Below are positions 1 to 64,000 of a DNA stretch of 64,000 nt, one piece after another; within the stretch, counting starts at the first letter, position 1, and every line of letters begins with the position of its first letter. The DNA is from an uncultured Actinomycetes bacterium (GTDB lineage Bacteria > Actinomycetota > UBA4738 > HRBIN12): NCBI GenBank assembly GCA_963832225.1, contig CAWHTI010000013.1, positions 122,315 through 186,314 of the forward strand. Direction: 5' to 3'. A program made the translations under genes and the position numbers. The notes under the pieces were generated by a model. The model saw nothing but the letters and a program-made list of their open reading frames with translations. It made no database searches and was not told the DNA's origin.

Positions 1-13
1 CCTGCCGCGACTC

Positions 14-3000
14 GTGTTGCACTGGCTCGCCGAGGAGTCGGATCGCCTCGCGTGGGAGCTCGACGGCTCTGTCGTGCTCGTCGACATCTCCGGGTTCACG
101 AGAATGTCCGAACGGCTGTCGCGCAAGGGCAAGGTGGGAGCGGAGGAGATCACCGACGTTCTCGGCGCGGTGTTCAGTCGACTCCTTTCACTCGCGTATG
201 CCGAGGGCGGGGGGCTTCTGAAGTTCGGCGGAGATGCCCTCCTGCTCCTCTTTGCCGGCGACGAGCATCCACTTCGCGCGGTCAGGGCGGCGGCGGGGAT
301 GCGGCGTGAACTCCATCAGATCGGCGCGATCCACACGTCCGCCGGACTTGTGCGACTGAGGATGTCAGTGGGAGTCCATACCGATCGTTTCCAGTTCTTC
401 CTGGTCGGTGACTCGCACCGAGAGTTCGTGATCTCGGGACCCGGCGCCAGCGAGACGGTGCTGATGGAGGCCGTCGCGGGTGCCTCCGAGATCCTCATGA
501 GTCCGTCCACCTCGCGGTTCGTCCCGGATTCCTTGGTCGGAGCGTGGAAGGCCGTCGGGTTCCTGCTGCGCAAGGACCCCGGCGACGTCGCTGCTCATCC
601 GAAGGAGCGAGAGCTAGATCTGTCTGGAGTCGATGTGTCACAGGCAGTTCCGCTTGCCATACGGCGGTATCTCCAGACCGGCCTCGTCGAGCCAGAGCAC
701 CGGAAGGCTGCTATCGGCTTTCTGCACTACGACGGCATGGATCTTCTCGTCACGGAGGAAGGAGTCGGATCGGCAGCGATGGCGCTGCATGAACTGGTGT
801 GCGACGTCCAGGACGCGGCCGATCGCAACGGCGTGACATTCCTCGGGTCCGACGTGGATCACGATGGTGGGAAGATCATCCTCGCGGCCGGCGCGCCGGC
901 CGCGGCGGGCGACGATGAGGAGCGCATGCTCCTGACGCTCCGAGCGATCGTCGAACGGCCACGCAGGCTGCCAGTTCGTCTCGGGGTGAACCTCGGCCCG
1001 GTGTTCGCCGGCAATATCGGCCCCGAGTACCGGCGCACGTACACGATCATGGGTGACGCCGTGAACCTTGCCGCCCGACTGATGAGCAAGGCTGCTCCAG
1101 GTGAGGTCATCGCGACGAAGGGCGTCCTCGACGCGTCCGCCGCGCGTTTCCGGGTCGAAGCCCTGCCGCCATTTCTGGTGAAAGGAAAGGCAGCGCCCAT
1201 CGTTGCATATTCGGTCGGACCACTGCAGCGGGTGCGCCAGCGGAGGGACGGCACGGAGTTGCCGCTCGTCGGCCGCCAGAGCGAGCTCCGTGAGCTCGCC
1301 GATTCGTTGATGGCGCTCCGGGAGGGGCGGGGACGACTCCTGGAGATCGTGGGGGCTCCCGGGATCGGAAAGAGTCGACTGCTGAACGAACTCCGAAGTC
1401 GCTCAACGGGATTCAACAGGTTGGATGCGGCGTGCGAGCTCTACGGGGCCTCCGTGCCGTACCTCGCGTTTCGGGACGTGCTCCGTGCGGCAATCGGCCT
1501 CGCTGACGACGTCGACGACGCCACGACCTTGATGCGGTTGCAGACCGAGATCCGGTCGCGTACACCCAAGCTCGAGCCGTGGATGCCGCTGATCGCAGTG
1601 GCACTGGGGCTCGACGTCCCGCCGACGGACGAGGTCCGTCAACTCGACGATTCGTTCCGGAAGGATCAACTCGAGCGGGTGGTGGGGATCTTCCTCGCCG
1701 GAGTCGTGGAGGGTCCGACCCTGATTCTCATCGAGGACGTCCACTGGATGGACGAACTCTCGTGTGATCTGCTCACGCGTTTGGTGACCGAGCAGCTAGC
1801 AGACGCACCGTGGCTGATCTGCGTTACCCGTCGGGACGCCGCGACCGGCTTCTCCGCTCCATCGCACGACGTGGTGCTCGCGATCATGCTGCCTGCGCTC
1901 GATCCCGAGGATGCCCGGCTGCTCGTGGAATCGGCCACGGAAGACGCACCCCTCCTGCCGCGAGAGACCGAGGCGCTCGCGGAGCGGTCCGGCGGCAACC
2001 CATTGTTCCTGCAGGAGCTCGTTCGCGTCTCTCGGGAAGGAGGGATGGAGGCGCTGCCGGACTCCATCGATGCGGTGGTCACCGCTCAGATCGACCAGCT
2101 GGCGCCGGCCGACAGAGGGCTGCTTCGAACGGCCTCGGTCCTGGGCGCTGTCTTCAGCGAGACACTCCTGTGGAGTCTACTCGACACCGAGACTCGCCCA
2201 CGCAACGGCGCCGTGTGGGAACGCTTGGATTCGTTCGTGGTCCAGCATGACTCGGGGACGTGGCGATTTCGTCACGCGCTGATGAGGGATGCGGCCTACG
2301 AGGGCTTGCCGTACCGGCGCCGGCGCGACCTGCATGCACGTGCCGGCAAGCTGATCGAGGAGGCCGCTGGTAATGGCGCTGACGTGGCCGAGCTGCTGTC
2401 GTTGCACTACTTCAACGCCCAAGGATTTCCAGAGGCGTGGCGTTACTCCGTGATCGCCGGCCACCGAGCTCGCGATCGCTTCTCGAACGGTCGGGCGGCC
2501 GAGTTCTACGAGCGAGCGCTGAATGCTGCTTCCCACATCGGCTCCGTCGAGCTTCGTGAGATCGCGGCGATTCGCGAGGCGCTTGGCGATGTGCTCGTGC
2601 GGATGGGGGACTTCCGACGGGCACGCGGTGTCTACCGAGACGCCCGTGCCTCACTCGGCGACGAGGCCCTTGGGACCGCGAGAATCCTTGAGAAGCAAGC
2701 GAGGATCTCCGAGCGGTTGGGGCGTTACTCGGACGCGCTCCGTTGGCTGCAACGCGGTCTGAGCGCCTTGAACGGTTTGGACGGGATCGAAGTCCTCCGT
2801 CAGCGGGCTCAACTGTCAGTCTCCTACGCATCGATCCGGGTCGCGCAGGGCCGCGCCCGCGAGGCGAGGACCTGGTGCGCTGGGGCCATCGAAGAGGCCG
2901 ACGCCTCCGGGGAACGAGAGGCACTCGCACACGCGTACTACATCCTGGACTGGGCGCTCTTCCTCGAGGGCCGTGCAACCGGGTACGAGAACTCTTCGAA

Positions 3001-3853
3001 AGCGCTCGAGATCTACCGGGAGTTGAGCGACCCCGCAGGGCAAGCCGTCGTGCTGAACAACCTGGGTGGATTCAAGTACTTCGACGGCCAGTGGGACGAG
3101 GCGGTGGTCCTGTACAAGCGAGGCCGCGACGCCAGGGAGCGCACGGGCGACCCCGTGAACGCTGCGTACGGCACCTGCAACATCGGTGAGATCCTCTCGG
3201 ACCAGGGCCGGCTCGAGGAGGCTGAGCCGCTGTTGCGGGATGCCTCGCGCGTGTGGCGTGCGGCGGGCGACAGAGCCGGCGTGGCGTTCGCAGAGAGTCT
3301 GCTCGGGCGATTGGCGAGCCGCGCCGGACGCGCGGAGGAGGCGTTGGACCTGTTCGCTCGGGCCCGCGCCACGTTCGTCAAGGTGGGAAGCCAAACCGAC
3401 ACCATCGAGGTCGACGCGCGCGTCGCCGAATGCCTCGTGTTCCGAGGACTCGCCAACGAGGCGCTCGAGCGCGTCTCGACGACGCTGGTGGAGGCCGAGG
3501 CCTTCGAGGGAGTCAGCGTCCAGACGCCGCTGCTGCAACGGATTCGCGGATACTCGCTGATGCAGTTGGGGCGGTTGGATGATGCGGCCACGGCGTTCGA
3601 CGCCAGCCTGCTGGTGGCGCAGGCGCGCAAGGCGCGGTACGACGAGGCGCTGACCTTGCGGGCGGTCGAACAGCTCGCCCGCCTTCGAGGGTCGGGGCCG
3701 TCCTCGACTGGACGGCAGAGCGACCGAACACTCTCCGAACTCGGCGTCGTGGCTGTGCCCGACGTCCCTGACGTCGGCGCCATCGTGGATCCGGAGACGG
3801 CATCACTCACGGCCGTCAACGACGGCACAACGGAGATCGCCTCGCCAACGTGA
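14..3853 (+). CDS. Adenylate/guanylate cyclase (two class III cyclase domains) + AAA/STAND ATPase + TPR repeats; 5' end probably just outside the window
   Basis: Domain 1 has VDISGFT and KFGGDA; domain 2 has TIMGDAVNLAARL and VKGK; LVGRQSEL, Walker A GAPGIGKSRL, IEDVHWMD, SGGNPLFL, TPR-like C-terminus. The frame is open back to the window edge. Confidence 0.9.
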   Translation: MLHWLAEESDRLAWELDGSVVLVDISGFTRMSERLSRKGKVGAEEITDVLGAVFSRLLSLAYAEGGGLLKFGGDALLLLFAGDEHPLRAVRAAAGMRRELHQIGAIHTSAGLVRLRMSVGVHTDRFQFFLVGDSHREFVISGPGASETVLMEAVAGASEILMSPSTSRFVPDSLVGAWKAVGFLLRKDPGDVAAHPKERELDLSGVDVSQAVPLAIRRYLQTGLVEPEHRKAAIGFLHYDGMDLLVTEEGVGSAAMALHELVCDVQDAADRNGVTFLGSDVDHDGGKIILAAGAPAAAGDDEERMLLTLRAIVERPRRLPVRLGVNLGPVFAGNIGPEYRRTYTIMGDAVNLAARLMSKAAPGEVIATKGVLDASAARFRVEALPPFLVKGKAAPIVAYSVGPLQRVRQRRDGTELPLVGRQSELRELADSLMALREGRGRLLEIVGAPGIGKSRLLNELRSRSTGFNRLDAACELYGASVPYLAFRDVLRAAIGLADDVDDATTLMRLQTEIRSRTPKLEPWMPLIAVALGLDVPPTDEVRQLDDSFRKDQLERVVGIFLAGVVEGPTLILIEDVHWMDELSCDLLTRLVTEQLADAPWLICVTRRDAATGFSAPSHDVVLAIMLPALDPEDARLLVESATEDAPLLPRETEALAERSGGNPLFLQELVRVSREGGMEALPDSIDAVVTAQIDQLAPADRGLLRTASVLGAVFSETLLWSLLDTETRPRNGAVWERLDSFVVQHDSGTWRFRHALMRDAAYEGLPYRRRRDLHARAGKLIEEAAGNGADVAELLSLHYFNAQGFPEAWRYSVIAGHRARDRFSNGRAAEFYERALNAASHIGSVELREIAAIREALGDVLVRMGDFRRARGVYRDARASLGDEALGTARILEKQARISERLGRYSDALRWLQRGLSALNGLDGIEVLRQRAQLSVSYASIRVAQGRAREARTWCAGAIEEADASGEREALAHAYYILDWALFLEGRATGYENSSKALEIYRELSDPAGQAVVLNNLGGFKYFDGQWDEAVVLYKRGRDARERTGDPVNAAYGTCNIGEILSDQGRLEEAEPLLRDASRVWRAAGDRAGVAFAESLLGRLASRAGRAEEALDLFARARATFVKVGSQTDTIEVDARVAECLVFRGLANEALERVSTTLVEAEAFEGVSVQTPLLQRIRGYSLMQLGRLDDAATAFDASLLVAQARKARYDEALTLRAVEQLARLRGSGPSSTGRQSDRTLSELGVVAVPDVPDVGAIVDPETASLTAVNDGTTEIASPT

Positions 3854-3863
3854 GGCGGCGGCG

Positions 3864-4730
3864 CTACGCCCCGCCCGACTTCGTACCCATCCTGGGGTCG
3901 GTATCGGACGTCCGAACCAGGACGGCCAGATCACCATCGTCGCGAGTTGTCTTGGCCACGCAGGGTATCGACGACGAGGTGCAGCTCGAGAGCTGAACCG
4001 GGTTTTCCCCCTTCGTCGCGTCGTACCACACGACGAAACCGGTCACCCCTCCTGCGGCGCGATCAGGGGCGGCCTCGACCACTGTCTCGTCGTACATCAG
4101 TTTGACCGTGTAGAAGGGTCCACCCAAACTCCCGTTCTCAAGTGCGTTCACGAGCACCTGGTTCGCGAGGCACGATCCGTTGCAGAACCCGTTGTCGGGC
4201 TCTTCCTTCAGCGTACCGACGCCCGTTGTGCCTGCGGGGAACGTCTGCTTCCCGACGAACGGATCGGTCGGCGTCGCTCCGTTCCCTGTGCTCATCGACA
4301 GGTTGCCGCCGCCGATCAGCTCGGCATCCTGCCCCCTGTTCGGGGTCGCCGAAACCTCATTCGACGGTGAGCTCTCACCGCATACGTTGACGGCGGTCAC
4401 GGTGAACGCATACGACTGACCGTTGTTGAGCTTGTTCAACTGTGTCTGTGTCTGGGTGGTCCGTCGCGTCCGCACGCCGTCCACATACACCCGGTAGAAG
4501 TCGACGCCCCCTCCGTTGAAGGCGGGCGGGTCCCAGAACAACACGACGTTCCGATTCCCGGCCGCAACCGTCAGGTCTTGCGGCGGGCCAGGAGCCGAGA
4601 AGGGTCCGCCCTCCCCCATCGGCAGCGATCGCTCACCGCCACCACAGCCGCCCGCAGCGGCCATCGGCGCACCGGGGGCGAAGATCGACATCAGCAACGA
4701 CAGCGGAACGAGCAGCGCAATCCGTCTCAT
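3864..4730 (-). CDS. Secreted fibronectin type III domain protein
   Basis: GGAGGT RBS before ATG 4730; signal-peptide-like MRRIALLVPLSLLMSIFAPGAPMAAA; FN3 pattern PGPPQDL...WDPP...Y.V...LNNGQSYAFTVTAVN..GES. Confidence 0.8.
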   Translation of the reverse strand: MRRIALLVPLSLLMSIFAPGAPMAAAGGCGGGERSLPMGEGGPFSAPGPPQDLTVAAGNRNVVLFWDPPAFNGGGVDFYRVYVDGVRTRRTTQTQTQLNKLNNGQSYAFTVTAVNVCGESSPSNEVSATPNRGQDAELIGGGNLSMSTGNGATPTDPFVGKQTFPAGTTGVGTLKEEPDNGFCNGSCLANQVLVNALENGSLGGPFYTVKLMYDETVVEAAPDRAAGGVTGFVVWYDATKGENPVQLSSCTSSSIPCVAKTTRDDGDLAVLVRTSDTDPRMGTKSGGA

Positions 4731-5055
4731 CAGCCACCTCCCACGTTGGCCCAGGCTCCCCGCGCTCGCCCACCCCGTCGAGCGAACCTGCTGTACATCG
4801 TCCTCGCGGCCTCGATGCCCGAAGCTCATCTCTCCCTCCCAGCTGGGGTCGGCTGAGCCAATGACGTCCGATGACACTCACACGGGTGGGATGGAGGGGT
4901 CATCAACCGTTTGCGGTAATCATCTCGCCTATACACGGGAGAGCAACCCCCTGGCTCGGGGTGCTTCGAAGCACTCAGACCTCTCGCCCCGCGCCGGGCA
5001 AACAAGACTTCCCCGCTGTTGTCGATCACCTCTTGGTTGTTCGTTCGCGGGGCGG

Positions 5056-5107
5056 GCAAGACGAGAACGCCCCCCGCAACGCTGAGCAGGGGGCGTTCAA
5101 CGTCTGC
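5056..5107 (-). terminator. Long GC-rich hairpin downstream of the 19-aa Cys peptide ORF
   Basis: Minus strand GAACGCCCCCTGC-8 nt loop-GCGGGGGGCGTTC (13 bp, one G-U pair that works only on the minus strand), extendable by AGACG/CGTCT; weak U tract. Confidence 0.6.
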
Positions 5108-5121
5108 TCGAACCGGCGGAA

Positions 5122-5181
5122 TCAGCAGCAACCCGGTGGGCAGCAGTCGGGCGGGCAGCTCGGATCGTTGTCTACGATCAT
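5122..5181 (-). CDS. 19-aa Cys-rich peptide MIVDNDPSCPPDCCPPGCC (not in ORF track)
   Basis: GAGAGGAGGGGAC directly before ATG; upstream TTGACA-17 nt-CAACGT; TGA at 5122-5124; followed by a hairpin; divergent from arsR. Confidence 0.7.
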   Translation of the reverse strand: MIVDNDPSCPPDCCPPGCC

Positions 5182-5194
5182 GTCCCCTCCTCTC

Positions 5195-5248
5195 ATTGAT
5201 GGACGTCGATACGTTGCCAGATGTATAGATAGGTGTCAATATGAGGAT
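5195..5248. promoter_or_regulatory. Overlapping divergent promoters with two candidate ArsR operators
   Basis: ATTGATGGACGTCGAT (5195-5210) and ATAGATAGGTGTCAAT (5225-5240) share AT(T/A)GA-N6-TC(G/A)AT; plus strand TTGCCA-17-CAATAT lies 6 nt before the arsR GTG (leaderless); minus strand TTGACA-17-CAACGT. Confidence 0.65.
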
Positions 5249-5584
5249 GTGAAGCAGATCGCCGTGATCGACCAGGCATGTTGCCCCCAGGTGCTCGGCT
5301 CGCCGCTGTCCGCGGCTGAGGCCGAGGACCTGGCGGGGGCGCTCAGGGTCGTGGCTGACCCCGCTCGTCTGCGGCTCCTCTCGCTGATCGCCGCAACCGA
5401 GGGGTCAGAGGCGTGCGTGTGTGACCTCACCGAGCCGCTGGGCCTGTCGCAACCGACGGTCAGCCACCATCTCAAGGTGCTCACCGACGCTGGTCTCCTC
5501 GCTCGCGAACAGCGTGGCCGATGGGCATTCTTCAGCATCGAAGCCGAACCACTTGCCCTTCTGCGGAAGGCCCTATCCCCATGA
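5249..5584 (+). CDS. arsR: ArsR/SmtB family arsenic-responsive repressor
   Basis: N-terminal ACCP, ADPARLRLLSLI, EACVCDL, LSQPTVSHHLKVL; ATGA overlap with arsC. Confidence 0.9.
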   Translation: MKQIAVIDQACCPQVLGSPLSAAEAEDLAGALRVVADPARLRLLSLIAATEGSEACVCDLTEPLGLSQPTVSHHLKVLTDAGLLAREQRGRWAFFSIEAEPLALLRKALSP

Positions 5585-5994
5585 CCGCAGAACTCCCCGA
5601 GGTCCTGTTCGTCTGCGTTCACAATGCGGGGCGCTCCCAGATGGCTGCCGCGCTACTCAACCATCACGCCGGGGGGCAAGTGGCCATCCGCTCTGCCGGG
5701 AGCACACCAGCCGACGAGATCAATCCCTCCGTCGTCGCGGCGATGGACGAACTCGGGATCGACCTGTCGAAGGAGTTCCCGAAGCCACTCACGACCGTCG
5801 CGGTCGAGGCCGCTGACGTTGTTGTCACGATGGGTTGCGGTGACGCTTGTCCGATCTTCCCGGGCACGAGGTACCTCGACTGGGAGTTGCCGGACCCCGC
5901 AGGCAAGTCCCTCGAAGAGGTTCGCTCGATCCGCGACGAGATCGAGCGACGTGTGCACGTTCTCCTCGACGACCTCGTGAGCCGAGCGCGGTAG
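5581..5994 (+). CDS. arsC: Arsenate reductase, LMW-PTPase fold (actinobacterial type)
   Basis: VLFVCVHNAGRSQMA, VVTMGCGDACPIFPG, DWELPDPAG, IRDEI. Confidence 0.93.
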   Translation: MTAELPEVLFVCVHNAGRSQMAAALLNHHAGGQVAIRSAGSTPADEINPSVVAAMDELGIDLSKEFPKPLTTVAVEAADVVVTMGCGDACPIFPGTRYLDWELPDPAGKSLEEVRSIRDEIERRVHVLLDDLVSRAR

Positions 5995-5996
5995 CG

Positions 5997-6104
5997 ATGG
6001 TCGGCTCGGGAGTTCTGCGCCGAACCAGAACGGGTCCGAACCTTCCGGTCAGGCGTCGAGCCCGTCTCCCCGGCTATGACTGCTGTGACGCGGACTGCTG
6101 CTGA
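5997..6104 (+). CDS. 35-aa peptide ending YDCCDADCC (possible leader or Cys-rich peptide)
   Basis: ATG 2 nt after the arsC stop; same DCC-x3-CC-stop end as the 5122-5181 peptide; stop codon lies in a hairpin arm pairing with the next RBS. Confidence 0.5.
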   Translation: MVGSGVLRRTRTGPNLPVRRRARLPGYDCCDADCC

Positions 6105-6149
6105 TCCCTTCGTTCCGTCAGCCATCCACAGATCCAGAGGGGTCAAACG

Positions 6150-7058
6150 ATGTTCGAGTCGCGGTTGAGCCATGCATATCTGATCGGTGCTGCCATGTGC
6201 TGGGGACTCGGTACGGTCCTCAGCAAGTACGCGCTCGGGGGCATCGACGCCTCTCTGCTCCTTCCGTTCCAGTTGGCGTGCAGCGTCCTGATGTTGGGTG
6301 CATTCCTGCTCATGACTCGTTCCTCGCTGCGCGGTATCCGCCGTGCCGCGCAGATCGCCGCGTTGGGGGTGCTCAACCCTGGGATCGCGTACGCGCTCGG
6401 GTTGATCGCGCTCGCGCACATCAACGCATCCGTGTCGGTGATCATCTGGGCGACGGAGCCGGTCGTGATCGTTGTCCTGGCCTTCGCGATCCTTCACGAA
6501 CGGCTCCCCCTCTGGAGTATCGCCTGCCTCGCCGCTGCTATGGCGGGAGTCGCCCTGATCGTCGGCACTCCTTCAACGGGCAACTCCACCTTCGGCGTCG
6601 TCCTGACGTTTGCCTCGGTCTTCGCCTGTGCCCTCTACGCTGTGCTGCTACGTCGGATGGATCTGACGGACGGCACGCTTCCGGTCGTCTTCTTGCAACA
6701 AGCGAGTGCGCTCGCCTTTGCCGTGCTGGTGTTGTTCGCCGTCTCGGTGCAGTCCTTACACTCGATCGACGCGACGGCATCTCAACTGATCAGCGCGATC
6801 CTCTCCGGAGGCCTCTACTACGGCGTGGCCTTCCTCCTGTTCGTCTCTGGTCTGCGACGGACCTCCGCTGCTCGAGCGGGAATGTTCCTGACCCTGATAC
6901 CGGTGTTCGGCTTGTTCTTCAGTGCGTTGCTGTTGGGGGAGACGATGGACGCTGGACAGCTCATGGGGTCGACGGTTGTGGTCGGCTCGATGTCGGTTCT
7001 TGCCCTGCGACAGGCGAACGATCCTCGGAAGCGCAGGCGGGCCCGACTTGCTCAGTAG
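6150..7058 (+). CDS. EamA/DMT family transporter
   Basis: About 10 hydrophobic segments in two repeats; WGLGTV, ATEP, LIPVFG..LLLGE motifs. Confidence 0.88.
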   Translation: MFESRLSHAYLIGAAMCWGLGTVLSKYALGGIDASLLLPFQLACSVLMLGAFLLMTRSSLRGIRRAAQIAALGVLNPGIAYALGLIALAHINASVSVIIWATEPVVIVVLAFAILHERLPLWSIACLAAAMAGVALIVGTPSTGNSTFGVVLTFASVFACALYAVLLRRMDLTDGTLPVVFLQQASALAFAVLVLFAVSVQSLHSIDATASQLISAILSGGLYYGVAFLLFVSGLRRTSAARAGMFLTLIPVFGLFFSALLLGETMDAGQLMGSTVVVGSMSVLALRQANDPRKRRRARLAQ

Positions 7059-7309
7059 CCGGCATTCCTTCACGACAGGCGCTTGCTCCTCGTCAGCGGC
7101 TTGCGATCCGGCCGCGAGGGTCGCGCGATCAGCGTGACCATGCAGCTGACAGGTTGCTGGGTTCCCTGAACGGTTGCGGGGGGAGGAGACACGGATCGAC
7201 CGACACACGCTCACCTGCATGTCAAGTTCGATCCCTCCGCGCACGCCACCTTGACAAACCCGAGGACCGTGTGTCGCACCGATCCAGGATCAGGGATGCT
7301 TATCGGCGC

Positions 7310-8173
7310 TTACCGCTCGAACGACGAGCTTCGTCTGCCGGCAACGGTGAGCGCGTCGACTCGCTCGACGAACGAACCGGCCGGTCTCGGCTGGGCTGCG
7401 ATCGCGGCGCGGATCGCCGTCCATACATCGGACCTTCGGTCGACGCTCTGTTCCGTGAGCATGTTGTTGATCGTCACGCTCGTGTCACGTAGATAGTCGA
7501 CGTACTCATCAGACGAGGCGAACGGCGTCGCGAGCTCGATGATCTCGCTCCGAACGTCGACGAAGCCTGCATCAACCAGCGTCGCCTCCAGCCCACTCCG
7601 GTCGTCCGGCGCGAACCTCATCCGAACCGGCTCGTTCTCGGGAAGGCCTAGGTGGCGCCGCGTGACGGCGACCGCGGTCGAGAAGAACGGCGATCGCGGG
7701 TAGAGCGATGCGGCGAGTCGCCCGCCGCTCACGAGCGCGCGCCGGACCCGGCGCAGCGCCTCGTCGACGTCGGGAAGGAACATCAGCCCGAACCTGCTCA
7801 GCACGACGTCGAAGTGATCTTCGTAGTCGAGCTGCTCCGCGTCAGTCTCGAGGAACTCGACGTTCCGCAGCCTTCGCTCGGCGGCGCGCTCTCGCGCGAT
7901 CGCCAGCATCCCCGGTGAGATGTCGGTTGCGACGACGCGTCCTTCCGAGCCGACTGCGGCTGCCGCCGTCAGCGCCGGCTCGCCGATCCCGGTCGCGATG
8001 TCGAGCACGCATGCGCCCGGCTTCACCTCGGCGAGCTCGAGCAGCCGCTCCGTCACGACATCCGCCTCGAGCTTGTCCCACCAGCGACGCCAGCCGATCG
8101 CGGCGTCGCTCCATCCGCGGCGCTGGGCGGTCTTGAACGCGTCACGATCGAAAGGGCGACCCACGGCCGTCAC
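7310..8173 (-). CDS. Class I SAM-dependent methyltransferase (UbiE-like)
   Basis: VLDIATGIGEP, TDISPGML, DAEQL, FDVVLSRFGLMF; start codon uncertain. Confidence 0.85.
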   Translation of the reverse strand: MTAVGRPFDRDAFKTAQRRGWSDAAIGWRRWWDKLEADVVTERLLELAEVKPGACVLDIATGIGEPALTAAAAVGSEGRVVATDISPGMLAIARERAAERRLRNVEFLETDAEQLDYEDHFDVVLSRFGLMFLPDVDEALRRVRRALVSGGRLAASLYPRSPFFSTAVAVTRRHLGLPENEPVRMRFAPDDRSGLEATLVDAGFVDVRSEIIELATPFASSDEYVDYLRDTSVTINNMLTEQSVDRRSDVWTAIRAAIAAQPRPAGSFVERVDALTVAGRRSSSFER

Positions 8174-8345
8174 TTTATGCCTCCAGCTCAAGGAGCTCCG
8201 GGTAACGGCGGGTCGGAGATCCTCCCGATCTACCGCATCATCGCGCCCGAGGTTGCGCACTGCCAAGTTCAGTGGATCCACGGGGATTCCATACAACCAC
8301 CGTGACGTGGTCACCGACGACCTGCGGCGATGTCTGGTCCAGAAG

Positions 8346-8416
8346 TTCCGGGGGGAGGAGTCGAACCTCCATCGTAGGCTCCAAAGGCCCGCGTCTTGCC
8401 GTTAGACCACCCCGGA
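8346..8416 (-). tRNA. tRNA-Gln(TTG), CCA not encoded
   Basis: TCCGGGG/CCCCGGA acceptor stem, D loop TAACGGCAA, anticodon loop CT-TTG-GA, T arm GGAGG-TTCGACT-CCTCC. Confidence 0.93.
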
Positions 8417-8432
8417 TCGAACGTCGTTCATC

Positions 8433-9314
8433 CTAGGTCGGCGTCGTCGGCGTGGCCCGCCATCCCGACGCCGCGATCGCGCCCGGTTGGGTCGCGGCGA
8501 GCTCCTCCGCGTGCGCCCGGTCCCGGGCCAGCGCCACCACCGTTGGACCGCTGCCGCTCATCACCGCGCCGAGGGCGCCGGCGGCGAGCAGGGCGTCGCG
8601 GACCGCCGCGATCTCCGGATGCCGCGCGCAGACGGGCGCCTCCAGATCGTTCGTCAGCCCCGCGCCGAGGGCCTCCATGTCGCCGCGGGCCGCCGCCCGG
8701 AGCAGGGCCGCGCCCTCGGGTCCGGTGACCGACCCGTCCTCGTCCCACCATCGGAACGCGTCGGGAGATCGGGTCGGGAACTCGAACGGTCGCACGACCC
8801 ACCACGTGGGCGCGACCTCCACGCGCTGCACGTCCTCGCCTCGGCCGCGCATCAGCACCGGCCCGCCGGCCACGAGCGCGGGCACGTCGGATCCCACCCG
8901 CTCGGCGACCTGGATCAGCGCCTCCGGGCCCAGCCCGCAGCCCCACAGCTCGTCGAGGGCCAGCAGGACCGCAGCCGCGTCCGCGCTGCCGCCACCGAGG
9001 CCGGCCGCCACCGGGATGCGCTTCGTGATCCGGATCCGGGCGCCGCGCGTCACGGCCGCCGTCTCCGCCAGCGCCAGCGCGGCCATCAGGCCCAGGTTCA
9101 TGCCGGCGCCCGACCGGGCCGCGGCGGCCAGGCGCGGGTCGCCGTGGACCTCGACGTCGAGCCGGTCCGTCTCCTCGACCTCGACCGTGTCCGCCAGCGA
9201 GAGCGGCAGCACCAGGCTCTCGAGTTCGTGGTAGCCGTCCTCCCGGAGACCCAGCACCCGCAGGAAGACGTTCACCTTCGCGTGCGCCTCGCGGCGGACC
9301 GGCCGGGACGTCAT
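8433..9314 (-). CDS. ispE: 4-diphosphocytidyl-2-C-methyl-D-erythritol kinase
   Basis: AHAKVNVFLRV...DGYHEL, KRIPVAAGLGGGSADAA, GSDVP, MSGSGPT. Confidence 0.95.
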   Translation of the reverse strand: MTSRPVRREAHAKVNVFLRVLGLREDGYHELESLVLPLSLADTVEVEETDRLDVEVHGDPRLAAAARSGAGMNLGLMAALALAETAAVTRGARIRITKRIPVAAGLGGGSADAAAVLLALDELWGCGLGPEALIQVAERVGSDVPALVAGGPVLMRGRGEDVQRVEVAPTWWVVRPFEFPTRSPDAFRWWDEDGSVTGPEGAALLRAAARGDMEALGAGLTNDLEAPVCARHPEIAAVRDALLAAGALGAVMSGSGPTVVALARDRAHAEELAATQPGAIAASGWRATPTTPT

Positions 9315-10164
9315 GCTCGGCGGCTCCCATCTCCGCCGCCACCCGCGCGAGGGCATGCAGATCCAGCTCCTCGGCGCGGGCGCGCGGCGGGACCCCGCTG
9401 CGCGCGAGCACGTCGGCCGCGCGCCCGCGGTCCACGCCGAGCCGCACCAGGGCGTTGCTCAGGGTCTTGCGCCGCTGTGCGAACCCGGCCTCGACGACCG
9501 GCCACAGCCGCTCCGGAGCCACGCGGACCGGCGGCCCGTCGAGTCGGTCCAGCCGGACGACGACGGACTCGACCCCCGGCCGGGGCCAGAAGACGGTCGG
9601 CGGCACGCGCCGGACGATCCGGGCGCGCGCCCGGTACGCCACCTTCACGCTCACCGCTCCGTAGCCCTCCTCGCCCGGCCCGGCCGCGAGCCGCTCGCCG
9701 ACCTCGCGCTGCACCATCACCACGAACGTCCCGATCCCGGGCGCCCGCTCCAATGCCGTCAGCAGCGTCGGCGTGGCGATGTTGTACGGGAGGTTCGCGC
9801 ACATCGTCCACGCCCCGGGACCGAGCTCGCCGGCCCAGTCGAGCTTCATCGCGTCGGCCGCCACGACCCGGACCGCCGGGAGGTCGCCGACCACCTCGAG
9901 CAGCGCCGGCACGAGCGCGCGGTCGAACTCGATCGCGAGCACCTCGGCGCCGGCCGACGCCAGCGCCATCGTGAGCGACCCCAGCCCGGCTCCGACCTCG
10001 ACCACGCGGACGCCCGGCGCCGCGCCGGCCTCGGCGGCGATCGCACGCCCCAGGTTCGGATCGATCAGGAAGTGCTGGCCGAGCGACCTCGACGGGCGGA
10101 TGCCGTGACGTGCCGCCAGGTCGCGGACGGCCCCCGCTCCGGGGACGACCCCGTCCCCGGTCAC
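9311..10164 (-). CDS. rsmA: 16S rRNA adenine dimethyltransferase (stop lost by a probable 1-nt indel near the 3' end)
   Basis: SLGQHFL, VVEVGAGLGSLT, ANLPYNI, MVQREV, F.QRRKTL; TGA at 9311 overlaps the ispE ATG in a shifted frame. Confidence 0.92.
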
Positions 10165-10173
10165 CGGGTCAGC

Positions 10174-11256
10174 TCACCACGTGAGGCGGACCTGCATGAC
10201 GCCCTGGCCGAGCGGGGCCAGCCGAGCGAACGCCTCGTCCGCCAGATCGATGATGCGGCCTCCGAACGGTCCACGGTCGTTGATCACCACGACCACGCTC
10301 TCACCGGTCGCGACGTTCGTCACGGTGACGTCGGTCCCGAACGGCAGCCACGGGTGGGCCGCCGTCATCCCGTCCCACGGTGTGTCGTACCAGGAGGCCT
10401 CGCCGACCTGCGAGCGCGTCGTCCCGGCCGAGACCGCCGCCCCCACCTCGCGCCGCTCGGGGACCGCCTCCCGCACGACGTGACGCCCCAGCACGACCCG
10501 GCGCACGACCTTGCCGTTGAGGACCCGCACGCGATAGGTGGTGCGGAGGATCCCGTCGGCGCCGGCCTGGATCACCCGGACCTCGCCCGGATCCAGGCCG
10601 GTCGAGGTGGTCGTCCCCGAGGTGAAGGGGATGGCCGTGTCGAGGTCCTTCTGGAACACCCGGATCCGGTCGTACCGGACCCGGATGCCGGGGTGAAGGG
10701 GGGTACTGGGTGATGGTCGGACGCGATCGTCAGCGTCGGGTTTGATCCCCATGGCCGAGAGGAGCTCCCCGGCGGTCGCCGCATTTGTGAGCACGTCGTG
10801 AACCTTCCCCATCACGACTGCCCGAGCGGCGACCACCGGGGCGGTCCCGGCGCCGGACGCGGAGGGCGAACCCTCGTCCATCCGTCCCGCGATCTTCGAC
10901 CACGGTCCGTTGGTCCCTTCCATCACCCAGACCCCCACACTCGAGGTCTGTCCTGCGACCGCGCGGAGCTCGGCGAGCGAGTCCACCTTCACGGTCATGC
11001 CGTCGGCGAGTCGGGTCGCCGGCGGCGGTTGCACGGAGAACCCGGCGGCGAGATCGATGCCCTCGCCCTCCAGGAGCTCCGCGACGTCCGCGCTCATGGT
11101 TCGGATCGCCTGCGGACGTCCGTCCACGACGAGCGTCACCTGCTTGCTGATGACCAGATACGACAGGACCGCGACGGACATGACGGCGAGTGCCGTCGTC
11201 GCTCGTATCGCCTGTCGGATCCGCAACCTGCGAAGCCGTGTCGCGCGAACCGCCAA
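10174..11256 (-). CDS. RpfB/YabE-position cell-wall enzyme: DUF348-like repeats + G5 + RlpA-type DPBB domain
   Basis: N-terminal TM; KQVTLVVDG..., G5 ([12 protein letters not shown]...NGKVV), C-terminal GEASWY..MTAAH..LPFGT...INDRGPF..RIIDL; lies between tatD and rsmA. Confidence 0.85.
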
Positions 11257-11318
11257 CCTTCCTCCTTGGATCCGAGGAAGGCTTCAGAGGGAAGCGGCTG
11301 AGCCGGGCCGAAGCCTTC
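11256..11318 (-). promoter_or_regulatory. Structured 5' leader with alternative hairpins, one covering the RBS
   Basis: GAAGGCTTC/GAAGCCTTC (11277-11318) and CCTTCCTC/GAGGAAGG (11257-11281) share CCTTC. Confidence 0.5.
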
Positions 11319-11432
11319 ATGCGCACTCGCCGCACGGTACCAAACCCTCAACCTTCACTGCAAACTTGAACCAGAACATCTGTTCGAGGGTGGAATGACG
11401 CGTCCGAGCACGCGATACGCACGTCCGCGGCG

Positions 11433-12227
11433 CTACTGCAGGCCTTCGAAGATCGCGAACGCGTTCGCGGCGGTGGCGTCGCGCACCGCCTCGAAGCCCT
11501 CGCCGCGTTCCTCGGCGATCGCCCGGATCGTGACGACCACGTTCGCCGGCTCGTTGTCGGAGCCGCGGAGCTTCTGCGGTGAGAGGAACGGACTGTCGGT
11601 CTCCACGAGCAGCCGATCGAGCGGGGACGTGCGCGCCGCCTGCCGCAGATGCTGGTTCTTCGGGTACGTCACGTTGCCCGCGAAGCTCAGGTAGTAGCCA
11701 CGTGCCACGCACTCGGCGGCGGTCTGTGCGTCGCCGCTGAAGCAGTGGATCACCACCCGCTCCGCCGAACCCTCCTCCAACACTCGAAGGACGTCCGGCC
11801 ACGCGTCCCGGACGTGGACGACGAGCGGCTTGCCGCTCTCCCGCGCGAGATCGATGTGGAGCCGGAAGACCCGCTCCTGATCCTCCTTCGACGAACGCAT
11901 CCGGAAGTGGTCGAGGCCGGTCTCCCCCACCCCCACGCACCGCGGGTCGTGGAGCATCTCCTCGAGCTCGGCTCCCATCCGGTGGTCGAGGGTCGAGGCG
12001 TCATGGGGATGCAGCCCTGCGGTGGCGAAGACCCCACCGAGGGAATCCGCCAGCTCCAGGCTCCGCCGGCTCGTTGGGGCGTCCACGCCGACGCAGATCA
12101 TCCGCTCCACCCCGGCGGCCTTCGCAGCCTCCACCACTTCTGGAGGTTGGCTGTCGAGGAGGAACAGGTGGCAGTGGGTGTCCACCGCCCCTGACTGCAC
12201 CGCCACTTGAAGGTTCTGGTCGCTCAT
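11433..12227 (-). CDS. tatD: TatD family hydrolase
   Basis: DTHCHL, GLHPH, VGETGLD, VHVRDA, HCFSG, ETDSPFL. Confidence 0.95.
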   Translation of the reverse strand: MSDQNLQVAVQSGAVDTHCHLFLLDSQPPEVVEAAKAAGVERMICVGVDAPTSRRSLELADSLGGVFATAGLHPHDASTLDHRMGAELEEMLHDPRCVGVGETGLDHFRMRSSKEDQERVFRLHIDLARESGKPLVVHVRDAWPDVLRVLEEGSAERVVIHCFSGDAQTAAECVARGYYLSFAGNVTYPKNQHLRQAARTSPLDRLLVETDSPFLSPQKLRGSDNEPANVVVTIRAIAEERGEGFEAVRDATAANAFAIFEGLQ

Positions 12228-12272
12228 CCGACGCCGAGCTTAGCCGGTCTCCACCTGCGGTCGACCAGGGGA

Positions 12273-12286
12273 GCTTCACGTGAAAC
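12273..12286. promoter_or_regulatory. parS-like site
   Basis: GCTTCACGTGAAAC, 13/14 match to GTTTCACGTGAAAC, intergenic between metG and tatD. Confidence 0.6.
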
Positions 12287-12339
12287 GTGATCCCGCGAAG
12301 GCTCCAGCGCTACCTCAGACGGCGGCGGTCGAAACGCGC

Positions 12340-13881
12340 TCAGTTCTCGAGCCGAGGGAAGAGCGACGACCCCTTCGATGTCTGGGTCCCCGGCGCCAGA
12401 CCGCCCCACTCCGCCGCGGCCGGGAGTCGCTGCTCCTCGATCGGTGTGGCGTCCAACCCGAGCTGCGACCAGAGCCGGGCGGAGGCCTCGGGCATCACGG
12501 GCGAGATGAGGACCGCCAGGATCCGGAGCGTCTCCGCAGCCGTGTACAGGACACCCCCGAGCTCGTCCCGACGGTCCGCGTCCTTGGCCAAGGCCCACGG
12601 CTCCGTCGTCACGAGGTACTTGTTGGCCGCGTCGACCAACTCCCAGACGGCGCCCACGGCCGCCGTGAGGGCCACCGCGTCGATGTGCGCGTCCATCCGC
12701 GCGGCGACGTCGGGCACCAGCGCGGGGATCGTTCCCGCGGCCGCCTCCGGACCCGGCTGAGGGACCTGCCCGCCGTAGTAGGAGCCCAGCATCGCGAGGA
12801 CCCGGCTGGCGAGGTTCCCGAGCCCGTTCGCGAGGTCCGCGTTGTGGCGCTCGACCATGGACTCCCAGCTGAAGTTGCCGTCCGCCCCGAACTGGATGTC
12901 GCGCATGAAGCAGTACCGGTACGAGTCCACGCCGAAGTGGTCGAGGAGCTGGAACGGATGGATCCCCGTGGCGTTGGTCTTCGACATCTTCTCGCCGCCG
13001 ACCGTCAGATAGCCGTGGGCCCACACCTGCCGTGGAAGCTCGACCCCCGCGGCCATCAGCATCGCCGGCCAGTAGACGGCGTGGAACCGCAGGATGTCCT
13101 TGCCCATCAGATGGATATCGGCCGGCCAGACCCGGGCGAACCGCTCGGGGTCGGATCCGTAGCCCGCGGCCGTGACGTAGTTGGTGAGCGCGTCGAACCA
13201 GACGTAGCAGACGTGACGCGGATCCCAGGGCAGGCGGATCCCCCAGTCGAAGGAGGTCCGGCTGACGGAGAAGTCGCGAAGGCCGCCACGGATGAGGGAG
13301 AGGACCTCCTTGCGGCGGACCTCCGGCTCGAGCGCCTCGGGGTGCGCCTCGTAGTGCTCCAGGAGCCGGTCGGCGTACGCGGAGAGGCGGAAGAAGTAGT
13401 TCTCCTCCGTGACGTGCTCGACCGGCCGGTGGTGGACCGGGCAGAGACCCTCGATCAGGTCGTCCTCCGTGTAGTAGGCCTCGCACGACACGCAGTAGAG
13501 ACCCTCGTAGGTCCCGAGGTAGATGTCCTCCCGGCCGTTGCCGTGCACGGCGGTGAGGAACTCCGTGACGGCGCGCTCGTGCCGTGGCTCGGTGGTGCGG
13601 ATGTAGTCGTCGTAGTCGATCAAGAGCCGCCGCCAGACCTCCTGCCACTTCGGCGCCATCTCGTCGACCCAGGACTGGACATCCCGGCCCGCGGCCTCGG
13701 CCGCCCGCTGGAGCTTCAGGCCGTGCTCGTCCGTTCCGGTGAGGTGGAAGACCTCCTCGCCGCGGAGCCGGTGATAGCGAGCGATGACGTCGGCGGCCAC
13801 CGACGTGTACGCGTGGCCGATGTGCGGGACATCGTTCGGATAGTAGATCGGCGTCGTGATGTAGAAGACGTCTCGGCCCAT
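12340..13881 (-). CDS. metG: Methionyl-tRNA synthetase
   Basis: YITTPIYY, HIGH, GTDEHG, Zn knuckle CVSC/CPVH, KMSK. Confidence 0.97.
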   Translation of the reverse strand: MGRDVFYITTPIYYPNDVPHIGHAYTSVAADVIARYHRLRGEEVFHLTGTDEHGLKLQRAAEAAGRDVQSWVDEMAPKWQEVWRRLLIDYDDYIRTTEPRHERAVTEFLTAVHGNGREDIYLGTYEGLYCVSCEAYYTEDDLIEGLCPVHHRPVEHVTEENYFFRLSAYADRLLEHYEAHPEALEPEVRRKEVLSLIRGGLRDFSVSRTSFDWGIRLPWDPRHVCYVWFDALTNYVTAAGYGSDPERFARVWPADIHLMGKDILRFHAVYWPAMLMAAGVELPRQVWAHGYLTVGGEKMSKTNATGIHPFQLLDHFGVDSYRYCFMRDIQFGADGNFSWESMVERHNADLANGLGNLASRVLAMLGSYYGGQVPQPGPEAAAGTIPALVPDVAARMDAHIDAVALTAAVGAVWELVDAANKYLVTTEPWALAKDADRRDELGGVLYTAAETLRILAVLISPVMPEASARLWSQLGLDATPIEEQRLPAAAEWGGLAPGTQTSKGSSLFPRLEN

Positions 13882-13957
13882 GGTCGGGCAATCGTACAGG
13901 CGGGGGTCGGGCGTGACGCCGGGGACGGCCGCCCTCGTCTCACTAGTCTGATACAGA

Positions 13958-14812
13958 CTAGCTCGGGGACGAAGACGGCTCCTGCTGCGTCTGTCGTGCC
14001 AGCAACGCGCGGTAGAGCGCGTTGGCGCTGACGCCGTGGCGCTCGGCGACCTCGTGGGCGGCCTCGCGTTTGCGCATCCCCGACGCCACCAGTGCCTCGG
14101 TCTCGGGGATCAGGGTCGTCACGTCGCCGGCGCCGGTTGCCGGGGCCCCGCCGATCACCACGGCCACTTCTCCCTTGAGCTCGAGGTCCGCCAGGCGGGA
14201 GAGGACCTCGGACGCCCGGCCGCGCAGCACTTCCTCGTGCAGCTTGGTGAGCTCGCGGGCCACGGCCACCTGCCGGTCGCCCAGCGCGACGAGGAGATCC
14301 CGCAGCAGGATCTGCACGCGCCCCGGCGCCTCGAAGCACACGATCGTCCGCGGCTCCCTCGCGAGGTCCTCGAGCCGCCGCATCCGCTCGGCGGCCTTCT
14401 TCGGCAGGAAGCCCTCGAAGACGAACCGGTCGGTGGGCAGACCGCTCACCACGAGCGCCGCGATGGCAGCGCTGGGCCCGGGCACCACGCGGACCTCGAT
14501 GCCCTCGGCCGCGGCCGCACGCACCAGACGGAAGCCGGGATCGGACACCGACGGCATGCCGCCGTCGGTGACGAGCGCGACGTCCTCGCCACCGAGCAGC
14601 CGCGACACGATCTGGCGGAGCCGCTGCCGCTCGTTGCCCTCGAAGAAGGAGAGCAACGGCACCTTGATGTCGAAGCCCGCCAGCAACCGACCGGTCCGGC
14701 GGGTGTCCTCCGCCGCCACGAGGTCGACCGCCGCGAGGGTCTCTCGCGCCCGCCGGCTGAGATCGCCGAGGTTGCCGATCGGGGTTCCCACCACGAACAG
14801 GGTGCCGGGCAT
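13958..14812 (-). CDS. rsmI: 16S rRNA C1402 2'-O-methyltransferase
   Basis: VGTPIGNLGD, AEDTR, DGGMPSVSDPG, ARELTKLHEE. Confidence 0.95.
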   Translation of the reverse strand: MPGTLFVVGTPIGNLGDLSRRARETLAAVDLVAAEDTRRTGRLLAGFDIKVPLLSFFEGNERQRLRQIVSRLLGGEDVALVTDGGMPSVSDPGFRLVRAAAAEGIEVRVVPGPSAAIAALVVSGLPTDRFVFEGFLPKKAAERMRRLEDLAREPRTIVCFEAPGRVQILLRDLLVALGDRQVAVARELTKLHEEVLRGRASEVLSRLADLELKGEVAVVIGGAPATGAGDVTTLIPETEALVASGMRKREAAHEVAERHGVSANALYRALLARQTQQEPSSSPS

Positions 14813-14912
14813 CGCACCGATGCTCCCACGGGGGCGTCCGGGCGAACATCGCCCGACGGGTCCCTGCGACGCTCGCCCCGGGCTACGTCCGCTCCCCGCT
14901 ACGCTCCTCGTC

Positions 14913-15335
14913 ATGGCCGAGGGGCACAAGGACTACTCCGGGACGCCGTTGTGGAAGAAGCTCGGGATCCGCGAGGGGTCCCGCGTCTGGGTGGGCGGCG
15001 ACGTGCCGGTGGGCTTCTACCTGGGGGCGTCGGCGCCGCCCATGGAGCAGCTGCAACGCCCCGGGAAGGACATGGACGTGGTGCTGCTCTTTTCGACGTC
15101 GATCTCGGAGATCGAGGGCCGGCTCCCGGCGCTGTCGAAGCGCATGGATCCGGCCGGGCGCCTGTGGATCGCGTGGCCCAAGCGGGCCGCCAAGGTCGAG
15201 ACGGACACGACCTTCGAGAACGTGCAGGGCGTGGGTCTGGGCGCAGGACTGGTCGACAACAAGTCCGCGTCGATCACCGATGTCTACCAGGGGATCCAGT
15301 TCGTGGTGCGTCGCGCGGACCGTCCGAAGCGGTAG
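14913..15335 (+). CDS. DUF3052-like protein
   Basis: DYSGTPLWKKLGI, WIAWPK, GLVDNK. Confidence 0.8.
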   Translation: MAEGHKDYSGTPLWKKLGIREGSRVWVGGDVPVGFYLGASAPPMEQLQRPGKDMDVVLLFSTSISEIEGRLPALSKRMDPAGRLWIAWPKRAAKVETDTTFENVQGVGLGAGLVDNKSASITDVYQGIQFVVRRADRPKR

Positions 15336-15396
15336 CCCCGGTCGCACGCGAGCCGACGGTCCCCCCGGACCGGGTTGCCACCGATACCCTGAGCCG

Positions 15397-16914
15397 GTGC
15401 CCCGACTCGCGCACCTCCTCAACCGTCCCGTCGTGGCGATCCTCGCCGTCGGTCTGCTGGCCGGCGCCCTCCGCTTCTGGCATCTCTCCTCCCCGCCGGA
15501 CCGTATCTTCGACGAGGTCTACTACCCCAAGGCCGGCTGCATCCTGGTCGGCGGCACGAACGCCGAGTGCGACGTCGACAGCTCGGCCGAGCGGTTCTGG
15601 CGTGACGACAAGTGGGACGTCGGCTCGTGGACGCACCCCCCGCTCGGCAAGTGGATGATCGGCCTGGGCGAGCGCGCGTTCGGCTACGAGGCCTTCGGCT
15701 GGCGCGTCTCCTCCGCGACCGTGGGCACGCTCACGGTGATGGGGGTCGCGCTGCTCGCCTATCTGCTGTTCGGCAGCGCGCTGTGGGCGGCGGTCGCCGG
15801 ACTGTTGATGGCGGTCGAGGGACTGAGCTTCGTGTTGTCGCGAACCGGGCTCCTGGACAGCTTCGTCGGCTTCTGGGTCACGGCCGGCCTCCTGTTCCTG
15901 GTGCTGGACCGGCGCTGGATCGACCGGCGGACGCCGCTGCCCGCCGAGCCGGAGGTCGACCCGGCGCCCGACCCCGACGGGGCGCCTCGGCCCGGCCCCG
16001 CGCCCACGTGGCGAGCGCCGTCGCCGCTCTGGCGGCCCTGGCGGTTCGCTGCGGGCGTCGCGTTCGGGGCGGCCATCGCCACCAAGTGGTCGGGCGCCCT
16101 CGCCCTGGTCGCCGCCGGATTGCTGACCCTCATGTGGGAGACGACGCGTCGCCGGCTCGGGGGCGGTGCCCTGCGCGCCGCGCTCGCCGGCACGATCATG
16201 CGGGAGTCGCTCGGGATGGTGCTGGCACTGCTCCTGGTCCCGACGGCGATCTACCTGGCGGTCTACCTGCCGTGGTTCCACCACTTCGGCTGGAGCCTCG
16301 GCGAGTGGCGGCACCTGCAAGCGAGCATGTGGGACTACCACAAGACCCTGAAGTGGTTCCAGACCGACGCGGCCTCGGGAGCGGTGACCCCCAGCCATCC
16401 GTGGCTCTCCCACGCCTGGGGCTGGCTCCCGATGACCCGCCCCGTCCTGTTCTTCGCGCGCTATCCGGGGGACGACGTGCGGTGGATCACGACCATCGGC
16501 AATCCGGCGATCTTCTGGGGGGCGTTCTGGACCCTGCCGTACACGGCGTACGCCTGGTGGCGACGGCGGGACTGGCGGGCCGGGTTCATCGTGGTGGCCT
16601 TCGCCGTGCAGTTCCTGCCGTGGTTCGTGGTGAGCCGGCCGCAGTTCCTCTTCTACATGATGCCGATGGTGCCCCTCCTGGTCCTGGCCGCCGTGACCAC
16701 GGCGCGGGACTTCTCCGACATGCGGATCGAACAGCGCGACCCGGGGACCGGGCTGGTCGAGCGGCGCTCGAAGCTGCACCCCTACCGGCCGTTCGTCTGG
16801 GGCTACCTGGCGGCCGCGGTGGCGTTCTTCGTCTTCTTCTACCCGGTGCTGACGGGAACCCAGCTGTCGCGGACCGCCTGGCAGCTCCGCGTGTGGATGC
16901 CATCGTGGACCTGA
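15397..16914 (+). CDS. Protein O-mannosyltransferase (GT39/PMT)
   Basis: IFDEVYY, HPPLGKW, FGWR, SRTGLLD, ATKWSG, IGNP; usual position divergent from rsmI. Confidence 0.9.
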   Translation: MPRLAHLLNRPVVAILAVGLLAGALRFWHLSSPPDRIFDEVYYPKAGCILVGGTNAECDVDSSAERFWRDDKWDVGSWTHPPLGKWMIGLGERAFGYEAFGWRVSSATVGTLTVMGVALLAYLLFGSALWAAVAGLLMAVEGLSFVLSRTGLLDSFVGFWVTAGLLFLVLDRRWIDRRTPLPAEPEVDPAPDPDGAPRPGPAPTWRAPSPLWRPWRFAAGVAFGAAIATKWSGALALVAAGLLTLMWETTRRRLGGGALRAALAGTIMRESLGMVLALLLVPTAIYLAVYLPWFHHFGWSLGEWRHLQASMWDYHKTLKWFQTDAASGAVTPSHPWLSHAWGWLPMTRPVLFFARYPGDDVRWITTIGNPAIFWGAFWTLPYTAYAWWRRRDWRAGFIVVAFAVQFLPWFVVSRPQFLFYMMPMVPLLVLAAVTTARDFSDMRIEQRDPGTGLVERRSKLHPYRPFVWGYLAAAVAFFVFFYPVLTGTQLSRTAWQLRVWMPSWT

Positions 16915-16953
16915 CGTTTGTGCGCGTCGGCCCTCGGGAACAACGGCGCAACC

Positions 16954-17961
16954 ATGCTGCCGACCACGTCCCGAGGACCGCTCAGTGACTGGGTGATCTC
17001 GTGTCTGCGGGAGGCTCCCGGCCGGACGAGGGCGCCGATGCCCCCGATCCCGGCGGAGGCCGACCCCGTCGTCGACGACGACCTGCACCTGGCCCTGTTC
17101 CTCTGCGACGAGCTGCACTTCGGAGGTATCGAGGGTGTGGATGACGCATGGGGCTGGGATCCTGCCCTGATCGCCGGCCGCGCGGCGCTCGAGGGGCCGT
17201 TCGAGGCGGCGCTTCGGACGCTCGTCGACGCCCAGCCGGCCGTCGGGCCGGGGACGATCGACGTCCGCCTCCGCGAGGTGATCCGGCTGGACGACGGGCC
17301 ATCGGTGGCTCGCTACCTCGAGCAGCACGGCACCCCGGTCCAGGTGCGGGAATTCCTGATGCATCGCTCGATCTACCAGCTGCGAGAGGCCGACCCGCAC
17401 TCGTTCGGCATCCCGCGGATCAGCGGTGCGGCGAAGGCGGCGCTGGTGGAGATCCAGGCCGACGAGTACGGAGGCGGCGACCCGTCGCGGATGCACGCCC
17501 TGCTGTTCGCGCGTTCGATGCGAGCGCTCGGCCTGGACGACACGTTCGGCGCCTACCTCGACCGCCTGCCCGGCGCCACGCTGGCGTGGCGCAACCTGAT
17601 GTCGCTGTTCGGCCTGCATCGCCGGCTGCGCGGTGCTCTCGTCGGCCACCTGGCCGCATTCGAGATGACCTCGTGCATCCCGAACCGTCGCTACGGCGAC
17701 GCCCTGCGGCGCCTGGGGTTCGGATCGGACGCCACCGGCTACTTCGACGAGCACGTCGAGGCAGACGCCGTCCACGAGGCCATCGCCGCGAACGACCTCG
17801 CAGGATCCCTGGTCGCGGCGGAACCCGCACTGGAGGAGGACGTGCTCTTCGGCGCCCGCGCACTGCTCGCAACGGAGGCGTCGCTCGCGCGCAGCCTGCT
17901 CGGCGCCTGGGAGGAGGGGCGGTCGTCGCTGCGGGCGGAGTACGTGTCGACCGCCGCGTGA
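16954..17961 (+). CDS. Iron-containing redox enzyme (heme-oxygenase-like di-iron fold)
   Basis: YQLREADPH, IQADEYGGG...H, HLAAFEMTS, FDEHVEADAVHE. Confidence 0.88.
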   Translation: MLPTTSRGPLSDWVISCLREAPGRTRAPMPPIPAEADPVVDDDLHLALFLCDELHFGGIEGVDDAWGWDPALIAGRAALEGPFEAALRTLVDAQPAVGPGTIDVRLREVIRLDDGPSVARYLEQHGTPVQVREFLMHRSIYQLREADPHSFGIPRISGAAKAALVEIQADEYGGGDPSRMHALLFARSMRALGLDDTFGAYLDRLPGATLAWRNLMSLFGLHRRLRGALVGHLAAFEMTSCIPNRRYGDALRRLGFGSDATGYFDEHVEADAVHEAIAANDLAGSLVAAEPALEEDVLFGARALLATEASLARSLLGAWEEGRSSLRAEYVSTAA

Positions 17962-17962
17962 G

Positions 17963-19099
17963 ATGGAGCTCACCTACGTCCTGCCGCTGCGGTGCGAGGC
18001 AGGACACGGCGACCACGCCGACCTCCTTCCCTACCTGAAGGAGCTGGCGACCGCAGCCGAGGTGATCGTGGCCGACGGGTCGCCGCCGGTGGCCTTCGCG
18101 GAGCACGCCGCGTCGTTCCCGCCCGGCGTCCGTCACATGCCACCCGATCCCGTCCTGCGATCCGCGAACGGCAAGGTGAACGGCGTCGCGACGGGCGTCC
18201 GCGCGGCCTCGTTCGAGACCGTCGTGATCGCCGACGACGACGTCCGGTACCGGCCCGAGCAGCTCCGCACGATCGCCGAGCGCCTCCGGACCGCGGACCT
18301 CGTGATCCCGGCCAACGCCTTCGAAGCGCTCCCTCCCGGGCCCCTGCCGTGGCACGCACGGTGGGACACGGCGAGGACGCTGCTCAATCGCGTCACCGGC
18401 CACGACTTCCCCGGCACGCTCGCGCTGCGACGGTCGACGTTCCGGCGGATCGAGGGCTACGACGGCGACGTGCTGTTCGAGAACCTGGAGCTGATCCGGA
18501 CGGTGCGGGCGGGCGGCGGCGTCCTGGTGGCGGCGTCGGACGTGATCGTCGCCCGGCGTCCGCCGACGACGCGCGGATTCCTCCACCAGCGAGTCCGGCA
18601 GGCCTACGACGACCTGGCGCAGCCCGCGCGGCTCGTGGCGCATCTGGCCCTGCTGCCGGCGGCGGTCGCCCTCGCGCGCGGCCGGCGATGGACGACGCTC
18701 GCGGCGGCGGGCGCCGGCGCCGTCGGGCTCGCGGAGATCGGACGCCGCCGCCACGGGGGCAGCGTGGCTTACCCAGCCTCGGCGTCGTGGTTCGCACCGG
18801 CCTGGCTCACGGAGCGCGCGATCTGCGTCTGGCTCGCGGTGGCGGCACGCCTTGTGCTCGGCGGGTGTCCGTACCGCGGCGTGGTGCTGCGTCGGGCCGC
18901 GACGCCGATGCGGGAGCTCCGCCGGCGGGCGCAGGGTCAGCGCGCCGCGGCGGGACGTGACAGCGCGGCGGCGTGGGTGCCGTCGCAGAGCGGCTTGCTC
19001 CTCGATCGGCCGCATCGGCAGAGCGCCACCACGGCGCGGCAGACCTCGAGCTCCTCGCCGTCCTCTCCCACCAGCCGCACGGGGCCCCGCACGAGGTAG
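17963..19099 (+). CDS. Glycosyltransferase family 2
   Basis: YVLP, VIVADGS, NGKV, IADDDVRY, QRVRQ (QxxRW-like); tail overlaps the convergent CDGSH gene. Confidence 0.8.
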   Translation: MELTYVLPLRCEAGHGDHADLLPYLKELATAAEVIVADGSPPVAFAEHAASFPPGVRHMPPDPVLRSANGKVNGVATGVRAASFETVVIADDDVRYRPEQLRTIAERLRTADLVIPANAFEALPPGPLPWHARWDTARTLLNRVTGHDFPGTLALRRSTFRRIEGYDGDVLFENLELIRTVRAGGGVLVAASDVIVARRPPTTRGFLHQRVRQAYDDLAQPARLVAHLALLPAAVALARGRRWTTLAAAGAGAVGLAEIGRRRHGGSVAYPASASWFAPAWLTERAICVWLAVAARLVLGGCPYRGVVLRRAATPMRELRRRAQGQRAAAGRDSAAAWVPSQSGLLLDRPHRQSATTARQTSSSSPSSPTSRTGPRTR

Positions 19100-19143
19100 G
19101 GACCCTCGCGATAGGCCGTGATGGACGGGGTGCGCTCCTGCAT
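18937..19143 (-). CDS. CDGSH iron-sulfur domain protein
   Basis: GPYLVRG...ALCRCGRSRSKPLCDGTH. Confidence 0.88.
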   Translation of the reverse strand: MQERTPSITAYREGPYLVRGPVRLVGEDGEELEVCRAVVALCRCGRSRSKPLCDGTHAAALSRPAAAR

Positions 19144-19295
19144 GGGCCACACCGCTACCCGGCGATGCACGGGGCAAACGAACCCGAACGAGCCCGGCGA
19201 GGCCGGCCCGGCCGCCCGGGTCCGTGACCGATGGTCACATCCCGTGCCGCGCAACCGACCCAGCCGCCCGGCGGTCTGACGCTACCCTGGGCGCG

Positions 19296-21284
19296 ATGCC
19301 CGAGACCCGCCACACCTTCGTTCCGATGACCGACGGCGTCCGGATCCACGCCACGCTGATCCTCCCCGACGGCGACGGCGGCCCGTGGCCGGCGATCCTG
19401 GAGGTCCTCCCCTACCGCAAGGACGACCTGACGGCCTCGTACCGTCCGGACTACGTCCGTCTCGCGGAACACGGCTACGTCGTGTGCCGCGCCGACGTCC
19501 GCGGCACCGGCACGAGCGAGGGCGTCTCGCCCGACGAGTACACGCGCGAGGAGCGCTCCGATCTGGTGACGCTCATCGAATGGCTCGCGACACAGGACTG
19601 GAGCACCGGGAGCGTCGGCATGTACGGCACGTCGTACTCGGGGTTCAACTCGATCCACGCCGCCATGGAACGGCCGCCGGCGCTGAAGGCCATCATCCCG
19701 ATCTTCGCCACCGACGATCGCTACGCCGACGACGTCCACTACTTCGGCGGCGCGTTGAAGGCCCTCGACCTCGTGGACTACCCCTCGTACATGGTGGCGA
19801 TGAACGCGCTGCCGCCGGTACCGGCCCACTTCGGCGAGGGGTGGCGCGACGAGTGGGAGCGCCGCGTCGCGGCGAACGAGCCGTGGGTGATCCCGTGGCT
19901 GGAGCACCAGCGCTACGACGACTACTGGAAGTACGGCTCGCTGATCGAGGACTACGGCTCGATCGAGGCCGCGACCATGATCATCGCCGGCTGGGCCGAC
20001 GGCTACACGAACAATTCGTTGCGCACGCTCGAGCAGCTGCGCTGCCCGGCCCGCGTGATCATCGGCCCGTGGGCGCACCAGGCCACCGACACGTCCAGGC
20101 CGGGGCCGAACGTCGACATCCTCCCCGAGCAGCTCCGCTGGTGGGACCGGTGGCTGAAAGGTGTCGACAACGGTGTCGATCGCGAGCCGCCGATCGTGCT
20201 GTTCGCACGCCGCAGCACGAAGCCCGAACCCGATCTCGCCTCCGTGAACGGGGAGTGGCGCTACGAGCCGGCGTGGCCGGCCGAGCGGCTCGTGGAGCGT
20301 CCGTTCGAGCTCGCCAAGGCCGACAGGGCCGGGGGCGCGGAGATGAACGGGGCCGACACGCTCGACGTTGCGCGCGGCGACGTCGGGTGGACGGCCTGGA
20401 TCTCCTGCGCCGGCTACCTGCCGTGGGGTCAGCCACAGGACCAGCGTCCGGACGAGCTCTGGTCGCTCGTCTACGACTGGGCGCCGCTCGAGGACGACCT
20501 CGACATCCTGGGCCATCCCGTGCTGGAGGTGACGGTGACGTCCTCCGTTCCCGTCGCGTACCTGTCCGCCAAGCTCTGCGATGTGTTCCCCGACGGAACG
20601 AGCGCACTCGTGACGCGCGGGATGTTGAACCTCGCGCACCGCGACTCGCGCGAGGATCCGGCGCCGCTGGAGCCGGGGGTGCCGACGCGCGTGCGGATCC
20701 CGCTCGAGGTCACGTCCTGGACGTTCGACGCCGGGAACCGGCTCCGCCTGGACCTCGCGGGCTCGGACTGGCCGAACGCGTGGTCGCCGCCGCAGGCGCA
20801 CACGATCACGATCGACCGCGCGTCGGCGGTGCTGACGCTGCCGGTGATGGACGGGCCCTCGCCGGTCGCCGAGCGACCGGTGCTCGCCCCGCCGAACGTC
20901 ACTCCCACCCACGCGGAGCCGCCCGGCGACACGCCCGACGGCGTCCTGATCTGGCGGGTGGAGCACGACATCCTGGGACGGGAGACCCGCGCCGTCACGG
21001 AGACCTCGGGCTGGACCCAGGCCGAGGGCGAGTTCCCGCGCTGCTACGAGCGGTACGCCGGCGTGACGGCGGTCTCCACCACCGATCCCGGCACGGGACG
21101 GGCGGAGGGCTTCGCGAAGCTCTCGATCGAGTGGCCCGAGGCCACGGTCACGACGACCGCCAGGAACACGATCCGCAGCGACCGGGACGCCTACCATCTG
21201 GACCTGCACCTGCGGGTCGAGGAGAACGGCGAGGAGCGCTGGTCACGCCGGTGGACCCGGACGTTCCCCCGGGATCACCAATAG
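19296..21284 (+). CDS. CocE/NonD family hydrolase (X-Pro dipeptidyl-peptidase-like)
   Basis: PYRKDD, DVRGTGTSEG, GMYGTSYSG nucleophile elbow, GWADGY, IGPWAH. Confidence 0.9.
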   Translation: MPETRHTFVPMTDGVRIHATLILPDGDGGPWPAILEVLPYRKDDLTASYRPDYVRLAEHGYVVCRADVRGTGTSEGVSPDEYTREERSDLVTLIEWLATQDWSTGSVGMYGTSYSGFNSIHAAMERPPALKAIIPIFATDDRYADDVHYFGGALKALDLVDYPSYMVAMNALPPVPAHFGEGWRDEWERRVAANEPWVIPWLEHQRYDDYWKYGSLIEDYGSIEAATMIIAGWADGYTNNSLRTLEQLRCPARVIIGPWAHQATDTSRPGPNVDILPEQLRWWDRWLKGVDNGVDREPPIVLFARRSTKPEPDLASVNGEWRYEPAWPAERLVERPFELAKADRAGGAEMNGADTLDVARGDVGWTAWISCAGYLPWGQPQDQRPDELWSLVYDWAPLEDDLDILGHPVLEVTVTSSVPVAYLSAKLCDVFPDGTSALVTRGMLNLAHRDSREDPAPLEPGVPTRVRIPLEVTSWTFDAGNRLRLDLAGSDWPNAWSPPQAHTITIDRASAVLTLPVMDGPSPVAERPVLAPPNVTPTHAEPPGDTPDGVLIWRVEHDILGRETRAVTETSGWTQAEGEFPRCYERYAGVTAVSTTDPGTGRAEGFAKLSIEWPEATVTTTARNTIRSDRDAYHLDLHLRVEENGEERWSRRWTRTFPRDHQ

Positions 21285-21416
21285 GCGGACCGGCACCAGG
21301 ACCCCGGATACGCGAAACCCCGGCGCCAGAGCGGCCCGGGGCATCGGTCTTGGTTCGGATATCCGAAACCTAGTGTACAGGAGCGACCCGCAGGGCGCCA
21401 GGGGGTGCTATCAGGC

Positions 21417-21980
21417 TCATTCCGCGGGCTCGTCCTGGGACTGACCCTCGGTGACCGCCACACCGGCCTCCTCCACGGTCAGGCCCTCCCGGCGCCGCTG
21501 CTCCTCCTCGGCGGTCTCGCGCGTCAGCGGCGCGATCACCACCGGGTCGTCGCGGAACAGATCCTTCGTGAGCATCCGGATGCCGAGGGACGGCCGGCCG
21601 GCGGCGAACACCACCGCGTCCCGGCGTGCGACATCGGTGTCGACGTACATCGGAGCCTGGAAGAACAGTCCGAGCGGCGGCAGCGAGCCGGGCTCGTACT
21701 CGGGGTAGTTGCGGAGCAGATCCCGCTCGCCCGCCATGCGAACGTCCGAGTCGCCGAGCGCCGTGACGACGAGCGACTCGTCGACCTCGCGGCCGGCGCC
21801 GACCACGAGCAGCGCGTGCCCGTACCGCGTGGTGATCACGACGGTGGTCACCACCTCGTCGCGCGGGAAGCCGTGGCGACCGGCCGTCTCCTCCACGGTG
21901 ACGGCGCCAGGCTGGGGCAGCACCAGGAAGGGCACGCCACGCCCCTGCAGGTACTCCATGACCGGCGACATCGGCGGCAT
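21417..21980 (-). CDS. YbaK/ProX-type aminoacyl-tRNA editing domain protein
   Basis: YPEYEPGSLPPLG, MYVD, VVFAAG. Confidence 0.8.
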   Translation of the reverse strand: MPPMSPVMEYLQGRGVPFLVLPQPGAVTVEETAGRHGFPRDEVVTTVVITTRYGHALLVVGAGREVDESLVVTALGDSDVRMAGERDLLRNYPEYEPGSLPPLGLFFQAPMYVDTDVARRDAVVFAAGRPSLGIRMLTKDLFRDDPVVIAPLTRETAEEEQRRREGLTVEEAGVAVTEGQSQDEPAE

Positions 21981-21988
21981 CTCCTCCC

Positions 21989-22017
21989 CAGGGGCTCAAG
22001 GAGCGAAGCGGTAGCCC
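21989..22017. repeat. Dispersed short imperfect palindrome, copy 1
   Basis: CAGGGGCTCAAGGAGCGAAGCGGTAGCCC; near-identical reverse-complement copies at 25073-25145. Confidence 0.7.
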
Positions 22018-22084
22018 TCCCCGAAAGGTCAGCATCCATCTTAGGCGTCGGGCGGCACCTCGGAACCGGCCGAAGGATGGCTCG

Positions 22085-22810
22085 TCATCCGAAGCCGGGG
22101 AGGTGCTCCCTGAACAGGATGAACCCCACCCCCGCCCCCACATCGAGCAGGAGGTGGGCCACCACGAATGGCCAGGCGCGGCGCGTCCTGGTGAACAGCC
22201 ACGCGAACAGCAGGCCCATCGCGAGGTTGCCCGCGAACCCCCCGAAACCCTGATACAGGTGGTAGGAGCCGCGCAGCAGCGCGCTGGCCGCGATCGAGCG
22301 GCGGTCGCTCCACCCCAGCTGCCCCAGTCGCGTGACGAGGTAGGCCACCACGACCACCTCCTCCTTCAACGCGGCCTCGGCCGAGTTCAGGATCAGCGCC
22401 GGCACCGTCCACCAATGACCGAGCGGCGGGACCGGCACGACGAACCGGTTCACGTCCAGAGCGACCGCCGCCAGATAGACCCCGATCCCCGCCACCCCCA
22501 CCACCGCGAACAGCGCCGTCCCCCGGACGAGGTCCTCCGCCGGGCGGTCGCCGTCCAGTCCGATGCCGCGCAGTCCCTCGCCCGTCCGCCGGACCAGATG
22601 GACGACCAGGTACACGGGGCCGAGCCCGAACACGAATCCGGCGAGCTGCTTCGCGAGCTCGCTGCTCTGATTGCCGGCCGCCACGTACACGCCCGCGAGC
22701 GGGGCGGACAGCAGGTCGATGATCGCGTACACCGCGCTCGCCAGCACGGAGAGCATCAGGACGACCGCCACCTCCTCGCGCAGCAGGCGACGGTCGAGCG
22801 CCGGTTCCAT
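22085..22810 (-). CDS. CPBP (CAAX protease/Abi) intramembrane metalloprotease
   Basis: EEVVVVAYL, LRGSYHLYQG, PFVVAH. Confidence 0.88.
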   Translation of the reverse strand: MEPALDRRLLREEVAVVLMLSVLASAVYAIIDLLSAPLAGVYVAAGNQSSELAKQLAGFVFGLGPVYLVVHLVRRTGEGLRGIGLDGDRPAEDLVRGTALFAVVGVAGIGVYLAAVALDVNRFVVPVPPLGHWWTVPALILNSAEAALKEEVVVVAYLVTRLGQLGWSDRRSIAASALLRGSYHLYQGFGGFAGNLAMGLLFAWLFTRTRRAWPFVVAHLLLDVGAGVGFILFREHLPGFG

Positions 22811-22884
22811 GCGGCTCACTGTACGTTCGCGTCCTTCTCTACACTTCGACCTCCGGACCATCCGACGACGGGAGAGGTGCACGC

Positions 22885-24099
22885 GTGGCGAAGCGGGAGA
22901 CGGCCGACCTGGTGGTGGTCGGCGCCGGGACGGTCGGCGGATGGGCGAGCTGGTTCGCGGCCACCGGCGGCGCGGACCGGGTCGTGGTCCTGGAGCGGGG
23001 GCTGGCGGGGCAGGGCGCGTCGTCCCGCGCCGCGGGCGTCGTCCGACAGCAGGGTGGTACGCCGGCGACGGTGGAGCTGGGCCGGTGGAGCGTCGACTTC
23101 TACCGCGGCCAGCAGGCCGCGCTCGGCACCGACTCCGGCTTTCGCGAGCTCGGCTACGTCATCCTGGCCACCACCGCGGCCGAGGAGCGCGCCGGCCGCG
23201 CGCGGGTGGCCATGCAGCGGGACACCGGCCTCGACGTGCGATGGGTCGACGCCGGCGAGGCCCATCGTCTGGATCCGACGCTCGCGGCCGGCGGCCATCG
23301 CGGCGGCAGCTACCTCGCAACCGACGGATACGTCGACCCGCCGAGGAACGTGCGCGCCTACTCGCTCGCGATGCAGGCGGGGGGCGTGTCGCTGCGGGAG
23401 CGCTGTGCGTTCCTGGGACTCCGCACCGCGGTCGCACGCGGCGGACGCCGGCGCGTCACCGGCGTCGAGACGACCGCGGGCACGATCGCCACGTCCCGCG
23501 TGCTGCTCACCGGCGGCCCGTCGCTGCGCGAGGTCGGCGGGCTCGTCGGCGCCCGCCTGTGGGTCGGCGCCGCCCGGCACCAGGTGGCCGTGAGCGAGCC
23601 GCACCCCGACTTCGACGTCGAGCGCCGGCCGATGGTGTTCGACATGGGCGCCGGTCTGTACTGGCGGCTGGAGGAGGGCGGTCTGCTCTGGGGCATGAGC
23701 AACCCAAAGGAGACGCTCGGTGAGGCGCGAACGCTCGACTGGGCCTACCTCAGGAGGATGCAGCGCCGCCTGGCGAAGCTGGTGCCGGTCACCGCCACCC
23801 TCGGGATCCGCAAGGCGTGGGCGGCCACGATCGAGTACACGCCCGATCACCTGCCCTTGCTCGGACCCCTGGTGACCCGCGACGGACGCGAGGTGGACGG
23901 CGCATCGGTGGCCTGCGCGTGCGGTCACGGCATGATGTGGGGCCCCGCCGTCGCGCGGTGTGCCGCGGACCTCGCGCTGGAGGGTCGCACGGACGTCGTG
24001 GACGCCGCCGACTTCCGGATGGACCGCTTCGACGAGCGCGGCCGCTCTCCGTTCGTCGACCCGGTGGCGCTCCCCTTCCCGATCAGCGTCGAGGACTAG
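22885..24099 (+). CDS. FAD-dependent oxidoreductase (sarcosine oxidase beta/DAO family)
   Basis: VVGAGTVG, GASSRAAG, DGYVDP, YTPDHLP, GHGMMWGP. Confidence 0.88.
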   Translation: MAKRETADLVVVGAGTVGGWASWFAATGGADRVVVLERGLAGQGASSRAAGVVRQQGGTPATVELGRWSVDFYRGQQAALGTDSGFRELGYVILATTAAEERAGRARVAMQRDTGLDVRWVDAGEAHRLDPTLAAGGHRGGSYLATDGYVDPPRNVRAYSLAMQAGGVSLRERCAFLGLRTAVARGGRRRVTGVETTAGTIATSRVLLTGGPSLREVGGLVGARLWVGAARHQVAVSEPHPDFDVERRPMVFDMGAGLYWRLEEGGLLWGMSNPKETLGEARTLDWAYLRRMQRRLAKLVPVTATLGIRKAWAATIEYTPDHLPLLGPLVTRDGREVDGASVACACGHGMMWGPAVARCAADLALEGRTDVVDAADFRMDRFDERGRSPFVDPVALPFPISVED

Positions 24100-24103
24100 C
24101 CGC

Positions 24104-24811
24104 TCAGGTCAGCGCGACGTCGACGAGGATCAGTTCGGAGTCGGCGGCGGCCTCGATGGCGACCGACGGCTCGTCGCGGATCTGCGCCGCCGCCCCGGTC
24201 TCCATGCGCTCGCCGTTCACCTCGACGTCTCCCTCGATCACGTAGAGGTAGACGCCGCGGCCGGAGGGCAGGTCGTGCTTCACCGAGGCGCCGCCGGTGA
24301 GCCTCGACACGAAGACGTGCGCGTCCTGGTGCACCAGCACGGCGTCGCCGCCGTCGCCGCTGATCGCCCGCAGCAACGTGTCGGTCCGGTCCTCGGTCGA
24401 GAACACCTTCTGCTCCACGGCGGGCGTGAGCCCCTGCTCCGCCGGCATGATCCACATCTGGATGAACCGCATGCCCTCGGTCTCGCTGGCGTTCTGCTCG
24501 CTGTGCAGCGCGCCGGAGCCGAGCGTCATCCGCTGCACCGCACCGGCGGGCAGTGGACCGGGTGCGCCGCCGACGTCGTCCTGGTGGCGGAACGACCCCT
24601 CCACCACATAGGTCAGGCCCTCGATGTCGCGGTGCGGATGCATCGGCCAGATCGCGCCGGGGACGAGCCGGTCGTCGTTGAAGACCCGCAGCGTGCCGAA
24701 GCTCACGTACTCTGGGTCGCGATAGGAGTCGAACGAGTAGTGCCACCGGGCGCGGAACCAGCCGCCGTCGACGTCGCTGATCTCGTCGTCGCGCCGGATC
24801 CGGATCGACAT
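24104..24811 (-). CDS. Pirin family protein
   Basis: FGTLRVFNDD, HPHRDIE, HQD, HSEQN, QMWI. Confidence 0.92.
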   Translation of the reverse strand: MSIRIRRDDEISDVDGGWFRARWHYSFDSYRDPEYVSFGTLRVFNDDRLVPGAIWPMHPHRDIEGLTYVVEGSFRHQDDVGGAPGPLPAGAVQRMTLGSGALHSEQNASETEGMRFIQMWIMPAEQGLTPAVEQKVFSTEDRTDTLLRAISGDGGDAVLVHQDAHVFVSRLTGGASVKHDLPSGRGVYLYVIEGDVEVNGERMETGAAAQIRDEPSVAIEAAADSELILVDVALT

Positions 24812-24824
24812 CCCGGGCTCCGCC

Positions 24825-25061
24825 TCAGAGCTGCAGCACCGGACACGTCAGCGTGCGGGTAACGCCCTCGACCTCCTGGATGGGCATCACGACCTGCTTC
24901 GCCAGCTCGTCGAGGTCCACGGAGTCCGCCCGGGCGATCACGTCGTACGGTCCGGTGACGCCGTCCACCTGCACGATGCCGCTGAGGTCGCTCACCGCCT
25001 TCGTGACCTGGCTGGCCTTGCCGACTTCGGTCTGGATGAGCACGTAGGCGCTGACGGACAT
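24825..25061 (-). CDS. Lrp/AsnC ligand-binding domain protein
   Basis: AYVLIQTEVGK, VTGPYDVI, GVTRTLTCPV. Confidence 0.9.
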   Translation of the reverse strand: MSVSAYVLIQTEVGKASQVTKAVSDLSGIVQVDGVTGPYDVIARADSVDLDELAKQVVMPIQEVEGVTRTLTCPVLQL

Positions 25062-25072
25062 CTGGGCCTCCT

Positions 25073-25145
25073 CCTCTTGGGGCTATCGCTGCGCTGCTTG
25101 AGCCCCTGCCTCTTGGGCTATCGCTGCGCTACTTGAGCCCCTGCC
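25073..25145. repeat. Tandem pair of the same short palindrome (about 35-bp unit)
   Basis: CCTCTTGG(G)GCTATCGCTGCGCT(G/A)CTTGAGCCCCTG twice. Confidence 0.85.
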
Positions 25146-25238
25146 GGGTCGCGGTCGAGGCCACATGGTACGGAGGAACGCCCGGACGCGCGACTTTCGT
25201 ATTTGCTCGTTTCGTGGGTGTCTGCGACACTTCCGCGC

Positions 25239-26545
25239 ATGCGGAAGATCACCATCATCGGCGCCGGCAGCGTCGAGTTCACCCGCAACGTCCTGGCCGA
25301 TCTCACCTCCTACCGGGAGCTGCACGGCGACCTCACGATCGCGCTGCTGGACATCGACCCCGAGCGGCTCGACTACGCGAACCGCGCGGCCCGACAGGTG
25401 GTGGAGGTCGCGAGCGCCGGTTACCGGGTGGAGGCCTTCGAGGACCAGCGGCCGGCCTTCGACGGGGCCGACTACCTCGTGAACGAGATCCAGGTCGGCG
25501 GCTACCAGGCCACGACGACGGACTTCGAGGTCCCGATGAAGTACGGCGTGCGCCAGACGATCGCCGATACGCTCGGCATCGGCGGCATCATGCGCGGCCT
25601 CCGCACGATCCCGGTCGTCGCGGCGATGGGACGCGACATGGCCGAGGTCTGCCCCGATGCGCTGCTGCTGAACTACACCAACCCGATGGCGATGGTGCCG
25701 TGGGGTGTCTACGCGGGCTCGCCCTTCACGAACGTGGTCGGGGTCTGTCACAGCGTCCGCGACACGCACTCCTTCCTGGCGGAGCTCGTCGGCGTCCCGG
25801 AGTCCGACGTCGCGTTCCGCACGGCGGGATTCAACCACCAGTGCTTCGTGTACACGTTCCGCGACCGGCGCACCGGCGAGGACCTCTACCCCAGGCTGCG
25901 CGAGATCGTCGAGGCCGATCCGGAGGGGCTCGGCCGCCGCGTGCGCGTCGAGATCTTCAGGCGCTTCGGATACTTCCCCACGGAGTCCAGCGAGCACTCC
26001 AGCGAGTACGTCCCCTGGGTGCTCAAGCGCCCGGACCAGATCGAGCGCTTCCGCATCCTGGTGAACGACTACATCTATCGCTGTGACGAGAACCTGGCCG
26101 AGTACGAAGAGATGAAGCGGGCGCTGGACGGCGGCGAGATGCTCCCGCTCGAGCCCACGAGCGAGCTGGCCTCGGAGATCATCCACTCGATCGAGACCGG
26201 CACGCCGCGCGAGGTCTACGGCAACGTCCGCAACGGCGGGCTGATCGACGGGCTGCCCCGGACGCGTGCGTCGAGGTGCCGTGCCTCGTGGACAAGAACG
26301 GCGTGCAGCCGACGAGGATGGGCGCGTTGCCGCCGCAGACGCTCGCGCTCAACCGGACATTCGTGAACGTGGTCGAGCTCACCGTCCGCGCGGCGCTCGA
26401 GGAGTCGAGGTCGCTCGTCTACCAGGCGGCGCTGGTCGACCCCAACACGGCCGCGACGCTCACCACCACGGAGATCGTGGCGATGGTCGACGATCTGATC
26501 GACGCGCACGGGGACCTGATCCCCGAGGGCATCCGTCGCGGCTGA
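25239..26545 (+). CDS. GH4 NAD+/Mn2+-dependent alpha-galactosidase/glucosidase (MelA-like), one frameshift near 26260
   Basis: IGAGSVEF, QTIADTLGIGG, NYTNPM, GVCHSV, TESSEH; C-terminus (VPCLVD...ALVDPNT) in a shifted frame. Confidence 0.9.
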
Positions 26546-26554
26546 CGCGCGCCG

Positions 26555-27800
26555 TCACGGCACGATGCCGGGATCGGGCGGCGCGACCGCCTCGCCGTGC
26601 CCGGGGCCCGCCCCGCCCTCGCCGCCGTCCTGGCGTCCGAACTCGGGCGTGGACAGCGTGATCCACGACAGGGCGGCCCCCACCAGGACCAGGGCGGAGC
26701 TGCCGACGTACATCGTCACCGGGCCGAACGTCTCGTACACGAACCCGCCCAAGACGCCGCCCACGATCGGCGCGATGCCGAACGCCGCCGTGGAGGCCAT
26801 CGACTGGCCGGTCGCGTACAGCGACGACGGCACCATCTTGCCGACGATCACCACGCCGCTCGTGAACAGCAGCGAGAAGCCGAATCCCTCGAACACCGTC
26901 AGCAGCGACACGATCGTGGGGTTCGAGATGAGGCCCCACAACAGGAACCCCGTCGCGTACACCAGGCTCCCCAGCAGGTAGGTGCGCCGGATCCCGATCG
27001 TGCGCTGCAGGGTCGTGGACCACCGCATCACCGGCACCTCGACCGCGCCGCCGAGCGCCGTGCCCACCCCCACCAGGAACGGGCCGCCACCGCCGCGCTC
27101 GATCTTCAGCGAGATGAAGTTCCACGCGGCCGTGAACCCGATCCAGACGAACGTGATGCCGCCCAGATACATCCAGAACCGGGGCGCCTCCCGGAAGACG
27201 GCGCCCACCGCGCCGAGCCGGCCCTCGTGCTGCGTCCGGTGCGGCGGATCCGCCTCGATCGTCTGCGCCCACAGCAGGACCAGCAGGCTCGCGAACGCGT
27301 AGAAGGCCAGGGCGTATCGGACGCCGGCCACCTCGAGGAACGCGCCCAGCGCCAGACACGTCACCGCGTAGCTCAGGCTCTCCCAGCCGCGGATCCTGCC
27401 GTAGTCGGCCATCCGCTCGTCGCCGAGATACTCCAGCGCGATCGCGTCGATGCTGGGCCCGGTCGCGCTGCCGAAGCCCGCGAAGACCGCGGACAGGATC
27501 ACGATCGCCCAGACCCCGTGGCCGAACAGGAACACCGCGAGCGCCATGGCGCCGCCCGTCAGCACGCCCATCTGTAGCATCCTGCGTCGGCCGAACCTGC
27601 GTGTCGGCGAGGTGCCCGAGCACCGGGTTGCAGATCACCCGCGCGAACGCCATCACGGAGACCACGAGTCCGATCTCCTGACCGTCCAGGCCGCGGTCCT
27701 TCAGGAACAGGGCGAAGAACGGGAAGAAGCTCGCCACCACGATGCCGAACAGCACGAACAGCACCTGGATCGAGACGGCCGAGCGGACCTCGCGCTTCAC
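26555..27800 (-). CDS. MFS transporter, frameshift near 27600
   Basis: Multiple TM segments; GHLAD..., YGRIRGWESL, EVPVM. Confidence 0.85.
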
Positions 27801-28873
27801 ACGAGGCCGGGGATCAGGCGGCGGGCGTTGCCTGCGTACACGGCCGACAGGATGTCAGACGGCAGGCCCAGCCCGGAGATCGCCCACCGGCCCTGCGGCG
27901 GCGGATCCTCCGGGTCATAGGCGAAGTGCTCGTCGACCGTTTCGAGGAAACGGAAGTGGATCCGCGTAGATCTCCGGCTTGCGGCGGGAACAGGTCGACG
28001 CCGAACAGGATACCGGTCGGGATGCCGTTCGAGCAGCGCCCGCGCGGCGCGGGGCTGGCGCCCGAGCTCGGCGATCCGTGCCGCGAGGTCCGCGTGCAGG
28101 TTCGGATACGTGTCGAGCATCCGCCCCACCCATCCGAGGTCCTCTGCAGCGCAGGCCACGTGGGCACCGATGAACGTGGTGGCAGCATGCCGTGACACCA
28201 GCGATTCGAACGACGCCATCAGCTCGTCGAACGACGGGAGGCCGGGGCCGCCGAACCACCAGTCCGGGTTCGCGAGCAGCTCCTCGAGGCGTTCGTTCCG
28301 CTCGTCGAGCGGATCGAAGAACGCGATCGGGTCGGCGAGGTGGATCGTGACGGGGACGCCGAGCTCCGCCGCCGTCTGCCACACCGGATCGAGCCGCTCG
28401 TCGTCGGGGGCGATCAGGCGATCGCGATCGTCGCGGAACCGCAGGCCCAGATGCTTCCACACCTTGAGCCCCCGCGCGCCGCGCTGCACCGACTCGCGCA
28501 GCGACGCCGCCATCCGCTCGCCGAAGCCGGCCTCGCCCACCTCCCGCCAGTCCAGGTGCGCGAACGTGGCGAACCGTCCCGGATGCGCGCGGTCGTACCG
28601 GTCGAGGTTCGCCTCCAGCTCGTCGCCCCACATGCCGTCGAGGTTCACGATCGACGCGACGTTGCACGCGTCCATCACGTCGAGGAGCGCGGCGACGTCC
28701 GCGGTCCAGGCCCCGTCCTCGCCGAGCCACCGGCCCAGGTGGTTGTGCGCGTCGATCGCCGGCGCGCTCGCGCGCGGGACGTCGTGCTCGCGGCACGCGC
28801 AGCCGCGAGCGCGGCCGGAACTCGCGCAGGGGCAGGTCGCGCAGGTGCTCCGCCGGCCGTTCGGGGGGCCCAT
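27797..28873 (-). CDS. Amidohydrolase_2 family protein, several frameshifts
   Basis: IDAHNHLG, GLKVWK, IHLADP, FIGAH, ELGRQP, ILFGVD. Confidence 0.82.
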   Translation of the reverse strand: MGPPNGRRSTCATCPCASSGRARGCACREHDVPRASAPAIDAHNHLGRWLGEDGAWTADVAALLDVMDACNVASIVNLDGMWGDELEANLDRYDRAHPGRFATFAHLDWREVGEAGFGERMAASLRESVQRGARGLKVWKHLGLRFRDDRDRLIAPDDERLDPVWQTAAELGVPVTIHLADPIAFFDPLDERNERLEELLANPDWWFGGPGLPSFDELMASFESLVSRHAATTFIGAHVACAAEDLGWVGRMLDTYPNLHADLAARIAELGRQPRAARALLERHPDRYPVRRRPVPAASRRSTRIHFRFLETVDEHFAYDPEDPPPQGRWAISGLGLPSDILSAVYAGNARRLIPGLV

Positions 28874-28886
28874 CAGACCCGCCGCA

Positions 28887-29650
28887 TCAGACCACGGTGA
28901 CCGCAACGCCGGCCTCGCGGATCGCGGCCACGGCGCCGTCGTCGGCCGCGCCGTCGGTGATCAGCTCGTGCACCCGCTCGATCGCGCAGATCCTGGCGAA
29001 CGCGCGTGCGTCCGATCTTCGAGCTGTCCGCCACGACCACGCGTGCGACGCGCCCGTTCCATCAGCGCAAGGTTCGTGTGCGCCTCGACCTCGTGGTGGG
29101 TCATGAGGCCGGCGCTCGGACGAGATGCCGTCGACGCCCAGGAACACGATGTCCAGGTTCAGCCCGGCGAGCGACTGCTCGGCGATCGGACCGACGAGCT
29201 CGTAGGACTCCGAACGCGCCCAGCCGCCGGTCACCACCAGCTTCAGGTTGGGGCGGATCGCGAGCTCGCTCGCGATGTTGAGGGCGTTCGTCACCACGGT
29301 GAGGCGCTGGCGTTCCACCAGCACCCGCGCGACCTCGGTGGTGGTGGTGCCGCCGGTGAGCCCGACGGCCTCGCCGTCGGCGACGCGGCGTCGCGGCCTC
29401 GGCGGCGATGCGGCGCTTCTCCTCCTGGTGGCGCGCCGTCTTGTAGCGCAGCGGCAGCTCGTACAGGACGCCCTGCGCGACGGCGCCGCCGTGCGTGCGG
29501 GTGAGCAGGCGCTGGTCGTCCAGCAGCTCGAGGTCGCGACGGATCGTGGCCGGCGAGACGGCGAGCTCGGCAGCGAGATCGGCGACGCCCACGCTGCCGT
29601 CGTTCGCGAGAGATGCTCGAGGATCGCGCCGACCGCTCCGCCTGCCGCAT
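28887..29650 (-). CDS. DeoR/GlpR family regulator (AgaR-like), frameshifted
   Basis: VSPATIRRDL, RTHGGA, EEKRRIA, VVTNALNIA, FLGVDG across frames. Confidence 0.88.
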
Positions 29651-29685
29651 CCGGCCGGAGTGTAGCGCCATGTTGGATTGCATCC

Positions 29686-29704
29686 TGAGCGTATGTGAGC
29701 GTAT
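29686..29704. promoter_or_regulatory. Direct repeat TGAGCGTAT x2 (10-bp period), candidate DeoR operator
   Basis: Lies in the short divergent gap between the DeoR and SIS genes. Confidence 0.45.
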
Positions 29705-29715
29705 CGTCCGCCCGA

Positions 29716-30616
29716 ATGAGCGAAACCGAGCGTGAATTGGCGAGCCAGCCGTGGTGCTGGCGCGAGGCGCAGGGCTCGAGCGCCGATGGTCGGCTCTCGC
29801 GCTCCCCCGCCCGGGCGAGCGGTCGCCGCGGTCGGCTGCGGCACCTCCCTGTACATGGCGCAGGCCTACGCGGCGCTGCGCGAGGACGCGGCGCACGGCG
29901 AGACCGACGCCTTCGCCGCCAGCGAGTTCCCCGACGCGCGACGCTACGACCGCGTGGTGGCGATCACCCGCAGCGGCACGACGACCGAGGTCGTCCGGCT
30001 CCTCGACGCGCTGCGCGGACCGCCGTCGCGGCCACGGTCGTGAGCGCGGTGGCGGACTCGCCCGCGGCGCGGGCGCGCGACCGACGCCGTGGTCCTGGAG
30101 TTCGCCGACGAGCGCTCGGTGGTGCAGACGCGGTTCGCGACGAGCGCGCTCGCGCTGCTGCGCGCGCACACTCGGCGACGACGTGGAGCTCGACCGCCGC
30201 GATCGCCGAGGCCGAGCTGGCCGCCGTCGCCGACCTCGCCGGCCGATGCCGACGCGCGTTCGATCACTTCGTGTTCCTGGGCCACGGCTGGACGCGTCGG
30301 CACTGGCCAACGAGGCGGCCCTGAAGATCCGCGAGGCCGCGCAGGCCCACACCGAGTCCTACCCCGCCATGGAGTACCGGCACGGGCCGATCAGCCTGGC
30401 CGGGACCCGGTTCGCTCGTCTGGGTGCTGGGCACGCCCGACCCCGCCGTCGCCGACGACGTGCGAGCGACCGGCGCGACGGTCATCGACGTCGCCGAGCG
30501 CGACCCCATGGCCGAGCTCGATCCGGATCCAGCGGTTCGCGGTGGCGCTGGCCGCCGCCCGGGGCCTCGATCCCGACCATCCCCGCCACCTGACCCGCTC
30601 GGTGGTGCTGTCGTGA
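29716..30616 (+). CDS. SIS-domain sugar-phosphate isomerase/deaminase (AgaS-like), frameshifted
   Basis: ELASQP, GCGTS, TRSGTTTE, DERSVVQT, EAALKIRE, EYRHGP, PDHPRHLTRSVVL across frames. Confidence 0.85.
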
Positions 30617-30648
30617 TCGTCCGTCGCAGCGACAGTCGGAAGTGAACG

Positions 30649-32012
30649 ATGAAGCGTCGATCCCTGTTCGTGCTCTGTCACCGTGGTGGCGTTGATCGCT
30701 GCCGCGTGCTCGGGCGGCGAGCGACGGCGCCACCGACGCCGCGCGATTCCGGCGGCGGCAGCGGCGAGCCCGTCCGAGATCACCCTGTGGCACGGCTACG
30801 GCGCAGCCCGGCGAACGCAACGGCGTCGAGAACTACGAAGCGCGACTCGATCGGAGCAGCTGATCGACGAGTTCAACGCAGACGCACCCCGACATCCAGG
30901 TCGACGACGTCTTCTGCCGTGCAGCAACGACAACGCGCTGCAGAAGGTCACCGTGGCGCTGCAGGGCGGACAAGCAGCCCGACATCACCTACCAGTACGG
31001 CACCTCGCTGCCCGCAGCTCGTCGCAGCACGCCGGGCATCATCGACCTCACCGACCGCGTCGCCGAGCCCGACGTCGGACTGGGACGACTTCTTCCCGGG
31101 CGCGCAGGCGGCCGCCACCGTCGACGGCCGCGTGCTGGGCGTCCCCGCGCTGATCGACAACCTCGCGATCGTCTACAACAAGGAGCTGTTCGACGAGGCC
31201 GACATCGACCCGCCCACGGCGGACTGGACGTGGGAGGACTTCCGCGCGGCCGCCAAGGCGCTCACCGACCCGGCGAACGAAGCAGTTCGGGTTCGCGTTC
31301 CCGGCCGACGCCAGCGAGGACACCGTGTGGCACTACGACGCGATGCTGTGGGAGGCGGGCGGCGACATCCTCAACGCCGACAACACCGAGGCGGCGTTCA
31401 ACTCCGAGGCCGGCCTGCAGCGCGCTGAACACGCTCGCGCGACATGGCCGTCACGGATCAGAGTCGTGTACCTGCGACCTGCAGAACTCCAAGATCGACG
31501 ACCTGTTCAACAGCGGCAAGATCGGGATGGTGATCACCGGGCCGTGGGCGCTGTCGGGCTACCCGGACGTGAACTACGGCGTTCAGATCATGCCGCAGCT
31601 ACGACGGCTCGAACCACGAGACGATCGCCGGGCCCGACATGTGGGTGCTGTTCGACAACGGCGAGGAGCGCGCGGCCGCGGCGTGGAGTTCCTGCACTGG
31701 CTCACCGCGCCCGAGCAGGTGCAGCAGGACTCGATGCTGACCGGCCACCTGCCCACGCGCGCAGTCGGTGCTGACACGCCCGGGTTCACCGAGGAGTTCG
31801 GCAAGAAGTTCCCGGGCAACGACGTGTTCGCCGAGAACCTGGCCAACGTGAAGAAGGCGCGGCCCGGTGCTGGCCAGCGTACCCGCAGATCTCCGAGGCC
31901 ATGGGCCAGGCGATGGTGGTCGCCGTGATGCTGGGTGAGAAGGACCCGCAGCAGGCGTCTGGACGAGGCCGCCGCAGCAGGTCGAACGGCGTGCTGGCGC
32001 TCGCCGGCCTAG
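30649..32012 (+). CDS. Sugar ABC transporter substrate-binding lipoprotein, heavily frameshifted
   Basis: Lipobox AAACSG, ITLWHGY, IVYNKELF, WTWEDF, GMVITGPW. Confidence 0.82.
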
Positions 32013-32964
32013 CGATAGCGCCGCGTCGGCGACGGAGGCGCGGCGGGAGCGAGTTCCGCCGGTTCCTACATCGGACCACGTGGCCGGGTGGGCGTTCGTC
32101 GCTGCCGTCCGTGGTGCTGGTCGCGCTCTTCGGCCTCGTTCCCGATCGTGTGCGGGTCTCGTGCTGTCGCTGCAGAGCGCCGGCCTGCTGAGTCCGACGC
32201 GCGAGTTCATCGGGCTGCGACAACTACTCGGGCGATCCTGAAGCGACCCGACTAAGGCGCAGGGAGGCGGCGGTCCACGCCGTCGATCTACACGGTGATG
32301 TTCGTGCCGATCTCGGTGCTGGCGAGCGTTGTTCGTGGCGACCGCGCTGAACCGGAAGATCCGGCTGATCCGGTTCTACCGGCTGGCGGTGTTCATCCCC
32401 GTGGTCACGTCGACGATCGCGACCGGGATCATGTTCCTGTGGCTGTTCGACAAGAACTTCGGGCTCGCGAACTACGCTGCTCGGCAAGGTGGGGCTGGGC
32501 CCGTTCGGGTTCTTCGAGTCGCCGTGAGCGGCGCGATGCCCTCGCTGGTCGCCATGACCGTGTGGGGCTGGCTCGGCTTCGACGTGATCGTCTACCTGGC
32601 GGCGCTGCAGGGCATGCCGGACGAGCTGCTCGAGGCCGCGGCGATCGACGGGGCGGCGGGCTGGAGCATGTTCCGCAGCATCACGTGGCCGCTCCTGGGG
32701 CCGGCCACGCTGCTGCTGGTGGTGTGGTCGTCGATCAGCGCGCTGCAGCTGTTCGACGAGGTGTTCTTCGTGACGAACGGCGGGCCGTTGGGCGCGACGA
32801 ACGTGCCGGTCTTCTACGTCTTCGTGCTGGCGTTCCGCCAGGGCATCGGCTTTCCGCTGGCCGGATACGCGGCGGCGATCGCGTACGTGCTGTTCGTCGC
32901 GATCCTCGCGCTCACACTCGTGCAGTTCTGGATGGGACGGAGGGTGGTGCACTACTCCGCGTGA
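32010..32964 (+). CDS. Sugar ABC transporter permease 1, frameshifted; start approximate
   Basis: FIPVVTS, YLAALQG, EAAAIDGA, ITWPLL, LQLFDE. Confidence 0.85.
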
Positions 32965-33852
32965 GCGCCGTATGGGTGGACCCGAGCTCCCTGCCCGGTG
33001 AGACGGGGATGGTGGAGCGGCCGCGGCGGCGATGGCTGCCGTTCAGCCCGTGGCACCTGGTCCTGATGCCGATCGCCCTGGTGATGCTGACGCCGCTGTG
33101 GTCGGATGCTGGCGACCTCCTTCGAGACCCTCGAGCAGACCCGCCACTTCCCGCCGATCCTGTGGCCCGGAACGTTCCGCGTTCGAGAACTACCCCAACA
33201 CGATGCGAGGCCGCGGCGTTCCCCACGTGGTTCTGGAACACCACGGTCGTAACGGTCACGGTCGTGGCGAGCAACATCCTGCTCTGCTCCCTGGCCGGCT
33301 ACGCGTTCGCCCGGATCCGGTTCCTGGGGCGGGGCGTGCTGTACATGCTCCTGCTGGCGACGCTGATGGTGCCGCTGCAGGTCGTGCTGATCCCGTCGTT
33401 CCTGATCGTGAAGCGCTTCGGGCTGATCGATCACCTGGGGGCGCTGATCGTGCCGAACCTCGCGAGCGTGTTCGGCATCTTCATGCTCACGCAGTTCTTC
33501 CGGACGCTGCCGATCGAGCTGGAGGAGGCGGCGCGGATCGACGGGGCCTCGCGCCTGGGCATCCTGTTCCGGATCGTGCTCCCGCTGTCGATGCCCGCGC
33601 TCGCGACCCTGGCCGTGATCCAGTTCATGTGGACGTGGAACGACTTCCTGTGGCCGCTCGTCACCCTGCCGTTCAACGAGGGCGCCTACACGCTGCAGCT
33701 GGGCCTGGCGACGTTCCAGGACCGGCCACCAGACCGACTGGAACCTGTTGATGGCCGGCAACGTGATGAGCATGGTGCCGATGCTGCTGCTGTTCCTGCT
33801 GGCCCAGCGGTGGTTCATCCGGGGCATCGCCACGACGGGGCTCAAGGGCTAG
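32961..33852 (+). CDS. Sugar ABC transporter permease 2, frameshifted
   Basis: AGYAFAR, ELEEAARIDGAS, WNDFLWPL. Confidence 0.88.
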
Positions 33853-33856
33853 CGGC

Positions 33857-34980
33857 ATGGCCGACGTCACCCTGGAGCGCGTCACGAAGGTCTTCCCGGG
33901 CAGCACCGTCGCCGTCGACGACCTCTCGCTCGAGGTCGCCGACGGCGAGTTCCTGATCCTGGTGGGACCCGCGGATGCGGCAAGACCACCGCGCTGCGGA
34001 TGGTGGCCGGCCTCGAGCGGATCTCCGCCGGCGAGATCCGCGTGGGCGGTACCGTCGTGAACGACGTCCCGCCGAAGGACCGAGACATCGCGATGGTGTT
34101 CCAGAACTACGCGCTGTATCCGCACATGACGGTCGAGCGGAACCTCGCCTTCGCGCTGCGTCAGCGACGGACGCCGCGCGCGGAGATCGAGCGGAGGGTA
34201 CGCGAGGTGGCGGAGATGCTCGCGCTCACCGAACTGCTGAAACGGCGGCCCGGGCAGCTGTCCGGCGGGCAGCGGCAGCGGGTAGCCATGGGGCGCGCCC
34301 TGGTGCGGGAGCCCAAGGCGTTCCTGCTGGACGAGCCGCTGTCGAACCTCGACGCGAAGCTCCGCGTGCAGATGCGGGCGGAGCTGAAGCGGATCCACCT
34401 GCAGCTCGGGATCACCACCGTCTACGTGACGCACGACCAGGTGGAGGCCATGACGCTCGGCGACCGGATCGCGGTGATGAGCGGCGGGCGCCTCCAGCAG
34501 CTCGGACCCCCGCAGGACGTCTACGACCACCCCGCGAACGTCTTCGTGGCCGGGTTCATCGGATCCCCCGCCATGAACCTGTTGCAGGCCAGGGCGAAGG
34601 GCGGGTCCGTGACGGCCGGCGCGCTGACGCTGCCGATGAGCGGCGTGCCGGACGGCGAGGTGATCCTGGGTCTGCGACCCGAGGTGCTGGAGCCGGCGAC
34701 CGGCGCGGGCGACGCCGAGCTCACCCTGCTGGTCGACGTCGTGGAGCCGCTCGGCGACGAGGTCCTCGTCCACGGCACGGTGGCGGGCGAGGCGGCGACC
34801 AGCGGCGCCGAGGAGGAGGACCTCGGGGTCCTCGCGGTCGGGGTCTCCGGCGCGCGGGCGCCCGTGACGGTGCGGCTCGATCCGCGGACGAGGTCGGTGC
34901 CCGGCGAGGAGCTGCGCCTGTCGGTCGACGCCGACCGTGTGCACCTCTTCGACGCGCGGACCGGCGCGGCGATCGGGTGA
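33857..34980 (+). CDS. Sugar ABC transporter ATPase (MsmX/UgpC-like), frameshift in Walker A
   Basis: RDIAMVFQNYALYPHM, LSGGQRQR, LLDEPLSNLD, YVTHDQ. Confidence 0.92.
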
Positions 34981-34992
34981 GCCGGTGAGACG

Positions 34993-36134
34993 GTGAGCCT
35001 GCCGGTCGCCGGGGTCGACACGCCGGCGCTGCTGATCGACCTCGACGTGATGGAGCGAAACATCGCCGCGATGGCGTCCGCCGCCGCGGAGGCCGGCGTG
35101 CGCCTTCGCCCCCACACGAAGACGCACAAGTGTCCGGAGATCGCGCGGATGCAGGTCGATGCCGGCGCCGCCGGCATCACGGTCGCGAAGCTCGGCGAGG
35201 CCGAGGTGATGGCGGACGCCGGTCTCGACGACATCCTGGTCGCGTATCCGATCGTCGGCGACGCGAAGCTCGCGCGGCTCCGCGCGCTGCGCGATCGCGC
35301 GAGGGTGCGCGTCTCGCTGGACAGTGCGGAGGTGGCGGGCGGCGTCGGCTCGATCGGCTCGGCCGGCGACCCCGTCGAGATCCTGGTCGAGGTCGACACC
35401 GGTCATCACCGCATGGGCCGGCCGCCCGGCGAGCCCACGGCCGAGCTCGTGACGGAGGTCGCCCGGATCGAGGGCGTCGAGGTCGTCGGGCTGATCTCCC
35501 ACGGCGGACACGCCTACCGGGCGGCCGGCGAGGAGCTCGAGGCGGTGGCCCGCCGCGAGGCCGAGGACCTCGCGGCCACGGCCGAGGCGTGCGTGCGCGC
35601 CGGTGTGGAGATCCGGGAGATCAGCGTCGGCGCCACTCCCACCGCCGCATGGGTCTCGGGGCTCGCGGGGGTGACGGAGAGCCGGCCCGGCACCTACGTC
35701 TTCCAGGACGTGCAGCAGATGCGGCTGGGGGTCGCGCGCGAGCCCGACTGCGCGGCGACCGTCCTGGCGACCGTGGTCTCCCGGCCCTGGGAGGATCGGT
35801 TCGTCCTCGACGCCGGATCGAAGAGCCTCTCCTCCGACGGCGGCGACGGGCCGCCGTTCCCGGGTCGGGGCCTCGTCGCCGGCCGGCCGGACCTGCACCT
35901 GGACTTCCTCACGGAGGAGCACGGCGTGGGTCACGTGCGGGCCGGTGGGAGGGCGGGACGGGCGGGACGGGCGGGACGGATCCGAGCGGTGGCCCCCTCG
36001 CCGTCGGGGACCGGGTTCGCGTGATCCCGCTCCACGTCTGCGCCTCCGTGAACCTGTTCGACACCGCGCTCGGGGTGCGCGGCGACGCGGTCGAGCGCGA
36101 GCTGGCGATCGCGGGACGTGGGAAGGTTCGGTGA
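34993..36134 (+). CDS. Fold-type III PLP enzyme, DSD1/D-threonine aldolase family, frameshift near 35960
   Basis: TPALLID, RPHTKTHK, EVDTG..R.G, RPGTYVF.D, DAGSK, EEHG, IPLHVC. Confidence 0.88.
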
Positions 36135-36892
36135 TGCGGGGACTCGCCGGTAGGGGCGTGCTGATCTCGGGCGGCACCAGCGGCATCGGCCTGGCCACCG
36201 CGCGACGGTTCCTGGAGGAGGGCTCGCGGGTCTTCGTGGGGGGTCTCGACGCCGGCGAGGTCGGCGCGGCCGTGGCCGGCCTCGAGGAGCTCGGCACGAT
36301 CGGCGGCCTCGAGGGCGACGTGGCGTCCGAGGCTGACGTGACGGCGCTGATCGGCGGCGCCGAGGCCACGATCGGCCGGATCGACGTGCTCATCAACAAC
36401 GCCGGCATCGCGACGAAGGACGCCTTCGTGGAGATGGACGCCGCGGCGTGGGACCGGACGATCGCGGTGAACCTCCGGGGCATGTTCCTGGTGGCGCAGG
36501 CCGTCGCCCGGCGGATGCTGGAGCCGGAGCCCGGCGGCGGCGTCATCGTGAACATGGCCTCGACGAACGCGCTCGCCGGCGAGCCGGACTTCGCGCACTA
36601 CAACGCGTCGAAGGGCGGAGTCCTACAGCTCACCCGCACGATGGCGGTGGAGCTCGGGCCCCGCGGCATCCGCGTGAACTGCGTGTGCCCGGGGTTCATC
36701 GACACGCCCCTGAACGACCGGCTCACCACCCGCGAGGAGCGGGAGGCGTACGCCCGCGAGCGGATCCCGATGCGGCGCTCCGGGTCCGCGGAGGAGATCG
36801 CGGCCGCGTACGCGTTCCTGGCGTCGGACGAGGCCTCGTTCGTGCACGGCGAGGCGCTCGTCGTGGACGGCGGGCAGCTGGCGGTGATGTAG
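36134..36892 (+). CDS. Short-chain dehydrogenase/reductase
   Basis: GGTSGIG, NNAG, YNASK, VCPG. Confidence 0.92.
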   Translation: MRGLAGRGVLISGGTSGIGLATARRFLEEGSRVFVGGLDAGEVGAAVAGLEELGTIGGLEGDVASEADVTALIGGAEATIGRIDVLINNAGIATKDAFVEMDAAAWDRTIAVNLRGMFLVAQAVARRMLEPEPGGGVIVNMASTNALAGEPDFAHYNASKGGVLQLTRTMAVELGPRGIRVNCVCPGFIDTPLNDRLTTREEREAYARERIPMRRSGSAEEIAAAYAFLASDEASFVHGEALVVDGGQLAVM

Positions 36893-36894
36893 CG

Positions 36895-37746
36895 GTGGCC
36901 GGCTCACCCCTGGATGCGCTGCGCGATCTGCCCCTCGCGGATCGCGCGGTCGCGCTCTCCTGGCTCGGCCAGGCCGGGTTCGCGCTGCGGACCGGCGGGA
37001 CGGGCGGGGCGGGCGGGACCACGGCCCTGATCGACCCCTTCCTGTCGCCGTGGAACGGGCGGCTGTACGAGAGCGCGCTCCCGCCTGGGCGGGCGGAGGG
37101 CGTCGACCTCGTGCTCGTGACCCACGAGCACGTCGACCACTTCGACGCGGCGAGCGCGCCGGCGATCGCGGCGGCGAGCCCGGGGGCCGTCTTCGTGGTG
37201 CCGGCGCCGATCGTGGAGATGGTGACGGAGTCCGGCATCGCTCCCGATCGCGTCGTGGGCGTGCAGCCGGGTGACGACATCGAGCTCGCGGGGATGCGGA
37301 TCCGGCCGGTCCCCGCGATGCACGGCGTGACGATGGACGACGCGTACGGCTTCGGCCGCGAGCTGTCGGCTGGCCTGGTGCGCTTCCTGGGGTTCGTGCT
37401 CGACGCCGGCGGCGTGCGCGTGTACCACGCCGGCGACACGATCCACTTCGACGGGATGGAGGCGACCCTGCGGGATCTCGAGATCGACGTCGGGCTCCTG
37501 CCGATCAACGGCCGCGATCCGGAGCGGGAGGCCCGCGGCATCGTCGGCAACCTGTCCGAGCGCGAGGCGGCCTGGCTCGCCCGCGAGGTCGCGTTCGACC
37601 TGCTGATCCCGATGCACTACGACCTGTTCGCGCGCAACCGCGGCTATCCGGCGCACGTCGTGGACAGCGTGGACCGGGACCATCCCGGCGTGCCGGTCTT
37701 CGTCCCGGCGCGCGAGCATCCGTTCGAGCTGGGGGCACGGCGATGA
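36895..37746 (+). CDS. MBL-fold metallo-hydrolase (UlaG-like lactonase)
   Basis: WLGQAGF, THEHVDH, YHAGDT, LPING, IPMHYD. Confidence 0.88.
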   Translation: MAGSPLDALRDLPLADRAVALSWLGQAGFALRTGGTGGAGGTTALIDPFLSPWNGRLYESALPPGRAEGVDLVLVTHEHVDHFDAASAPAIAAASPGAVFVVPAPIVEMVTESGIAPDRVVGVQPGDDIELAGMRIRPVPAMHGVTMDDAYGFGRELSAGLVRFLGFVLDAGGVRVYHAGDTIHFDGMEATLRDLEIDVGLLPINGRDPEREARGIVGNLSEREAAWLAREVAFDLLIPMHYDLFARNRGYPAHVVDSVDRDHPGVPVFVPAREHPFELGARR

Positions 37747-37762
37747 CGGGAGCACCGGGCGG

Positions 37763-38767
37763 GTGAGGGCGCTCGTGTACCTCGGACCGGGGCGGATGGA
37801 GCTGCAGGACGCGCCCGACCCCGAGCCCGCCCCCGGCGAGGTGGTGGTCGCCACGCGCGCCTCGGCGATCTGCGGCTCGGACCTGCACGGCTTCCGGGAG
37901 GCGAGCCCCCGCCGGATCCCGCCGCTCGTGATGGGTCACGAGACCGTTGGCGTCGTCGACGCCGTCGGCGACGGCGCCGATCCGTCGCTCGTGGGCCGCC
38001 GGGTCGTGCTGAAGCCGATCGTCGCCTGCGGGACGTGCGACGACTGCCGCGAGGGCGACATCAACCACTGCGCAACGGGCCGGCTCGTCGGACGCGACCT
38101 TCCCGGCGGATTCGCGGAGCGCTTCGCCGTGCCGGCGGCGTCGGCCGTGCTGATCCCGCCCGATCTCTCCGAGGAGCTCGCGACGCTCACGGAGCCGCTG
38201 GCGAACGCGGTGCACGTGGCCTCGCGCTGGGTGCGCCCCGGCGATCGCGTGTTCGTGATCGGCGCCGGGCCGATCGGCGTCCTGATGGCGCGCGCCGCGC
38301 TGCTGTTCGGCGCCGCGGACGTGCACATCTCCGATCCGGTACCCGAGCGGCTCGCGCTCGCGGAGGCGCAGGGCGCGACCCCGCTGGCCGGCGACGACGC
38401 GTCCGACGCCGTCCGCGCGGTCACCGGCGGCCGCGGGCCGGATCTGGTCATCGACGCGGCGGGGTTCGAGGCGACGTGGGCGCTCGGGCTGCGATCCGTC
38501 CGAACCGGCGGGCGGATCGTGGAGGTCGGCCTCGGCGCCCCGGCGGGGCGGCTCGACTACTTCGCCGTGCTCGGGAAGGAGGTCACGCTCACGGGCTCGT
38601 ACGCGTGGTCCGACGACGACTTCGCCCAAGCGCTGGAGCTCGTGGCCGCCGGGAAGGTGGACACGACGGGGTGGACCACGCGCATGCCCCTCGCGGACGG
38701 GCAGCGCGCGTTCGAGGAGCTGACCGGCGGCCGCGGCGACCACTTCAAGGTCGTCCTGGAGGTCTAG
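37763..38767 (+). CDS. Zn-dependent MDR (sugar/alcohol) dehydrogenase
   Basis: ICGSDLH, GHE, CGTCDDC...C, GAGPIG. Confidence 0.92.
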   Translation: MRALVYLGPGRMELQDAPDPEPAPGEVVVATRASAICGSDLHGFREASPRRIPPLVMGHETVGVVDAVGDGADPSLVGRRVVLKPIVACGTCDDCREGDINHCATGRLVGRDLPGGFAERFAVPAASAVLIPPDLSEELATLTEPLANAVHVASRWVRPGDRVFVIGAGPIGVLMARAALLFGAADVHISDPVPERLALAEAQGATPLAGDDASDAVRAVTGGRGPDLVIDAAGFEATWALGLRSVRTGGRIVEVGLGAPAGRLDYFAVLGKEVTLTGSYAWSDDDFAQALELVAAGKVDTTGWTTRMPLADGQRAFEELTGGRGDHFKVVLEV

Positions 38768-39571
38768 ATGCGTCTGGTCTCGTTCGACGGGGGCTTCGGC
38801 CGTGTGGAGGGAGCGGAGGTCGTGCCGATGGGGCCGGACCTCGCGGCGTGGCTCGGCGGAGCGCCCGTTGCGGAGTCGGCGGTGATCCCCCGGGGGTCGC
38901 TGCGGATGCGCGCCCCGGTCCCCCGCCCCGGCAAGATCTTCGGCGTCGGCCTCAACTACCGCGATCACGCGGAGGAGGCCGGGCAGCCGGTGCCGGAGGT
39001 GCCGATCCTGTTCGCGAAGTTCGCGAACTCCGTGATCGGGCCCGGCGAGCCGATCGTGGTGCCGGCCGCGACGGAGCAGCCCGACTACGAGGCCGAGCTG
39101 GGGGTCGTGATCGGTCGGACGGCGTTCGAGGTCGCCGTGGACGACGCGCTGGACCACGTGGGCGGGTACCTCTGCTGCAACGACGTGTCCGCGCGCGATC
39201 TGCAGCTCTCCGTCCCCCAATGGACCCGCGGCAAGGCGATCGACACGTTCCTTCCATGCGGCCCCGAGCTCGTGACCTCCGACGAGATCGCCGATCCGCA
39301 GGCGCTCGCGATCCGCTGCGTGCTGAACGGGACGACGATGCAGGACTCCTCCACCGCGCAGATGGTGTTCGGGGTGGCGGAGCTCGTGAGCTTCATCAGC
39401 CAGGCCTGCACCCTGGAGCCGGGCGACCTGATCGTGACCGGAACCCCGCCGGGCGTCGGCTTCACGCGAACGCCGCCCGTCTGGCTGCACGACGGGGACG
39501 AGGTCACGATCGAGATCGAGGGCCTCTCCGCCCTGACGAACCCGGTGCGGCGGCCCTCGGAGACCCGCTAG
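38768..39571 (+). CDS. Fumarylacetoacetate hydrolase family protein
   Basis: GLNYRDH, DYEAEL, NDVSARD, GKAIDTF.P.GP, TGTPPGVG. Confidence 0.93.
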   Translation: MRLVSFDGGFGRVEGAEVVPMGPDLAAWLGGAPVAESAVIPRGSLRMRAPVPRPGKIFGVGLNYRDHAEEAGQPVPEVPILFAKFANSVIGPGEPIVVPAATEQPDYEAELGVVIGRTAFEVAVDDALDHVGGYLCCNDVSARDLQLSVPQWTRGKAIDTFLPCGPELVTSDEIADPQALAIRCVLNGTTMQDSSTAQMVFGVAELVSFISQACTLEPGDLIVTGTPPGVGFTRTPPVWLHDGDEVTIEIEGLSALTNPVRRPSETR

Positions 39572-39627
39572 CCGAGTTCATCGGCCCATCGCCGGACGGG
39601 CGGTCCGGGCTGCGCTACGGTTCGATC

Positions 39628-39999
39628 GTGGACGCCGTGCCCATCATCGTCGCGATCGCGGTCGTCATCGCGATCGGCGGCCTGATCACCTTCATGTTGC
39701 GGCGCTCCGTGCGGGAGACGCGGGCCGGCGCCGTGCCCGCCGCGGACGCGGCCGAGGCCGAGCCCCTCAGCACCCTGGACGAGCGCTTCCGGCTGCTCTC
39801 GTTCCAGGGCGGTTCGCAGCCGGCCGATCTTGGCCCGATGCTGGACGAGCTCCGTCGCAACGGCATCGAGGTCGACGAGGAGACGCTGCGCCGCAAGCTC
39901 GCCGAGCGTGCATCCGCGACCGGGGAGCAGCCGGGCGAGCCGGGCGAGCCCGGGGCGGCCGGCGGGCCCGATACGACCGGCGAGCCCGGCGGGCGCTAG
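39628..39999 (+). CDS. Small membrane-anchored hypothetical protein
   Basis: N-terminal TM (IIVAIAVVIAIGGLITFML); TACGGT 6 nt before GTG. Confidence 0.6.
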   Translation: MDAVPIIVAIAVVIAIGGLITFMLRRSVRETRAGAVPAADAAEAEPLSTLDERFRLLSFQGGSQPADLGPMLDELRRNGIEVDEETLRRKLAERASATGEQPGEPGEPGAAGGPDTTGEPGGR

Positions 40000-41228
40000 C
40001 CCCCGGACCCGGGCTCGGGGGCGCCGGACCCGGCGGGCGTCGCCTCCCCCACCAGGAAGTGCTCACCGGTCGAGCGCACCTGGGCATCCCATCCGAGCTC
40101 GCTCAGCGTCGCCATCAGGTCGCGGGGATGCCAGAACAGTTTCACGATCGAGAACGCCTCCTCGGTGTCGAACGAGCGCCGGTTCGCGATCGGCACGTCC
40201 TCGACGGTGTCGCCCGAGTACGGCCGGCCCGGGCCGGCAACGTCGTCGCAGAACCAGACCCGACCGCCCGGAGCCAGCCACCCACGCAACGCCGTCCAGA
40301 ACGCCGGAAGCCGATCCGGTGGCACGTGCGACAGGAAGAAGCCGAACGCGATCAGGTCGAACCGCTCGCCGGCCGGCGGGGACCATGCGAAGAGGTCGGC
40401 CTGCTCGTACTCGACGCGCGGGTCCGCGACGATCTCGCGGTTCCGCGAGAGCATCGCGGGCGAGGCGTCGACGGCGACGAGACGCGCCGCCTTCGGGGCG
40501 AGGTGGCGCGTCCACAGTCCGGTGCCGCACGCGAGCTCGAGGACCCGCACGCCGGTGGTGTCGGGGACGGCCGCCTCCAGCGCGGCGGTCTCGCGGAACC
40601 ACCGCTCGTTGAGATCCGCGCCGAGGTCGTATCGACCCTCGCGGTACCAGAGCTGGTCGTACACCGGCGCGCGCCGCTCGTAGTAGCGGACCTGCTCGGC
40701 GAGCAGGTCGTCGACGACGCCGGGGGGCGCCGCGAGCGGCCGGCGCAGCGTCTCCGTCTGCAGGCCGGAGCCCGGCCGCAGCACGCCGCGGATCCCGGTC
40801 GGCGCGAACCCCACGCGGCCGTACAGGCGGGTCGCCGTGGCGTTGTCCTGGACCACGCAGAGCTCGAGGCGGTCGGCGCCGGTCCCCGCGGCCCAGGCCG
40901 CGACGCTCTGCTCCAGAAGCTCCCCGACACCGCGGCGGCGTGCCGACGGATCGACCCACATCGCGTAGAGGTTGGCGAGGGACGGGTCCTCGCTCCACAC
41001 GACGCCCACCACGATGCCGATCCACGCGTCGTCGGCATCGGCGGCCACGAACGTCGCCTGGCGAGCCGCGCCGCTCCATCCGGTGATGAAGGCGCGCCAC
41101 TCGTCCTCGCCGGCGGCGGCCTCCCGATCGAACGTCGAGCCGAACGCATCCGGGTCCTCGCGCAGCGAGCGCAGGCGGAGATCGCGGACCCGCTCCCAGT
41201 CGTCGACCTCGGCGCGGAGGATCTGCAC
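39996..41228 (-). CDS. GNAT acetyltransferase fused to a class I SAM methyltransferase
   Basis: MWVDPSARRRGVG...LYGRVGF followed by YYERRA, VLELACGTG, FFLSHVP. Confidence 0.85.
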   Translation of the reverse strand: MQILRAEVDDWERVRDLRLRSLREDPDAFGSTFDREAAAGEDEWRAFITGWSGAARQATFVAADADDAWIGIVVGVVWSEDPSLANLYAMWVDPSARRRGVGELLEQSVAAWAAGTGADRLELCVVQDNATATRLYGRVGFAPTGIRGVLRPGSGLQTETLRRPLAAPPGVVDDLLAEQVRYYERRAPVYDQLWYREGRYDLGADLNERWFRETAALEAAVPDTTGVRVLELACGTGLWTRHLAPKAARLVAVDASPAMLSRNREIVADPRVEYEQADLFAWSPPAGERFDLIAFGFFLSHVPPDRLPAFWTALRGWLAPGGRVWFCDDVAGPGRPYSGDTVEDVPIANRRSFDTEEAFSIVKLFWHPRDLMATLSELGWDAQVRSTGEHFLVGEATPAGSGAPEPGSGG

Positions 41229-41258
41229 GACGTCGATGCTACCGGTGACGCGGTCGGC

Positions 41259-42200
41259 TCAGATCGGGCGAACCTCGGCCTGGGCTGCCAGGGCCACCGC
41301 GCGCGCGGGCTCCAGCCGCCCGGCTCCGGCCAACTCGGCGTTGGCCGAGGCCGCGCCGAGCGCCAGCTGCAGCGCCTCGCCCCAGTCGTCGCCCCTCCGG
41401 TCGAGCGCGACCACGAGGCCGGCCAGGAACGAGTCGCCGCTGCCGACCGGGTACCGCCCGCGCACGTACAGGCGCCCCTCCCAGCACGAGCCGTCGGGCG
41501 CCGCCAGGACCACGCCGTCCGCACCGCGGGTGACGAGGCCGGCGTGGCCCTCGCCGCCCGCTCGTTCACGGAGCTCGCGGGCGGCCGTCACGGCGCCGGC
41601 ACGCGTCTCGGTGCGCAGGTCGAGCAGCTCCCCGGCCTCGCGCGCGTTCACCTTCACGACATCGGGACCGCCCCACAGCGCGAACCGGAGCCGCTCCCCC
41701 TCCGCATCGAGCGCGACCTTCACGCCGGCGGCCCGGGCCTCGGCGACGACCTCGCGATAGCCCTCGATCGGCGCGCCGGGCGGCAGCGACCCGCTGATCG
41801 TGAGCCAGTCGGCGCCGGGGAGCAGCTCCGCAACCGCCTGCACCGTCTCCACCCAGGAGGCCTCCGGCACCTCCGAGCCGTGCTCGTAGAACTCGGTGAG
41901 GCCGCCGGTCGCGCGATCGGCCACCGACAACGACGCGCGGCTCTCGCCGTGCGTCCAGACGAACGCCCCACCGACCCCCTCGGCCGAGAGCATCTCCTCG
42001 AGCCACCTGCCCGTGTGACCACGCAGCATCGCGACGGCCCGCACGTGGCCGCCGAGCGCGTGTGCCGCCCGCGCCACGTTCAGGCCCTTGCCGCCCGCGA
42101 CCTGCACGAACCCGTCCGGACGATGGATGCTGCCGGGCAGCAGCCGCTCGATCTCGAACAGCTTGTCGACGCTGGGGTTCGCTGCGAGGCAGATGATCAC
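41259..42200 (-). CDS. 1-phosphofructokinase/tagatose-6-phosphate kinase family
   Basis: ANPSVD, GGKGLNVA, SGSLPPG, KVN..E, VGSGDSF. Confidence 0.88.
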   Translation of the reverse strand: MIICLAANPSVDKLFEIERLLPGSIHRPDGFVQVAGGKGLNVARAAHALGGHVRAVAMLRGHTGRWLEEMLSAEGVGGAFVWTHGESRASLSVADRATGGLTEFYEHGSEVPEASWVETVQAVAELLPGADWLTISGSLPPGAPIEGYREVVAEARAAGVKVALDAEGERLRFALWGGPDVVKVNAREAGELLDLRTETRAGAVTAARELRERAGGEGHAGLVTRGADGVVLAAPDGSCWEGRLYVRGRYPVGSGDSFLAGLVVALDRRGDDWGEALQLALGAASANAELAGAGRLEPARAVALAAQAEVRPI

Positions 42201-43150
42201 GGAGGGGCGAGCCTTCCCTCGATCTCGGGCAGTCGTTCGAGGGCCTCCTCCATGGTGGGCTGCGCCGCCACGCCGCCCGGCCGCTCGCGTGGAGAGGCCG
42301 CCGCAGATGTTCGCCAGCGCGAGGCACCGCTCCAGCGGCCAGCCCGCGAGATGTCCGGCGATGAACCCGGCGTCGAACGTGTCGCCGGCGCCGGTGGTGT
42401 CGGTCACCGCCACCTGGATGCCCGGGACGCGGGTCGCGACCTCGCCGCGAACGACCATGCCGCCGCCGTCGCCGAACTTGATCGCGACGATGCCCCCGCG
42501 GCCCGCCAGGCTCTCCGCCGCCACGTCGATGTCGTCGATCCCCGTGATCGCCCGCGCCTCCGCGGAGTTCGGCAGGAACAGGTCCGTCACGGTGAGGAGG
42601 TTCAGCACGTCGCCGTCCCAGCGCTCCTCCGGGATCCCAGTTGGGATCGATCGACGTCGAGGTCCCGGCGGCGTGCATCTCCGCGAACAGCGACGGCAGG
42701 TCGGCCAGGAGGGAGCGCTGCAGGAAGTAGGAGCTCACGTGCACGTGTCGCGCCGACGACAGCAGCTCCGGATCCACGAGGTCGCGGCGGAGGTCGCCGA
42801 TGGTCCCGAGCGCGGTGATGATCGCGCGATCCTCGCCGCGCGACAGCACCACGGTGATCGCCGGTCGGCCGGTGGTCGTCGATGGAGATCCCGCGGACGT
42901 CGACCCCGCGCGCCCCCAGCTCGTCCTGCATGAACCGGCCGAACGGATCGTCGCCCACCACGCCGGCGAATCCCACCCGCAGACCGAGCTTGGCGGCGGC
43001 GCACGCCATGATGGCGCCGGAGCCGCCGACCGTGAGGGTGCCCGTGTCCACGAGGCGTTCGGCCTGCCCGAACGCCGGGGTCACGTCCCCGCCGTGCAGC
43101 ACCAGATCGGGGTTCGCGTCGCCCAGCACCAGCAGATCGAGATCGGCCAT
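42197..43150 (-). CDS. PfkB family carbohydrate kinase, frameshifted
   Basis: GGSGAI.A, VGDDPFG, PNSAEA, DTTGAGDTF. Confidence 0.87.
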
Positions 43151-43170
43151 GGGGTGGCTACGATACCCGC

Positions 43171-43693
43171 ATGCCCTCCATCGTTCTCGTGCGGGGCGAC
43201 CTCACGGAGCAGGCCGTCGACGCGGTGGTGAACGCGGCGAACAGCGGGCTGTTGGGCGGCGGCGGGGTGGACGGCGCGATCCACCGGCGCGGGGGCCCGG
43301 CGATCCTCGAGGCCTGCCGCGCGCTGCGTCGCACCGAGCTGCCGGACGGGCTGCCCACCGGAGAGGCCGTGGCCACGACCGCGGGCGACCTGCCGGCGCG
43401 TTGGGTGATCCACACGGTCGGACCCGTGCACGCGCGCGAGGCCGACCCGGCCCGGCTGCTGGCCGCATGCCACACGAACGCGCTGCGCGTGGCCGACGAG
43501 GTGGGGGCGCGCACGGTCGCGTTCCCGGCCATCTCCACGGGCGCGTACGGCTACCCGGTGGACGATGCCGCGCGGGTCGCCGTCGCGACGGTCGCGGCCG
43601 CCTCCACCGACGTCGACGAGGTGCGGTTCGTGCTGTTCGACGAGGCTGCCGTTGCGGCCTATCCGCCGCGCCGCTGCTACGCTTCCCGCATGA
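43171..43693 (+). CDS. Macro domain protein (O-acetyl-ADP-ribose deacetylase, YmdB-like)
   Basis: GDLT, VNAAN, GGGGVDGAIH, IHTVGP, PAISTG.YG; end inferred after a 1-nt correction. Confidence 0.9.
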
Positions 43694-44021
43694 GCGACCT
43701 CAGCACGCCGAAGGGCGCCTACGACGAGCTCGATCGGATCCAGCTCGTCGACTGCCGCGAGCAGTACGAGTGGGACGCCGGCCGCGTGGAGGGACGGTCC
43801 ACATCCCCCTGAACGACATCATGGACGGCGCGGGGGGAGACCTCTCCCCCGACCGGCCGATCGTCGTGATCTGCCGGTCCGGCAATCGCAGCGAGCTCGC
43901 CACGGTGATGCTGCAGGCCCGCGGGTTCGACGCGACCAACCTGGAGGGTGGCATCGAGGCGTGGGTCGGCGACGGACTGCCGATCGAGGGCCCCGACGGC
44001 GCACCCGGCCGCGTCGCCTGA
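43690..44021 (+). CDS. Rhodanese-like domain protein, one frameshift
   Basis: LVDCRE..EW..G, HIPL, ICRSGNRS, NLEGG. Confidence 0.85.
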
Positions 44022-44066
44022 CGCCGACGCCTGAAGCCGTCGTCCGGCCGCGTCGCCCGAACCGCT

Positions 44067-44564
44067 TCAGTGACACCCGTCGAACGAGAAGTGCCCGGGA
44101 TCCGTGTCCGGCACGGACTGGCACCAGCCGGCCGCCTCGAGCGCCCTCGGGATCCTCGGGTCGTCCAGCCCCTCCTGGGTGATGTCGATGGCGGCGCCGA
44201 GCTGGTGCCACGACAGGCCCGGCGGCGCGCACGTGCCCGCGCACCCGTTCGCGTCGCCGCAGATGTCGGTGCACGCGATCCGCTGCCGGCGGCAGGACCG
44301 GTAGCTCTCGACCACCTCGATCGTCACGCCCGCCTCGCGCTGCGCGTCCTGGAAGGCCGTCAGGGCGGCGGGTTGCAGTGTCACACCCTGCCAGGTCCGC
44401 ATGGGCGGGCGCTCCGCACACGCGTCGTCCGGGATCGCGATCGCGCCCCCGTGCAGCGTCGTCGAGATCGCGACCCCGGCCACGGCCAGGACCGCCAGCG
44501 TGCCAGCGATCACGATGCGCCGCCCGCGGGTGGTGAGGTGGGCGCGCTGATGCCTGCCGGCCAT
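44067..44564 (-). CDS. M15B/VanY-type D,D-carboxypeptidase-like protein
   Basis: TM, SYRS, APPGLSWHQLGAAIDI, DPGHF. Confidence 0.75.
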   Translation of the reverse strand: MAGRHQRAHLTTRGRRIVIAGTLAVLAVAGVAISTTLHGGAIAIPDDACAERPPMRTWQGVTLQPAALTAFQDAQREAGVTIEVVESYRSCRRQRIACTDICGDANGCAGTCAPPGLSWHQLGAAIDITQEGLDDPRIPRALEAAGWCQSVPDTDPGHFSFDGCH

Positions 44565-44613
44565 CCCCGACCCTACCGCGGGACTCGCCGGCGGGCGGCG
44601 TAGCCTAGCTGCC

Positions 44614-46096
44614 ATGGCGGACGTGGAGGCGGCGCGACGCGCCCTCGAGGACGCACTGGGAGCCGACCGCGTGCACGGCGACCCGCTGACCCGGCGCCTC
44701 TACGCCCGGGACGCCTCCATGGTCGAGGGGTCGTGCGAGCTCGTGGCGTTCCCGCGGTCCACGCAGGACGTCGTGGCGTGCGTGCGTGCCGCGGCCGACC
44801 ACGGCCTCGCGGTCGTGCCGCGCGGATCGGGCACCGGGCTCGCCGGCGCGTCCACCCCCATCGGCGACGCGCTCGTCGTCGTGACGACGAAGATGACCGC
44901 GGTCCTCGAGGTCCGCCCCGAGGATCGCCTCGCGTGGGTCGAGCCAGGCGTGCCGAACCTCGACCTGTCGGCCGCGCTGCAGCCGCACGGGTTCACGTTC
45001 GCGCCCGACCCGTCGAGCCAGCAGACCTCCTCGATCGGCGGCAACGTGAACACGAACGCCGGCGGCCCGCACTGCCTCGCGTACGGAGTGACCTCCGCCC
45101 ACGTGCTGGCGCTCGAGGTCGTGCTCCCGAACGGCGACGTGGTCCGCGTCGGGTCCGAGGCGCCGGAGTTCGCTGGGCTCGACCTGCGCGGCGTTGTCGT
45201 GGGATCGGAGGGGACGCTCGGGATCGTCACGGCGGTGTGCGTCCGGCTCACGCCCCTGCCCGCCGCGGTTCGGACGATGCTGCTCGACTTCACCACCGTC
45301 AACGACTGCGCGGCCACCGTGACCGGCATCCTCGCCCGCGGCGTGGTGCCGGCGGCGGTGGAGATGATGGACCACGGGATCGTGGTCGCCGCCGAGCGCT
45401 TCGCACACGCGGGCTACCCGACGGACGCCGCCGCGATCCTGATCGTCGAGGTCGACGGCACGCCGGACGGCGGTGGACGCCCAGGCCGCGGAGGTCGAGG
45501 CGGCCGCGGCGGCGAACGCCGTCCGCACGATCCGCGTGGCGGCCGACGACGCGGAGCGCGCGCTCCTGTGGAAGGGCCGCAAGTCGGCGTTCGGCGCCGT
45601 GGCGCAGATCGCGCCCCACTACCACCTGCACGACTGCGTGGTGCCGCGCGGAGCGCTCGTCGACGTCCTGGCCGGCATCTACGAGATCTGCCGCCGCCAC
45701 GACCTGATCGTCACGAACGTGTTCCACGCGGGCGACGGCAACCTCCACCCGCTGATCTCGTTCGACCGCGGCGTGCCGGGCACGTTGGAGCGCGTGCTGG
45801 AGGCGAGCGAGGAGATCGTCCGGCTCTGCGTCGACGCCGGCGGCGCCCTCAGCGGCGAGCACGGGATCGGGCTGGAGAAGCGCGACTTCATGTCGTGGGT
45901 GTTCACGCCGGAGGACCTCGCGGCCCAGGCCTGCGTCCGGTCGGCCTTCGACCCCGACGGCATGATGAACCCGCAGAAGGTGCTGCCCGCCGGCGCGCGG
46001 TGCGGCGATTTCGCGGTGGCGGCGGCGGGAGCCTTGGGCGGAGCCGGCGACGCCGCGGCGGCGGCCGCGAGCCTGCCGGAGGGCTCGTGGATCTGA
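44614..46096 (+). CDS. glcD: FAD-linked oxidase, GlcD-like, frameshift near 45470
   Basis: PRGSGTGLAG, PDPSSQ, GSEGTLG, FHAGDGNLHP, SGEHGIG, NPQK. Confidence 0.85.
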
Positions 46097-47169
46097 TCCA
46101 CCCCACGTCGCGGGCGGAGGTCGAGGCGGCTCTGCGCGACGCCAGCGCGGACGGCCGGCGCGTGCAGCTCGTGGGCGGACGCACGCACGCGGGCCGCGCC
46201 GCGATCCGCGGGGCCGACGCCGAGCTGTGGACCACGCAGCTGGATCGCACGATCGCCTACGACCCGGCCGAGATGATCGCGGTGGTGGAGGCCGGCGTGC
46301 GCGTCGGCGAGCTGCAGCGGCTCCTGGGCGAGGGAGGTCAGGAGTGGGCGGTCGACGCGCAGGCCCAGGCCACCGTGGGCGGCGTGATCGCGACGGGCGT
46401 GTCGAGCCTGCGGCGGCTGCGCGTGGGTCACGTCCGGGACACCGTGGTGGAGCTGGACCTGGTGACCGGAGACGGGCGGGCGGTGCGAAGCGGCGCGCGC
46501 ACCGTGAAGAACGTGACGGGGTTCGACATCCACCGCCTCGCGACCGGCTCGCTCGGCTCGCTGGGCGCGATCGTGCAGGTCGCCCTCAAGGTCCGGCCCC
46601 TGCCGCAGTCGCGCCGGACCCTCGTGCACGCCGGGCCGGGCGGTCTGGAGCTGGGACGCGAGCTCCTGCACGCCGTGCCCGCGGCGGCAGCGGTGCTGGC
46701 CTCGCCGGACCGGGTCGAGCTGCGGCTCGAGGGGTGGACGGCGGAGGTGGAGGCGCTGACCGCGTCGGCTCGCGCGATCGTCGACGATGTCGTCGGCGAT
46801 CTGGATGTCCTCGACGACGGCGCGTTCCCGGCGCGCCCGATCGACGATGCGCCGATCGTGGCGGAGGCCGCCGTGCCGCCCTCGCGGATGGCCGCGCTTC
46901 TGGAGGGGCTCGAGGACTGGACCGCGCTCGTCGGGGTGGGACTCGCATGGGTGCGATTCGGTGACGACGGCGCCGGTGGCGTGGAGACCGTCCGCGAACG
47001 CGCCGTCGCCGCGGGCGGCACGGCGAGGGTGATCCGGGGATCGATCCCCGACGGCGTCGCGACGCCTCAGCTCCCAGCTCCCGAGGTCCACCGTCGCCTC
47101 AAGCGGGCGTTCGATCCGGCGGGGATCCTCGCGCCGCTGCCCGGCGCGGGAGCCGCCGCATCCGCCTGA
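46087..47169 (+). CDS. glcE: FAD-binding oxidase subunit, GlcE-like
   Basis: YDPAEM...AG, ATVGG, KNVTGFD, GSLGSLG, LKRAFDP. Confidence 0.8.
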   Translation: MDLIHPTSRAEVEAALRDASADGRRVQLVGGRTHAGRAAIRGADAELWTTQLDRTIAYDPAEMIAVVEAGVRVGELQRLLGEGGQEWAVDAQAQATVGGVIATGVSSLRRLRVGHVRDTVVELDLVTGDGRAVRSGARTVKNVTGFDIHRLATGSLGSLGAIVQVALKVRPLPQSRRTLVHAGPGGLELGRELLHAVPAAAAVLASPDRVELRLEGWTAEVEALTASARAIVDDVVGDLDVLDDGAFPARPIDDAPIVAEAAVPPSRMAALLEGLEDWTALVGVGLAWVRFGDDGAGGVETVRERAVAAGGTARVIRGSIPDGVATPQLPAPEVHRRLKRAFDPAGILAPLPGAGAAASA

Positions 47170-47202
47170 GGACGGCCTTCGGTCGAGACCGGCCGCCACG
47201 GG

Positions 47203-48363
47203 TCAGAGCGAGCGCAGCCGGTCGCCGGCGGCCTGGAGCGTCTCGAGGCGCTTGCAGAACGCGAACCGCAGCAGCCGGGACCCCTCGGACGGGTCCGCGA
47301 AGAACGACGAGCCGGGGACGGTCGCGACGCCGGCCTCCTCGACGAGTCGCCGCGCGGTGGCGACGTCGTCGCCGAGTCGCAGGTGCGAGCAGTCAGCCAT
47401 CACGTAGTAGGCGCCCGCCGGCGGCGCGGCGATCTCGAACCCGGTCTCCGCGAGGATCGACAGCATGAGGTCGCGGCGCTCGGCGTACTCCGCGGCCATC
47501 CGTTCGTGATACGCATCCGGCAGGCCGAGGGCCACGACGCCGGCGATCTGGAAGGGCGCCGCGGCGGCCACGGTGAGGAAGTCGTGGACCGGGCGGATCC
47601 CGGCCATGAGCGCCGGCTGCGCGATCGCCCATCCGACGCGCCATCCGGTGACCGAGTACGTCTTGCTGAGGGCGCTGATCGTCACCGTGCGCTCGGCCAT
47701 CCCCGGCAGCGTCGCGATCGGCACGTGCTCGACGCCGTCGTACGTGATGTGCTCGTAGATCTCGTCGGTGAGCGCGACTCCGTCGTATTGCACACAGAGC
47801 TCGGCCAGCACCGACAGCTCCTCGCGGGAGAAGACCTTGCCCGTCGGGTTGTTCGGCGTGTTGATCACCACCGCCCGCGTGCGGGGCCCGAACGCGGCGC
47901 GCACCTCGGACTCGTCGAACGACCAGTCCGGTGGGCGCAGCGTCACGAGTCGCGTCACCGCGCCGGCGATGATCGCATCGGGCCGGTAGTTCTCGTAGAA
48001 CGGCTCGAAGACCACGACCTCGTCGCCGGGATCCAGGATGCCGACCATGGCCGCCACCATGGCCTCGGTCGAGCCGCACGTGACGCAGATCTCGCGCTGC
48101 GGGTCGACGTCCATGCCGTAGATCGCGGCGTATCGCGCGGCGATCGCCTCGCGGAAGGCCGGCACGCCCCACGTCACGGGGTACTGGTTGTGATCCTCGG
48201 CGATCGCGTGGGTGGCGGCGTCCTTCAGCTCCTGCGGCGCCGGGAAGTCCGGGAACCCCTGCCCCAGGTTGATCGCGCCGTGGAGATCAGCGAGACGCGT
48301 CATCTCGCGGATCACCGACTCGGTGAACGACGACGCCCTCGCCGACGCGCGGATGTTCGACAT
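47203..48363 (-). CDS. Class I/II PLP aminotransferase (YbdL/kynurenine-methionine type)
   Basis: INLGQGFPD, NTPNNPTG, DEIYE, SKTYSVTGWRVG, RFAFCK. Confidence 0.9.
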   Translation of the reverse strand: MSNIRASARASSFTESVIREMTRLADLHGAINLGQGFPDFPAPQELKDAATHAIAEDHNQYPVTWGVPAFREAIAARYAAIYGMDVDPQREICVTCGSTEAMVAAMVGILDPGDEVVVFEPFYENYRPDAIIAGAVTRLVTLRPPDWSFDESEVRAAFGPRTRAVVINTPNNPTGKVFSREELSVLAELCVQYDGVALTDEIYEHITYDGVEHVPIATLPGMAERTVTISALSKTYSVTGWRVGWAIAQPALMAGIRPVHDFLTVAAAAPFQIAGVVALGLPDAYHERMAAEYAERRDLMLSILAETGFEIAAPPAGAYYVMADCSHLRLGDDVATARRLVEEAGVATVPGSSFFADPSEGSRLLRFAFCKRLETLQAAGDRLRSL

Positions 48364-48404
48364 GTGCGGCGGATGCTACCCGCTGGCCCCACCTCGGTGA
48401 CGCG

Positions 48405-49223
48405 TCACAGGGCGCTGCGGAGCGCCCACAGCTCGGGGAAGCAGCGCTTCCCGAGGGTGCTGCGGAGATAGCCGACCCCGCTGGAGCCGCCGGTGCCCGT
48501 CTTCGCGCCGATCTGCCGCTCCACCATGAGGACGTGCGCCGAGCGCCAGGTCGCCACCCCCTCGTCGTGGTCCAGCAGGCCCTCGCTCACGGCGAACAGG
48601 TCGGGCCGGTCACGAGCCATCGTCACCAGCGAGGCCGTCCGGACGCCCTCCTCCGCCGGCTCGTCCCCTGGCGGCATCGGCAGGCCGTGGTCGGTCAGCA
48701 GCGCGCAGAACCCGTCCCACACCGAGGGCTCCTCCAGGCGGCGCAGCAGCCGGTCGCGCTCGTCCGGCGTGGCGGCCAGGTCGTCCAGGAACCGCGCGTC
48801 CTTCAGTCCGGAGACGAACTCGATCTCGCGGAACTGGACGGACTGGAAGCCGCTCGCCGGCGTGAGCAGCGATCGGAACGCCAGGAAGTCCTGGGGTGAC
48901 ATCGAGCGCAGGACCTCGATGTGCTCGACCAGTACCCGTTCGATCGCCTTCACCCGCACGAGGTAGTGGCGGGCGCGCTCCATGTCGCCGTCGAACAGCC
49001 GATCGCGGATCGCCTCGAGCTCGAACAGCAGTTGGCGGAACCACAGCTCGTAGGCCTGGTGCACGACGATGAACAGCAGCTCGTCGTGGACCGGCGGATC
49101 CGACCGGAGCTGCTGGAGGCGCAGGAGATCGGGGATCTTCAGGTACGAGCCGTACGACAGCAGGCCCTCGTCGTCGGCGGAGGTGAGGCGGCCGAACCGC
49201 CGCTCGCGACCCTCGCCCGCCAT
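48405..49223 (-). CDS. kynA: Tryptophan 2,3-dioxygenase
   Basis: YGSYL, HDELLFIVVHQAYELWF, ASGFQSVQFR, VERQIG.KTGTGGSSG, FPELW. Confidence 0.95.
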   Translation of the reverse strand: MAGEGRERRFGRLTSADDEGLLSYGSYLKIPDLLRLQQLRSDPPVHDELLFIVVHQAYELWFRQLLFELEAIRDRLFDGDMERARHYLVRVKAIERVLVEHIEVLRSMSPQDFLAFRSLLTPASGFQSVQFREIEFVSGLKDARFLDDLAATPDERDRLLRRLEEPSVWDGFCALLTDHGLPMPPGDEPAEEGVRTASLVTMARDRPDLFAVSEGLLDHDEGVATWRSAHVLMVERQIGAKTGTGGSSGVGYLRSTLGKRCFPELWALRSAL

Positions 49224-49280
49224 GGACCGACGGTAGGCAGCGGTGCCGGACGCGTCAAACCGCGGACTAGCATTCCGGCC

Positions 49281-50087
49281 ATGGTCTCGGAGATCCCGCT
49301 CGAGGGCGGCGTCGCGCACCCCGGCGCGGTCGTCCGCGTCGGCGACACCGTGCGGCGCCCGGTGGGCCCGCACAGCGCCGCCGTGCACGCGCTGCTGCGG
49401 CATCTCCGCGCCGCGGGCTTCGACGGCGTGCCCGAGGTCCTCGGCACGGACGATCGGGGTCGCGAGGTGCTCTCGTACCTGCCCGGCGACGTGCCGGTCC
49501 CGCCGTATCCCCCGTGGGCGCTGCGCGATGGGACCCTCGCGAGCGTCGCGCGGCTGCTGGGTCGCTATCACGAGGCGGTCGCCGGGTTCGATCCGGGAGG
49601 ACGGCCATGGTCGACCGAGCTCGCCGACCCCGAGGGCGGGCCGATCGCGACCCACAACGACGTCTGCCCCGAGAACGTGGTGTTCCGCGACGGCGAGGCC
49701 GTCGGCCTGCTCGACTTCGACTTCGTGGCGCCGGGACGGGCGCTGAGCGACGTGGCGAGCACGATCTCCATGTGGGCGCCGCTGCGCGATCCGCGCACGG
49801 TGTCGCCGGACCGGGCGGCGCTGGACCCGTTCACCCGCGCGCGCGTCTTCTGTGACGCGTACGGCGTGACGACCGCAGAGCGGCAGGAGCTGCTGGAGAT
49901 GTGGCCGCGAATGCGCCGGCGCGGGATCGCGTTCGTGCGCCGCCACGTCGACGCGGGTGAGACCGCCTTCGTCGAGATGTGGGAGGCCGCCGGCGGCGAG
50001 GAGGGCGAGCGCCGCAACCTCGCGTGGATCGACGGCAACGTGGAGCGGCTGCGGACGGCGTTGAGCGAACCGCCCCCGACGACGTGA
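49281..50087 (+). CDS. Aminoglycoside-phosphotransferase-like kinase
   Basis: VVRVGDTVRRP, HNDVCPENVVF, LDFD. Confidence 0.85.
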   Translation: MVSEIPLEGGVAHPGAVVRVGDTVRRPVGPHSAAVHALLRHLRAAGFDGVPEVLGTDDRGREVLSYLPGDVPVPPYPPWALRDGTLASVARLLGRYHEAVAGFDPGGRPWSTELADPEGGPIATHNDVCPENVVFRDGEAVGLLDFDFVAPGRALSDVASTISMWAPLRDPRTVSPDRAALDPFTRARVFCDAYGVTTAERQELLEMWPRMRRRGIAFVRRHVDAGETAFVEMWEAAGGEEGERRNLAWIDGNVERLRTALSEPPPTT

Positions 50088-50099
50088 GAGCATCGAACG

Positions 50100-51455
50100 A
50101 TGCGCACGGAGGGCGAGAGCCCGATCCCGGCCGACGATCCGATCGGTGGTGAGCCGCACGATCGCGGGGCGGTCCCGGCCGCCGGGCTCCCGGCCGCCGG
50201 CGGTGGGCTCGCGCTCGGCGGCGAGCTTCCCGCCGGGACGCGGTTCATCGGTCCCGAGGCGGGATGGACCCCGGCGTGGCAGCCCGGTCGGGAACATCCG
50301 ACGAGCGAGGACCTCGCGTCGTGCGTCGCGTGCGGCCTGTGCCTGCCGCACTGTCCCACGTACCGCCTGACGGGTGAGGAGTCGGCATCGCCACGCGGAC
50401 GGATCGCCGCGATGCGTGAGGTCGCCGACGGCCGCGGCGTCGTGGACGACACGTTCGCGTCGTTCATGGATCTGTGCCTGTCCTGCCGGGCGTGCGAGGA
50501 CGTCTGCCCCTCGCACGTGCCGTTCGGCAGGATGATGGAGGCCGCGCGCGAGCAGGTGGAGCCGCTGCGCACCCGGCGGGAGCGCTTCCTGCGATGGCTC
50601 GGCCTCGAGGTCGCCCTTCCCCGGCCGAAGCTGCTGTGGCTCGCGGCCGCCGTGCAGCCGATCGCGCGACCCCTCCTCCCGCGGCGGGTGCGCCAGATGG
50701 TGCCCGAGCGCTCGGCGCTGTTCCGGCGCCTGCCGGCCGAGACGCCGGCGGTGGGCGAGGAGCGCGGCACGGTCGCGGTGCTCTCCGGGTGCGTGCAGGA
50801 TCGCTGGTTCCGGGAGGTGAACCTCGCCACGATCCGCGTGCTGTCGCGCAACGGCTGGCGCGTCACGGTCCCGCGGTCGCAGCGCTGCTGCGGCGCGCTG
50901 TCCGCGCACAACGGCCGCCTCGCGACGGCCCACGCGCTCGCACGGAGGAACGCACGGGCGTTCGCCGGCGTGGACGCGGTCATCGTGAACGCGGCCGGCT
51001 GCGGCGCCCACATGGCCGATGCGTCGGGTGCGGACGCGCTTCCGATCCGCGACCTGATGGCGTTCCTCGCCCAGGAGGGCCTGCGTGAGGATCCCGGCCC
51101 GCTTCCCGCCACACGCGTTGCGTACCACGACGCGTGTCACGCGCTCCGCGTCCTGAAGGTGCACAGCGAGCCGCGCGAGCTGCTGCGCCGGATCCCCGGC
51201 CTCGAGGTCGTGGACATCGCCGACGGCGACCGGTGCTGTGGCGCGGCCGGCCTCTACAACGTCACGCAGCCGGAGATGTCCGGCGAGCTGCGCCGCCAGA
51301 AATCCGAGGCCGTCGCCGCGACCGGCGCCACGATCGTCGCGAGCGCGAACCCCGGGTGCACGATGCAGCTCGTCGCCGGCCTGCGCGATCTCGGGGTGCA
51401 GGCCGAGGTCGTCCACCCCGTGCAACTGCTCGACCGTGCGTACGCGGGAAGATAG
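50100..51455 (+). CDS. glcF: Fe-S/CCG-domain protein, GlcF-like
   Basis: CVACGLCLPHCPT, CLSCRACEDVCPS, CCGA twice, YHDACH, SANPGC. Confidence 0.88.
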   Translation: MRTEGESPIPADDPIGGEPHDRGAVPAAGLPAAGGGLALGGELPAGTRFIGPEAGWTPAWQPGREHPTSEDLASCVACGLCLPHCPTYRLTGEESASPRGRIAAMREVADGRGVVDDTFASFMDLCLSCRACEDVCPSHVPFGRMMEAAREQVEPLRTRRERFLRWLGLEVALPRPKLLWLAAAVQPIARPLLPRRVRQMVPERSALFRRLPAETPAVGEERGTVAVLSGCVQDRWFREVNLATIRVLSRNGWRVTVPRSQRCCGALSAHNGRLATAHALARRNARAFAGVDAVIVNAAGCGAHMADASGADALPIRDLMAFLAQEGLREDPGPLPATRVAYHDACHALRVLKVHSEPRELLRRIPGLEVVDIADGDRCCGAAGLYNVTQPEMSGELRRQKSEAVAATGATIVASANPGCTMQLVAGLRDLGVQAEVVHPVQLLDRAYAGR

Positions 51456-51540
51456 ATCCCGCGGTCGAGCTGACGAGGCCGGCGACGAGCACGGAAGGTG
51501 CCGCGCGCCGCGTCGCTCCGCCGCCCCGCGCCGCCTCACC

Positions 51541-52838
51541 TCACGGCGGTCCGCGATCCGCCAGTACCGATCCGTCCGAGCGTCGGAAGACGAAGGCGCC
51601 GTCCTCGATCGTCAGCCCGAACCCACCGGGACGGTGCACCAGGCCGTGATGGCGCCGGCAGAGCAGCAGGAGGTTGCCCAGGGCCGTGCGGCCACCGGTG
51701 GCCCAGTGGTCGACGTGGTGACACTCACACCACGCCGGGGGCCGATCACACCCCGGGAACCGGCAGTGGCGGTCTCTGAGGATCACCGCCCGGCGGATCG
51801 CCGGGGGCACCACCGGGGTGCGCCGGCCCACGTCCAGGGGCTCGGAGCGGGGACCCAGCACCACCCGCATCACCGAGGCGTCGCAGGCGAGCTGTCGGAC
51901 CAGCTCCGGCGCGGACCGGACCCGGCGTGGTCGAGCTCGGCCGTCCCGAAGGGGTCGGTTCCCGCTCCGTGACCAACTCCCGCTCCGGCTCCCGCTCCGG
52001 CTCCCGCTCCGGTTCCGCCACCGGCACCGGGTCCGAGCCCGGCCAGGGGAGTGCCGGCGAGCACCTCGACCGGCACCGTCACCGTGAGGTGGGGCCGCTC
52101 TCCGGCCACCACCGGGGTCGGTCACCCCGGTCCAGGAACCCCCGGCAGACCTCCCCCAGGGCGTCGGCCCGGCGCTGGGCGGGGGTGCGCTCGTCGGTGA
52201 CCTCGCCCGCACCCGGGGCCCGGACCTCGGCGTCGAGCACGGCTCCCAGGGCCGTGAGCAGGCTCTCCCCGGTGAGGGGATCCAGATCCCCGTCCACCCG
52301 CACCATCCCGCCGAGCGTCACCGAGGCGTGCAGGCGCCGGCGTGCCGAGCGGGGATCCACCCCCTGGTCCTGCTCGGCCTCCACCCGGTCCTGCCAGCAG
52401 GCCACCACCCGGCCGCAGCTCACCCACCGGGTGGATCCGGGCGGCCTCGACCAGCAGGGGCTCGGCCTCGGCGAAGGACTCCGGGTGGATCGCGCGAGCC
52501 TCAACCAGCATCCGCACCGCTGCGAGAGAGATCTCCCCGTCCTGCAGTGCCGCACGGGTGCGGGGCATCTGCTCGAGCGCCCGGGCCACCCGTACGGAAG
52601 TCCGAGCGGCGCCCCAGGTCATCCGGTGGGTGGCGGCGAGCCAGCTCGCCGTCGACAGGTGACCGTCGTGGGCGTAGAGGCCTCGCCGGTCGATCTCGGC
52701 CAGTCGGCGCAGGCGTTCGGCCTCCAGGAGCTCGCCCGCACGCTGCAGCTCGGCGAGGTCGGCCTCGATCCGGGCATCCGCCAGCTCGGGCAGCGCCTCG
52801 GCCCGCAGGGCATCGATCGCTGACAGCAGCTCGCTCAC
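51541..52838 (-). CDS. DUF222-HNH endonuclease (13E12-type), frameshifted
   Basis: LAEIDRR, QRRADAL, LACDA, LDVGR, RDRHCRFPGC, CECHHV.HW, LLCRRHH across three frames. Confidence 0.85.
51977..52012. repeat. 12-bp tandem repeat CTCCCGCTCCGG x3 inside the HNH gene (Gly-Ala linker)
   Basis: Read directly from the sequence. Confidence 0.8.
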
Positions 52839-52972
52839 GCCGACCTCAGCTCGAACATGTGCGTCATCCTGCCCCACCCCGACCCGCTCGGGCTGTGACG
52901 CACCGCACACTCGGACCGAGTTCGTTGGAAAGATCTCGCGAGGCGCATCCGCGCGGCGGGCGAACCACGGCG

Positions 52973-53075
52973 GATCGGGACACCTGGTCCGATCGGGACA
53001 CCACGGCCGATCGGGACACTCGGGCCGATCGGGATACCCAGGCCCATCGGGACCCCCGGCAGATCGGGATCCCCC
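52973..53075. repeat. Six degenerate 18-bp tandem repeats GATCGGGAYACCnnGGCC, intergenic
   Basis: Units start at 52973, 52991, 53009, 53027, 53045, 53062. Confidence 0.85.
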
Positions 53076-53134
53076 GCCCCAACCCTCCCTCCGCGATTGC
53101 CCCTCGGAGCGGACCGCGGGCTACCCTCCCACCC

Positions 53135-55699
53135 ATGACCGAGATGCCGGCACCGCTTCGCCGTGACGTCCGGCTGCTCTCCACGCTGCTCGGACGCGTG
53201 CTGGAGGAGGCCGAGGGACCGGACCTGCTCCGGGACGTGGAACGGCTGCGGCGCGCCGCGATCTCCCTGCGGCGGGAACCCTCCGACGCGCGACGCGGGG
53301 AGGCCGAGCGCATCGTCGCGGAACTCCCACGCCTGCGGGCCGCCCAGGTCGCCCGCGCGTTCACCGCCTACTTCCAGCTCGTGAACCTCGCCGAGGAGCA
53401 CCAGCGCGTCCGCACGCTCCGCGAGCGCGGGCGCTCGGCCGGCGAGACGATCGCCGACGCCGTCTCCTCGATCCGGGCGCGCGACGGTGACGCCGCGCTC
53501 GACGATCTGCTCACCCGCCTGGAGCTCTCGCCGGTGATCACCGCCCACCCCACCGAGGCCAGACGCCGCTCCGTGGTCGAGAACCTGTGGCGGATCGGCG
53601 CCCTGCTCGAGGAGCTCGATGCGGCCCGAGGGCGTCCCGACGAGGCCGACGACCTCGAACGCCGCATGACCGAGGAGGTCGCCGCGCTCTGGCGGACCGA
53701 TCCGCTCCGACGCCAGACGCCAGAGCCGCTCGACGAGGTTCGCGCCGCGATGGCCCTGTTCGACCAGACGATCTTCCGCGTCCTGCCCCAGATCTACCGC
53801 GAGCTGGATCACGCCCTCGGCGGGGACGGCACCGCCGCGCCGCGAGCCCCCGCCTTCCTGCGGTGGGGCTCGTGGATCGGCGGCGACCGCGACGGCAACC
53901 CGAGCGTGACCGCCGACGTGACCCGCGCCGCCGCGGCCGTGCAGTCCGAGCACGTCCTGCTCGGCCTCGAGGCCGCGGCACGCCGGATCGCCCGCGCGAT
54001 CAGCGCCTCCCACCTGGACACGCCGCCCTCACCGGAGCTCCTGGCCGCGCTCGACCGGGACACGGTCGACTTCCCTCGCGCCTCGGCCGAGCTCGCGCGC
54101 AAGCTTCCCGACGCGCCGCACCGACGCAAGCTCGGCCTCGCGGCGCACCGCCTGGCGGCCACCCGCACCGGCGACGCGGGCCGGTACGACGGCGCCGACG
54201 CGTTCGTGGACGACCTGCGGATCGTGCAGCACTCGCTCGTGGCGGCCGGCGCCGCGCGCCTGGCCTTCGGCGAGCTGCAGCACCTGCGCTGGCAGGCCGA
54301 GACGTTCGGCTTCCACCTCGTGTCGCTCGAGGTCCGCCAGCACTCCTCGGTCCACGCCGAAGCGTTGGCGGCGATCGGCGAGGGCCGCGTCGCCGACGCC
54401 GACGCCGCACTCGAGACGTTCCGCGCGATCGCGGACGTGCAGCGCCGCCTGGGCCGCGACGCCTGCCGCCGCTACGTGGTCAGCTTCACGAGATCCGCCG
54501 AGGACGTCCTGGCCGTGCGCGAGCTGGCGCGGCACGCCGGCCTGGACCCGGACGCGATCGACGTCGTGCCGCTCTTCGAGTCACGCGCCGACCTGGACGC
54601 CGCGCCGAAGATCCTGGACGAGCTGCTCGCGGACCCGGGGTTCGCCGCCCATGTGGACGCCGCCGGCCGGCGCCTCGAGGTCATGCTCGGCTACTCCGAC
54701 TCCACGAAGGACGTCGGGATGCTGGCGGCGAACCTCGCGCTGCACCGCGCCCAGGCCGACCTCGCCGAGTGGGCTCGCGACCGAGGGATCACGCTCACGC
54801 TGTTCCACGGGCGCGGCGGCGCGCTCGGCCGAGGCGGCGGGCCGGCGAACCGCGCGATCCTCGGACAGGCGCCGGGCTCGGTCGACGGGCGCTTCAAGGT
54901 CACCGAACAGGGCGAGGTGGCCTTCGCCCGCTACGGCAACGCACGGATCGCCCGGCGTCACCTCGAGCAGCTGACGAACGCGGTGCTGCTGGCCTCGACG
55001 CCGGACCACGAGCGGCGCGCGGCCGACGCGTGGGAGCGGTTCGGCCCGACCGCCGAGCGGATGGCGGCTGCGTCCGAACGCGCCTGGCGCGGCCTGGTCG
55101 AACGATCGGGCTTCGCGGCCTTCTTCCGGCAGGCCACGCCGATCGAGGAGATCGGCGCCCTGCAGCTCGGATCCAGACCCGCGCGGCGAAGCGCGGACGC
55201 CGATTCGATCGAGGACCTCCGCGCGATCCCGTGGGTCTTCGCGTGGAGCCAGGCCCGCGTGAACCTGCCGGGGTGGTTCGGATTGGGCACCGGGCTGGCC
55301 GAGGCCGATCCGGACGAGCTGCGCGCGATGCACGACGGGTGGCCGTTCTTCGCGTCGCTGATCGAGAACGCGGAGCTGTCGCTCGCGAAGGCCGATCTGC
55401 CGATCGCCGAGCGCTACCTCGCCCTCGGTGGCGGCGAGGCGATCGCCGCCGCGATCGCCGACGAGTTCCGCCGCACGGTCCAGGGCGTGCTCGCCATCAC
55501 CGGGCACGAGCGACCGCTGGACGGCCGGCCGGTGCTGCGCCGCGCGATCGATCTGCGCAACCCCTACGTGGACGCGCTGTCCCTGATCCAGCTCCGCTTC
55601 CTGGCGGAGCTCCGCGAGCGGGGCCGCACGCCCGGCGCGGAGTCGATCGTGCAGGTGACGGTGAACGGCGTGGCCGCCGGCCTGCAGAACACCGGCTAG
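53135..55699 (+). CDS. ppc: Phosphoenolpyruvate carboxylase
   Basis: TAHPTE, WIGGDRDGNP, VMLGYSDS, FHGRGG..GRGG, TEQGE, LRAIPW, QNTG. Confidence 0.97.
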   Translation: MTEMPAPLRRDVRLLSTLLGRVLEEAEGPDLLRDVERLRRAAISLRREPSDARRGEAERIVAELPRLRAAQVARAFTAYFQLVNLAEEHQRVRTLRERGRSAGETIADAVSSIRARDGDAALDDLLTRLELSPVITAHPTEARRRSVVENLWRIGALLEELDAARGRPDEADDLERRMTEEVAALWRTDPLRRQTPEPLDEVRAAMALFDQTIFRVLPQIYRELDHALGGDGTAAPRAPAFLRWGSWIGGDRDGNPSVTADVTRAAAAVQSEHVLLGLEAAARRIARAISASHLDTPPSPELLAALDRDTVDFPRASAELARKLPDAPHRRKLGLAAHRLAATRTGDAGRYDGADAFVDDLRIVQHSLVAAGAARLAFGELQHLRWQAETFGFHLVSLEVRQHSSVHAEALAAIGEGRVADADAALETFRAIADVQRRLGRDACRRYVVSFTRSAEDVLAVRELARHAGLDPDAIDVVPLFESRADLDAAPKILDELLADPGFAAHVDAAGRRLEVMLGYSDSTKDVGMLAANLALHRAQADLAEWARDRGITLTLFHGRGGALGRGGGPANRAILGQAPGSVDGRFKVTEQGEVAFARYGNARIARRHLEQLTNAVLLASTPDHERRAADAWERFGPTAERMAAASERAWRGLVERSGFAAFFRQATPIEEIGALQLGSRPARRSADADSIEDLRAIPWVFAWSQARVNLPGWFGLGTGLAEADPDELRAMHDGWPFFASLIENAELSLAKADLPIAERYLALGGGEAIAAAIADEFRRTVQGVLAITGHERPLDGRPVLRRAIDLRNPYVDALSLIQLRFLAELRERGRTPGAESIVQVTVNGVAAGLQNTG

Positions 55700-55703
55700 A
55701 CGC

Positions 55704-57092
55704 CTAGGCCGCGGACAGACGAAAGCGCCTCGCGGCCTCGGCCCACGCGTCGGGGAGCGGCGGCCTCACCCCGAGGTCGCCGGCGAGCAGCGCCTCCAGC
55801 AGACCGCCGGTCGAGGCCGCATCGGCGGCGGCCAGCGCCGCTGCATCCGTTGCCGCGCCGGCCGACATCGAGACCGCCGGCACGCGCCCCACCGGCGCCG
55901 GCTCGCCCGTGTCCGCGCCGGGGAGCACGAGGATCGCGTTCGTGACCGGACGCTCGCTCCCGTCCGAGGGCCGGTTCACGATCCCCTGACCCCGCACCCA
56001 CATCGTCGATCCCCCGCCGCCGTCGAGGTTCACCGCCCAGGTCGCCCCGAGCGACTCCATCTCGCGCGCCAGCCCCACCAGCGTCATCCCCAGGGAGAGA
56101 CCCGGGGCGCGACCGTCCACGGTCACGAGCAGCACCCGTCCGTCGGCGGTGGTGCCGATCGCCGTTCGCGGGTTCCGCTCGCAGAAGTACGTGCCGCAGT
56201 CGTTCTTGGCCACCACGTCGCCGTCCTTCACCAGCAACGGCATGCCGCCCACCATGTCCATCACGCCCGGCCAGCCCGGATCCCACGACAGCCGGACCGT
56301 GTGACCCCGCCGCATCGCGAGGATCGCGTCGGAGCCCGCGCCGGTGCGTTTGGCGCTGATCACCATCCCGCCTCCGAGCGTTACCGGCGCCGACTGGCAC
56401 TTCACCAGGTCGACCGTCCAGTCCTTGTACACGCCGGCCCGGCCCGGGTTCCAGTGGAGCTTGCCGGCCGACAGGAGTCGCGCCGAGCAGGCGTCGGAGG
56501 GCGGACGCTCCAGGGAGCCGCCGCTCGCCGTGAACGCCACGACCTCGCCGTTGCCGGGATCGCCGCTGTTCCACGAGGCGATGTCGAACGAGGTGCCGGC
56601 CGTGACGTCGGTGCCGGTCATCCGCAACCCGGGCGATCCCAGGTAGACGCCGGTCTCGTCCTTCGAGACCGCGAACTCGCCGCCGCTCTGCAGCCCGGAG
56701 CTGCGGAGGAATCCGTCTTCGGCGAAAGGGTGCACCGGGCGGCCCTCGATGGTGAAGTCGCCGTTGATCGCGGCGAGCGCGCGATGGTTGGCGCCGATCG
56801 TGCTCGGACGAGCGTAGGAGCCGAAGGAGCCACCGGCCGTGGCGAGGTCGATGCTCACCGCCTTGGCCGGGTCCACGGTGAGCACCCGGATCTGCATCGG
56901 CTCGCTGGTGCTGATACGGGTCAGCGTCAGGCCTGGGGCGAGGTTCTGCGTCGTGGAGGTGCGCCCGGACACGGGCGGGGCGGGCGAGGCGGGCGAGGCC
57001 GCGGCGGGCGAGACACCGGGCGCGGCCAGTCCCGCCACGACCGACACGGCGGCGATCGCCACTGCGCCTCCCCGTATCGACCGTCCCCTCAT
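55704..57092 (-). CDS. Secreted phosphodiester glycosidase (NAGPA) family protein
   Basis: Signal peptide, AINGDF, NPRTAIG, VDGR, NLDGGGGST, NRPSDG.ER. Confidence 0.88.
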   Translation of the reverse strand: MRGRSIRGGAVAIAAVSVVAGLAAPGVSPAAASPASPAPPVSGRTSTTQNLAPGLTLTRISTSEPMQIRVLTVDPAKAVSIDLATAGGSFGSYARPSTIGANHRALAAINGDFTIEGRPVHPFAEDGFLRSSGLQSGGEFAVSKDETGVYLGSPGLRMTGTDVTAGTSFDIASWNSGDPGNGEVVAFTASGGSLERPPSDACSARLLSAGKLHWNPGRAGVYKDWTVDLVKCQSAPVTLGGGMVISAKRTGAGSDAILAMRRGHTVRLSWDPGWPGVMDMVGGMPLLVKDGDVVAKNDCGTYFCERNPRTAIGTTADGRVLLVTVDGRAPGLSLGMTLVGLAREMESLGATWAVNLDGGGGSTMWVRGQGIVNRPSDGSERPVTNAILVLPGADTGEPAPVGRVPAVSMSAGAATDAAALAAADAASTGGLLEALLAGDLGVRPPLPDAWAEAARRFRLSAA

Positions 57093-57220
57093 GTTCCTAG
57101 GTGTCGGCCGAACGGGGGTCGAACCTTGACCGGTCCGATGCAGTTCGGGGGTGGTTGCGCGAGCCCCGAGGCGTCCTTACGGTGGCCGAGGATCTCGCCG
57201 GGCGGGCGGAGGGAGCGTCG

Positions 57221-57886
57221 ATGCGGTACATGGGAGTGGGGCGGCGGTTCCTCGCCACCCTGGTCGACGTCCTGATCAGCGTCGCCTGGATGTACCCCTT
57301 CCTGACGATCGAGCAGAGCCCGGGCTATCTCCGGATCGAGCTCCCGGCCGGCGGATCGGTCGCCTACGCCATCATCGCGCTCGTGTACTACACCGCCATG
57401 GAGGCGCTGTTCGGCGCCACCGTGGGCAAGCTCGTCACCGGGATCCGGGTGGTACGTCCGGACGGACGGCGGATCGACGGCGTCGCCGCCCTGCTCCGCA
57501 ACATCGTCCGCGTCGTTGATTTCCTGCCGATCGCGTACCTGATCGGAGCGATCGCGGTCTGGACCTCGCCGACGCGTCAGCGGCTCGGCGACCGCCTGGC
57601 GAGGACCGTGGTCGTCGAGGCCTCGTCCGTTGGTGCCCCGACGGGGACCCCGCAGACGGGGTGGGTGCCGCCCGCCCCGGCCTCTCCCGGCCACGGTCCG
57701 CCCCCGCCGATGCCGCCACCGCCCCCGGTGCCCGGCGCCGAGCCGCGTCCCACGCCGGCGCCGCTGCCCACGCCGGGTCCCCTGCCGCCGCCCGACTCCC
57801 CGCCGCCGCCGGCCGACTCCCCGCCGCCGTCCGACACCCAGGATTCGCCCCCGCCGGCCGAACACCGCACGTTCCCGCCCCCGTAG
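57221..57886 (+). CDS. RDD family membrane protein with Pro-rich tail
   Basis: RRFLATLVD, GATVGK..GIRVV, QRLGDRLA. Confidence 0.88.
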   Translation: MRYMGVGRRFLATLVDVLISVAWMYPFLTIEQSPGYLRIELPAGGSVAYAIIALVYYTAMEALFGATVGKLVTGIRVVRPDGRRIDGVAALLRNIVRVVDFLPIAYLIGAIAVWTSPTRQRLGDRLARTVVVEASSVGAPTGTPQTGWVPPAPASPGHGPPPPMPPPPPVPGAEPRPTPAPLPTPGPLPPPDSPPPPADSPPPSDTQDSPPPAEHRTFPPP

Positions 57887-57902
57887 CGGGACGGGACGAC
57901 GC

Positions 57903-58388
57903 TCACCACCGCGTGTCGTCGGCCGCGAGCGCCGCTCGGCCCGTGCACTTGCCGGTCGCCACGGCGTAGGCGGTGTCCTCCCCGATCACCTGCTTGATGA
58001 AGAAGCAGGCATCCGGCCGCGCCTGGACCGCCGCCGCCCACACGTCCGGGGAGGCGTAGACGCTGACGGTGCCCGGGCCGCCGGAGGGCTCGTCGGGACC
58101 TACGTACCGTCGGTCGTCGTCCCCCGCGGCGAGCGAGGCGGCCTCCGCACCGGCGAACGTGCCGGACGACGACTGGATGCGCCGGGCCCGCGCGAGCGCC
58201 GCGTTCAGGTCCGACTCCGTGTGGGCGATCGTGTCCTTCAGCGGCCGGTTCACGAAGATCGCCACGACCATCAGGACGCACACCAGCGCGAGCGAGGTGG
58301 CGACGACCCAGAACCCCCGGTTCGAGTGCGCGGGCTGCTCGTCGCCCTCGAGGCCGTCCGCGTCGGCGCGCGCGTCGTGGTCGATCAC
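57903..58388 (-). CDS. Membrane-anchored hypothetical protein (pilin-like features)
   Basis: RGFWVV + hydrophobic helix; two C-terminal Cys; GC-biased codons. Confidence 0.55.
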   Translation of the reverse strand: MIDHDARADADGLEGDEQPAHSNRGFWVVATSLALVCVLMVVAIFVNRPLKDTIAHTESDLNAALARARRIQSSSGTFAGAEAASLAAGDDDRRYVGPDEPSGGPGTVSVYASPDVWAAAVQARPDACFFIKQVIGEDTAYAVATGKCTGRAALAADDTRW

Positions 58389-58398
58389 GTCGGCCAGC

Positions 58399-59565
58399 CT
58401 ACCCGCCGAGCACGCGTGCGAGTTCCTCGATCCGCTCCAGGTTGTGGCCGGAGAGGAACACGTCCACGCTCGGCAGCGCGGCCGCCATGCCGCGAGCCAA
58501 CGGCTCGTATCGCGGCGACCCCTTGAGCGGGTTCACCCACACCACGCGATGCGCCAGCCGGCGCAGCCGCGTCATCTGCGTCCGCAGCAACTCCGGATCC
58601 CCCCGCTCGAGGCCGTCCGAGCAGAGCACCACGACCGCGCCCCGCAGCGCCGCTCGCTGGCTCCACCCGTCCAGCAGCGCCTTCACGGACTCGCCGATGC
58701 GCGTGCCGCCCTCCCAGTCCCGCACCAGGCGTCCGATCTCGTGGAGCGCGCGATCGGGATCGCGGGTGCGCAGGGTCCTGGTGACGCGCGTGAGGCGCGT
58801 GCCGAACACGAAGACCTCGACGCGACGCCCGGCCGCCATGGCGGCGAACGCGAACTGCAGGAGCGCCCGCGAGTACGGCGCCATCGACCCGCTGACGTCG
58901 AGCAGCAGCACCAGCGGTCGGTGCCGGGTCCCCCGGGCTCGCCACGCGCGCTCGAACGGCTCTCCCTGGGTGCGGAGCGACCGGCGCAGCGTACGTCGGA
59001 CGTCGAACGCGGTACCCTTCGGCGCGGCGCGGGTGCGACGGGTGCGCTCCTGCGGCACCCGCACGGCCAGCCGGCGGATCAACGCCGCCACCCGATCGTG
59101 CTCCTCGTCGCTGAGGTCGGCGAAGGACTTCTCGCGCAGGATCTCGGCGCCGCTCGCCACGATCCGGATCGAGGCCTCGCCCTCGGGCTCGTCGTCGCCG
59201 GCGCCGGACCAGCTCGCCGCCGGACGGCCGGTACCGGAACTCGAGGTCGACGGACGCCGCCCCAGTCCGGTGCGGCGTCCGCCGCGCGGGAGGTCCAGCT
59301 CGATCCGCAGCTCGCCGTCGGGGGCGATCGCGCGGAGCCAGGCGTCGAAGGCGTCGTCGAAGACCTCGATGTCGGCGCGCGTGGCGACCAGTGACGCCCG
59401 GCCGGCCCAGTACACGTCCTCGCGCTCCGCCACGCCCATGGCCGCCACGGCCCGGACGAACGTCAGGATCCGGCCGGTGCCGACGGGGAGCCCACGGGCG
59501 CGGAGCTCGCGGCCGAACGCGACGAGCGGAGCGACCGGGTCCGCCGGGGGGACGACCTCACCCAT
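58399..59565 (-). CDS. VWA domain CoxE-like protein
   Basis: LLDVSGSM, FGTRL, WEGGTRIG, SDG, WVNPL. Confidence 0.9.
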   Translation of the reverse strand: MGEVVPPADPVAPLVAFGRELRARGLPVGTGRILTFVRAVAAMGVAEREDVYWAGRASLVATRADIEVFDDAFDAWLRAIAPDGELRIELDLPRGGRRTGLGRRPSTSSSGTGRPAASWSGAGDDEPEGEASIRIVASGAEILREKSFADLSDEEHDRVAALIRRLAVRVPQERTRRTRAAPKGTAFDVRRTLRRSLRTQGEPFERAWRARGTRHRPLVLLLDVSGSMAPYSRALLQFAFAAMAAGRRVEVFVFGTRLTRVTRTLRTRDPDRALHEIGRLVRDWEGGTRIGESVKALLDGWSQRAALRGAVVVLCSDGLERGDPELLRTQMTRLRRLAHRVVWVNPLKGSPRYEPLARGMAAALPSVDVFLSGHNLERIEELARVLGG

Positions 59566-60443
59566 CGCCGCGCTCGCCGACGACGTCGGCGAGCCGGGCG
59601 GCGACGAGCTCCTGGTCCTCGTGGTCCTTCACGACCGCGCCAAGCGTGTCGGCGGCCACGCCGGCGTCCAGCGCGCTCGGCGCCGAGGAACGCCAGCGCG
59701 TTCGCCCAGTCGATCGTCTCCGCGACACCGGGCCGCTTCGCGAGGTCCATCTCCCGCAGCCTGGCGACCGCGCCGGCCACGTCGCGCGCGAGCGACTCGC
59801 CCACCTTCGGCGCGCGGGCGCGCACGATCTCGATCTCGCGGTCGAGGCCCGGGTGGTCGATCCAGTGGTAGAGGCAGCGGCGCTTCAGTGCGTCGTGCAG
59901 CTCGCGGGTCCGGTTCGACGTCACGATGACGGCCGGCGGCGTCTCGGCCGCCACGCGGCCCACCTCCGGGATCGTCACCGCGAACTCCGAGAGGATCTCC
60001 AGCAGGAAGGCCTCGAACTCGTCGTCGGCGCGATCGAGCTCGTCGACCAGCAGCACGGCGCCCGACCCCTCGCGGATCGCGGCCAGCAGCGGCCGCTCCA
60101 CCAGGAACTCGGGGCCGAACAGGTCCTGGACGTGGGTGGCCGCGTCGGTCGCGTCCATCGCACGCACCGCGACAGCTGCTTCGAGTAGTTCCACTCGTAG
60201 AGCGCCTGGGCGGCGTCGATCCCCTCGTAGCACTGCAGCCGGATCAACCGGCGGTCGAGCAGCTCCGCCAGCACCTTCGCCACCTCCGTCTTGCCGACCC
60301 CCGCCTCGCCCTCGAGCAGCAGCGGCTTGCCGAGCGCCAGCGACAGATGGATCGCGGTCCCGAGTCCCCGGTCCGCGAGGTAGGAGTGCTGCACGAAGCG
60401 CGGCGGTGAGGTCGTCGACCGTGGCGAACGGCGGCGCGGACAT
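59558..60443 (-). CDS. MoxR family AAA ATPase (CoxD-like), frameshifted
   Basis: LLEGEAGVGKT, RLQCYEG, DELDRAD, TSNRTRELHDALKRRC. Confidence 0.9.
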
Positions 60444-60517
60444 GGCCGACATCCTAGACATCGGCCTGGACATCGGCCTGGACATCGGGCGGACGGCTGC
60501 AGGGCTAGGCTGCCCCG

Positions 60518-61423
60518 ATGGAGATCCGACCCGCCTCCGGCGCCGGCGATCTGGCGATCTGCGTCGAGATGTTCGTGCGAACGAGCAACGACCTCGGCGC
60601 CCGCCACGGCGACGAGCCGTTCACCCGCGAGGACGTCGGGTGGATGCCCGCATCGCTCGACCACCTTGCCTCGACCGACCCCGGTGACCTCGTCCTCGCG
60701 CTCGATGGCGGCGACCCGGTCGGCTTCGGCTGCGCCTTTCGCCGGGAGCGTTTCTGGTTCCTCTCCTACCTCTACGTCGTCCCGGAACGGCAGGGTGCCG
60801 GCCTCGGCCGCAGGATCCTCCGGCACCTGCTGCGGCCACCCCCCGAGCGGGGCGGTGCGATCCTCGCGACCGTGGCGGAATCGCGCCAGCCGGTCTCGAC
60901 GATGCTGTACGCGTCGATCGGGATCGCGCCGCGGGTCCCTCTGTACTGGCTCGAGGGCGAGCCGCGTCTCGACCAACTGCCCGGCCTGCCGGACGGGGTG
61001 AGTGCCCAGGCGCTCTCCCTCGAGCGTCATGGCGAGCAGCTCGACCGGCTCGACCGGAAGCTCCTCGGCTACGCCCGCGCCGTGGACCATGCGATGTGGA
61101 TCCGAGAGGCGCCCGCGGCCCGCGCGTACCTGGCCTCGGACGGGACGATGGCCGGCTACGGGTACCGCGCGCCCGACGACTGGATCTGCCCGCTGGGGGC
61201 GATCGACGAGGAGCTCGCCGCGGCGATCGTGCGCGACCTCGCGTCGCCAGGCACCGCGGACGGTACGAAGGTCACCGTGCAGGTCGCCGGCTCGGCCGGG
61301 GCGCTGCTCCCGCTCCTGCTCCGCGCCGGGCTCCGTTCGGAGGAGGGGGCCACGCTCTTGTACTGCTCGAACGGCCGCGTCCCCGCACCGTCGTACCTGC
61401 CGTACGGCGGCTTCCTCCCGTAG
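60518..61423 (+). CDS. GNAT family acetyltransferase
   Basis: LYVVPERQGAGLG, LYASIG. Confidence 0.82.
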   Translation: MEIRPASGAGDLAICVEMFVRTSNDLGARHGDEPFTREDVGWMPASLDHLASTDPGDLVLALDGGDPVGFGCAFRRERFWFLSYLYVVPERQGAGLGRRILRHLLRPPPERGGAILATVAESRQPVSTMLYASIGIAPRVPLYWLEGEPRLDQLPGLPDGVSAQALSLERHGEQLDRLDRKLLGYARAVDHAMWIREAPAARAYLASDGTMAGYGYRAPDDWICPLGAIDEELAAAIVRDLASPGTADGTKVTVQVAGSAGALLPLLLRAGLRSEEGATLLYCSNGRVPAPSYLPYGGFLP

Positions 61424-61462
61424 CTCGACCCGGATCGACCGGAGCGCGGAGACAGGGGTGCG

Positions 61463-62372
61463 TCAGGGGCGGGCCGCGGGCGGCGGCGGAGCCGCCACCG
61501 GCAGGGTGATGCCGCGCTCGGCCAGACGCTTCGCGATCGACTCGCGCAGTCGGCGCTCCACGTCCAGACGCTTGGAGGTCCGCGTGTCCGCCACGACGCG
61601 CAGCACCTTCGCATCGGCGCCGAGCGCATCGATGCCGAGCACCGTCGGACCCTCGCGGACCCAGTCGCTCAGGCCGGGATCGAGCCGGAGCTCCTCGAAG
61701 AGTTCGTCCAGGATCTCGCGCAGGCTGTCCACGTCCTGGGTGTAAGCGACGCGCACGTCGACGATCGCCCGCGCCCAGCCGCGCGAGCGGTTGCTCACGA
61801 CCAGAAGGTTGCCGTTGGCGACGGTGTGCAGCGTGCCGTCGAAGGCCCGCACCACCGTCACCCGCAGCGTCAGCGCCTCGACCTTGCCCGAGACCGGACC
61901 GCCGGCCGTCTGCAGATCCACGGTGTCGCCCACGCCGAGCTGGTTCTCCAGCAGGATGAAGAAGCCGGACAGGCCGTCGCGCACCAGGCTCTGCGCGCCG
62001 AACCCGAGCGCCACCCCCGCGATCCCGGCCGAGGCCAGCAGGGGCGCCAGGTTCACGTCGAACTCGCTCAGCACCATCAGGATCGCGATCGCCCAGATCA
62101 CGACGACCGTCACGGTGGAGACGGCGTGCGTGAGCGTGGCGACCCGGCGGATCCCGAGGGTCTGCGTCGCGTCGGCCGGCCCCGCCAGCCGTCGCTCGAA
62201 CCGGTGCACGGCCATCCGCGCGAGCAACGAGACGAGGATCGCGATGGCCACGACCACCAGGATCCGCACGCCATGGTTGCCCATCCAGTCGCCGAAGGTC
62301 TGCGCGGCAAGGGTCGGCATGCCGTCCATCCAACAGACCCGAGACGGCAGCGTCAAAGACCGACGGGATCAT
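61463..62372 (-). CDS. MscS family mechanosensitive channel; probable indel near the start
   Basis: ASAGIAGVALGFGAQSLVRD, ENQ..VGD, LRVT, NRSRGW. Confidence 0.9.
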
Positions 62373-62433
62373 GGCCGGGCTTGAGCTGCCTGGCGAGCTC
62401 GTCGGCGTCCGCGTCGATCGCATCGGAGCCGTC

Positions 62434-63866
62434 TCAGATCCCCTCGATCGCCTCCAATCTGCCGGAGCGGACCGCCTCGACGAACGACCGGTAGTCCTGC
62501 TCGTTCTGATCCGCGTACAGCTCCGAGAAGTCGACGATCGAGCGGTCGAACCGGTCGCTCTTGCCGAGGTAAGCGGCGATCGCGATGGGGTCTCCCGACC
62601 GAGCATGCGCCCGTGCGAGGGTCCATCCGCACGCGTTGGCGTAGAACTCGAGGTTTGGCGGGTTCAACGACTCGACGTCGATCGAGCCCTTCATGTCGCG
62701 CAGCTGCCGCCAGTACAGATGGCGGTCGTCCTCGACGCCCTTGGTCCAGCCGAGGTAGATGTCGCTCGCGGCCTGCATCATCCGCTGGCCGTGCACCACG
62801 CGCTCTCCGTGCTGCCTGAACCGGCTCTTGGGCAGGTGGTCCTCGAGCACCGAGGCCGTCGCCTCCTTGACCTGCAGGAACAGCGGATCTCCTGGTCGCG
62901 GCCCTGGAGCAGGACGATGAAGGCGCGTGTCCCGACGCTCCCGACACCGACGACCTTGCGGGCCACGTCGACGAGCTCGAAGCGCTCCAACAGATGGCGC
63001 CGGTCGCTCTGGAGGGTGGCCCGGTAGGAGCGGAACTGCTGACGGATCACGTGCCGCAGCTCGTCGGGCGACATCCCGGCGGCGGCGGGCAGCTCGCGGA
63101 CCGGGATCACGATCGGCGGCTGGCTGACGATGCGGTACTTGCCGTCGACGAGCTCGCCGAGCTTGGACAGCGCCTGCAGGCTGTCGCGCGTGCGTGCCTT
63201 GGCGGCGAACTGTCCGGGCGCTCCTCCTTCCCTTCTTGGCCTCCCGCTTCACCTGCCCGGCCCCGGTTCGCGCGAGCCTGTCGATGGCCGCGTGGAGCTC
63301 GCGCTCGGACAGGCGCGCGTACCAGATCTCCATCGTGCCCATCTTCGCGAACCTGGCCATCGCCTCCCGGTAGGCGCGGACGGCGGCGAGCGTGACCGCC
63401 CGCGTGGCCGCCGGGGAGAAGCCGTTGTTGCGTCCCGCGATCGTGAAGCTCGCGGACATGCGCTTGACGTCGTACTCGAACGGCCCCGGGAGCGTCTCGT
63501 CGAAGTCGTTCAGGTCGAACAGCAGCGCCCGCTCGGGCGACGCGAAGACACCGAAGTTCGACAGGTGGGCGTCCCCGCACAGCTGCACGCCGAGGCCGGC
63601 CCGCGGCGTGTCCTGCAGGTCGGCCGCCATGATCTTGGCCGCGCCACGGTAGAACGTGAACGGCGAGACCATCATCCTCCCGTGACGAACGGGCACGAGG
63701 TCGGGCTCGCGTGTCGCGTTCTGCGCCTCGGCAGCGCGACGGGATCGGGGCGACCCGCGGCGGGGGTCCAACCGGCGTGGCTCGCCGGCGCGGTGGACTC
63801 GCGGGATGCCTTGCCGATCGCCTTGCGGTCGGCGACGCTGGCACGTTGGACGTTGGCTTCGGTCAT
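62434..63866 (-). CDS. DUF2252 family protein, frameshifted
   Basis: SPFTFYRG, CGDAHLSNFG, DLNDFDE, KVVGVGSVG, LQVKEA, RQLRDMK, LARAHAR. Confidence 0.9.
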
Positions 63867-63922
63867 GCCGCTGCGACGCTCCCTCACGTCCCTCGTGGTC
63901 GTCAACCGCACGGCGGCACGAA

Positions 63923-64000
63923 CTACCCCAGTGCCTCCTCGAGGGCGCGGCGCACGAGCACCTTGGACAGCTCCTGGCGGTACTCGGCGCTGCCGAACGC
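63923..64000 (-). CDS. 3' end of an FAD-binding molybdoenzyme subunit (CoxM/CutM-like), truncated by the window
   Basis: AFGSAEYRQELSKVLVRRALEEALG*; coxDE-like genes lie downstream on the same strand. Confidence 0.7.
   Translation of the reverse strand, partial: AFGSAEYRQELSKVLVRRALEEALG

What the first reader, a model, noticed from the sequence alone, without database searches (positions are those of the whole stretch)
5056..5248. 19-aa CC-x3-CC micro-peptide as the only evident product of a divergent promoter next to arsR
Seen: a minus-strand ORF MIVDNDPSCPPDCCPPGCC (5 Cys in 19 aa) too short for the ORF track. It has a strong RBS (GAGAGGAGG), a TTGACA-17-CAACGT promoter overlapping the arsR promoter, two similar 16-bp dyads, and a 13-bp hairpin about 25 nt after the stop. 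Known: As(III) binds three thiols, and vicinal Cys pairs are used by ArsR and ArsD. Inference: an ArsR-induced, genetically encoded metallothionein- or phytochelatin-like arsenite chelator or chaperone. I do not recognise it as a described ars gene.
Basis: partly seen in the sequence, partly recalled or inferred. Interest (0 to 1): 0.85.

Follow-up and report, generated by a model that had tools for sequence, protein, structure and literature searches.

The report
Conserved cysteine-rich micro-gene beside arsR
A real, conserved and unannotated gene for a roughly 16-residue peptide that is about one third cysteine sits next to an arsenic-type repressor gene in many uncultured soil actinobacteria, and it most likely encodes a repressor-controlled arsenite- or soft-metal-binding mini-metallothionein.

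Summary
The 19-codon ORF (5181-5122, minus strand), its Shine-Dalgarno site, the TTGACA-17-CAACGT hexamers, two dyads and a 13-bp hairpin are all present.

It is not chance. Homologous 15-24-codon ORFs, consensus M-x(1-5)-DPCCPxDCCPPGCC-stop, occur in 45 of 201 sampled genomes of the window's order. In a phylum-wide sample, all 12 matching genomes of 401 lie in that order. There are 46 instances among species-representative genomes, all MAGs, and at least 83 on metagenome contigs.

- 40 of 47 instances lie 66-126 bp from a divergent arsR ortholog with four near-invariant cysteines.
- Two 8-4-8 dyads span both promoters.
- 43 of 46 have GGAGG upstream, and 38 of 45 have an exceptional hairpin after the stop.
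- A second clade places the micro-ORF behind arsR on the same strand.
- Neighbours are LMW-phosphatase-type arsC and sometimes arsM. Downstream genes vary and are sometimes convergent.

Best reading: an ArsR-repressed thiol peptide that binds As(III) or soft metals, analogous to smtB/smtA but unrelated in sequence. Expression and binding are untested.

The parts
5122..5181 (-). Micro-ORF including the stop codon: MIVDNDPSCPPDCCPPGCC (19 aa). It belongs to the (CCPxx)2CC micro-peptide family.
   Evidence: Homologs are shown.
5186..5194 (-). Shine-Dalgarno site GAGAGGAGG. The GGAGG core lies 4 nt from the ATG.
   Evidence: GGAGG lies 4-12 nt upstream of the start in 43 of 46 family instances.
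5211..5239 (-). Putative micro-ORF promoter: TTGACA (5239-5234), 17-nt spacer, TG-n-CAACGT (5219-5211).
   Evidence: Read from the sequence. TTGACA and TGTCAAC(G/A)T are conserved in the intergenic regions of relatives. The site fails the E. coli-type scan. Promoter function is inferred.
5223..5242 (.). Dyad 1 (8-4-8), ATATTGAC-N4-ATCTATAC. It overlaps the -35 of the micro-ORF promoter and the putative -10 of arsR.
   Evidence: family consensus ATATTGAC-N4-gTCGATAc. ArsR binding is inferred.
5193..5212 (.). Dyad 2 (8-4-8), GTATCGAC-N4-ATCAATGA, centred 30 bp from dyad 1. It lies over the predicted transcription start and 5' UTR of the micro-ORF.
   Evidence: consensus GTATCGAC-N4-aTCGATAc. The dyads persist upstream of the micro-ORF in 5 of 6 loci that lack an adjacent arsR.
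5065..5098 (-). 13-bp GC-rich stem-loop, terminator-like but without a T-run, starting 23 nt after the stop.
   Evidence: z -5.09. A comparable hairpin follows the stop in 38 of 45 family instances.
5249..5584 (+). arsR, an ArsR/SmtB-family repressor of 111 aa with a GTG start. It is probably leaderless, with TTGCCA 5214-5219, a 17-nt spacer and CAATAT 5237-5242. Cysteines: C11, C12, C56, C58.
   Evidence: The four cysteines are present in 38-39 of 40 orthologs. The promoter and leaderless start are inferred from the sequence.
5581..5994 (+). arsC, a low-molecular-weight phosphatase-type arsenate reductase candidate whose start overlaps the arsR stop.
   Evidence: PF01451, 82 bits. TIGR02689 and TIGR02691 score 81 and 70 bits, below their cut-offs.

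Best explanation
The locus is a divergent gene pair in which an ArsR/SmtB-family repressor controls a tiny structural gene.

Regulation. ArsR carries four conserved cysteines, CC near the N-terminus and CVC in helix 3. In the absence of its effector it sits on two 8-4-8 dyads that cover both face-to-face promoters, and so represses both itself and the micro-gene.

Induction. When a thiophilic effector binds the repressor's cysteines, both promoters open. Arsenite or antimonite is most likely, given the neighbouring arsC and arsM genes. The micro-gene is transcribed as a short monocistronic mRNA that ends at the hairpin, and it is translated efficiently from a strong Shine-Dalgarno site.

Product. 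The peptide is an acidic 15-24-residue chain built as (CCPxx)2CC, with 5-6 thiols arranged as vicinal pairs held apart by proline turns. I propose that these thiols chelate As(III), up to two per peptide, or other soft metals. The peptide would act as a genetically encoded mini-metallothionein or carrier: it buffers free metalloid, feeds back on ArsR, and may present As(III) to ArsM or to an unknown exporter.

Shown here: existence of the ORF, its conservation, the coupling to arsR, the signals flanking the ORF, and the arsenic gene context. Inferred: repression by ArsR, induction, translation, and binding.
For: 1. Conservation anchored on arsR, not on the peptide.
- A DNA search with window 5040-5600 hit 20 of 41 related genomes.
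- In five places the match starts at query position 70 or 83; position 83 is the last base of the micro-ORF stop.
- Of the 13 non-self loci with an arsR match of 219 nt or more, 11 carry an intact Cys-rich micro-ORF at the same place, 1 is frameshifted (L009) and 1 lacks it (L011).

2. Spread.
- 45 of 201 genomes of the order match at E<=0.1.
- 12 of 401 genomes in a phylum-wide sample match, all 12 inside the order.
- I examined 80 of the 82 pattern hits among species-representative genomes. 41 are family members, all MAGs.
- 34 of those 41 have a divergent arsR nearby, against 0 of the 39 non-family hits.
- On metagenome contigs, 83 of 120 stretches are family-like and 75 of them have a divergent arsR.

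3. Gene signals.
- GGAGG lies 4-12 nt before the start in 43 of 46 instances. Starts are ATG (35) or GTG (11).
- The stop follows directly after the final CC in 37 of 39 distinct peptides.
- The stop-to-stop frame is only 18-22 codons in several loci.
- The codons for D, P and D that lie outside the positions fixed by the search pattern vary mainly at position 3.

4. Operator architecture. Two 8-4-8 dyads and face-to-face TTGACA boxes are conserved in 40 intergenic regions. They are kept even where arsR is not adjacent, in 5 of 6 such loci.

5. Repressor cysteines. C11, C12, C56 and C58 are present in 38-39 of 40 orthologs.

6. A stand-alone transcription unit.
- The 60 nt after the stop fold at a mean of -35.9 kcal/mol against -20.4 for control windows.
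- 38 of 45 instances are in the top 5% of control windows.
- Verified convergent genes follow the micro-ORF in L090, L108 and L202.

7. A second, different arrangement. In L070, L171, L202 and L195 the order is arsR, then micro-ORF on the same strand; in L070, L171 and L202 a canonical T-run terminator follows.

8. Arsenic context.
- LMWPc is the commonest family among 147 neighbouring ORFs, with 14 members.
- Arsenite methyltransferase scoring above its curated cut-off sits next to the micro-ORF in L012 (294 bits) and L173 (304 bits, cut-off 263).

9. Chemistry. Vicinal Cys pairs, including C-terminal ones, are the As(III) ligands of ArsD (passages of PMC4562236). The engineered CCPGCC tag binds biarsenicals (abstracts in the listing).
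Against: - There is no expression evidence of any kind. No RNA run holds the locus, all carriers are MAGs, and nothing is known about the peptide itself.
- The -10 hexamer is weak, and the tool's promoter and terminator scans found nothing.
- Codon-position periodicity cannot by itself separate the sense frame from the wobble-aligned antisense frame. Part of the periodicity is also forced by the search pattern used to collect the loci.
- The four-Cys sensor site resembles, from recall, the Cd/Pb/Zn-sensing type of CadC, so the effector need not be arsenic.
- arsC is found in only 31 of 47 loci as fetched.
- Its scores against the arsenate-reductase equivalog models are below their cut-offs.
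- Most carriers show no ACR3 or ArsB pump; only 7 of 45 do. The fate of the bound arsenite is therefore unexplained.
- One arsR ortholog (L011) has no micro-ORF.
- The window's own copy has degenerate dyads and lacks the first cysteine of the first pair.
Confidence: 0.6

Rival explanations
1. Regulatory leader peptide. The Cys-rich ORF would be a sensor of cysteine or thiol supply. Ribosomes pausing at the terminal Cys codons would cover the 5' arm of the adjacent hairpin and let transcription or translation run into downstream genes. The peptide itself would have no function.
For: - Polycysteine short ORFs act as cysteine-responsive attenuators in mycobacteria (abstract of 10.1101/834739).
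- The hairpin starts within a few bases of the stop.
- The last two codons are almost always Cys.
- In 8 of 47 loci arsC lies downstream on the same strand, and in L012 arsM does.
Against: - The ORFs are not leaderless; 43 of 46 have GGAGG upstream.
- Non-Cys residues are conserved as well: D, P, the P after each CC, and D/E and G/D.
- Downstream genes are unrelated to each other: glmM, an FN3 protein, DUF6855, MFS, arsC fusions.
- By a crude ORF call the next gene is convergent in 12 of 26 scorable loci. Pfam or the ORF listing confirmed this for L090, L108 and L202.
- In the second clade a T-run terminator ends the arsR-micro-ORF unit.
- The constant partner is arsR, not a downstream gene.
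Confidence: 0.1
2. A thiol peptide with a role other than sequestration. It could be a dedicated dithiol redox partner or As(III) donor for ArsC or ArsM, standing in for glutathione-type conjugates. Or it could be a partner that tunes ArsR, whose N-terminal CCP motif it resembles.
For: - The peptide motif CCP[PE]D resembles the near-invariant CCP at residues 11-13 of the ArsR orthologs.
- Neighbours include arsC and arsM.
- Thiol-metabolism-type genes also occur beside it: DinB/MST-like in L195 and L108, and a PIG-L deacetylase in L173.
- Most carriers lack ACR3 and ArsB.
Against: - No enzyme partner is constant. arsC is missing from 16 of 47 loci as fetched, and arsM is rare, at 3 of 147 neighbouring ORFs.
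- No interaction could be tested. The peptide is below the 30-residue size recommended for the complex tool, so I sent no job.
Confidence: 0.15
3. Soft-metal metallothionein unrelated to arsenic. The repressor would sense Cd, Zn, Pb, Cu or Hg, the peptide would buffer those metals, and the LMW phosphatase neighbours would be incidental.
For: - The layout mirrors the zinc-responsive smtB-smtA divergon, with its two inverted repeats (passages of PMC8790569).
- A four-Cys site combining an N-terminal arm with CVC is, from recall, typical of Cd/Pb/Zn sensors such as CadC.
- Vicinal CC pairs also handle Hg(II) in Mer proteins (recalled).
Against: - LMWPc (arsC-type) is the top neighbouring family.
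- arsM scoring above its curated cut-off occurs next to the ORF in two loci.
- No metal-efflux ATPase, CDF or mer family appears among the 25 most frequent neighbouring families. Only 25 of 92 families were shown.
Confidence: 0.12
4. Not a gene. It would be a chance ORF, an antisense shadow of an N-terminally extended ArsR, or a shadow of another plus-strand ORF.
For: - In the window the arsR frame stays open upstream through the antisense of the micro-ORF, back to an ATG at 4871.
- A (CCPPD)n match in L219 proved to be the antisense of a (GGQQS)n repeat in a real 486-aa ORF. Such shadows therefore do occur.
Against: - The frame relation between arsR and the micro-ORF is not conserved. The sense wobble falls on arsR-frame codon position 1, 3 or 2 in 19, 14 and 7 of 40 loci.
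- A stop interrupts the arsR frame before it has crossed the micro-ORF in 15 of 40 loci.
- arsR orthologs align from the same first residues.
- The start, Shine-Dalgarno site and stop of the sense ORF are conserved.
Confidence: 0.03

Closest known systems
smtB-smtA divergon of Synechococcus PCC 7942 (an ArsR/SmtB repressor controlling a bacterial metallothionein)
   Same: An ArsR/SmtB-family repressor is transcribed divergently from a small Cys-rich structural gene across roughly 70-130 bp (100 bp for smt). One or two inverted repeats in the shared operator-promoter region are present (passages of PMC8790569; here).
   Different: - SmtA is, from recall, about 56 aa with a Zn4 cluster that uses Cys and His. 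The peptides here are 15-24 aa and have no match to any Pfam or NCBIfam model.
- SmtB senses zinc at an alpha-5 site. The repressor here has a four-Cys CC...CVC set.
- The gene context here is arsC and arsM.
ArsD arsenic metallochaperone (R773)
   Same: It uses vicinal cysteine pairs for As(III): Cys12-Cys13-Cys18, plus two C-terminal pairs, Cys112-113 and Cys119-120 (passages of PMC4562236). The CC-x4-C spacing of 12/13/18 equals that of C3/C4/C9 in the peptide consensus, and 37 of 39 distinct peptides also end in CC.
   Different: ArsD is a folded protein of about 120 aa (PF06953) that works with ArsA. No ArsD was found in the window's genome, which is 73% complete. The peptide has no ArsD domain.
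Polycysteine leaderless short ORFs of mycobacteria (cysteine-responsive attenuators)
   Same: They are unannotated, very short, Cys-rich ORFs in Actinomycetota (abstract of 10.1101/834739).
   Different: Those ORFs are leaderless, sit first in operons of cysteine metabolism, and act through ribosome pausing. The ORFs here have strong Shine-Dalgarno sites, conserved non-Cys residues, their own hairpin and variable or convergent downstream genes, and their constant partner is arsR.
Phytochelatins, and engineered As-binding peptides or metallothioneins
   Same: They are short thiol-rich peptides that complex As(III) or Cd(II) (abstract of PMC8041291 in the listing).
   Different: Phytochelatins are made enzymatically with gamma-Glu-Cys bonds. 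This peptide is ribosomal and placed under a metalloregulator.
Tetracysteine tag CCPGCC (binds FlAsH and ReAsH)
   Same: Two vicinal Cys pairs are separated by a proline turn, and each pair binds one arsenic of a biarsenical dye (abstracts in the listing).
   Different: The tag is synthetic, with CC-x2-CC spacing. The natural motif is CC-P-x-x-CC (x3), usually doubled. None of the peptides printed contains CCPGCC.
AntC antimonite metallochaperone of the ant operon (Comamonas testosteroni)
   Same: It is a metalloid-binding accessory protein encoded with a metalloid regulator, and it is used for sequestration or delivery (passages of PMC12641948).
   Different: It works with the AntA P-type ATPase. 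I saw no sequence of it, so no comparison was possible.

Membership tests
ArsR/SmtB-controlled metallothionein divergon (smtB-smtA type) | An ArsR/SmtB-family repressor gene lies adjacent to the Cys-rich gene. | tested here: met
   Window arsR scores 88.6 bits on NF033788 against a cut-off of 55. A divergent arsR lies within 400 nt in 40 of 47 instances and in 75 of 83 metagenome instances.
ArsR/SmtB-controlled metallothionein divergon (smtB-smtA type) | Inverted-repeat operators lie in the shared promoter region and are bound by the repressor. | tested here: inconclusive
   Two conserved 8-4-8 dyads are present. Binding cannot be tested with these tools.
Bacterial metallothionein families (SmtA/BmtA and other curated models) | Sequence match to a curated metallothionein model. 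| tested here: not met
   The 24-aa form matches 0 families in Pfam and NCBIfam, even at E<=1 and E<=10 respectively. PDB sequences give 0 hits at E<=10.
Metallothionein in the operational sense | Small, very Cys-rich, with few aromatic residues. | tested here: met
   Over 39 distinct peptides of 15-24 aa, the composition is 32% Cys, 24% Pro and 11% Asp. Six of the 39 contain F, W, Y or H.
Metallothionein in the operational sense | Binds metal ions through thiolate clusters. | not testable with these tools
   This needs the peptide and metal-binding assays.
ArsD metallochaperone | ArsD domain (PF06953) of about 120 aa. | tested here: not met
   One search found no family. The peptide is 19 aa.
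Polycysteine leader sORF attenuators | Leaderless mRNA that starts at the initiation codon. | tested here: not met
   GGAGG lies 4-12 nt upstream of the start in 43 of 46 instances.
Polycysteine leader sORF attenuators | First gene of an operon of cysteine-related genes whose expression it gates. | tested here: not met
   Downstream genes vary. The next gene is convergent in L090, L108 and L202, and in 12 of 26 scorable loci by a crude ORF call.
RiPP precursor peptide | A conserved neighbouring maturation enzyme. | tested here: not met
   None appears among the 25 most frequent Pfam families of 147 ORFs within 3.5 kb of 35 loci. Only 25 of 92 families were displayed, so rare neighbours are not excluded.
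Tetracysteine biarsenical-binding motif | Exact CCPGCC motif. | tested here: not met
   None of the peptides printed contains it. The natural spacing is CC-x3-CC.

The most novel reading that the evidence does not exclude
This is a previously unrecognised core component of arsenic resistance: a ribosomally made, ArsR-induced arsenite carrier, (CCPxx)2CC, a natural counterpart of the tetracysteine tag. In thiol-poor, pump-poor soil actinobacteria it would take over the role that glutathione or phytochelatin conjugates play elsewhere. It would hold As(III) produced by ArsC, hand it to ArsM or to an unknown exporter, and set the ArsR response threshold. Its pairing with ArsR-family genes in two different gene orders, one of them in a MAG labelled Terriglobia, would mean the module has been assembled or transferred more than once.
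Probability: 0.35. Interest if true: 0.85.

Novelty: new variant of a known kind. Interest (0 to 1): 0.7.

Why it matters
A 2025 paper states that no gene for intracellular sequestration has been found within ars operons (abstract of PMC12093948). If this peptide binds arsenite, it fills that gap with one of the smallest metal-handling genes known. Standard gene callers do not see it: the 24-aa forms are absent from a collection of 15 billion proteins.

The case also shows how a regulator can be used as an anchor to find micro-genes. It offers a natural 16-residue arsenic- or soft-metal-binding tag for biosensing and bioremediation. Finally, it raises the question of how an order in which most sampled genomes show no ACR3 or ArsB (11 and 20 of 201) copes with the arsenite made by its ArsC.

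Tried and rejected
Searches that gave nothing or could not run:
- The search for homologous proteins refuses queries under 40 aa, so no protein-database homolog search was possible.
The two 24-aa forms are not in the collection.
- No RNA holder is listed for window 4900-5700. The best DNA runs share 0.30 of the words or less.
- Rfam: no hit better than E 0.22.
- PDB sequences: 0 hits.
- The sigma-70 and terminator consensus scan found 0 sites.
- Complex prediction was not used, because the peptide is below the recommended 30 residues.

Leads checked and dropped:
- Operator pattern in the window's own genome. Only 2-mismatch sites were found (18 against 3 for the control pattern). The two window dyads are themselves 2-mismatch sites, so no regulon could be derived.
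- Pump replacement. ACR3 or ArsB-family genes occur in 7 of 45 micro-ORF-positive genomes and in 22 of 156 others. This is my cross-tabulation, and it assumes the same 201 genomes were sampled each time. There is no contrast.
- The ArsA_ATPase family hits all 14 control genomes and is uninformative.
- The (CCPPD)n hits in L219 and L223 are the antisense of a (GGQQS)n repeat in a real ORF.
- An N-terminal extension of ArsR was rejected.
- EF-P-type PPG/PPD stalling as the conserved feature (recalled idea) was rejected. The residue after each CP is P in only 21 and 29 of 42 sequences.

Caveats on the counts:
- One search used 42 of the 46 family instances, those with standard spacing. Its script stopped with an index error after printing the tables.
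- One search used 147 of 159 candidate ORFs (loci L062 and L099 were dropped as near-duplicates), from 35 of 37 loci of 5 kb or more.
- One search used 45 of 46 instances, because L060 has too little downstream sequence.
- One search covered 80 of the 82 stretches.
- In one search, the 15 matches without a fetched locus (E 0.005-0.06) were not inspected.
- Supplementary files of papers were closed and might hold small-ORF lists that I could not see.

Unpublished genomes. The following rest on genomes marked unpublished:
- G002: locus L010, the 8-Cys peptide counted.
- G037: locus L011, the arsR ortholog without a micro-ORF.
- G061: one of the 45 of 201 matches. The same peptide occurs in locus L104, fetched from the genome-contig collection.
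- G196: one of the 20 ArsB matches.
Full report
**What is in the window.**
- On the minus strand an ORF runs from ATG 5181 to TGA 5122 and encodes MIVDNDPSCPPDCCPPGCC.
- It is preceded by GAGAGGAGG (5194-5186).
- Further upstream lie TTGACA (5239-5234), a 17-nt spacer and TG-n-CAACGT (5219-5211).
- It is followed by a 13-bp GC-rich stem (5098-5065). The surrounding 72 nt fold at -41.1 kcal/mol with z -5.09, and 0 of 200 shuffles fold as well.
- The consensus scans find no E. coli-type promoter or T-run terminator here. These signals are therefore read by eye and from conservation.
- Divergently, 67 bp away, starts arsR (5249-5584; NF033788 at 88.6 bits, PF01022 at 59 bits).
- After arsR come an LMW-phosphatase-type arsC (5581-5994) and an EamA transporter (6150-7058).
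- On the micro-ORF's own strand, the next ORF after the hairpin is a fibronectin-III domain protein (3864-4877).

**The ORF is conserved, and arsR finds it.**
- A DNA search with window 5040-5600 matched 20 of 41 related genomes.
- In G008, G031, G023 and G021 the match starts at query base 83, which is the last base of the micro-ORF stop. In G028 it starts at base 70.
- A six-frame scan of the fetched loci found short Cys-rich ORFs at the equivalent place.
- Among the 13 non-self loci whose arsR match was 219 nt or longer, 11 carry an intact micro-ORF.
- One locus (L009) has a one-base deletion relative to its sister L010. One (L011) has arsC instead, directly divergent from arsR.
- Examples are MNDPCCPADCCPPDCC, VSDPCCPEDCCPSGCC (GTG start) and MTMFVDPCCPEESCPPGCC.
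- Thirteen of the peptides align to the consensus M-x-x-x-D-P-C-C-P-x-D-C-C-P-P-G-C-C.

**Distribution.**
- A profile of those 13 peptides matched 45 of 201 sampled genomes of the order at E<=0.1. Among high-quality genomes it matched 28 of 105, and it matched 20 of 75 genera.
- In a phylum-wide sample it matched 12 of 401 genomes at E<=0.01, all 12 in the window's own order.
- It matched the window's own genome only once.
- An exact degenerate DNA pattern for CC-P-x3-C-P-x-[GDE]-CC-stop, scanned over one genome per prokaryotic species, returned 82 stretches. I examined 80 of them:
  - 39 are short ORFs with a Shine-Dalgarno site and a start codon.
  - 2 more are evident homologs that my Shine-Dalgarno expression missed.
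  - 24 end in TGG, not a stop; these are mostly CCPYG-type repeats in Streptomyces and similar organisms.
  - 15 are unrelated hits with a real stop codon.
- All 41 family members are in records titled as MAGs. Forty are labelled Actinomycetota, Actinomycetes or Actinobacteria and one is labelled Terriglobia.
- A divergent arsR ortholog lies beside 34 of the 41, and beside 0 of the 39 non-family hits. This contrast is a control that the pattern does not build in.
Of these, 83 were family-like with 53 distinct peptides, and 75 had a divergent arsR within 400 nt. Several of the remaining 37 are also evident members that the Shine-Dalgarno expression missed.

**Anatomy of the family.**
- Pooling the genome loci gives 46 instances and 39 distinct peptides of 15-24 aa, median 16. 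Six cysteines occur in 27 instances and five in 17.
- Composition is 32% Cys, 24% Pro and 11% Asp. Net charge is -1 to -4 in all but one peptide, and 37 of 39 end in CC.
- GGAGG lies 4-12 nt (mode 8) before the start in 43 of 46. Starts are ATG (35) or GTG (11), and stops are TGA (28) or TAG (18).
- Over 42 distinct nucleotide sequences with standard spacing, entropy per codon position is 0.34, 0.35 and 1.11.
- That periodicity is partly forced by the search pattern. It is also shared by the wobble-aligned antisense frame.
- The codons outside the pattern-fixed positions show the same bias: D at 0.32/0.32/1.44, P at 0.37/0.44/1.91 and the central D at 0/0.59/1.22.
- The antisense reading as an extended ArsR is rejected. 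The arsR frame has no constant relation to the micro-ORF (19, 14 and 7 loci in the three relations), and it is interrupted by a stop in 15 of 40 loci.

**Regulatory region.**
- The 40 intergenic regions (66-126 bp) share one architecture.
- It reads cATATTGAC-N4-gTCGATAc, about 5 nt, GTCAAC overlapping GTATCGAC-N4-aTCGATAc, then a variable spacer, GGAGGTG and the start codon.
- This amounts to two 8-4-8 inverted repeats about 30 bp apart.
- TTGACA and its inverted copy TGTCAA face each other. Each can serve as a -35 box for one gene while lying in the -10 region of the other.
- arsR would be leaderless, since CAATAT ends 6 nt before its GTG in the window. That step is inference.
- Five of six loci that lack an adjacent arsR still keep the dyads in front of the micro-ORF. 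In one of them, L077, the arsR ortholog lies 2.4 kb away.
- This points to the micro-gene as the regulated target.
- The ArsR orthologs keep four cysteines, C11-C12 (as CCP) and C56-x-C58, in 38-39 of 40 sequences.
- From recall, this combines the CVC site of classical As(III)-sensing ArsR with an N-terminal pair. Such a pair occurs in the corynebacterial ArsR and in the Cd/Pb/Zn sensor CadC. The effector is therefore thiophilic but not determined.

**A stand-alone unit, not a leader.**
- The 60 nt after the stop fold at a mean of -35.9 kcal/mol, against -20.4 for random windows of the same loci.
- In 38 of 45 instances at most 5% of control windows fold as well. In 39 of 45 an uninterrupted stem of 8 bp or more is present.
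- The hairpin sequences themselves are not conserved.
- What follows the hairpin differs from locus to locus:
  - glmM in one genus-level group;
  - HTH-LMW-phosphatase fusions;
  - DUF6855;
  - an MFS transporter;
  - a methyltransferase;
  - the FN3 protein in the window.
- By a crude GC3-based ORF call, the next ORF is convergent in 12 of 26 scorable loci and on the same strand in 14. This heuristic mis-assigns some loci.
- Confirmed convergent genes are an Eis-like acetyltransferase 52 nt after the stop in L090, a DinB/MDMPI gene in L108, and YdjM in L202.
- A leader peptide has nothing to regulate in such loci.
- Unlike the mycobacterial polycysteine attenuators (abstract of 10.1101/834739), these ORFs have strong Shine-Dalgarno sites and conserved non-Cys residues.

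**A second arrangement.**
- One MAG is labelled Terriglobia (L070), and two metagenome contigs have lower GC, 0.61-0.64 (L171, L202).
- In these, an ArsR-family gene (PF01022; NF033788 at 83.9 bits for L171) is followed 25-45 nt later, on the same strand, by GAAAGGAGG.
- After that comes M(D/N/C)PCCPGPCCPD(G/D)CC and then a stem-loop with a T-run.
- In L195 an ArsR-family gene is followed by MNDDVKDDGCCSSGCCPPGCCPPGCC and a DinB-family gene.
- In L173 the micro-ORF lies between an arsenite methyltransferase and a PIG-L-type deacetylase.
- Different gene orders with the same two partners argue for a functional bond between the ArsR-type regulator and the peptide.

**Why arsenic.**
- Among 147 ORFs within 3.5 kb of 35 loci, the commonest Pfam families are LMWPc (14) and the ArsR-type HTH (11). 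After them come housekeeping genes into which the cassette is inserted: L13, S9, L17, rpoA, truA, glmM and glmS.
- By tblastn, arsC is in the fetched locus in 31 of 47 instances. Its position varies: after arsR (8), convergent to arsR (9), downstream of the micro-ORF (8), or elsewhere (6).
- The methyltransferases next to the micro-ORF in L012 and L173 pass the curated cut-off for arsenite methyltransferase, at 294 and 304 bits against 263.
- ACR3 and ArsB-family pumps are rare in the order, at 11 and 20 of 201 genomes. They are no commoner or rarer in carriers, 7 of 45 against 22 of 156. Neither was found in the window's 73%-complete genome.

**Mechanism proposed.**
- ArsR bound to the two dyads shuts both promoters. 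A thiophilic effector releases it.
- The micro-gene then yields an acidic, proline-kinked hexathiol peptide that chelates As(III).
- Three thiolates bind each arsenic. The invariant C4, C9, C13 and C14, together with C3 (40 of 42) and C8 (27 of 42), would give one or two sites.
- The peptide would buffer arsenite, feed back on the sensor, and possibly deliver arsenite to ArsM or to an exporter.
- Precedents for vicinal pairs as As(III) ligands are ArsD (Cys12/13/18 and the C-terminal pairs 112/113 and 119/120; passages of PMC4562236) and the CCPGCC tag for biarsenicals (abstracts in the listing).
- The regulatory logic is that of smtB-smtA (passages of PMC8790569).

**Novelty.**
- Pfam and NCBIfam have no model for the peptide, and the 24-aa forms are not in the protein collection.
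- The motifs CCPPGCC, CCPPDCC and CCPEDCC occur in none of about 8.4 million papers and preprints. The 196 hits were all CCPGCC.
- Three topical searches found no description of such a peptide.
- A 2025 abstract states that no sequestration gene is known within ars operons.
- I file it as a new variant of a known kind. The regulatory logic is known. The peptide family is new, it is extremely small, and the arsenic context is new.
- Everything beyond sequence and comparative evidence remains to be shown.

Noticed in passing
L066, L071, L076, L078, L079, L084, L091, L100, L102, L114, L132 (genome contigs): Streptomyces, Actinomadura, Curtobacterium, Nocardia and similar genomes hold frames with tandem CCPYG, CCPNG or CCPYD repeats that run on through TGG. 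They may be antisense shadows of Gly/Gln-rich repeat proteins, as in L219. I did not check them.
   Followed up: no
L219:8166-8204 and L223: A (CCPPD)n frame ending in CC-stop is the antisense of a (GGQQS)n repeat inside a 486-aa ORF (7648-9108) in low-GC DNA (GC 0.43). It is an artefact and a warning for pattern scans for Cys/Pro repeats.
   Followed up: yes
L009 (G001), about 35 nt before the stop: The micro-ORF carries a one-base deletion relative to its sister L010, so the N-terminal part is out of frame with the CCPPGCC end. This is either a pseudogene or an assembly error.
   Followed up: partly
G042: C6:3908-3961 and C5:1362737-1362790: One genome carries two copies of the micro-ORF on different contigs.
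   Followed up: no
L012, between dyad 2 and the Shine-Dalgarno site: A 15-nt unit (GCCAGAGCGGTTGGC-like) is directly repeated three times in the 5' UTR region, which lengthens the intergenic region to 126 bp.
   Followed up: no
L095, about 100 nt upstream of its micro-ORF: This locus lacks the dyads. It shows a further short frame ending ...GCC-TGA just upstream, possibly a second micro-ORF in tandem.
   Followed up: no
window 7310-8314 (-): A SAM-dependent methyltransferase has only weak similarity to arsenite methyltransferase: NF008823 scores 71.5 bits against a cut-off of 263. It is convergent to the arsR-arsC-EamA unit.
   Followed up: no
window 6150-7058 (+): An EamA-family transporter directly follows arsC in the window. 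EamA is not among the 25 most frequent neighbouring families in other loci. It could be a lineage-specific exporter.
   Followed up: partly
L110, L133, L063, L062, L042, L107, L099, L096, L075: In one group of genomes the cassette sits just upstream of glmM, within the rpoA-rplQ-truA-rplM-rpsI-glmM-glmS housekeeping region. glmM starts about 70 nt after the micro-ORF stop, behind a conserved TAGCAT-like element.
   Followed up: partly
window 14-3853 (+): A 1279-aa ORF occupies the left end of the examined region. I did not analyse it.
   Followed up: no

Follow-up and report, generated by a model that had tools for sequence, protein, structure and literature searches.

Leader peptides that sense a drug or a metabolite and unmask the Shine-Dalgarno (SD) sequence of the following gene include ermCL/ermBL, the cat/cmlA leaders, tnaC, and speFL. 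Control through ribosome pausing at cysteine codons has, to our knowledge, so far been shown by experiment only in mycobacteria. The systems closest to the locus described here are the mycobacterial polycysteine attenuators, Ms5788A and other leaderless short ORFs (sORFs) of the 'Cys ribulon' (Canestrari et al. 2020, bioRxiv 10.1101/834739; Mol Microbiol 114:93). In that work, the polycysteine tract and the SD region base-pair, ribosome stalling lifts the block, and a run of two Cys codons is enough (Canestrari et al., bioRxiv 10.1101/834739). The literature search returned no description of a Cys leader before an EamA gene, or of a Cys-rich mini-peptide divergent from arsR; the sORF lists in Tables S2/S3 of the preprint might include similar ORFs.

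The leader ORF and its family

The window (the whole 64,000-nt stretch of DNA that was analysed) contains an arsR-arsC pair, followed by a short Cys-codon ORF (sORF2) and an EamA-family transporter gene. A second Cys-rich ORF (sORF1) is divergent from arsR. The features are as follows:

5065..5098, minus strand: GC-rich, terminator-like hairpin after sORF1, 13 bp; -38.5 kcal/mol, z = -4.29, 0 of 200 shuffles as good
5122..5181, minus strand: sORF1, 19-aa peptide MIVDNDPSCPPDCCPPGCC*, divergent from arsR, with an AGGAGG SD
5249..5584, plus strand: ArsR/SmtB-family repressor; stop codon and arsC start codon overlap (ATGA)
5581..5994, plus strand: ArsC, an arsenate reductase of the LMW-phosphatase type; its stop lies 2 nt before the sORF2 ATG
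5997..6104, plus strand: sORF2, 35-codon leader ORF MVGSGVLRRTRTGPNLPVRRRARLPGYDCCDADCC*; ATG at 5997, stop TGA at 6102-6104
6054..6089, plus strand: conserved core codons of sORF2, R-R-A-R-L-P-G-Y-D-C-C-D, with the invariant CC pair at 6081-6086
6096..6101, plus strand: second, terminal CC pair of sORF2, in the window copy only; no other family member ends in CC
6150..7058, plus strand: EamA/DMT-family transporter, 302 aa (Pfam EamA, E = 4.5e-33)

An earlier note on this DNA had pointed to an ORF starting just after the arsC stop (TAG, 5992-5994), and this ORF is present. Its frame stays open upstream as far as TTG at 5847, the first ATG being that at 5997, and its two pairs of consecutive Cys codons both lie toward the 3′ end. 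Neither the sORF1 nor the sORF2 peptide was assigned to a family by Pfam and NCBIfam. An Rfam scan of 4800-7200 returned nothing at the locus and, upstream, only a sub-threshold match to sodF sRNA (E = 0.88); a consensus promoter and terminator scan of 4900-7400 was likewise empty. For the transporter, NCBIfam gave only weak, sub-threshold matches to the generic 2A78 and YddG models. The genome, which is 73% complete, yielded neither Acr3 nor ArsB. A downstream methyltransferase gene (7310-8314, minus strand) was considered as ars-related and rejected, its ArsM model matches being far below the cut-offs. In DNA contigs from four soil-metagenome runs, the stretch was covered only by small pieces of low depth.

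Judged by its sequence, sORF2 represents its own family of Cys-Cys leader ORFs, with the core RR[P/A/L]RLPGYDCCD (RRPRLPGYDCCD). The family precedes a single subfamily of EamA transporters in 12 lineages of uncultured Actinomycetota, plus one decayed copy, and always lies 37-76 nt from the EamA start. The ORF first noticed in the window is genuine, conserved, and linked to the EamA gene. An EamA-anchored search alone recovered three carriers (the window, ..RRRARLPGYDCCDADCC*; G211, MSALARRRPRLPGYDCCDADC*; and L034, MYRSDGRRPRLPGYDCCDDCAD*), and a search of genome contigs with EamA returned only one locus. A metagenome scan with the pattern LPGYDCCD, which left the RRPR flank outside the search pattern, yielded 23 stretches, comprising 15 family members and 8 chance matches in AT-rich contigs. 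Downstream of the 15 members, an EamA relative was detected by tblastn in 13 cases and by an N-terminal motif only in one, while the remaining contig ended too early; every complete sORF2 has an EamA orthologue behind it, at 49-79% identity. An EamA orthologue in G186 is preceded by no Cys ORF.

Across 12 aligned peptides of the family, R-L-P-G-Y-D-C-C-D, including the CC pair, is invariant. Variable sites at codon positions 1, 2, and 3 of the 12 core codons number 2, 3, and 10, respectively, and the RRPR flank also varies synonymously; this concentration of changes at third positions suggests selection on the peptide. A third Cys follows the CC pair by three residues in 7 of the 13 lineages. 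The second CC pair, by comparison, occurs in one lineage of 13, that of the window, and the expectation that a CC-x3-CC-stop ending would be conserved before homologous EamA genes was not borne out. The ORF is rare (3/294 class genomes), and a profile search of 1.84 billion representative proteins found just two family members and no larger protein with the motif, which thus behaves as a stand-alone leader. Both sORF1 and sORF2 are too short for gene callers, in keeping with this low count.

The two Cys-rich ORFs of the window share the ending D-C-C-x3-C-C-stop, which was found exactly twice in the six frames of the 3.5-Mb assembly, both times flanking arsR-arsC. The resemblance is real and far above chance; both are tiny unannotated ORFs with D-C-C that together surround arsR. 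Membership of sORF2 in the 19-aa peptide family was nevertheless not supported, since the conserved cores and the contexts differ. The sORF1 family has the consensus M-x-D-P-C-C-P-P-D-C-C-P-P-[G/D]-C-C*, and 26 of its 28 loci place it divergent from arsR; its pattern occurs in 34/294 class genomes, a count that includes two non-family matches. Compared with these DPCCPPDCCPPGCC peptides, sORF2 has only D-C-C in common. Whereas sORF1 has its own AGGAGG SD, a strong terminator-like hairpin, and arsR as neighbour, sORF2 has no SD of its own, a different core, and EamA as neighbour; as far as can be told from their sequences, the two are not homologous. A CCCCCC* frame on contig C12, considered as a polycysteine ORF, was rejected; it arises when a run of Leu codons in a phosphoesterase signal peptide is read out of frame.

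Family members differ in how their translation appears to begin. Of 11 contigs that lack ars genes, 10 (from 7 of 8 lineages) carry the hexamer TANNNT 6-8 nt before the sORF2 ATG, compared with 13 of 572 control ATGs, and in those seven lineages sORF2 looks leaderless. Eight of the 13 lineages are not ars-linked; the other five lie in ars clusters, where sORF2 overlaps or abuts the stop of the preceding gene (TGATG, ATGA, TAGCGATG). In this subgroup, which includes the window, sORF2 appears coupled to arsC or arsR in place of a leaderless start; at the start of the window copy no -10-like hexamer was found, and by its sequence this copy does not look leaderless. ArsR orthologues precede sORF2 in L040/L046, L041, and L052/L057, and the order sORF1 - arsR - (arsC) - sORF2 - EamA recurs in the window, L046, and L052/L057. 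In L041, a PALP-family enzyme is encoded nearby on the opposite strand. A decayed sORF2-EamA pair was found in G191, inside an ars cluster that carries an aquaporin-type channel.

Predicted pairing with the EamA Shine-Dalgarno

Three segments of the window are involved in the predicted pairing:

6077..6087, plus strand: putative ancestral anti-SD arm, the last Tyr-codon base + GACTGCTGTG; could pair with 6135-6145, with two mismatches in the window
6102..6110, plus strand: hairpin 5′ arm TGATCCCTT, the stop codon TGA + TCCCTT; in MFE and centroid folds
6137..6145, plus strand: hairpin 3′ arm GAGGGGTCA, containing the EamA SD GAGGGG, 7 nt before the ATG

The hairpin proposed in the earlier note, of 9 bp with two G-U pairs, was recovered, with its 3′ arm one base to the left of the position implied there. 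It is found in the MFE and centroid folds of both 86 nt and 186 nt, and the SD core is paired with a probability of 0.61-0.66. Its presence in the local 86-nt fold is accompanied by an ordinary energy (z = -1.22, 28 of 200 shuffles as good), as is also true of the 186-nt fold (z = -0.15, 89/200). The predicted accessibility of the EamA SD is 0.25, which ranks near the 18th percentile among 300 other genes of the same genome. Because fold energy and SD accessibility are both unremarkable, the hairpin taken alone is not beyond chance, whereas the D-C-C-x3-C-C-stop motif is. In one soil-metagenome contig, the hairpin loop has an additional A following 6127. The suggestion that ribosome dwell at the terminal Cys codons gates the transporter agrees with the in silico result: a simulated ribosome at the terminal CC or at the stop raised SD accessibility from 0.25 to 0.46, whereas a stall at the first CC pair gave only 0.27.

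Among the relatives, the predicted partner of the SD is mostly a different one. The arm formed by the stop codon and six further nucleotides is specific to the window, and most relatives use the Asp-Cys-Cys codons instead. RNAalifold, applied to nine sequences, returned a single consensus helix, that of the YDCC codons with the SD region, in which 2 of the 10 pairs show compensatory changes. Pairing between the Cys codons and the SD was predicted in 92.6% of cells, versus 38-52% with the partner slid, in a test where coding and the search pattern constrain the 5′ arm and SD function constrains the 3′ arm. Pairing upstream of homologues is predicted in this form; the covariation is weak and not significant, with one pair changing on both sides in a 15-row test and 52 of 500 shuffles reaching the covariation score. 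In G211, L036, L047, and L045, the SD core pairs with the Cys-codon arm with a probability of about 1, and in seven relatives the accessibility of the SD in the free leader is 0.10-0.21, compared with a median of 0.37 for 300 genes of the window's genome. In 10 of 15 rows, the codon for the second Cys is TGT, a rare one that accounts for 11.7% of the genome's Cys codons; the U of this codon lies opposite an A in the SD flank, which points to a constraint at the RNA level.

With a simulated ribosome at the sORF2 stop, SD accessibility exceeded that of the free leader in 10 of 12 sequences, the remaining two being L041 (0.34 to 0.31) and L037 (0.59 to 0.60). Predicted masking of the SD is weaker than in the window in the ars-linked L041 and L052 (0.34 and 0.33), in which the anti-SD lies past a Cys-free tail, too distant to be covered by a ribosome that stalls on the CC pair.

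Candidate mechanisms

The reading that we favour, with a probability of roughly 0.55, is that sORF2 is a cis-acting leader in which the position of the ribosome at the Cys codons gates EamA translation. The EamA SD would be sequestered by base-pairing with the 3′ portion of the leader ORF, namely the Tyr-Asp-Cys-Cys codons in most relatives and, in the window, mainly the stop codon and six further nucleotides beside the extra CC pair. A ribosome delayed at the Cys codons, e.g. by a shortage of charged tRNA-Cys, would cover this arm, leaving the SD free and EamA translated, and behind a ribosome that finishes quickly the duplex would re-form. From the conservation, the synteny, and the predicted pairing, we infer that sORF2 is translated, that ribosomes pause on it, and that pausing turns EamA translation up. 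A sensor of tRNA-Cys alone would not require RRPRLPGY to be so strongly conserved; acting through the exit tunnel, the conserved non-Cys residues probably modulate the pause. In the window and its closest relatives, the sORF2-EamA module would have been inserted behind arsR-arsC, placing the transporter under both ArsR and the leader, and translation of the window leader would depend on coupling to arsC instead of a leaderless start.

The whole peptide, beyond its Cys codons, is conserved with synonymous variation, and this would also suit a ligand-sensing arrest peptide, in which nascent RRPRLPGYDCCD stalls the ribosome via the exit tunnel and unmasks the EamA SD, much like the erm and tna leaders. 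The trigger might be a small molecule, such as arsenite, another thiol-reactive species, or the EamA substrate. A basic cluster 6-9 residues before the CC pair, the five lineages in ars clusters, and the confinement of the motif to the short peptide among the representative proteins are consistent with such arrest. We nevertheless consider it unlikely; no known arrest motif was recognised, the other eight lineages are not ars-linked, and the simpler tRNA-Cys model already accounts for the pairing of Cys codons with the SD.

A functional small peptide, whose DCC(D-x-D-C) end binds a metal or metalloid while the RNA pairing is incidental, appears improbable too. It might cooperate with the transporter or the sORF1 peptide, e.g. 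as a chaperone or buffer. Just two Cys residues are invariant, the peptide is 21 aa long, highly charged, and without a predicted fold, it always lies close to the EamA start, and the rare TGT facing the SD flank points to a constraint on the RNA. The amino-acid-level conservation, the recurrent gene order with sORF1, and the third Cys seen in about half of the lineages (7/13) would be consistent with such a role.

Plain translational coupling, in which any ribosome reaching the sORF2 stop melts the hairpin and the Cys codons have no sensing role, would be in keeping with the simulated gain in SD accessibility at the stop, and with the overlap or abutment of ars-linked copies and the preceding gene. 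It leaves unexplained both the invariant CC pair with its conserved peptide and the recurrence of the same codon/SD pairing in independent leaderless copies, and we regard it as quite unlikely.

A further variant would make the RRPRLPGYDCCD leader a ribosome-borne sensor of thiol stress or arsenite, and the EamA permease an exporter of arsenite (or of an arsenic-thiol) in ars operons without Acr3/ArsB. As(III) would deplete charged tRNA-Cys and thiols, or would bind the nascent vicinal Cys pair, leading to a pause and an unmasked SD; such binding, which the earlier note had raised, is speculative, and the variant as a whole is a long shot. Hints of arsenic export were seen in the lack of Acr3/ArsB hits, the five ars-clustered lineages, and the decay of the G191 pair beside an aquaporin-type channel. 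If true, it would define a new family of arsenic exporters, controlled by ArsR and by a leader peptide together.

That sORF2 is a functionless chance ORF in GC-rich intergenic DNA is very improbable. In its favour, the 85-codon open frame overlaps arsC, a frequent occurrence at 71.5% GC, and the hairpin energy is ordinary, but the ORF is kept, with coding-type substitutions and an invariant core, across EamA relatives as divergent as those described above.

Relation to known systems

Should the ribosome-position switch be correct, cysteine-codon switches read by the ribosome would extend past mycobacteria and cysteine-biosynthesis operons, to a transporter of uncultured soil Actinomycetota. 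The peptide and the predicted RNA pairing are both conserved here in an unusually clean form, which could help to separate the sensing of tRNA supply from effects of the nascent peptide. The repeated recruitment of the module into ars operons, beside a second conserved micro-peptide with six cysteines, suggests that arsenic stress and thiol supply are connected, and raises the possibility of an EamA-type permease in arsenic resistance.

E. coli EamA (YdeD) is an exporter of cysteine and O-acetylserine. It has the Pfam family EamA/DMT in common with the window transporter, and a Cys-codon leader could conceivably be connected in this way with a thiol-related substrate; for the window transporter, a role in cysteine metabolism would be conjectural. 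Like ermCL/ermBL, the cat/cmlA leaders, tnaC, and speFL, sORF2 is a conserved leader peptide before a resistance or transport gene, with a 3′ region predicted to sequester the SD; inspection by eye revealed no likeness in sequence.

Set against the mycobacterial attenuators, sORF2 has only two invariant Cys codons, which lie within a strongly conserved 12-residue peptide, and it precedes an EamA transporter gene rather than a recognised cysteine-metabolism operon. Its host belongs to an uncultured non-mycobacterial lineage, and the window copy departs further in its apparent coupling to arsC and in the shift of its anti-SD to the stop codon. In both groups, which belong to the Actinomycetota, consecutive Cys codons lie near the 3′ end of an sORF directly upstream of the regulated gene, and most sORF2 relatives, like the attenuators, look leaderless. 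The match in architecture proposed in the earlier note is supported, with the Cys codons predicted to pair with the downstream SD across the relatives.

The sORF2 family precedes EamA genes

The features of the locus are as follows (asterisks in peptide sequences denote stops; SD, Shine-Dalgarno sequence).

5065-5098, minus: hairpin 3' of sORF1, 13 bp (z = -4.29; 0/200 shuffles as good)
5122-5181, minus: sORF1, 19 aa, MIVDNDPSCPPDCCPPGCC*, across arsR from sORF2, with an AGGAGG SD
5249-5584, plus: arsR
5581-5994, plus: arsC, LMW-phosphatase-type, ATGA overlap with arsR
5997-6104, plus: sORF2, MVGSGVLRRTRTGPNLPVRRRARLPGYDCCDADCC*
6150-7058, plus: EamA/DMT transporter gene
7310-8314, minus: SAM methyltransferase gene, convergent with the EamA gene

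G+C content of the window is 71.5%. Upstream lie a 1279-aa ORF (14-3853, plus) and, encoded at 3864-4877 on the minus strand, a 337-aa protein containing a fibronectin type III domain; neither is evidently linked to the ars module. sORF2 is present as the earlier note described it, with its ATG 2 nt after the arsC stop and a D-C-C-x3-C-C-stop ending.

EamA orthologues of the window's type are rare in the class. At E <= 1e-20 they were found in 3 of 294 class genomes (the window's own, G211, and G186), and another, with 59% identity, occurs in one further MAG of the species collection (L034). The orthologue is preceded by MSALARRRPRLPGYDCCDADC in G211 and by MYRSDGRRPRLPGYDCCDDCAD in L034. No Cys ORF was found upstream of that in G186 (L033), owing to a deletion in the alignment; what remains at this locus is a GACUCC/GGAGUC anti-SD pair, together with a frame that lacks Cys and ends at the same TGA. 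P-G-Y-D-C-C was found in 3/294 class genomes (the window's own, G211, and G191) and gave 4 matches in the reversed control, and therefore the pattern alone is not enriched; the weight is carried by context, as the motif adjoins EamA or an EamA remnant in all three. The ars cluster of G191 (L021/L059) consists of sORF1, arsC, an aquaporin-type (MIP) channel after arsC, the sORF2-like (V)RRHPRRPGYDCCGEGC*, and a 33-residue EamA remnant, beyond which lies an unrelated Fe-S protein gene.

A metagenome scan with L-P-G-Y-D-C-C-D returned 23 stretches, comprising 15 family members and 8 chance matches on AT-rich contigs. An EamA relative (49-79% identical, tblastn) lies directly 3' of sORF2 in 13 of the 15; in L039, EamA reaches its first 24 residues only, which contain the family's N-terminal motif, and the L046 contig stops right after the ORF. 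Merging near-identical contigs left 12 lineages with intact sORF2-EamA and one decayed (G191).

Across 12 aligned family peptides, R-L-P-G-Y-D-C-C-D is invariant, and variable sites at codon positions 1, 2, and 3 of the 12 core codons number 2, 3, and 10. L-P-G-Y-D-C-C-D was fixed by the search pattern in the metagenome matches; the same synonymous variation is present in the RRPR flank and in three EamA-anchored sequences, both free of that bias. The antisense frame whose wobbles coincide with the sense wobbles holds a stop (reverse complement of GGCTAYGAC, G-TCR-TAG-CC; by eye). A profile of the 12 peptides gave three matches among 1.84 billion representative proteins, two of them true short members (38 and 59 aa), indicating that the motif is not part of a larger protein; the third, an unrelated repeat protein, was rejected. 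Past D-C-C-D the relatives end in ADC, ADR, SDRR, SDCS, ADV, GDC, EDC, DCAD, or DEDSSR, and a single Cys stands three residues beyond the CC pair in 7/13 lineages. The ADCC tail (D-C-C-D-A-D-C-C ending) occurs in the window's sORF2 alone, which makes the second CC pair a peculiarity of the window, and the CC-x3-CC-stop ending stressed by the earlier note is absent before homologous EamA genes.

In the non-ars lineages, a TANNNT hexamer precedes an ATG by 6-8 nt in 10/11 contigs (7/8 lineages; L045 excepted), compared with 13/572 control ATGs of the same loci. This ATG stands 10 codons before L-P-G-Y (12 in L037). A hexamer so placed is the signature of actinobacterial leaderless mRNAs, which makes these copies putatively leaderless.

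Predicted pairing of the cysteine codons with the EamA SD

The hairpin first proposed, in which the stop-codon arm (6102-6110) pairs with 6137-6145 over the EamA SD, was recovered in the MFE and centroid structures of 86-nt and 186-nt folds, but its stability was no better than that of shuffled sequence (z = -1.22 and -0.15, respectively). In one contig of low depth from soil-metagenome run X2, an extra A follows 6127 in the loop of this hairpin, and both arms are unchanged.

RNAalifold of nine leaders gave a single consensus helix, in which the Tyr-Asp-Cys-Cys-(Asp) codons pair with C[A/G]CAGGAGUC, containing the EamA SD (10 pairs, two with compensatory changes). In the 15-row alignment, 92.6% of cells pair, and sliding the partner by 1-3 columns lowers this to 38-52%. 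A single pair changes on both sides and the covariation score was reached by 52/500 shuffles; thus the covariation is suggestive rather than significant. TGT serves as the second Cys codon in 10/15 rows, although it accounts for only 11.7% of the Cys codons across 1311 long ORFs in the window's genome; its U lies opposite the A of CACAG, which becomes CGCAG in L034 and L048, where the codon is TGC. In partition-function folds, pairing of the SD core with the Tyr-Asp-Cys-Cys codons has a probability of ~1 in G211, L036, L047, and L045; L034 and L040 give 0.5-0.6, and in L048 the partner is a second GACUGCUGA at the ORF end. Seven relatives have a free SD accessibility of 0.10-0.21, compared with a median of 0.37 (5th percentile 0.17) for 300 SD-bearing genes of the window's genome.

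The ars-linked subgroup and the separate sORF1 family

sORF2 is immediately preceded by an ArsR orthologue (76-86% identical) in L040/L046 (with arsC), L041, and L052/L057; the EamA proteins nearest to the window's are those of L040, L052/L057, and L036. sORF1 is divergent from arsR also in L046 and L052/L057, so the sORF1-arsR-(arsC)-sORF2-EamA layout recurs. Judged by their start sites, the ars-linked copies are not leaderless: the start overlaps or abuts the preceding stop, as TGATG (L040, L052), ATGA (L041), or TAGCGATG (window). arsC appears to have been deleted in L041 and L052/L057; sORF2 is there joined in frame to the arsC start codon, which overlaps the arsR stop, giving ORFs of 38 and 45 codons with the common ending RRRPRLPGYDCCDSDRR*.

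For these ars-linked copies, the predicted partner of the SD is found immediately 3' of the sORF2 stop, at +5 to +8 in the window (P = 0.61-0.66) and, in L052, at +3 to +6 (P = 1.0); masking is weaker (SD accessibility 0.25 in the window and L040, 0.33-0.34 in L041 and L052). A simulated ribosome at the window's first CC pair left the SD masked (0.27), while one at the terminal CC pair or stop opened it (0.46), in keeping with the private second CC pair beside the relocated arm. The second-CC position is occupied by Arg codons in L052 and L041, and the terminal-CC idea therefore does not generalise.

The D-C-C-x3-C-C-stop ending occurs at two sites only, sORF1 and sORF2, in the six-frame translation of the entire 3.5-Mb assembly. 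Beyond this shared ending, the conserved cores and gene contexts of sORF1 and sORF2 differ, and by these sequence features the two belong to different families. D-C-C-x3-C-C-TGA matched 34/294 class genomes, two non-family matches (L002, L024) included, and the reversed control none. Apart from L002, L024, and the window's sORF2, the matches listed share the consensus M-x-D-P-C-C-P-P-D-C-C-P-P-[G/D]-C-C*. In the 30 matches turned into loci (L001-L030), whose ORF context was inspected, family ORFs have a strong AGGAGG SD 5' and a strong hairpin 3'. The peptides are hexa-cysteine, of 11-19 aa (M-x-DPCCPPDCCPPG/DCC*). An ArsR orthologue is divergent upstream in 26/28 family loci, ArsC lies <=3 kb away in 20/28 (Pfam), and arsC is codirectional downstream in L007, L021, and L026; the tallies include G162 (L009), flagged unpublished, on which alone no claim depends. 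In L008-L018 (genus g22), a conserved GGTAGCATCACCTGCCCATGGGG ~60-80 nt past sORF1, before a phosphoglucosamine-mutase-type gene, looks like a -10 box with a leaderless start. The divergent sORF1/ArsR layout is reminiscent of smtA-smtB, a divergent metallothionein/repressor pair.

The window's 73%-complete assembly carries arsR-arsC but gave no match to Acr3 (TIGR00832) or ArsB (PF02040), and EamA is the sole permease in the ars operon. In a genome of this completeness, these absences are compatible with a possible arsenic role for EamA but do not demonstrate one.

A proposed cysteine-codon switch and its mycobacterial counterparts

Neither the sORF2 leader nor the sORF1 family was described in the full-text literature searched. 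According to bioRxiv 10.1101/834739, the Cys tract of mycobacterial polycysteine leaderless sORFs base-pairs with the SD region of the gene that follows, ribosomes that stall when Cys-tRNA is lacking prevent this duplex and so lift the attenuation, and two consecutive Cys codons are enough; its authors suggest that conserved non-Cys residues might act via the ribosome or as a small protein. Ribosome stalling at such ORFs is reported to be confirmed in M. tuberculosis by a 2026 NAR paper.

Because the sORF2 family has the same anatomy, a Cys-codon ribosome-position switch is the most likely reading of sORF2, at somewhat better than even odds (roughly 0.55). A stall-induced "on" state, if true, would make sense for a sulfur-compound importer, or alternatively for an exporter required when thiols are depleted (arsenic stress), while a termination-dependent relay would invert the regulatory logic. 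The sORF2 family differs from the mycobacterial class in its strongly conserved peptide, its transporter target, and its non-mycobacterial host, and the window's sORF2 differs further in being coupled to arsC, with its pairing arm shifted.
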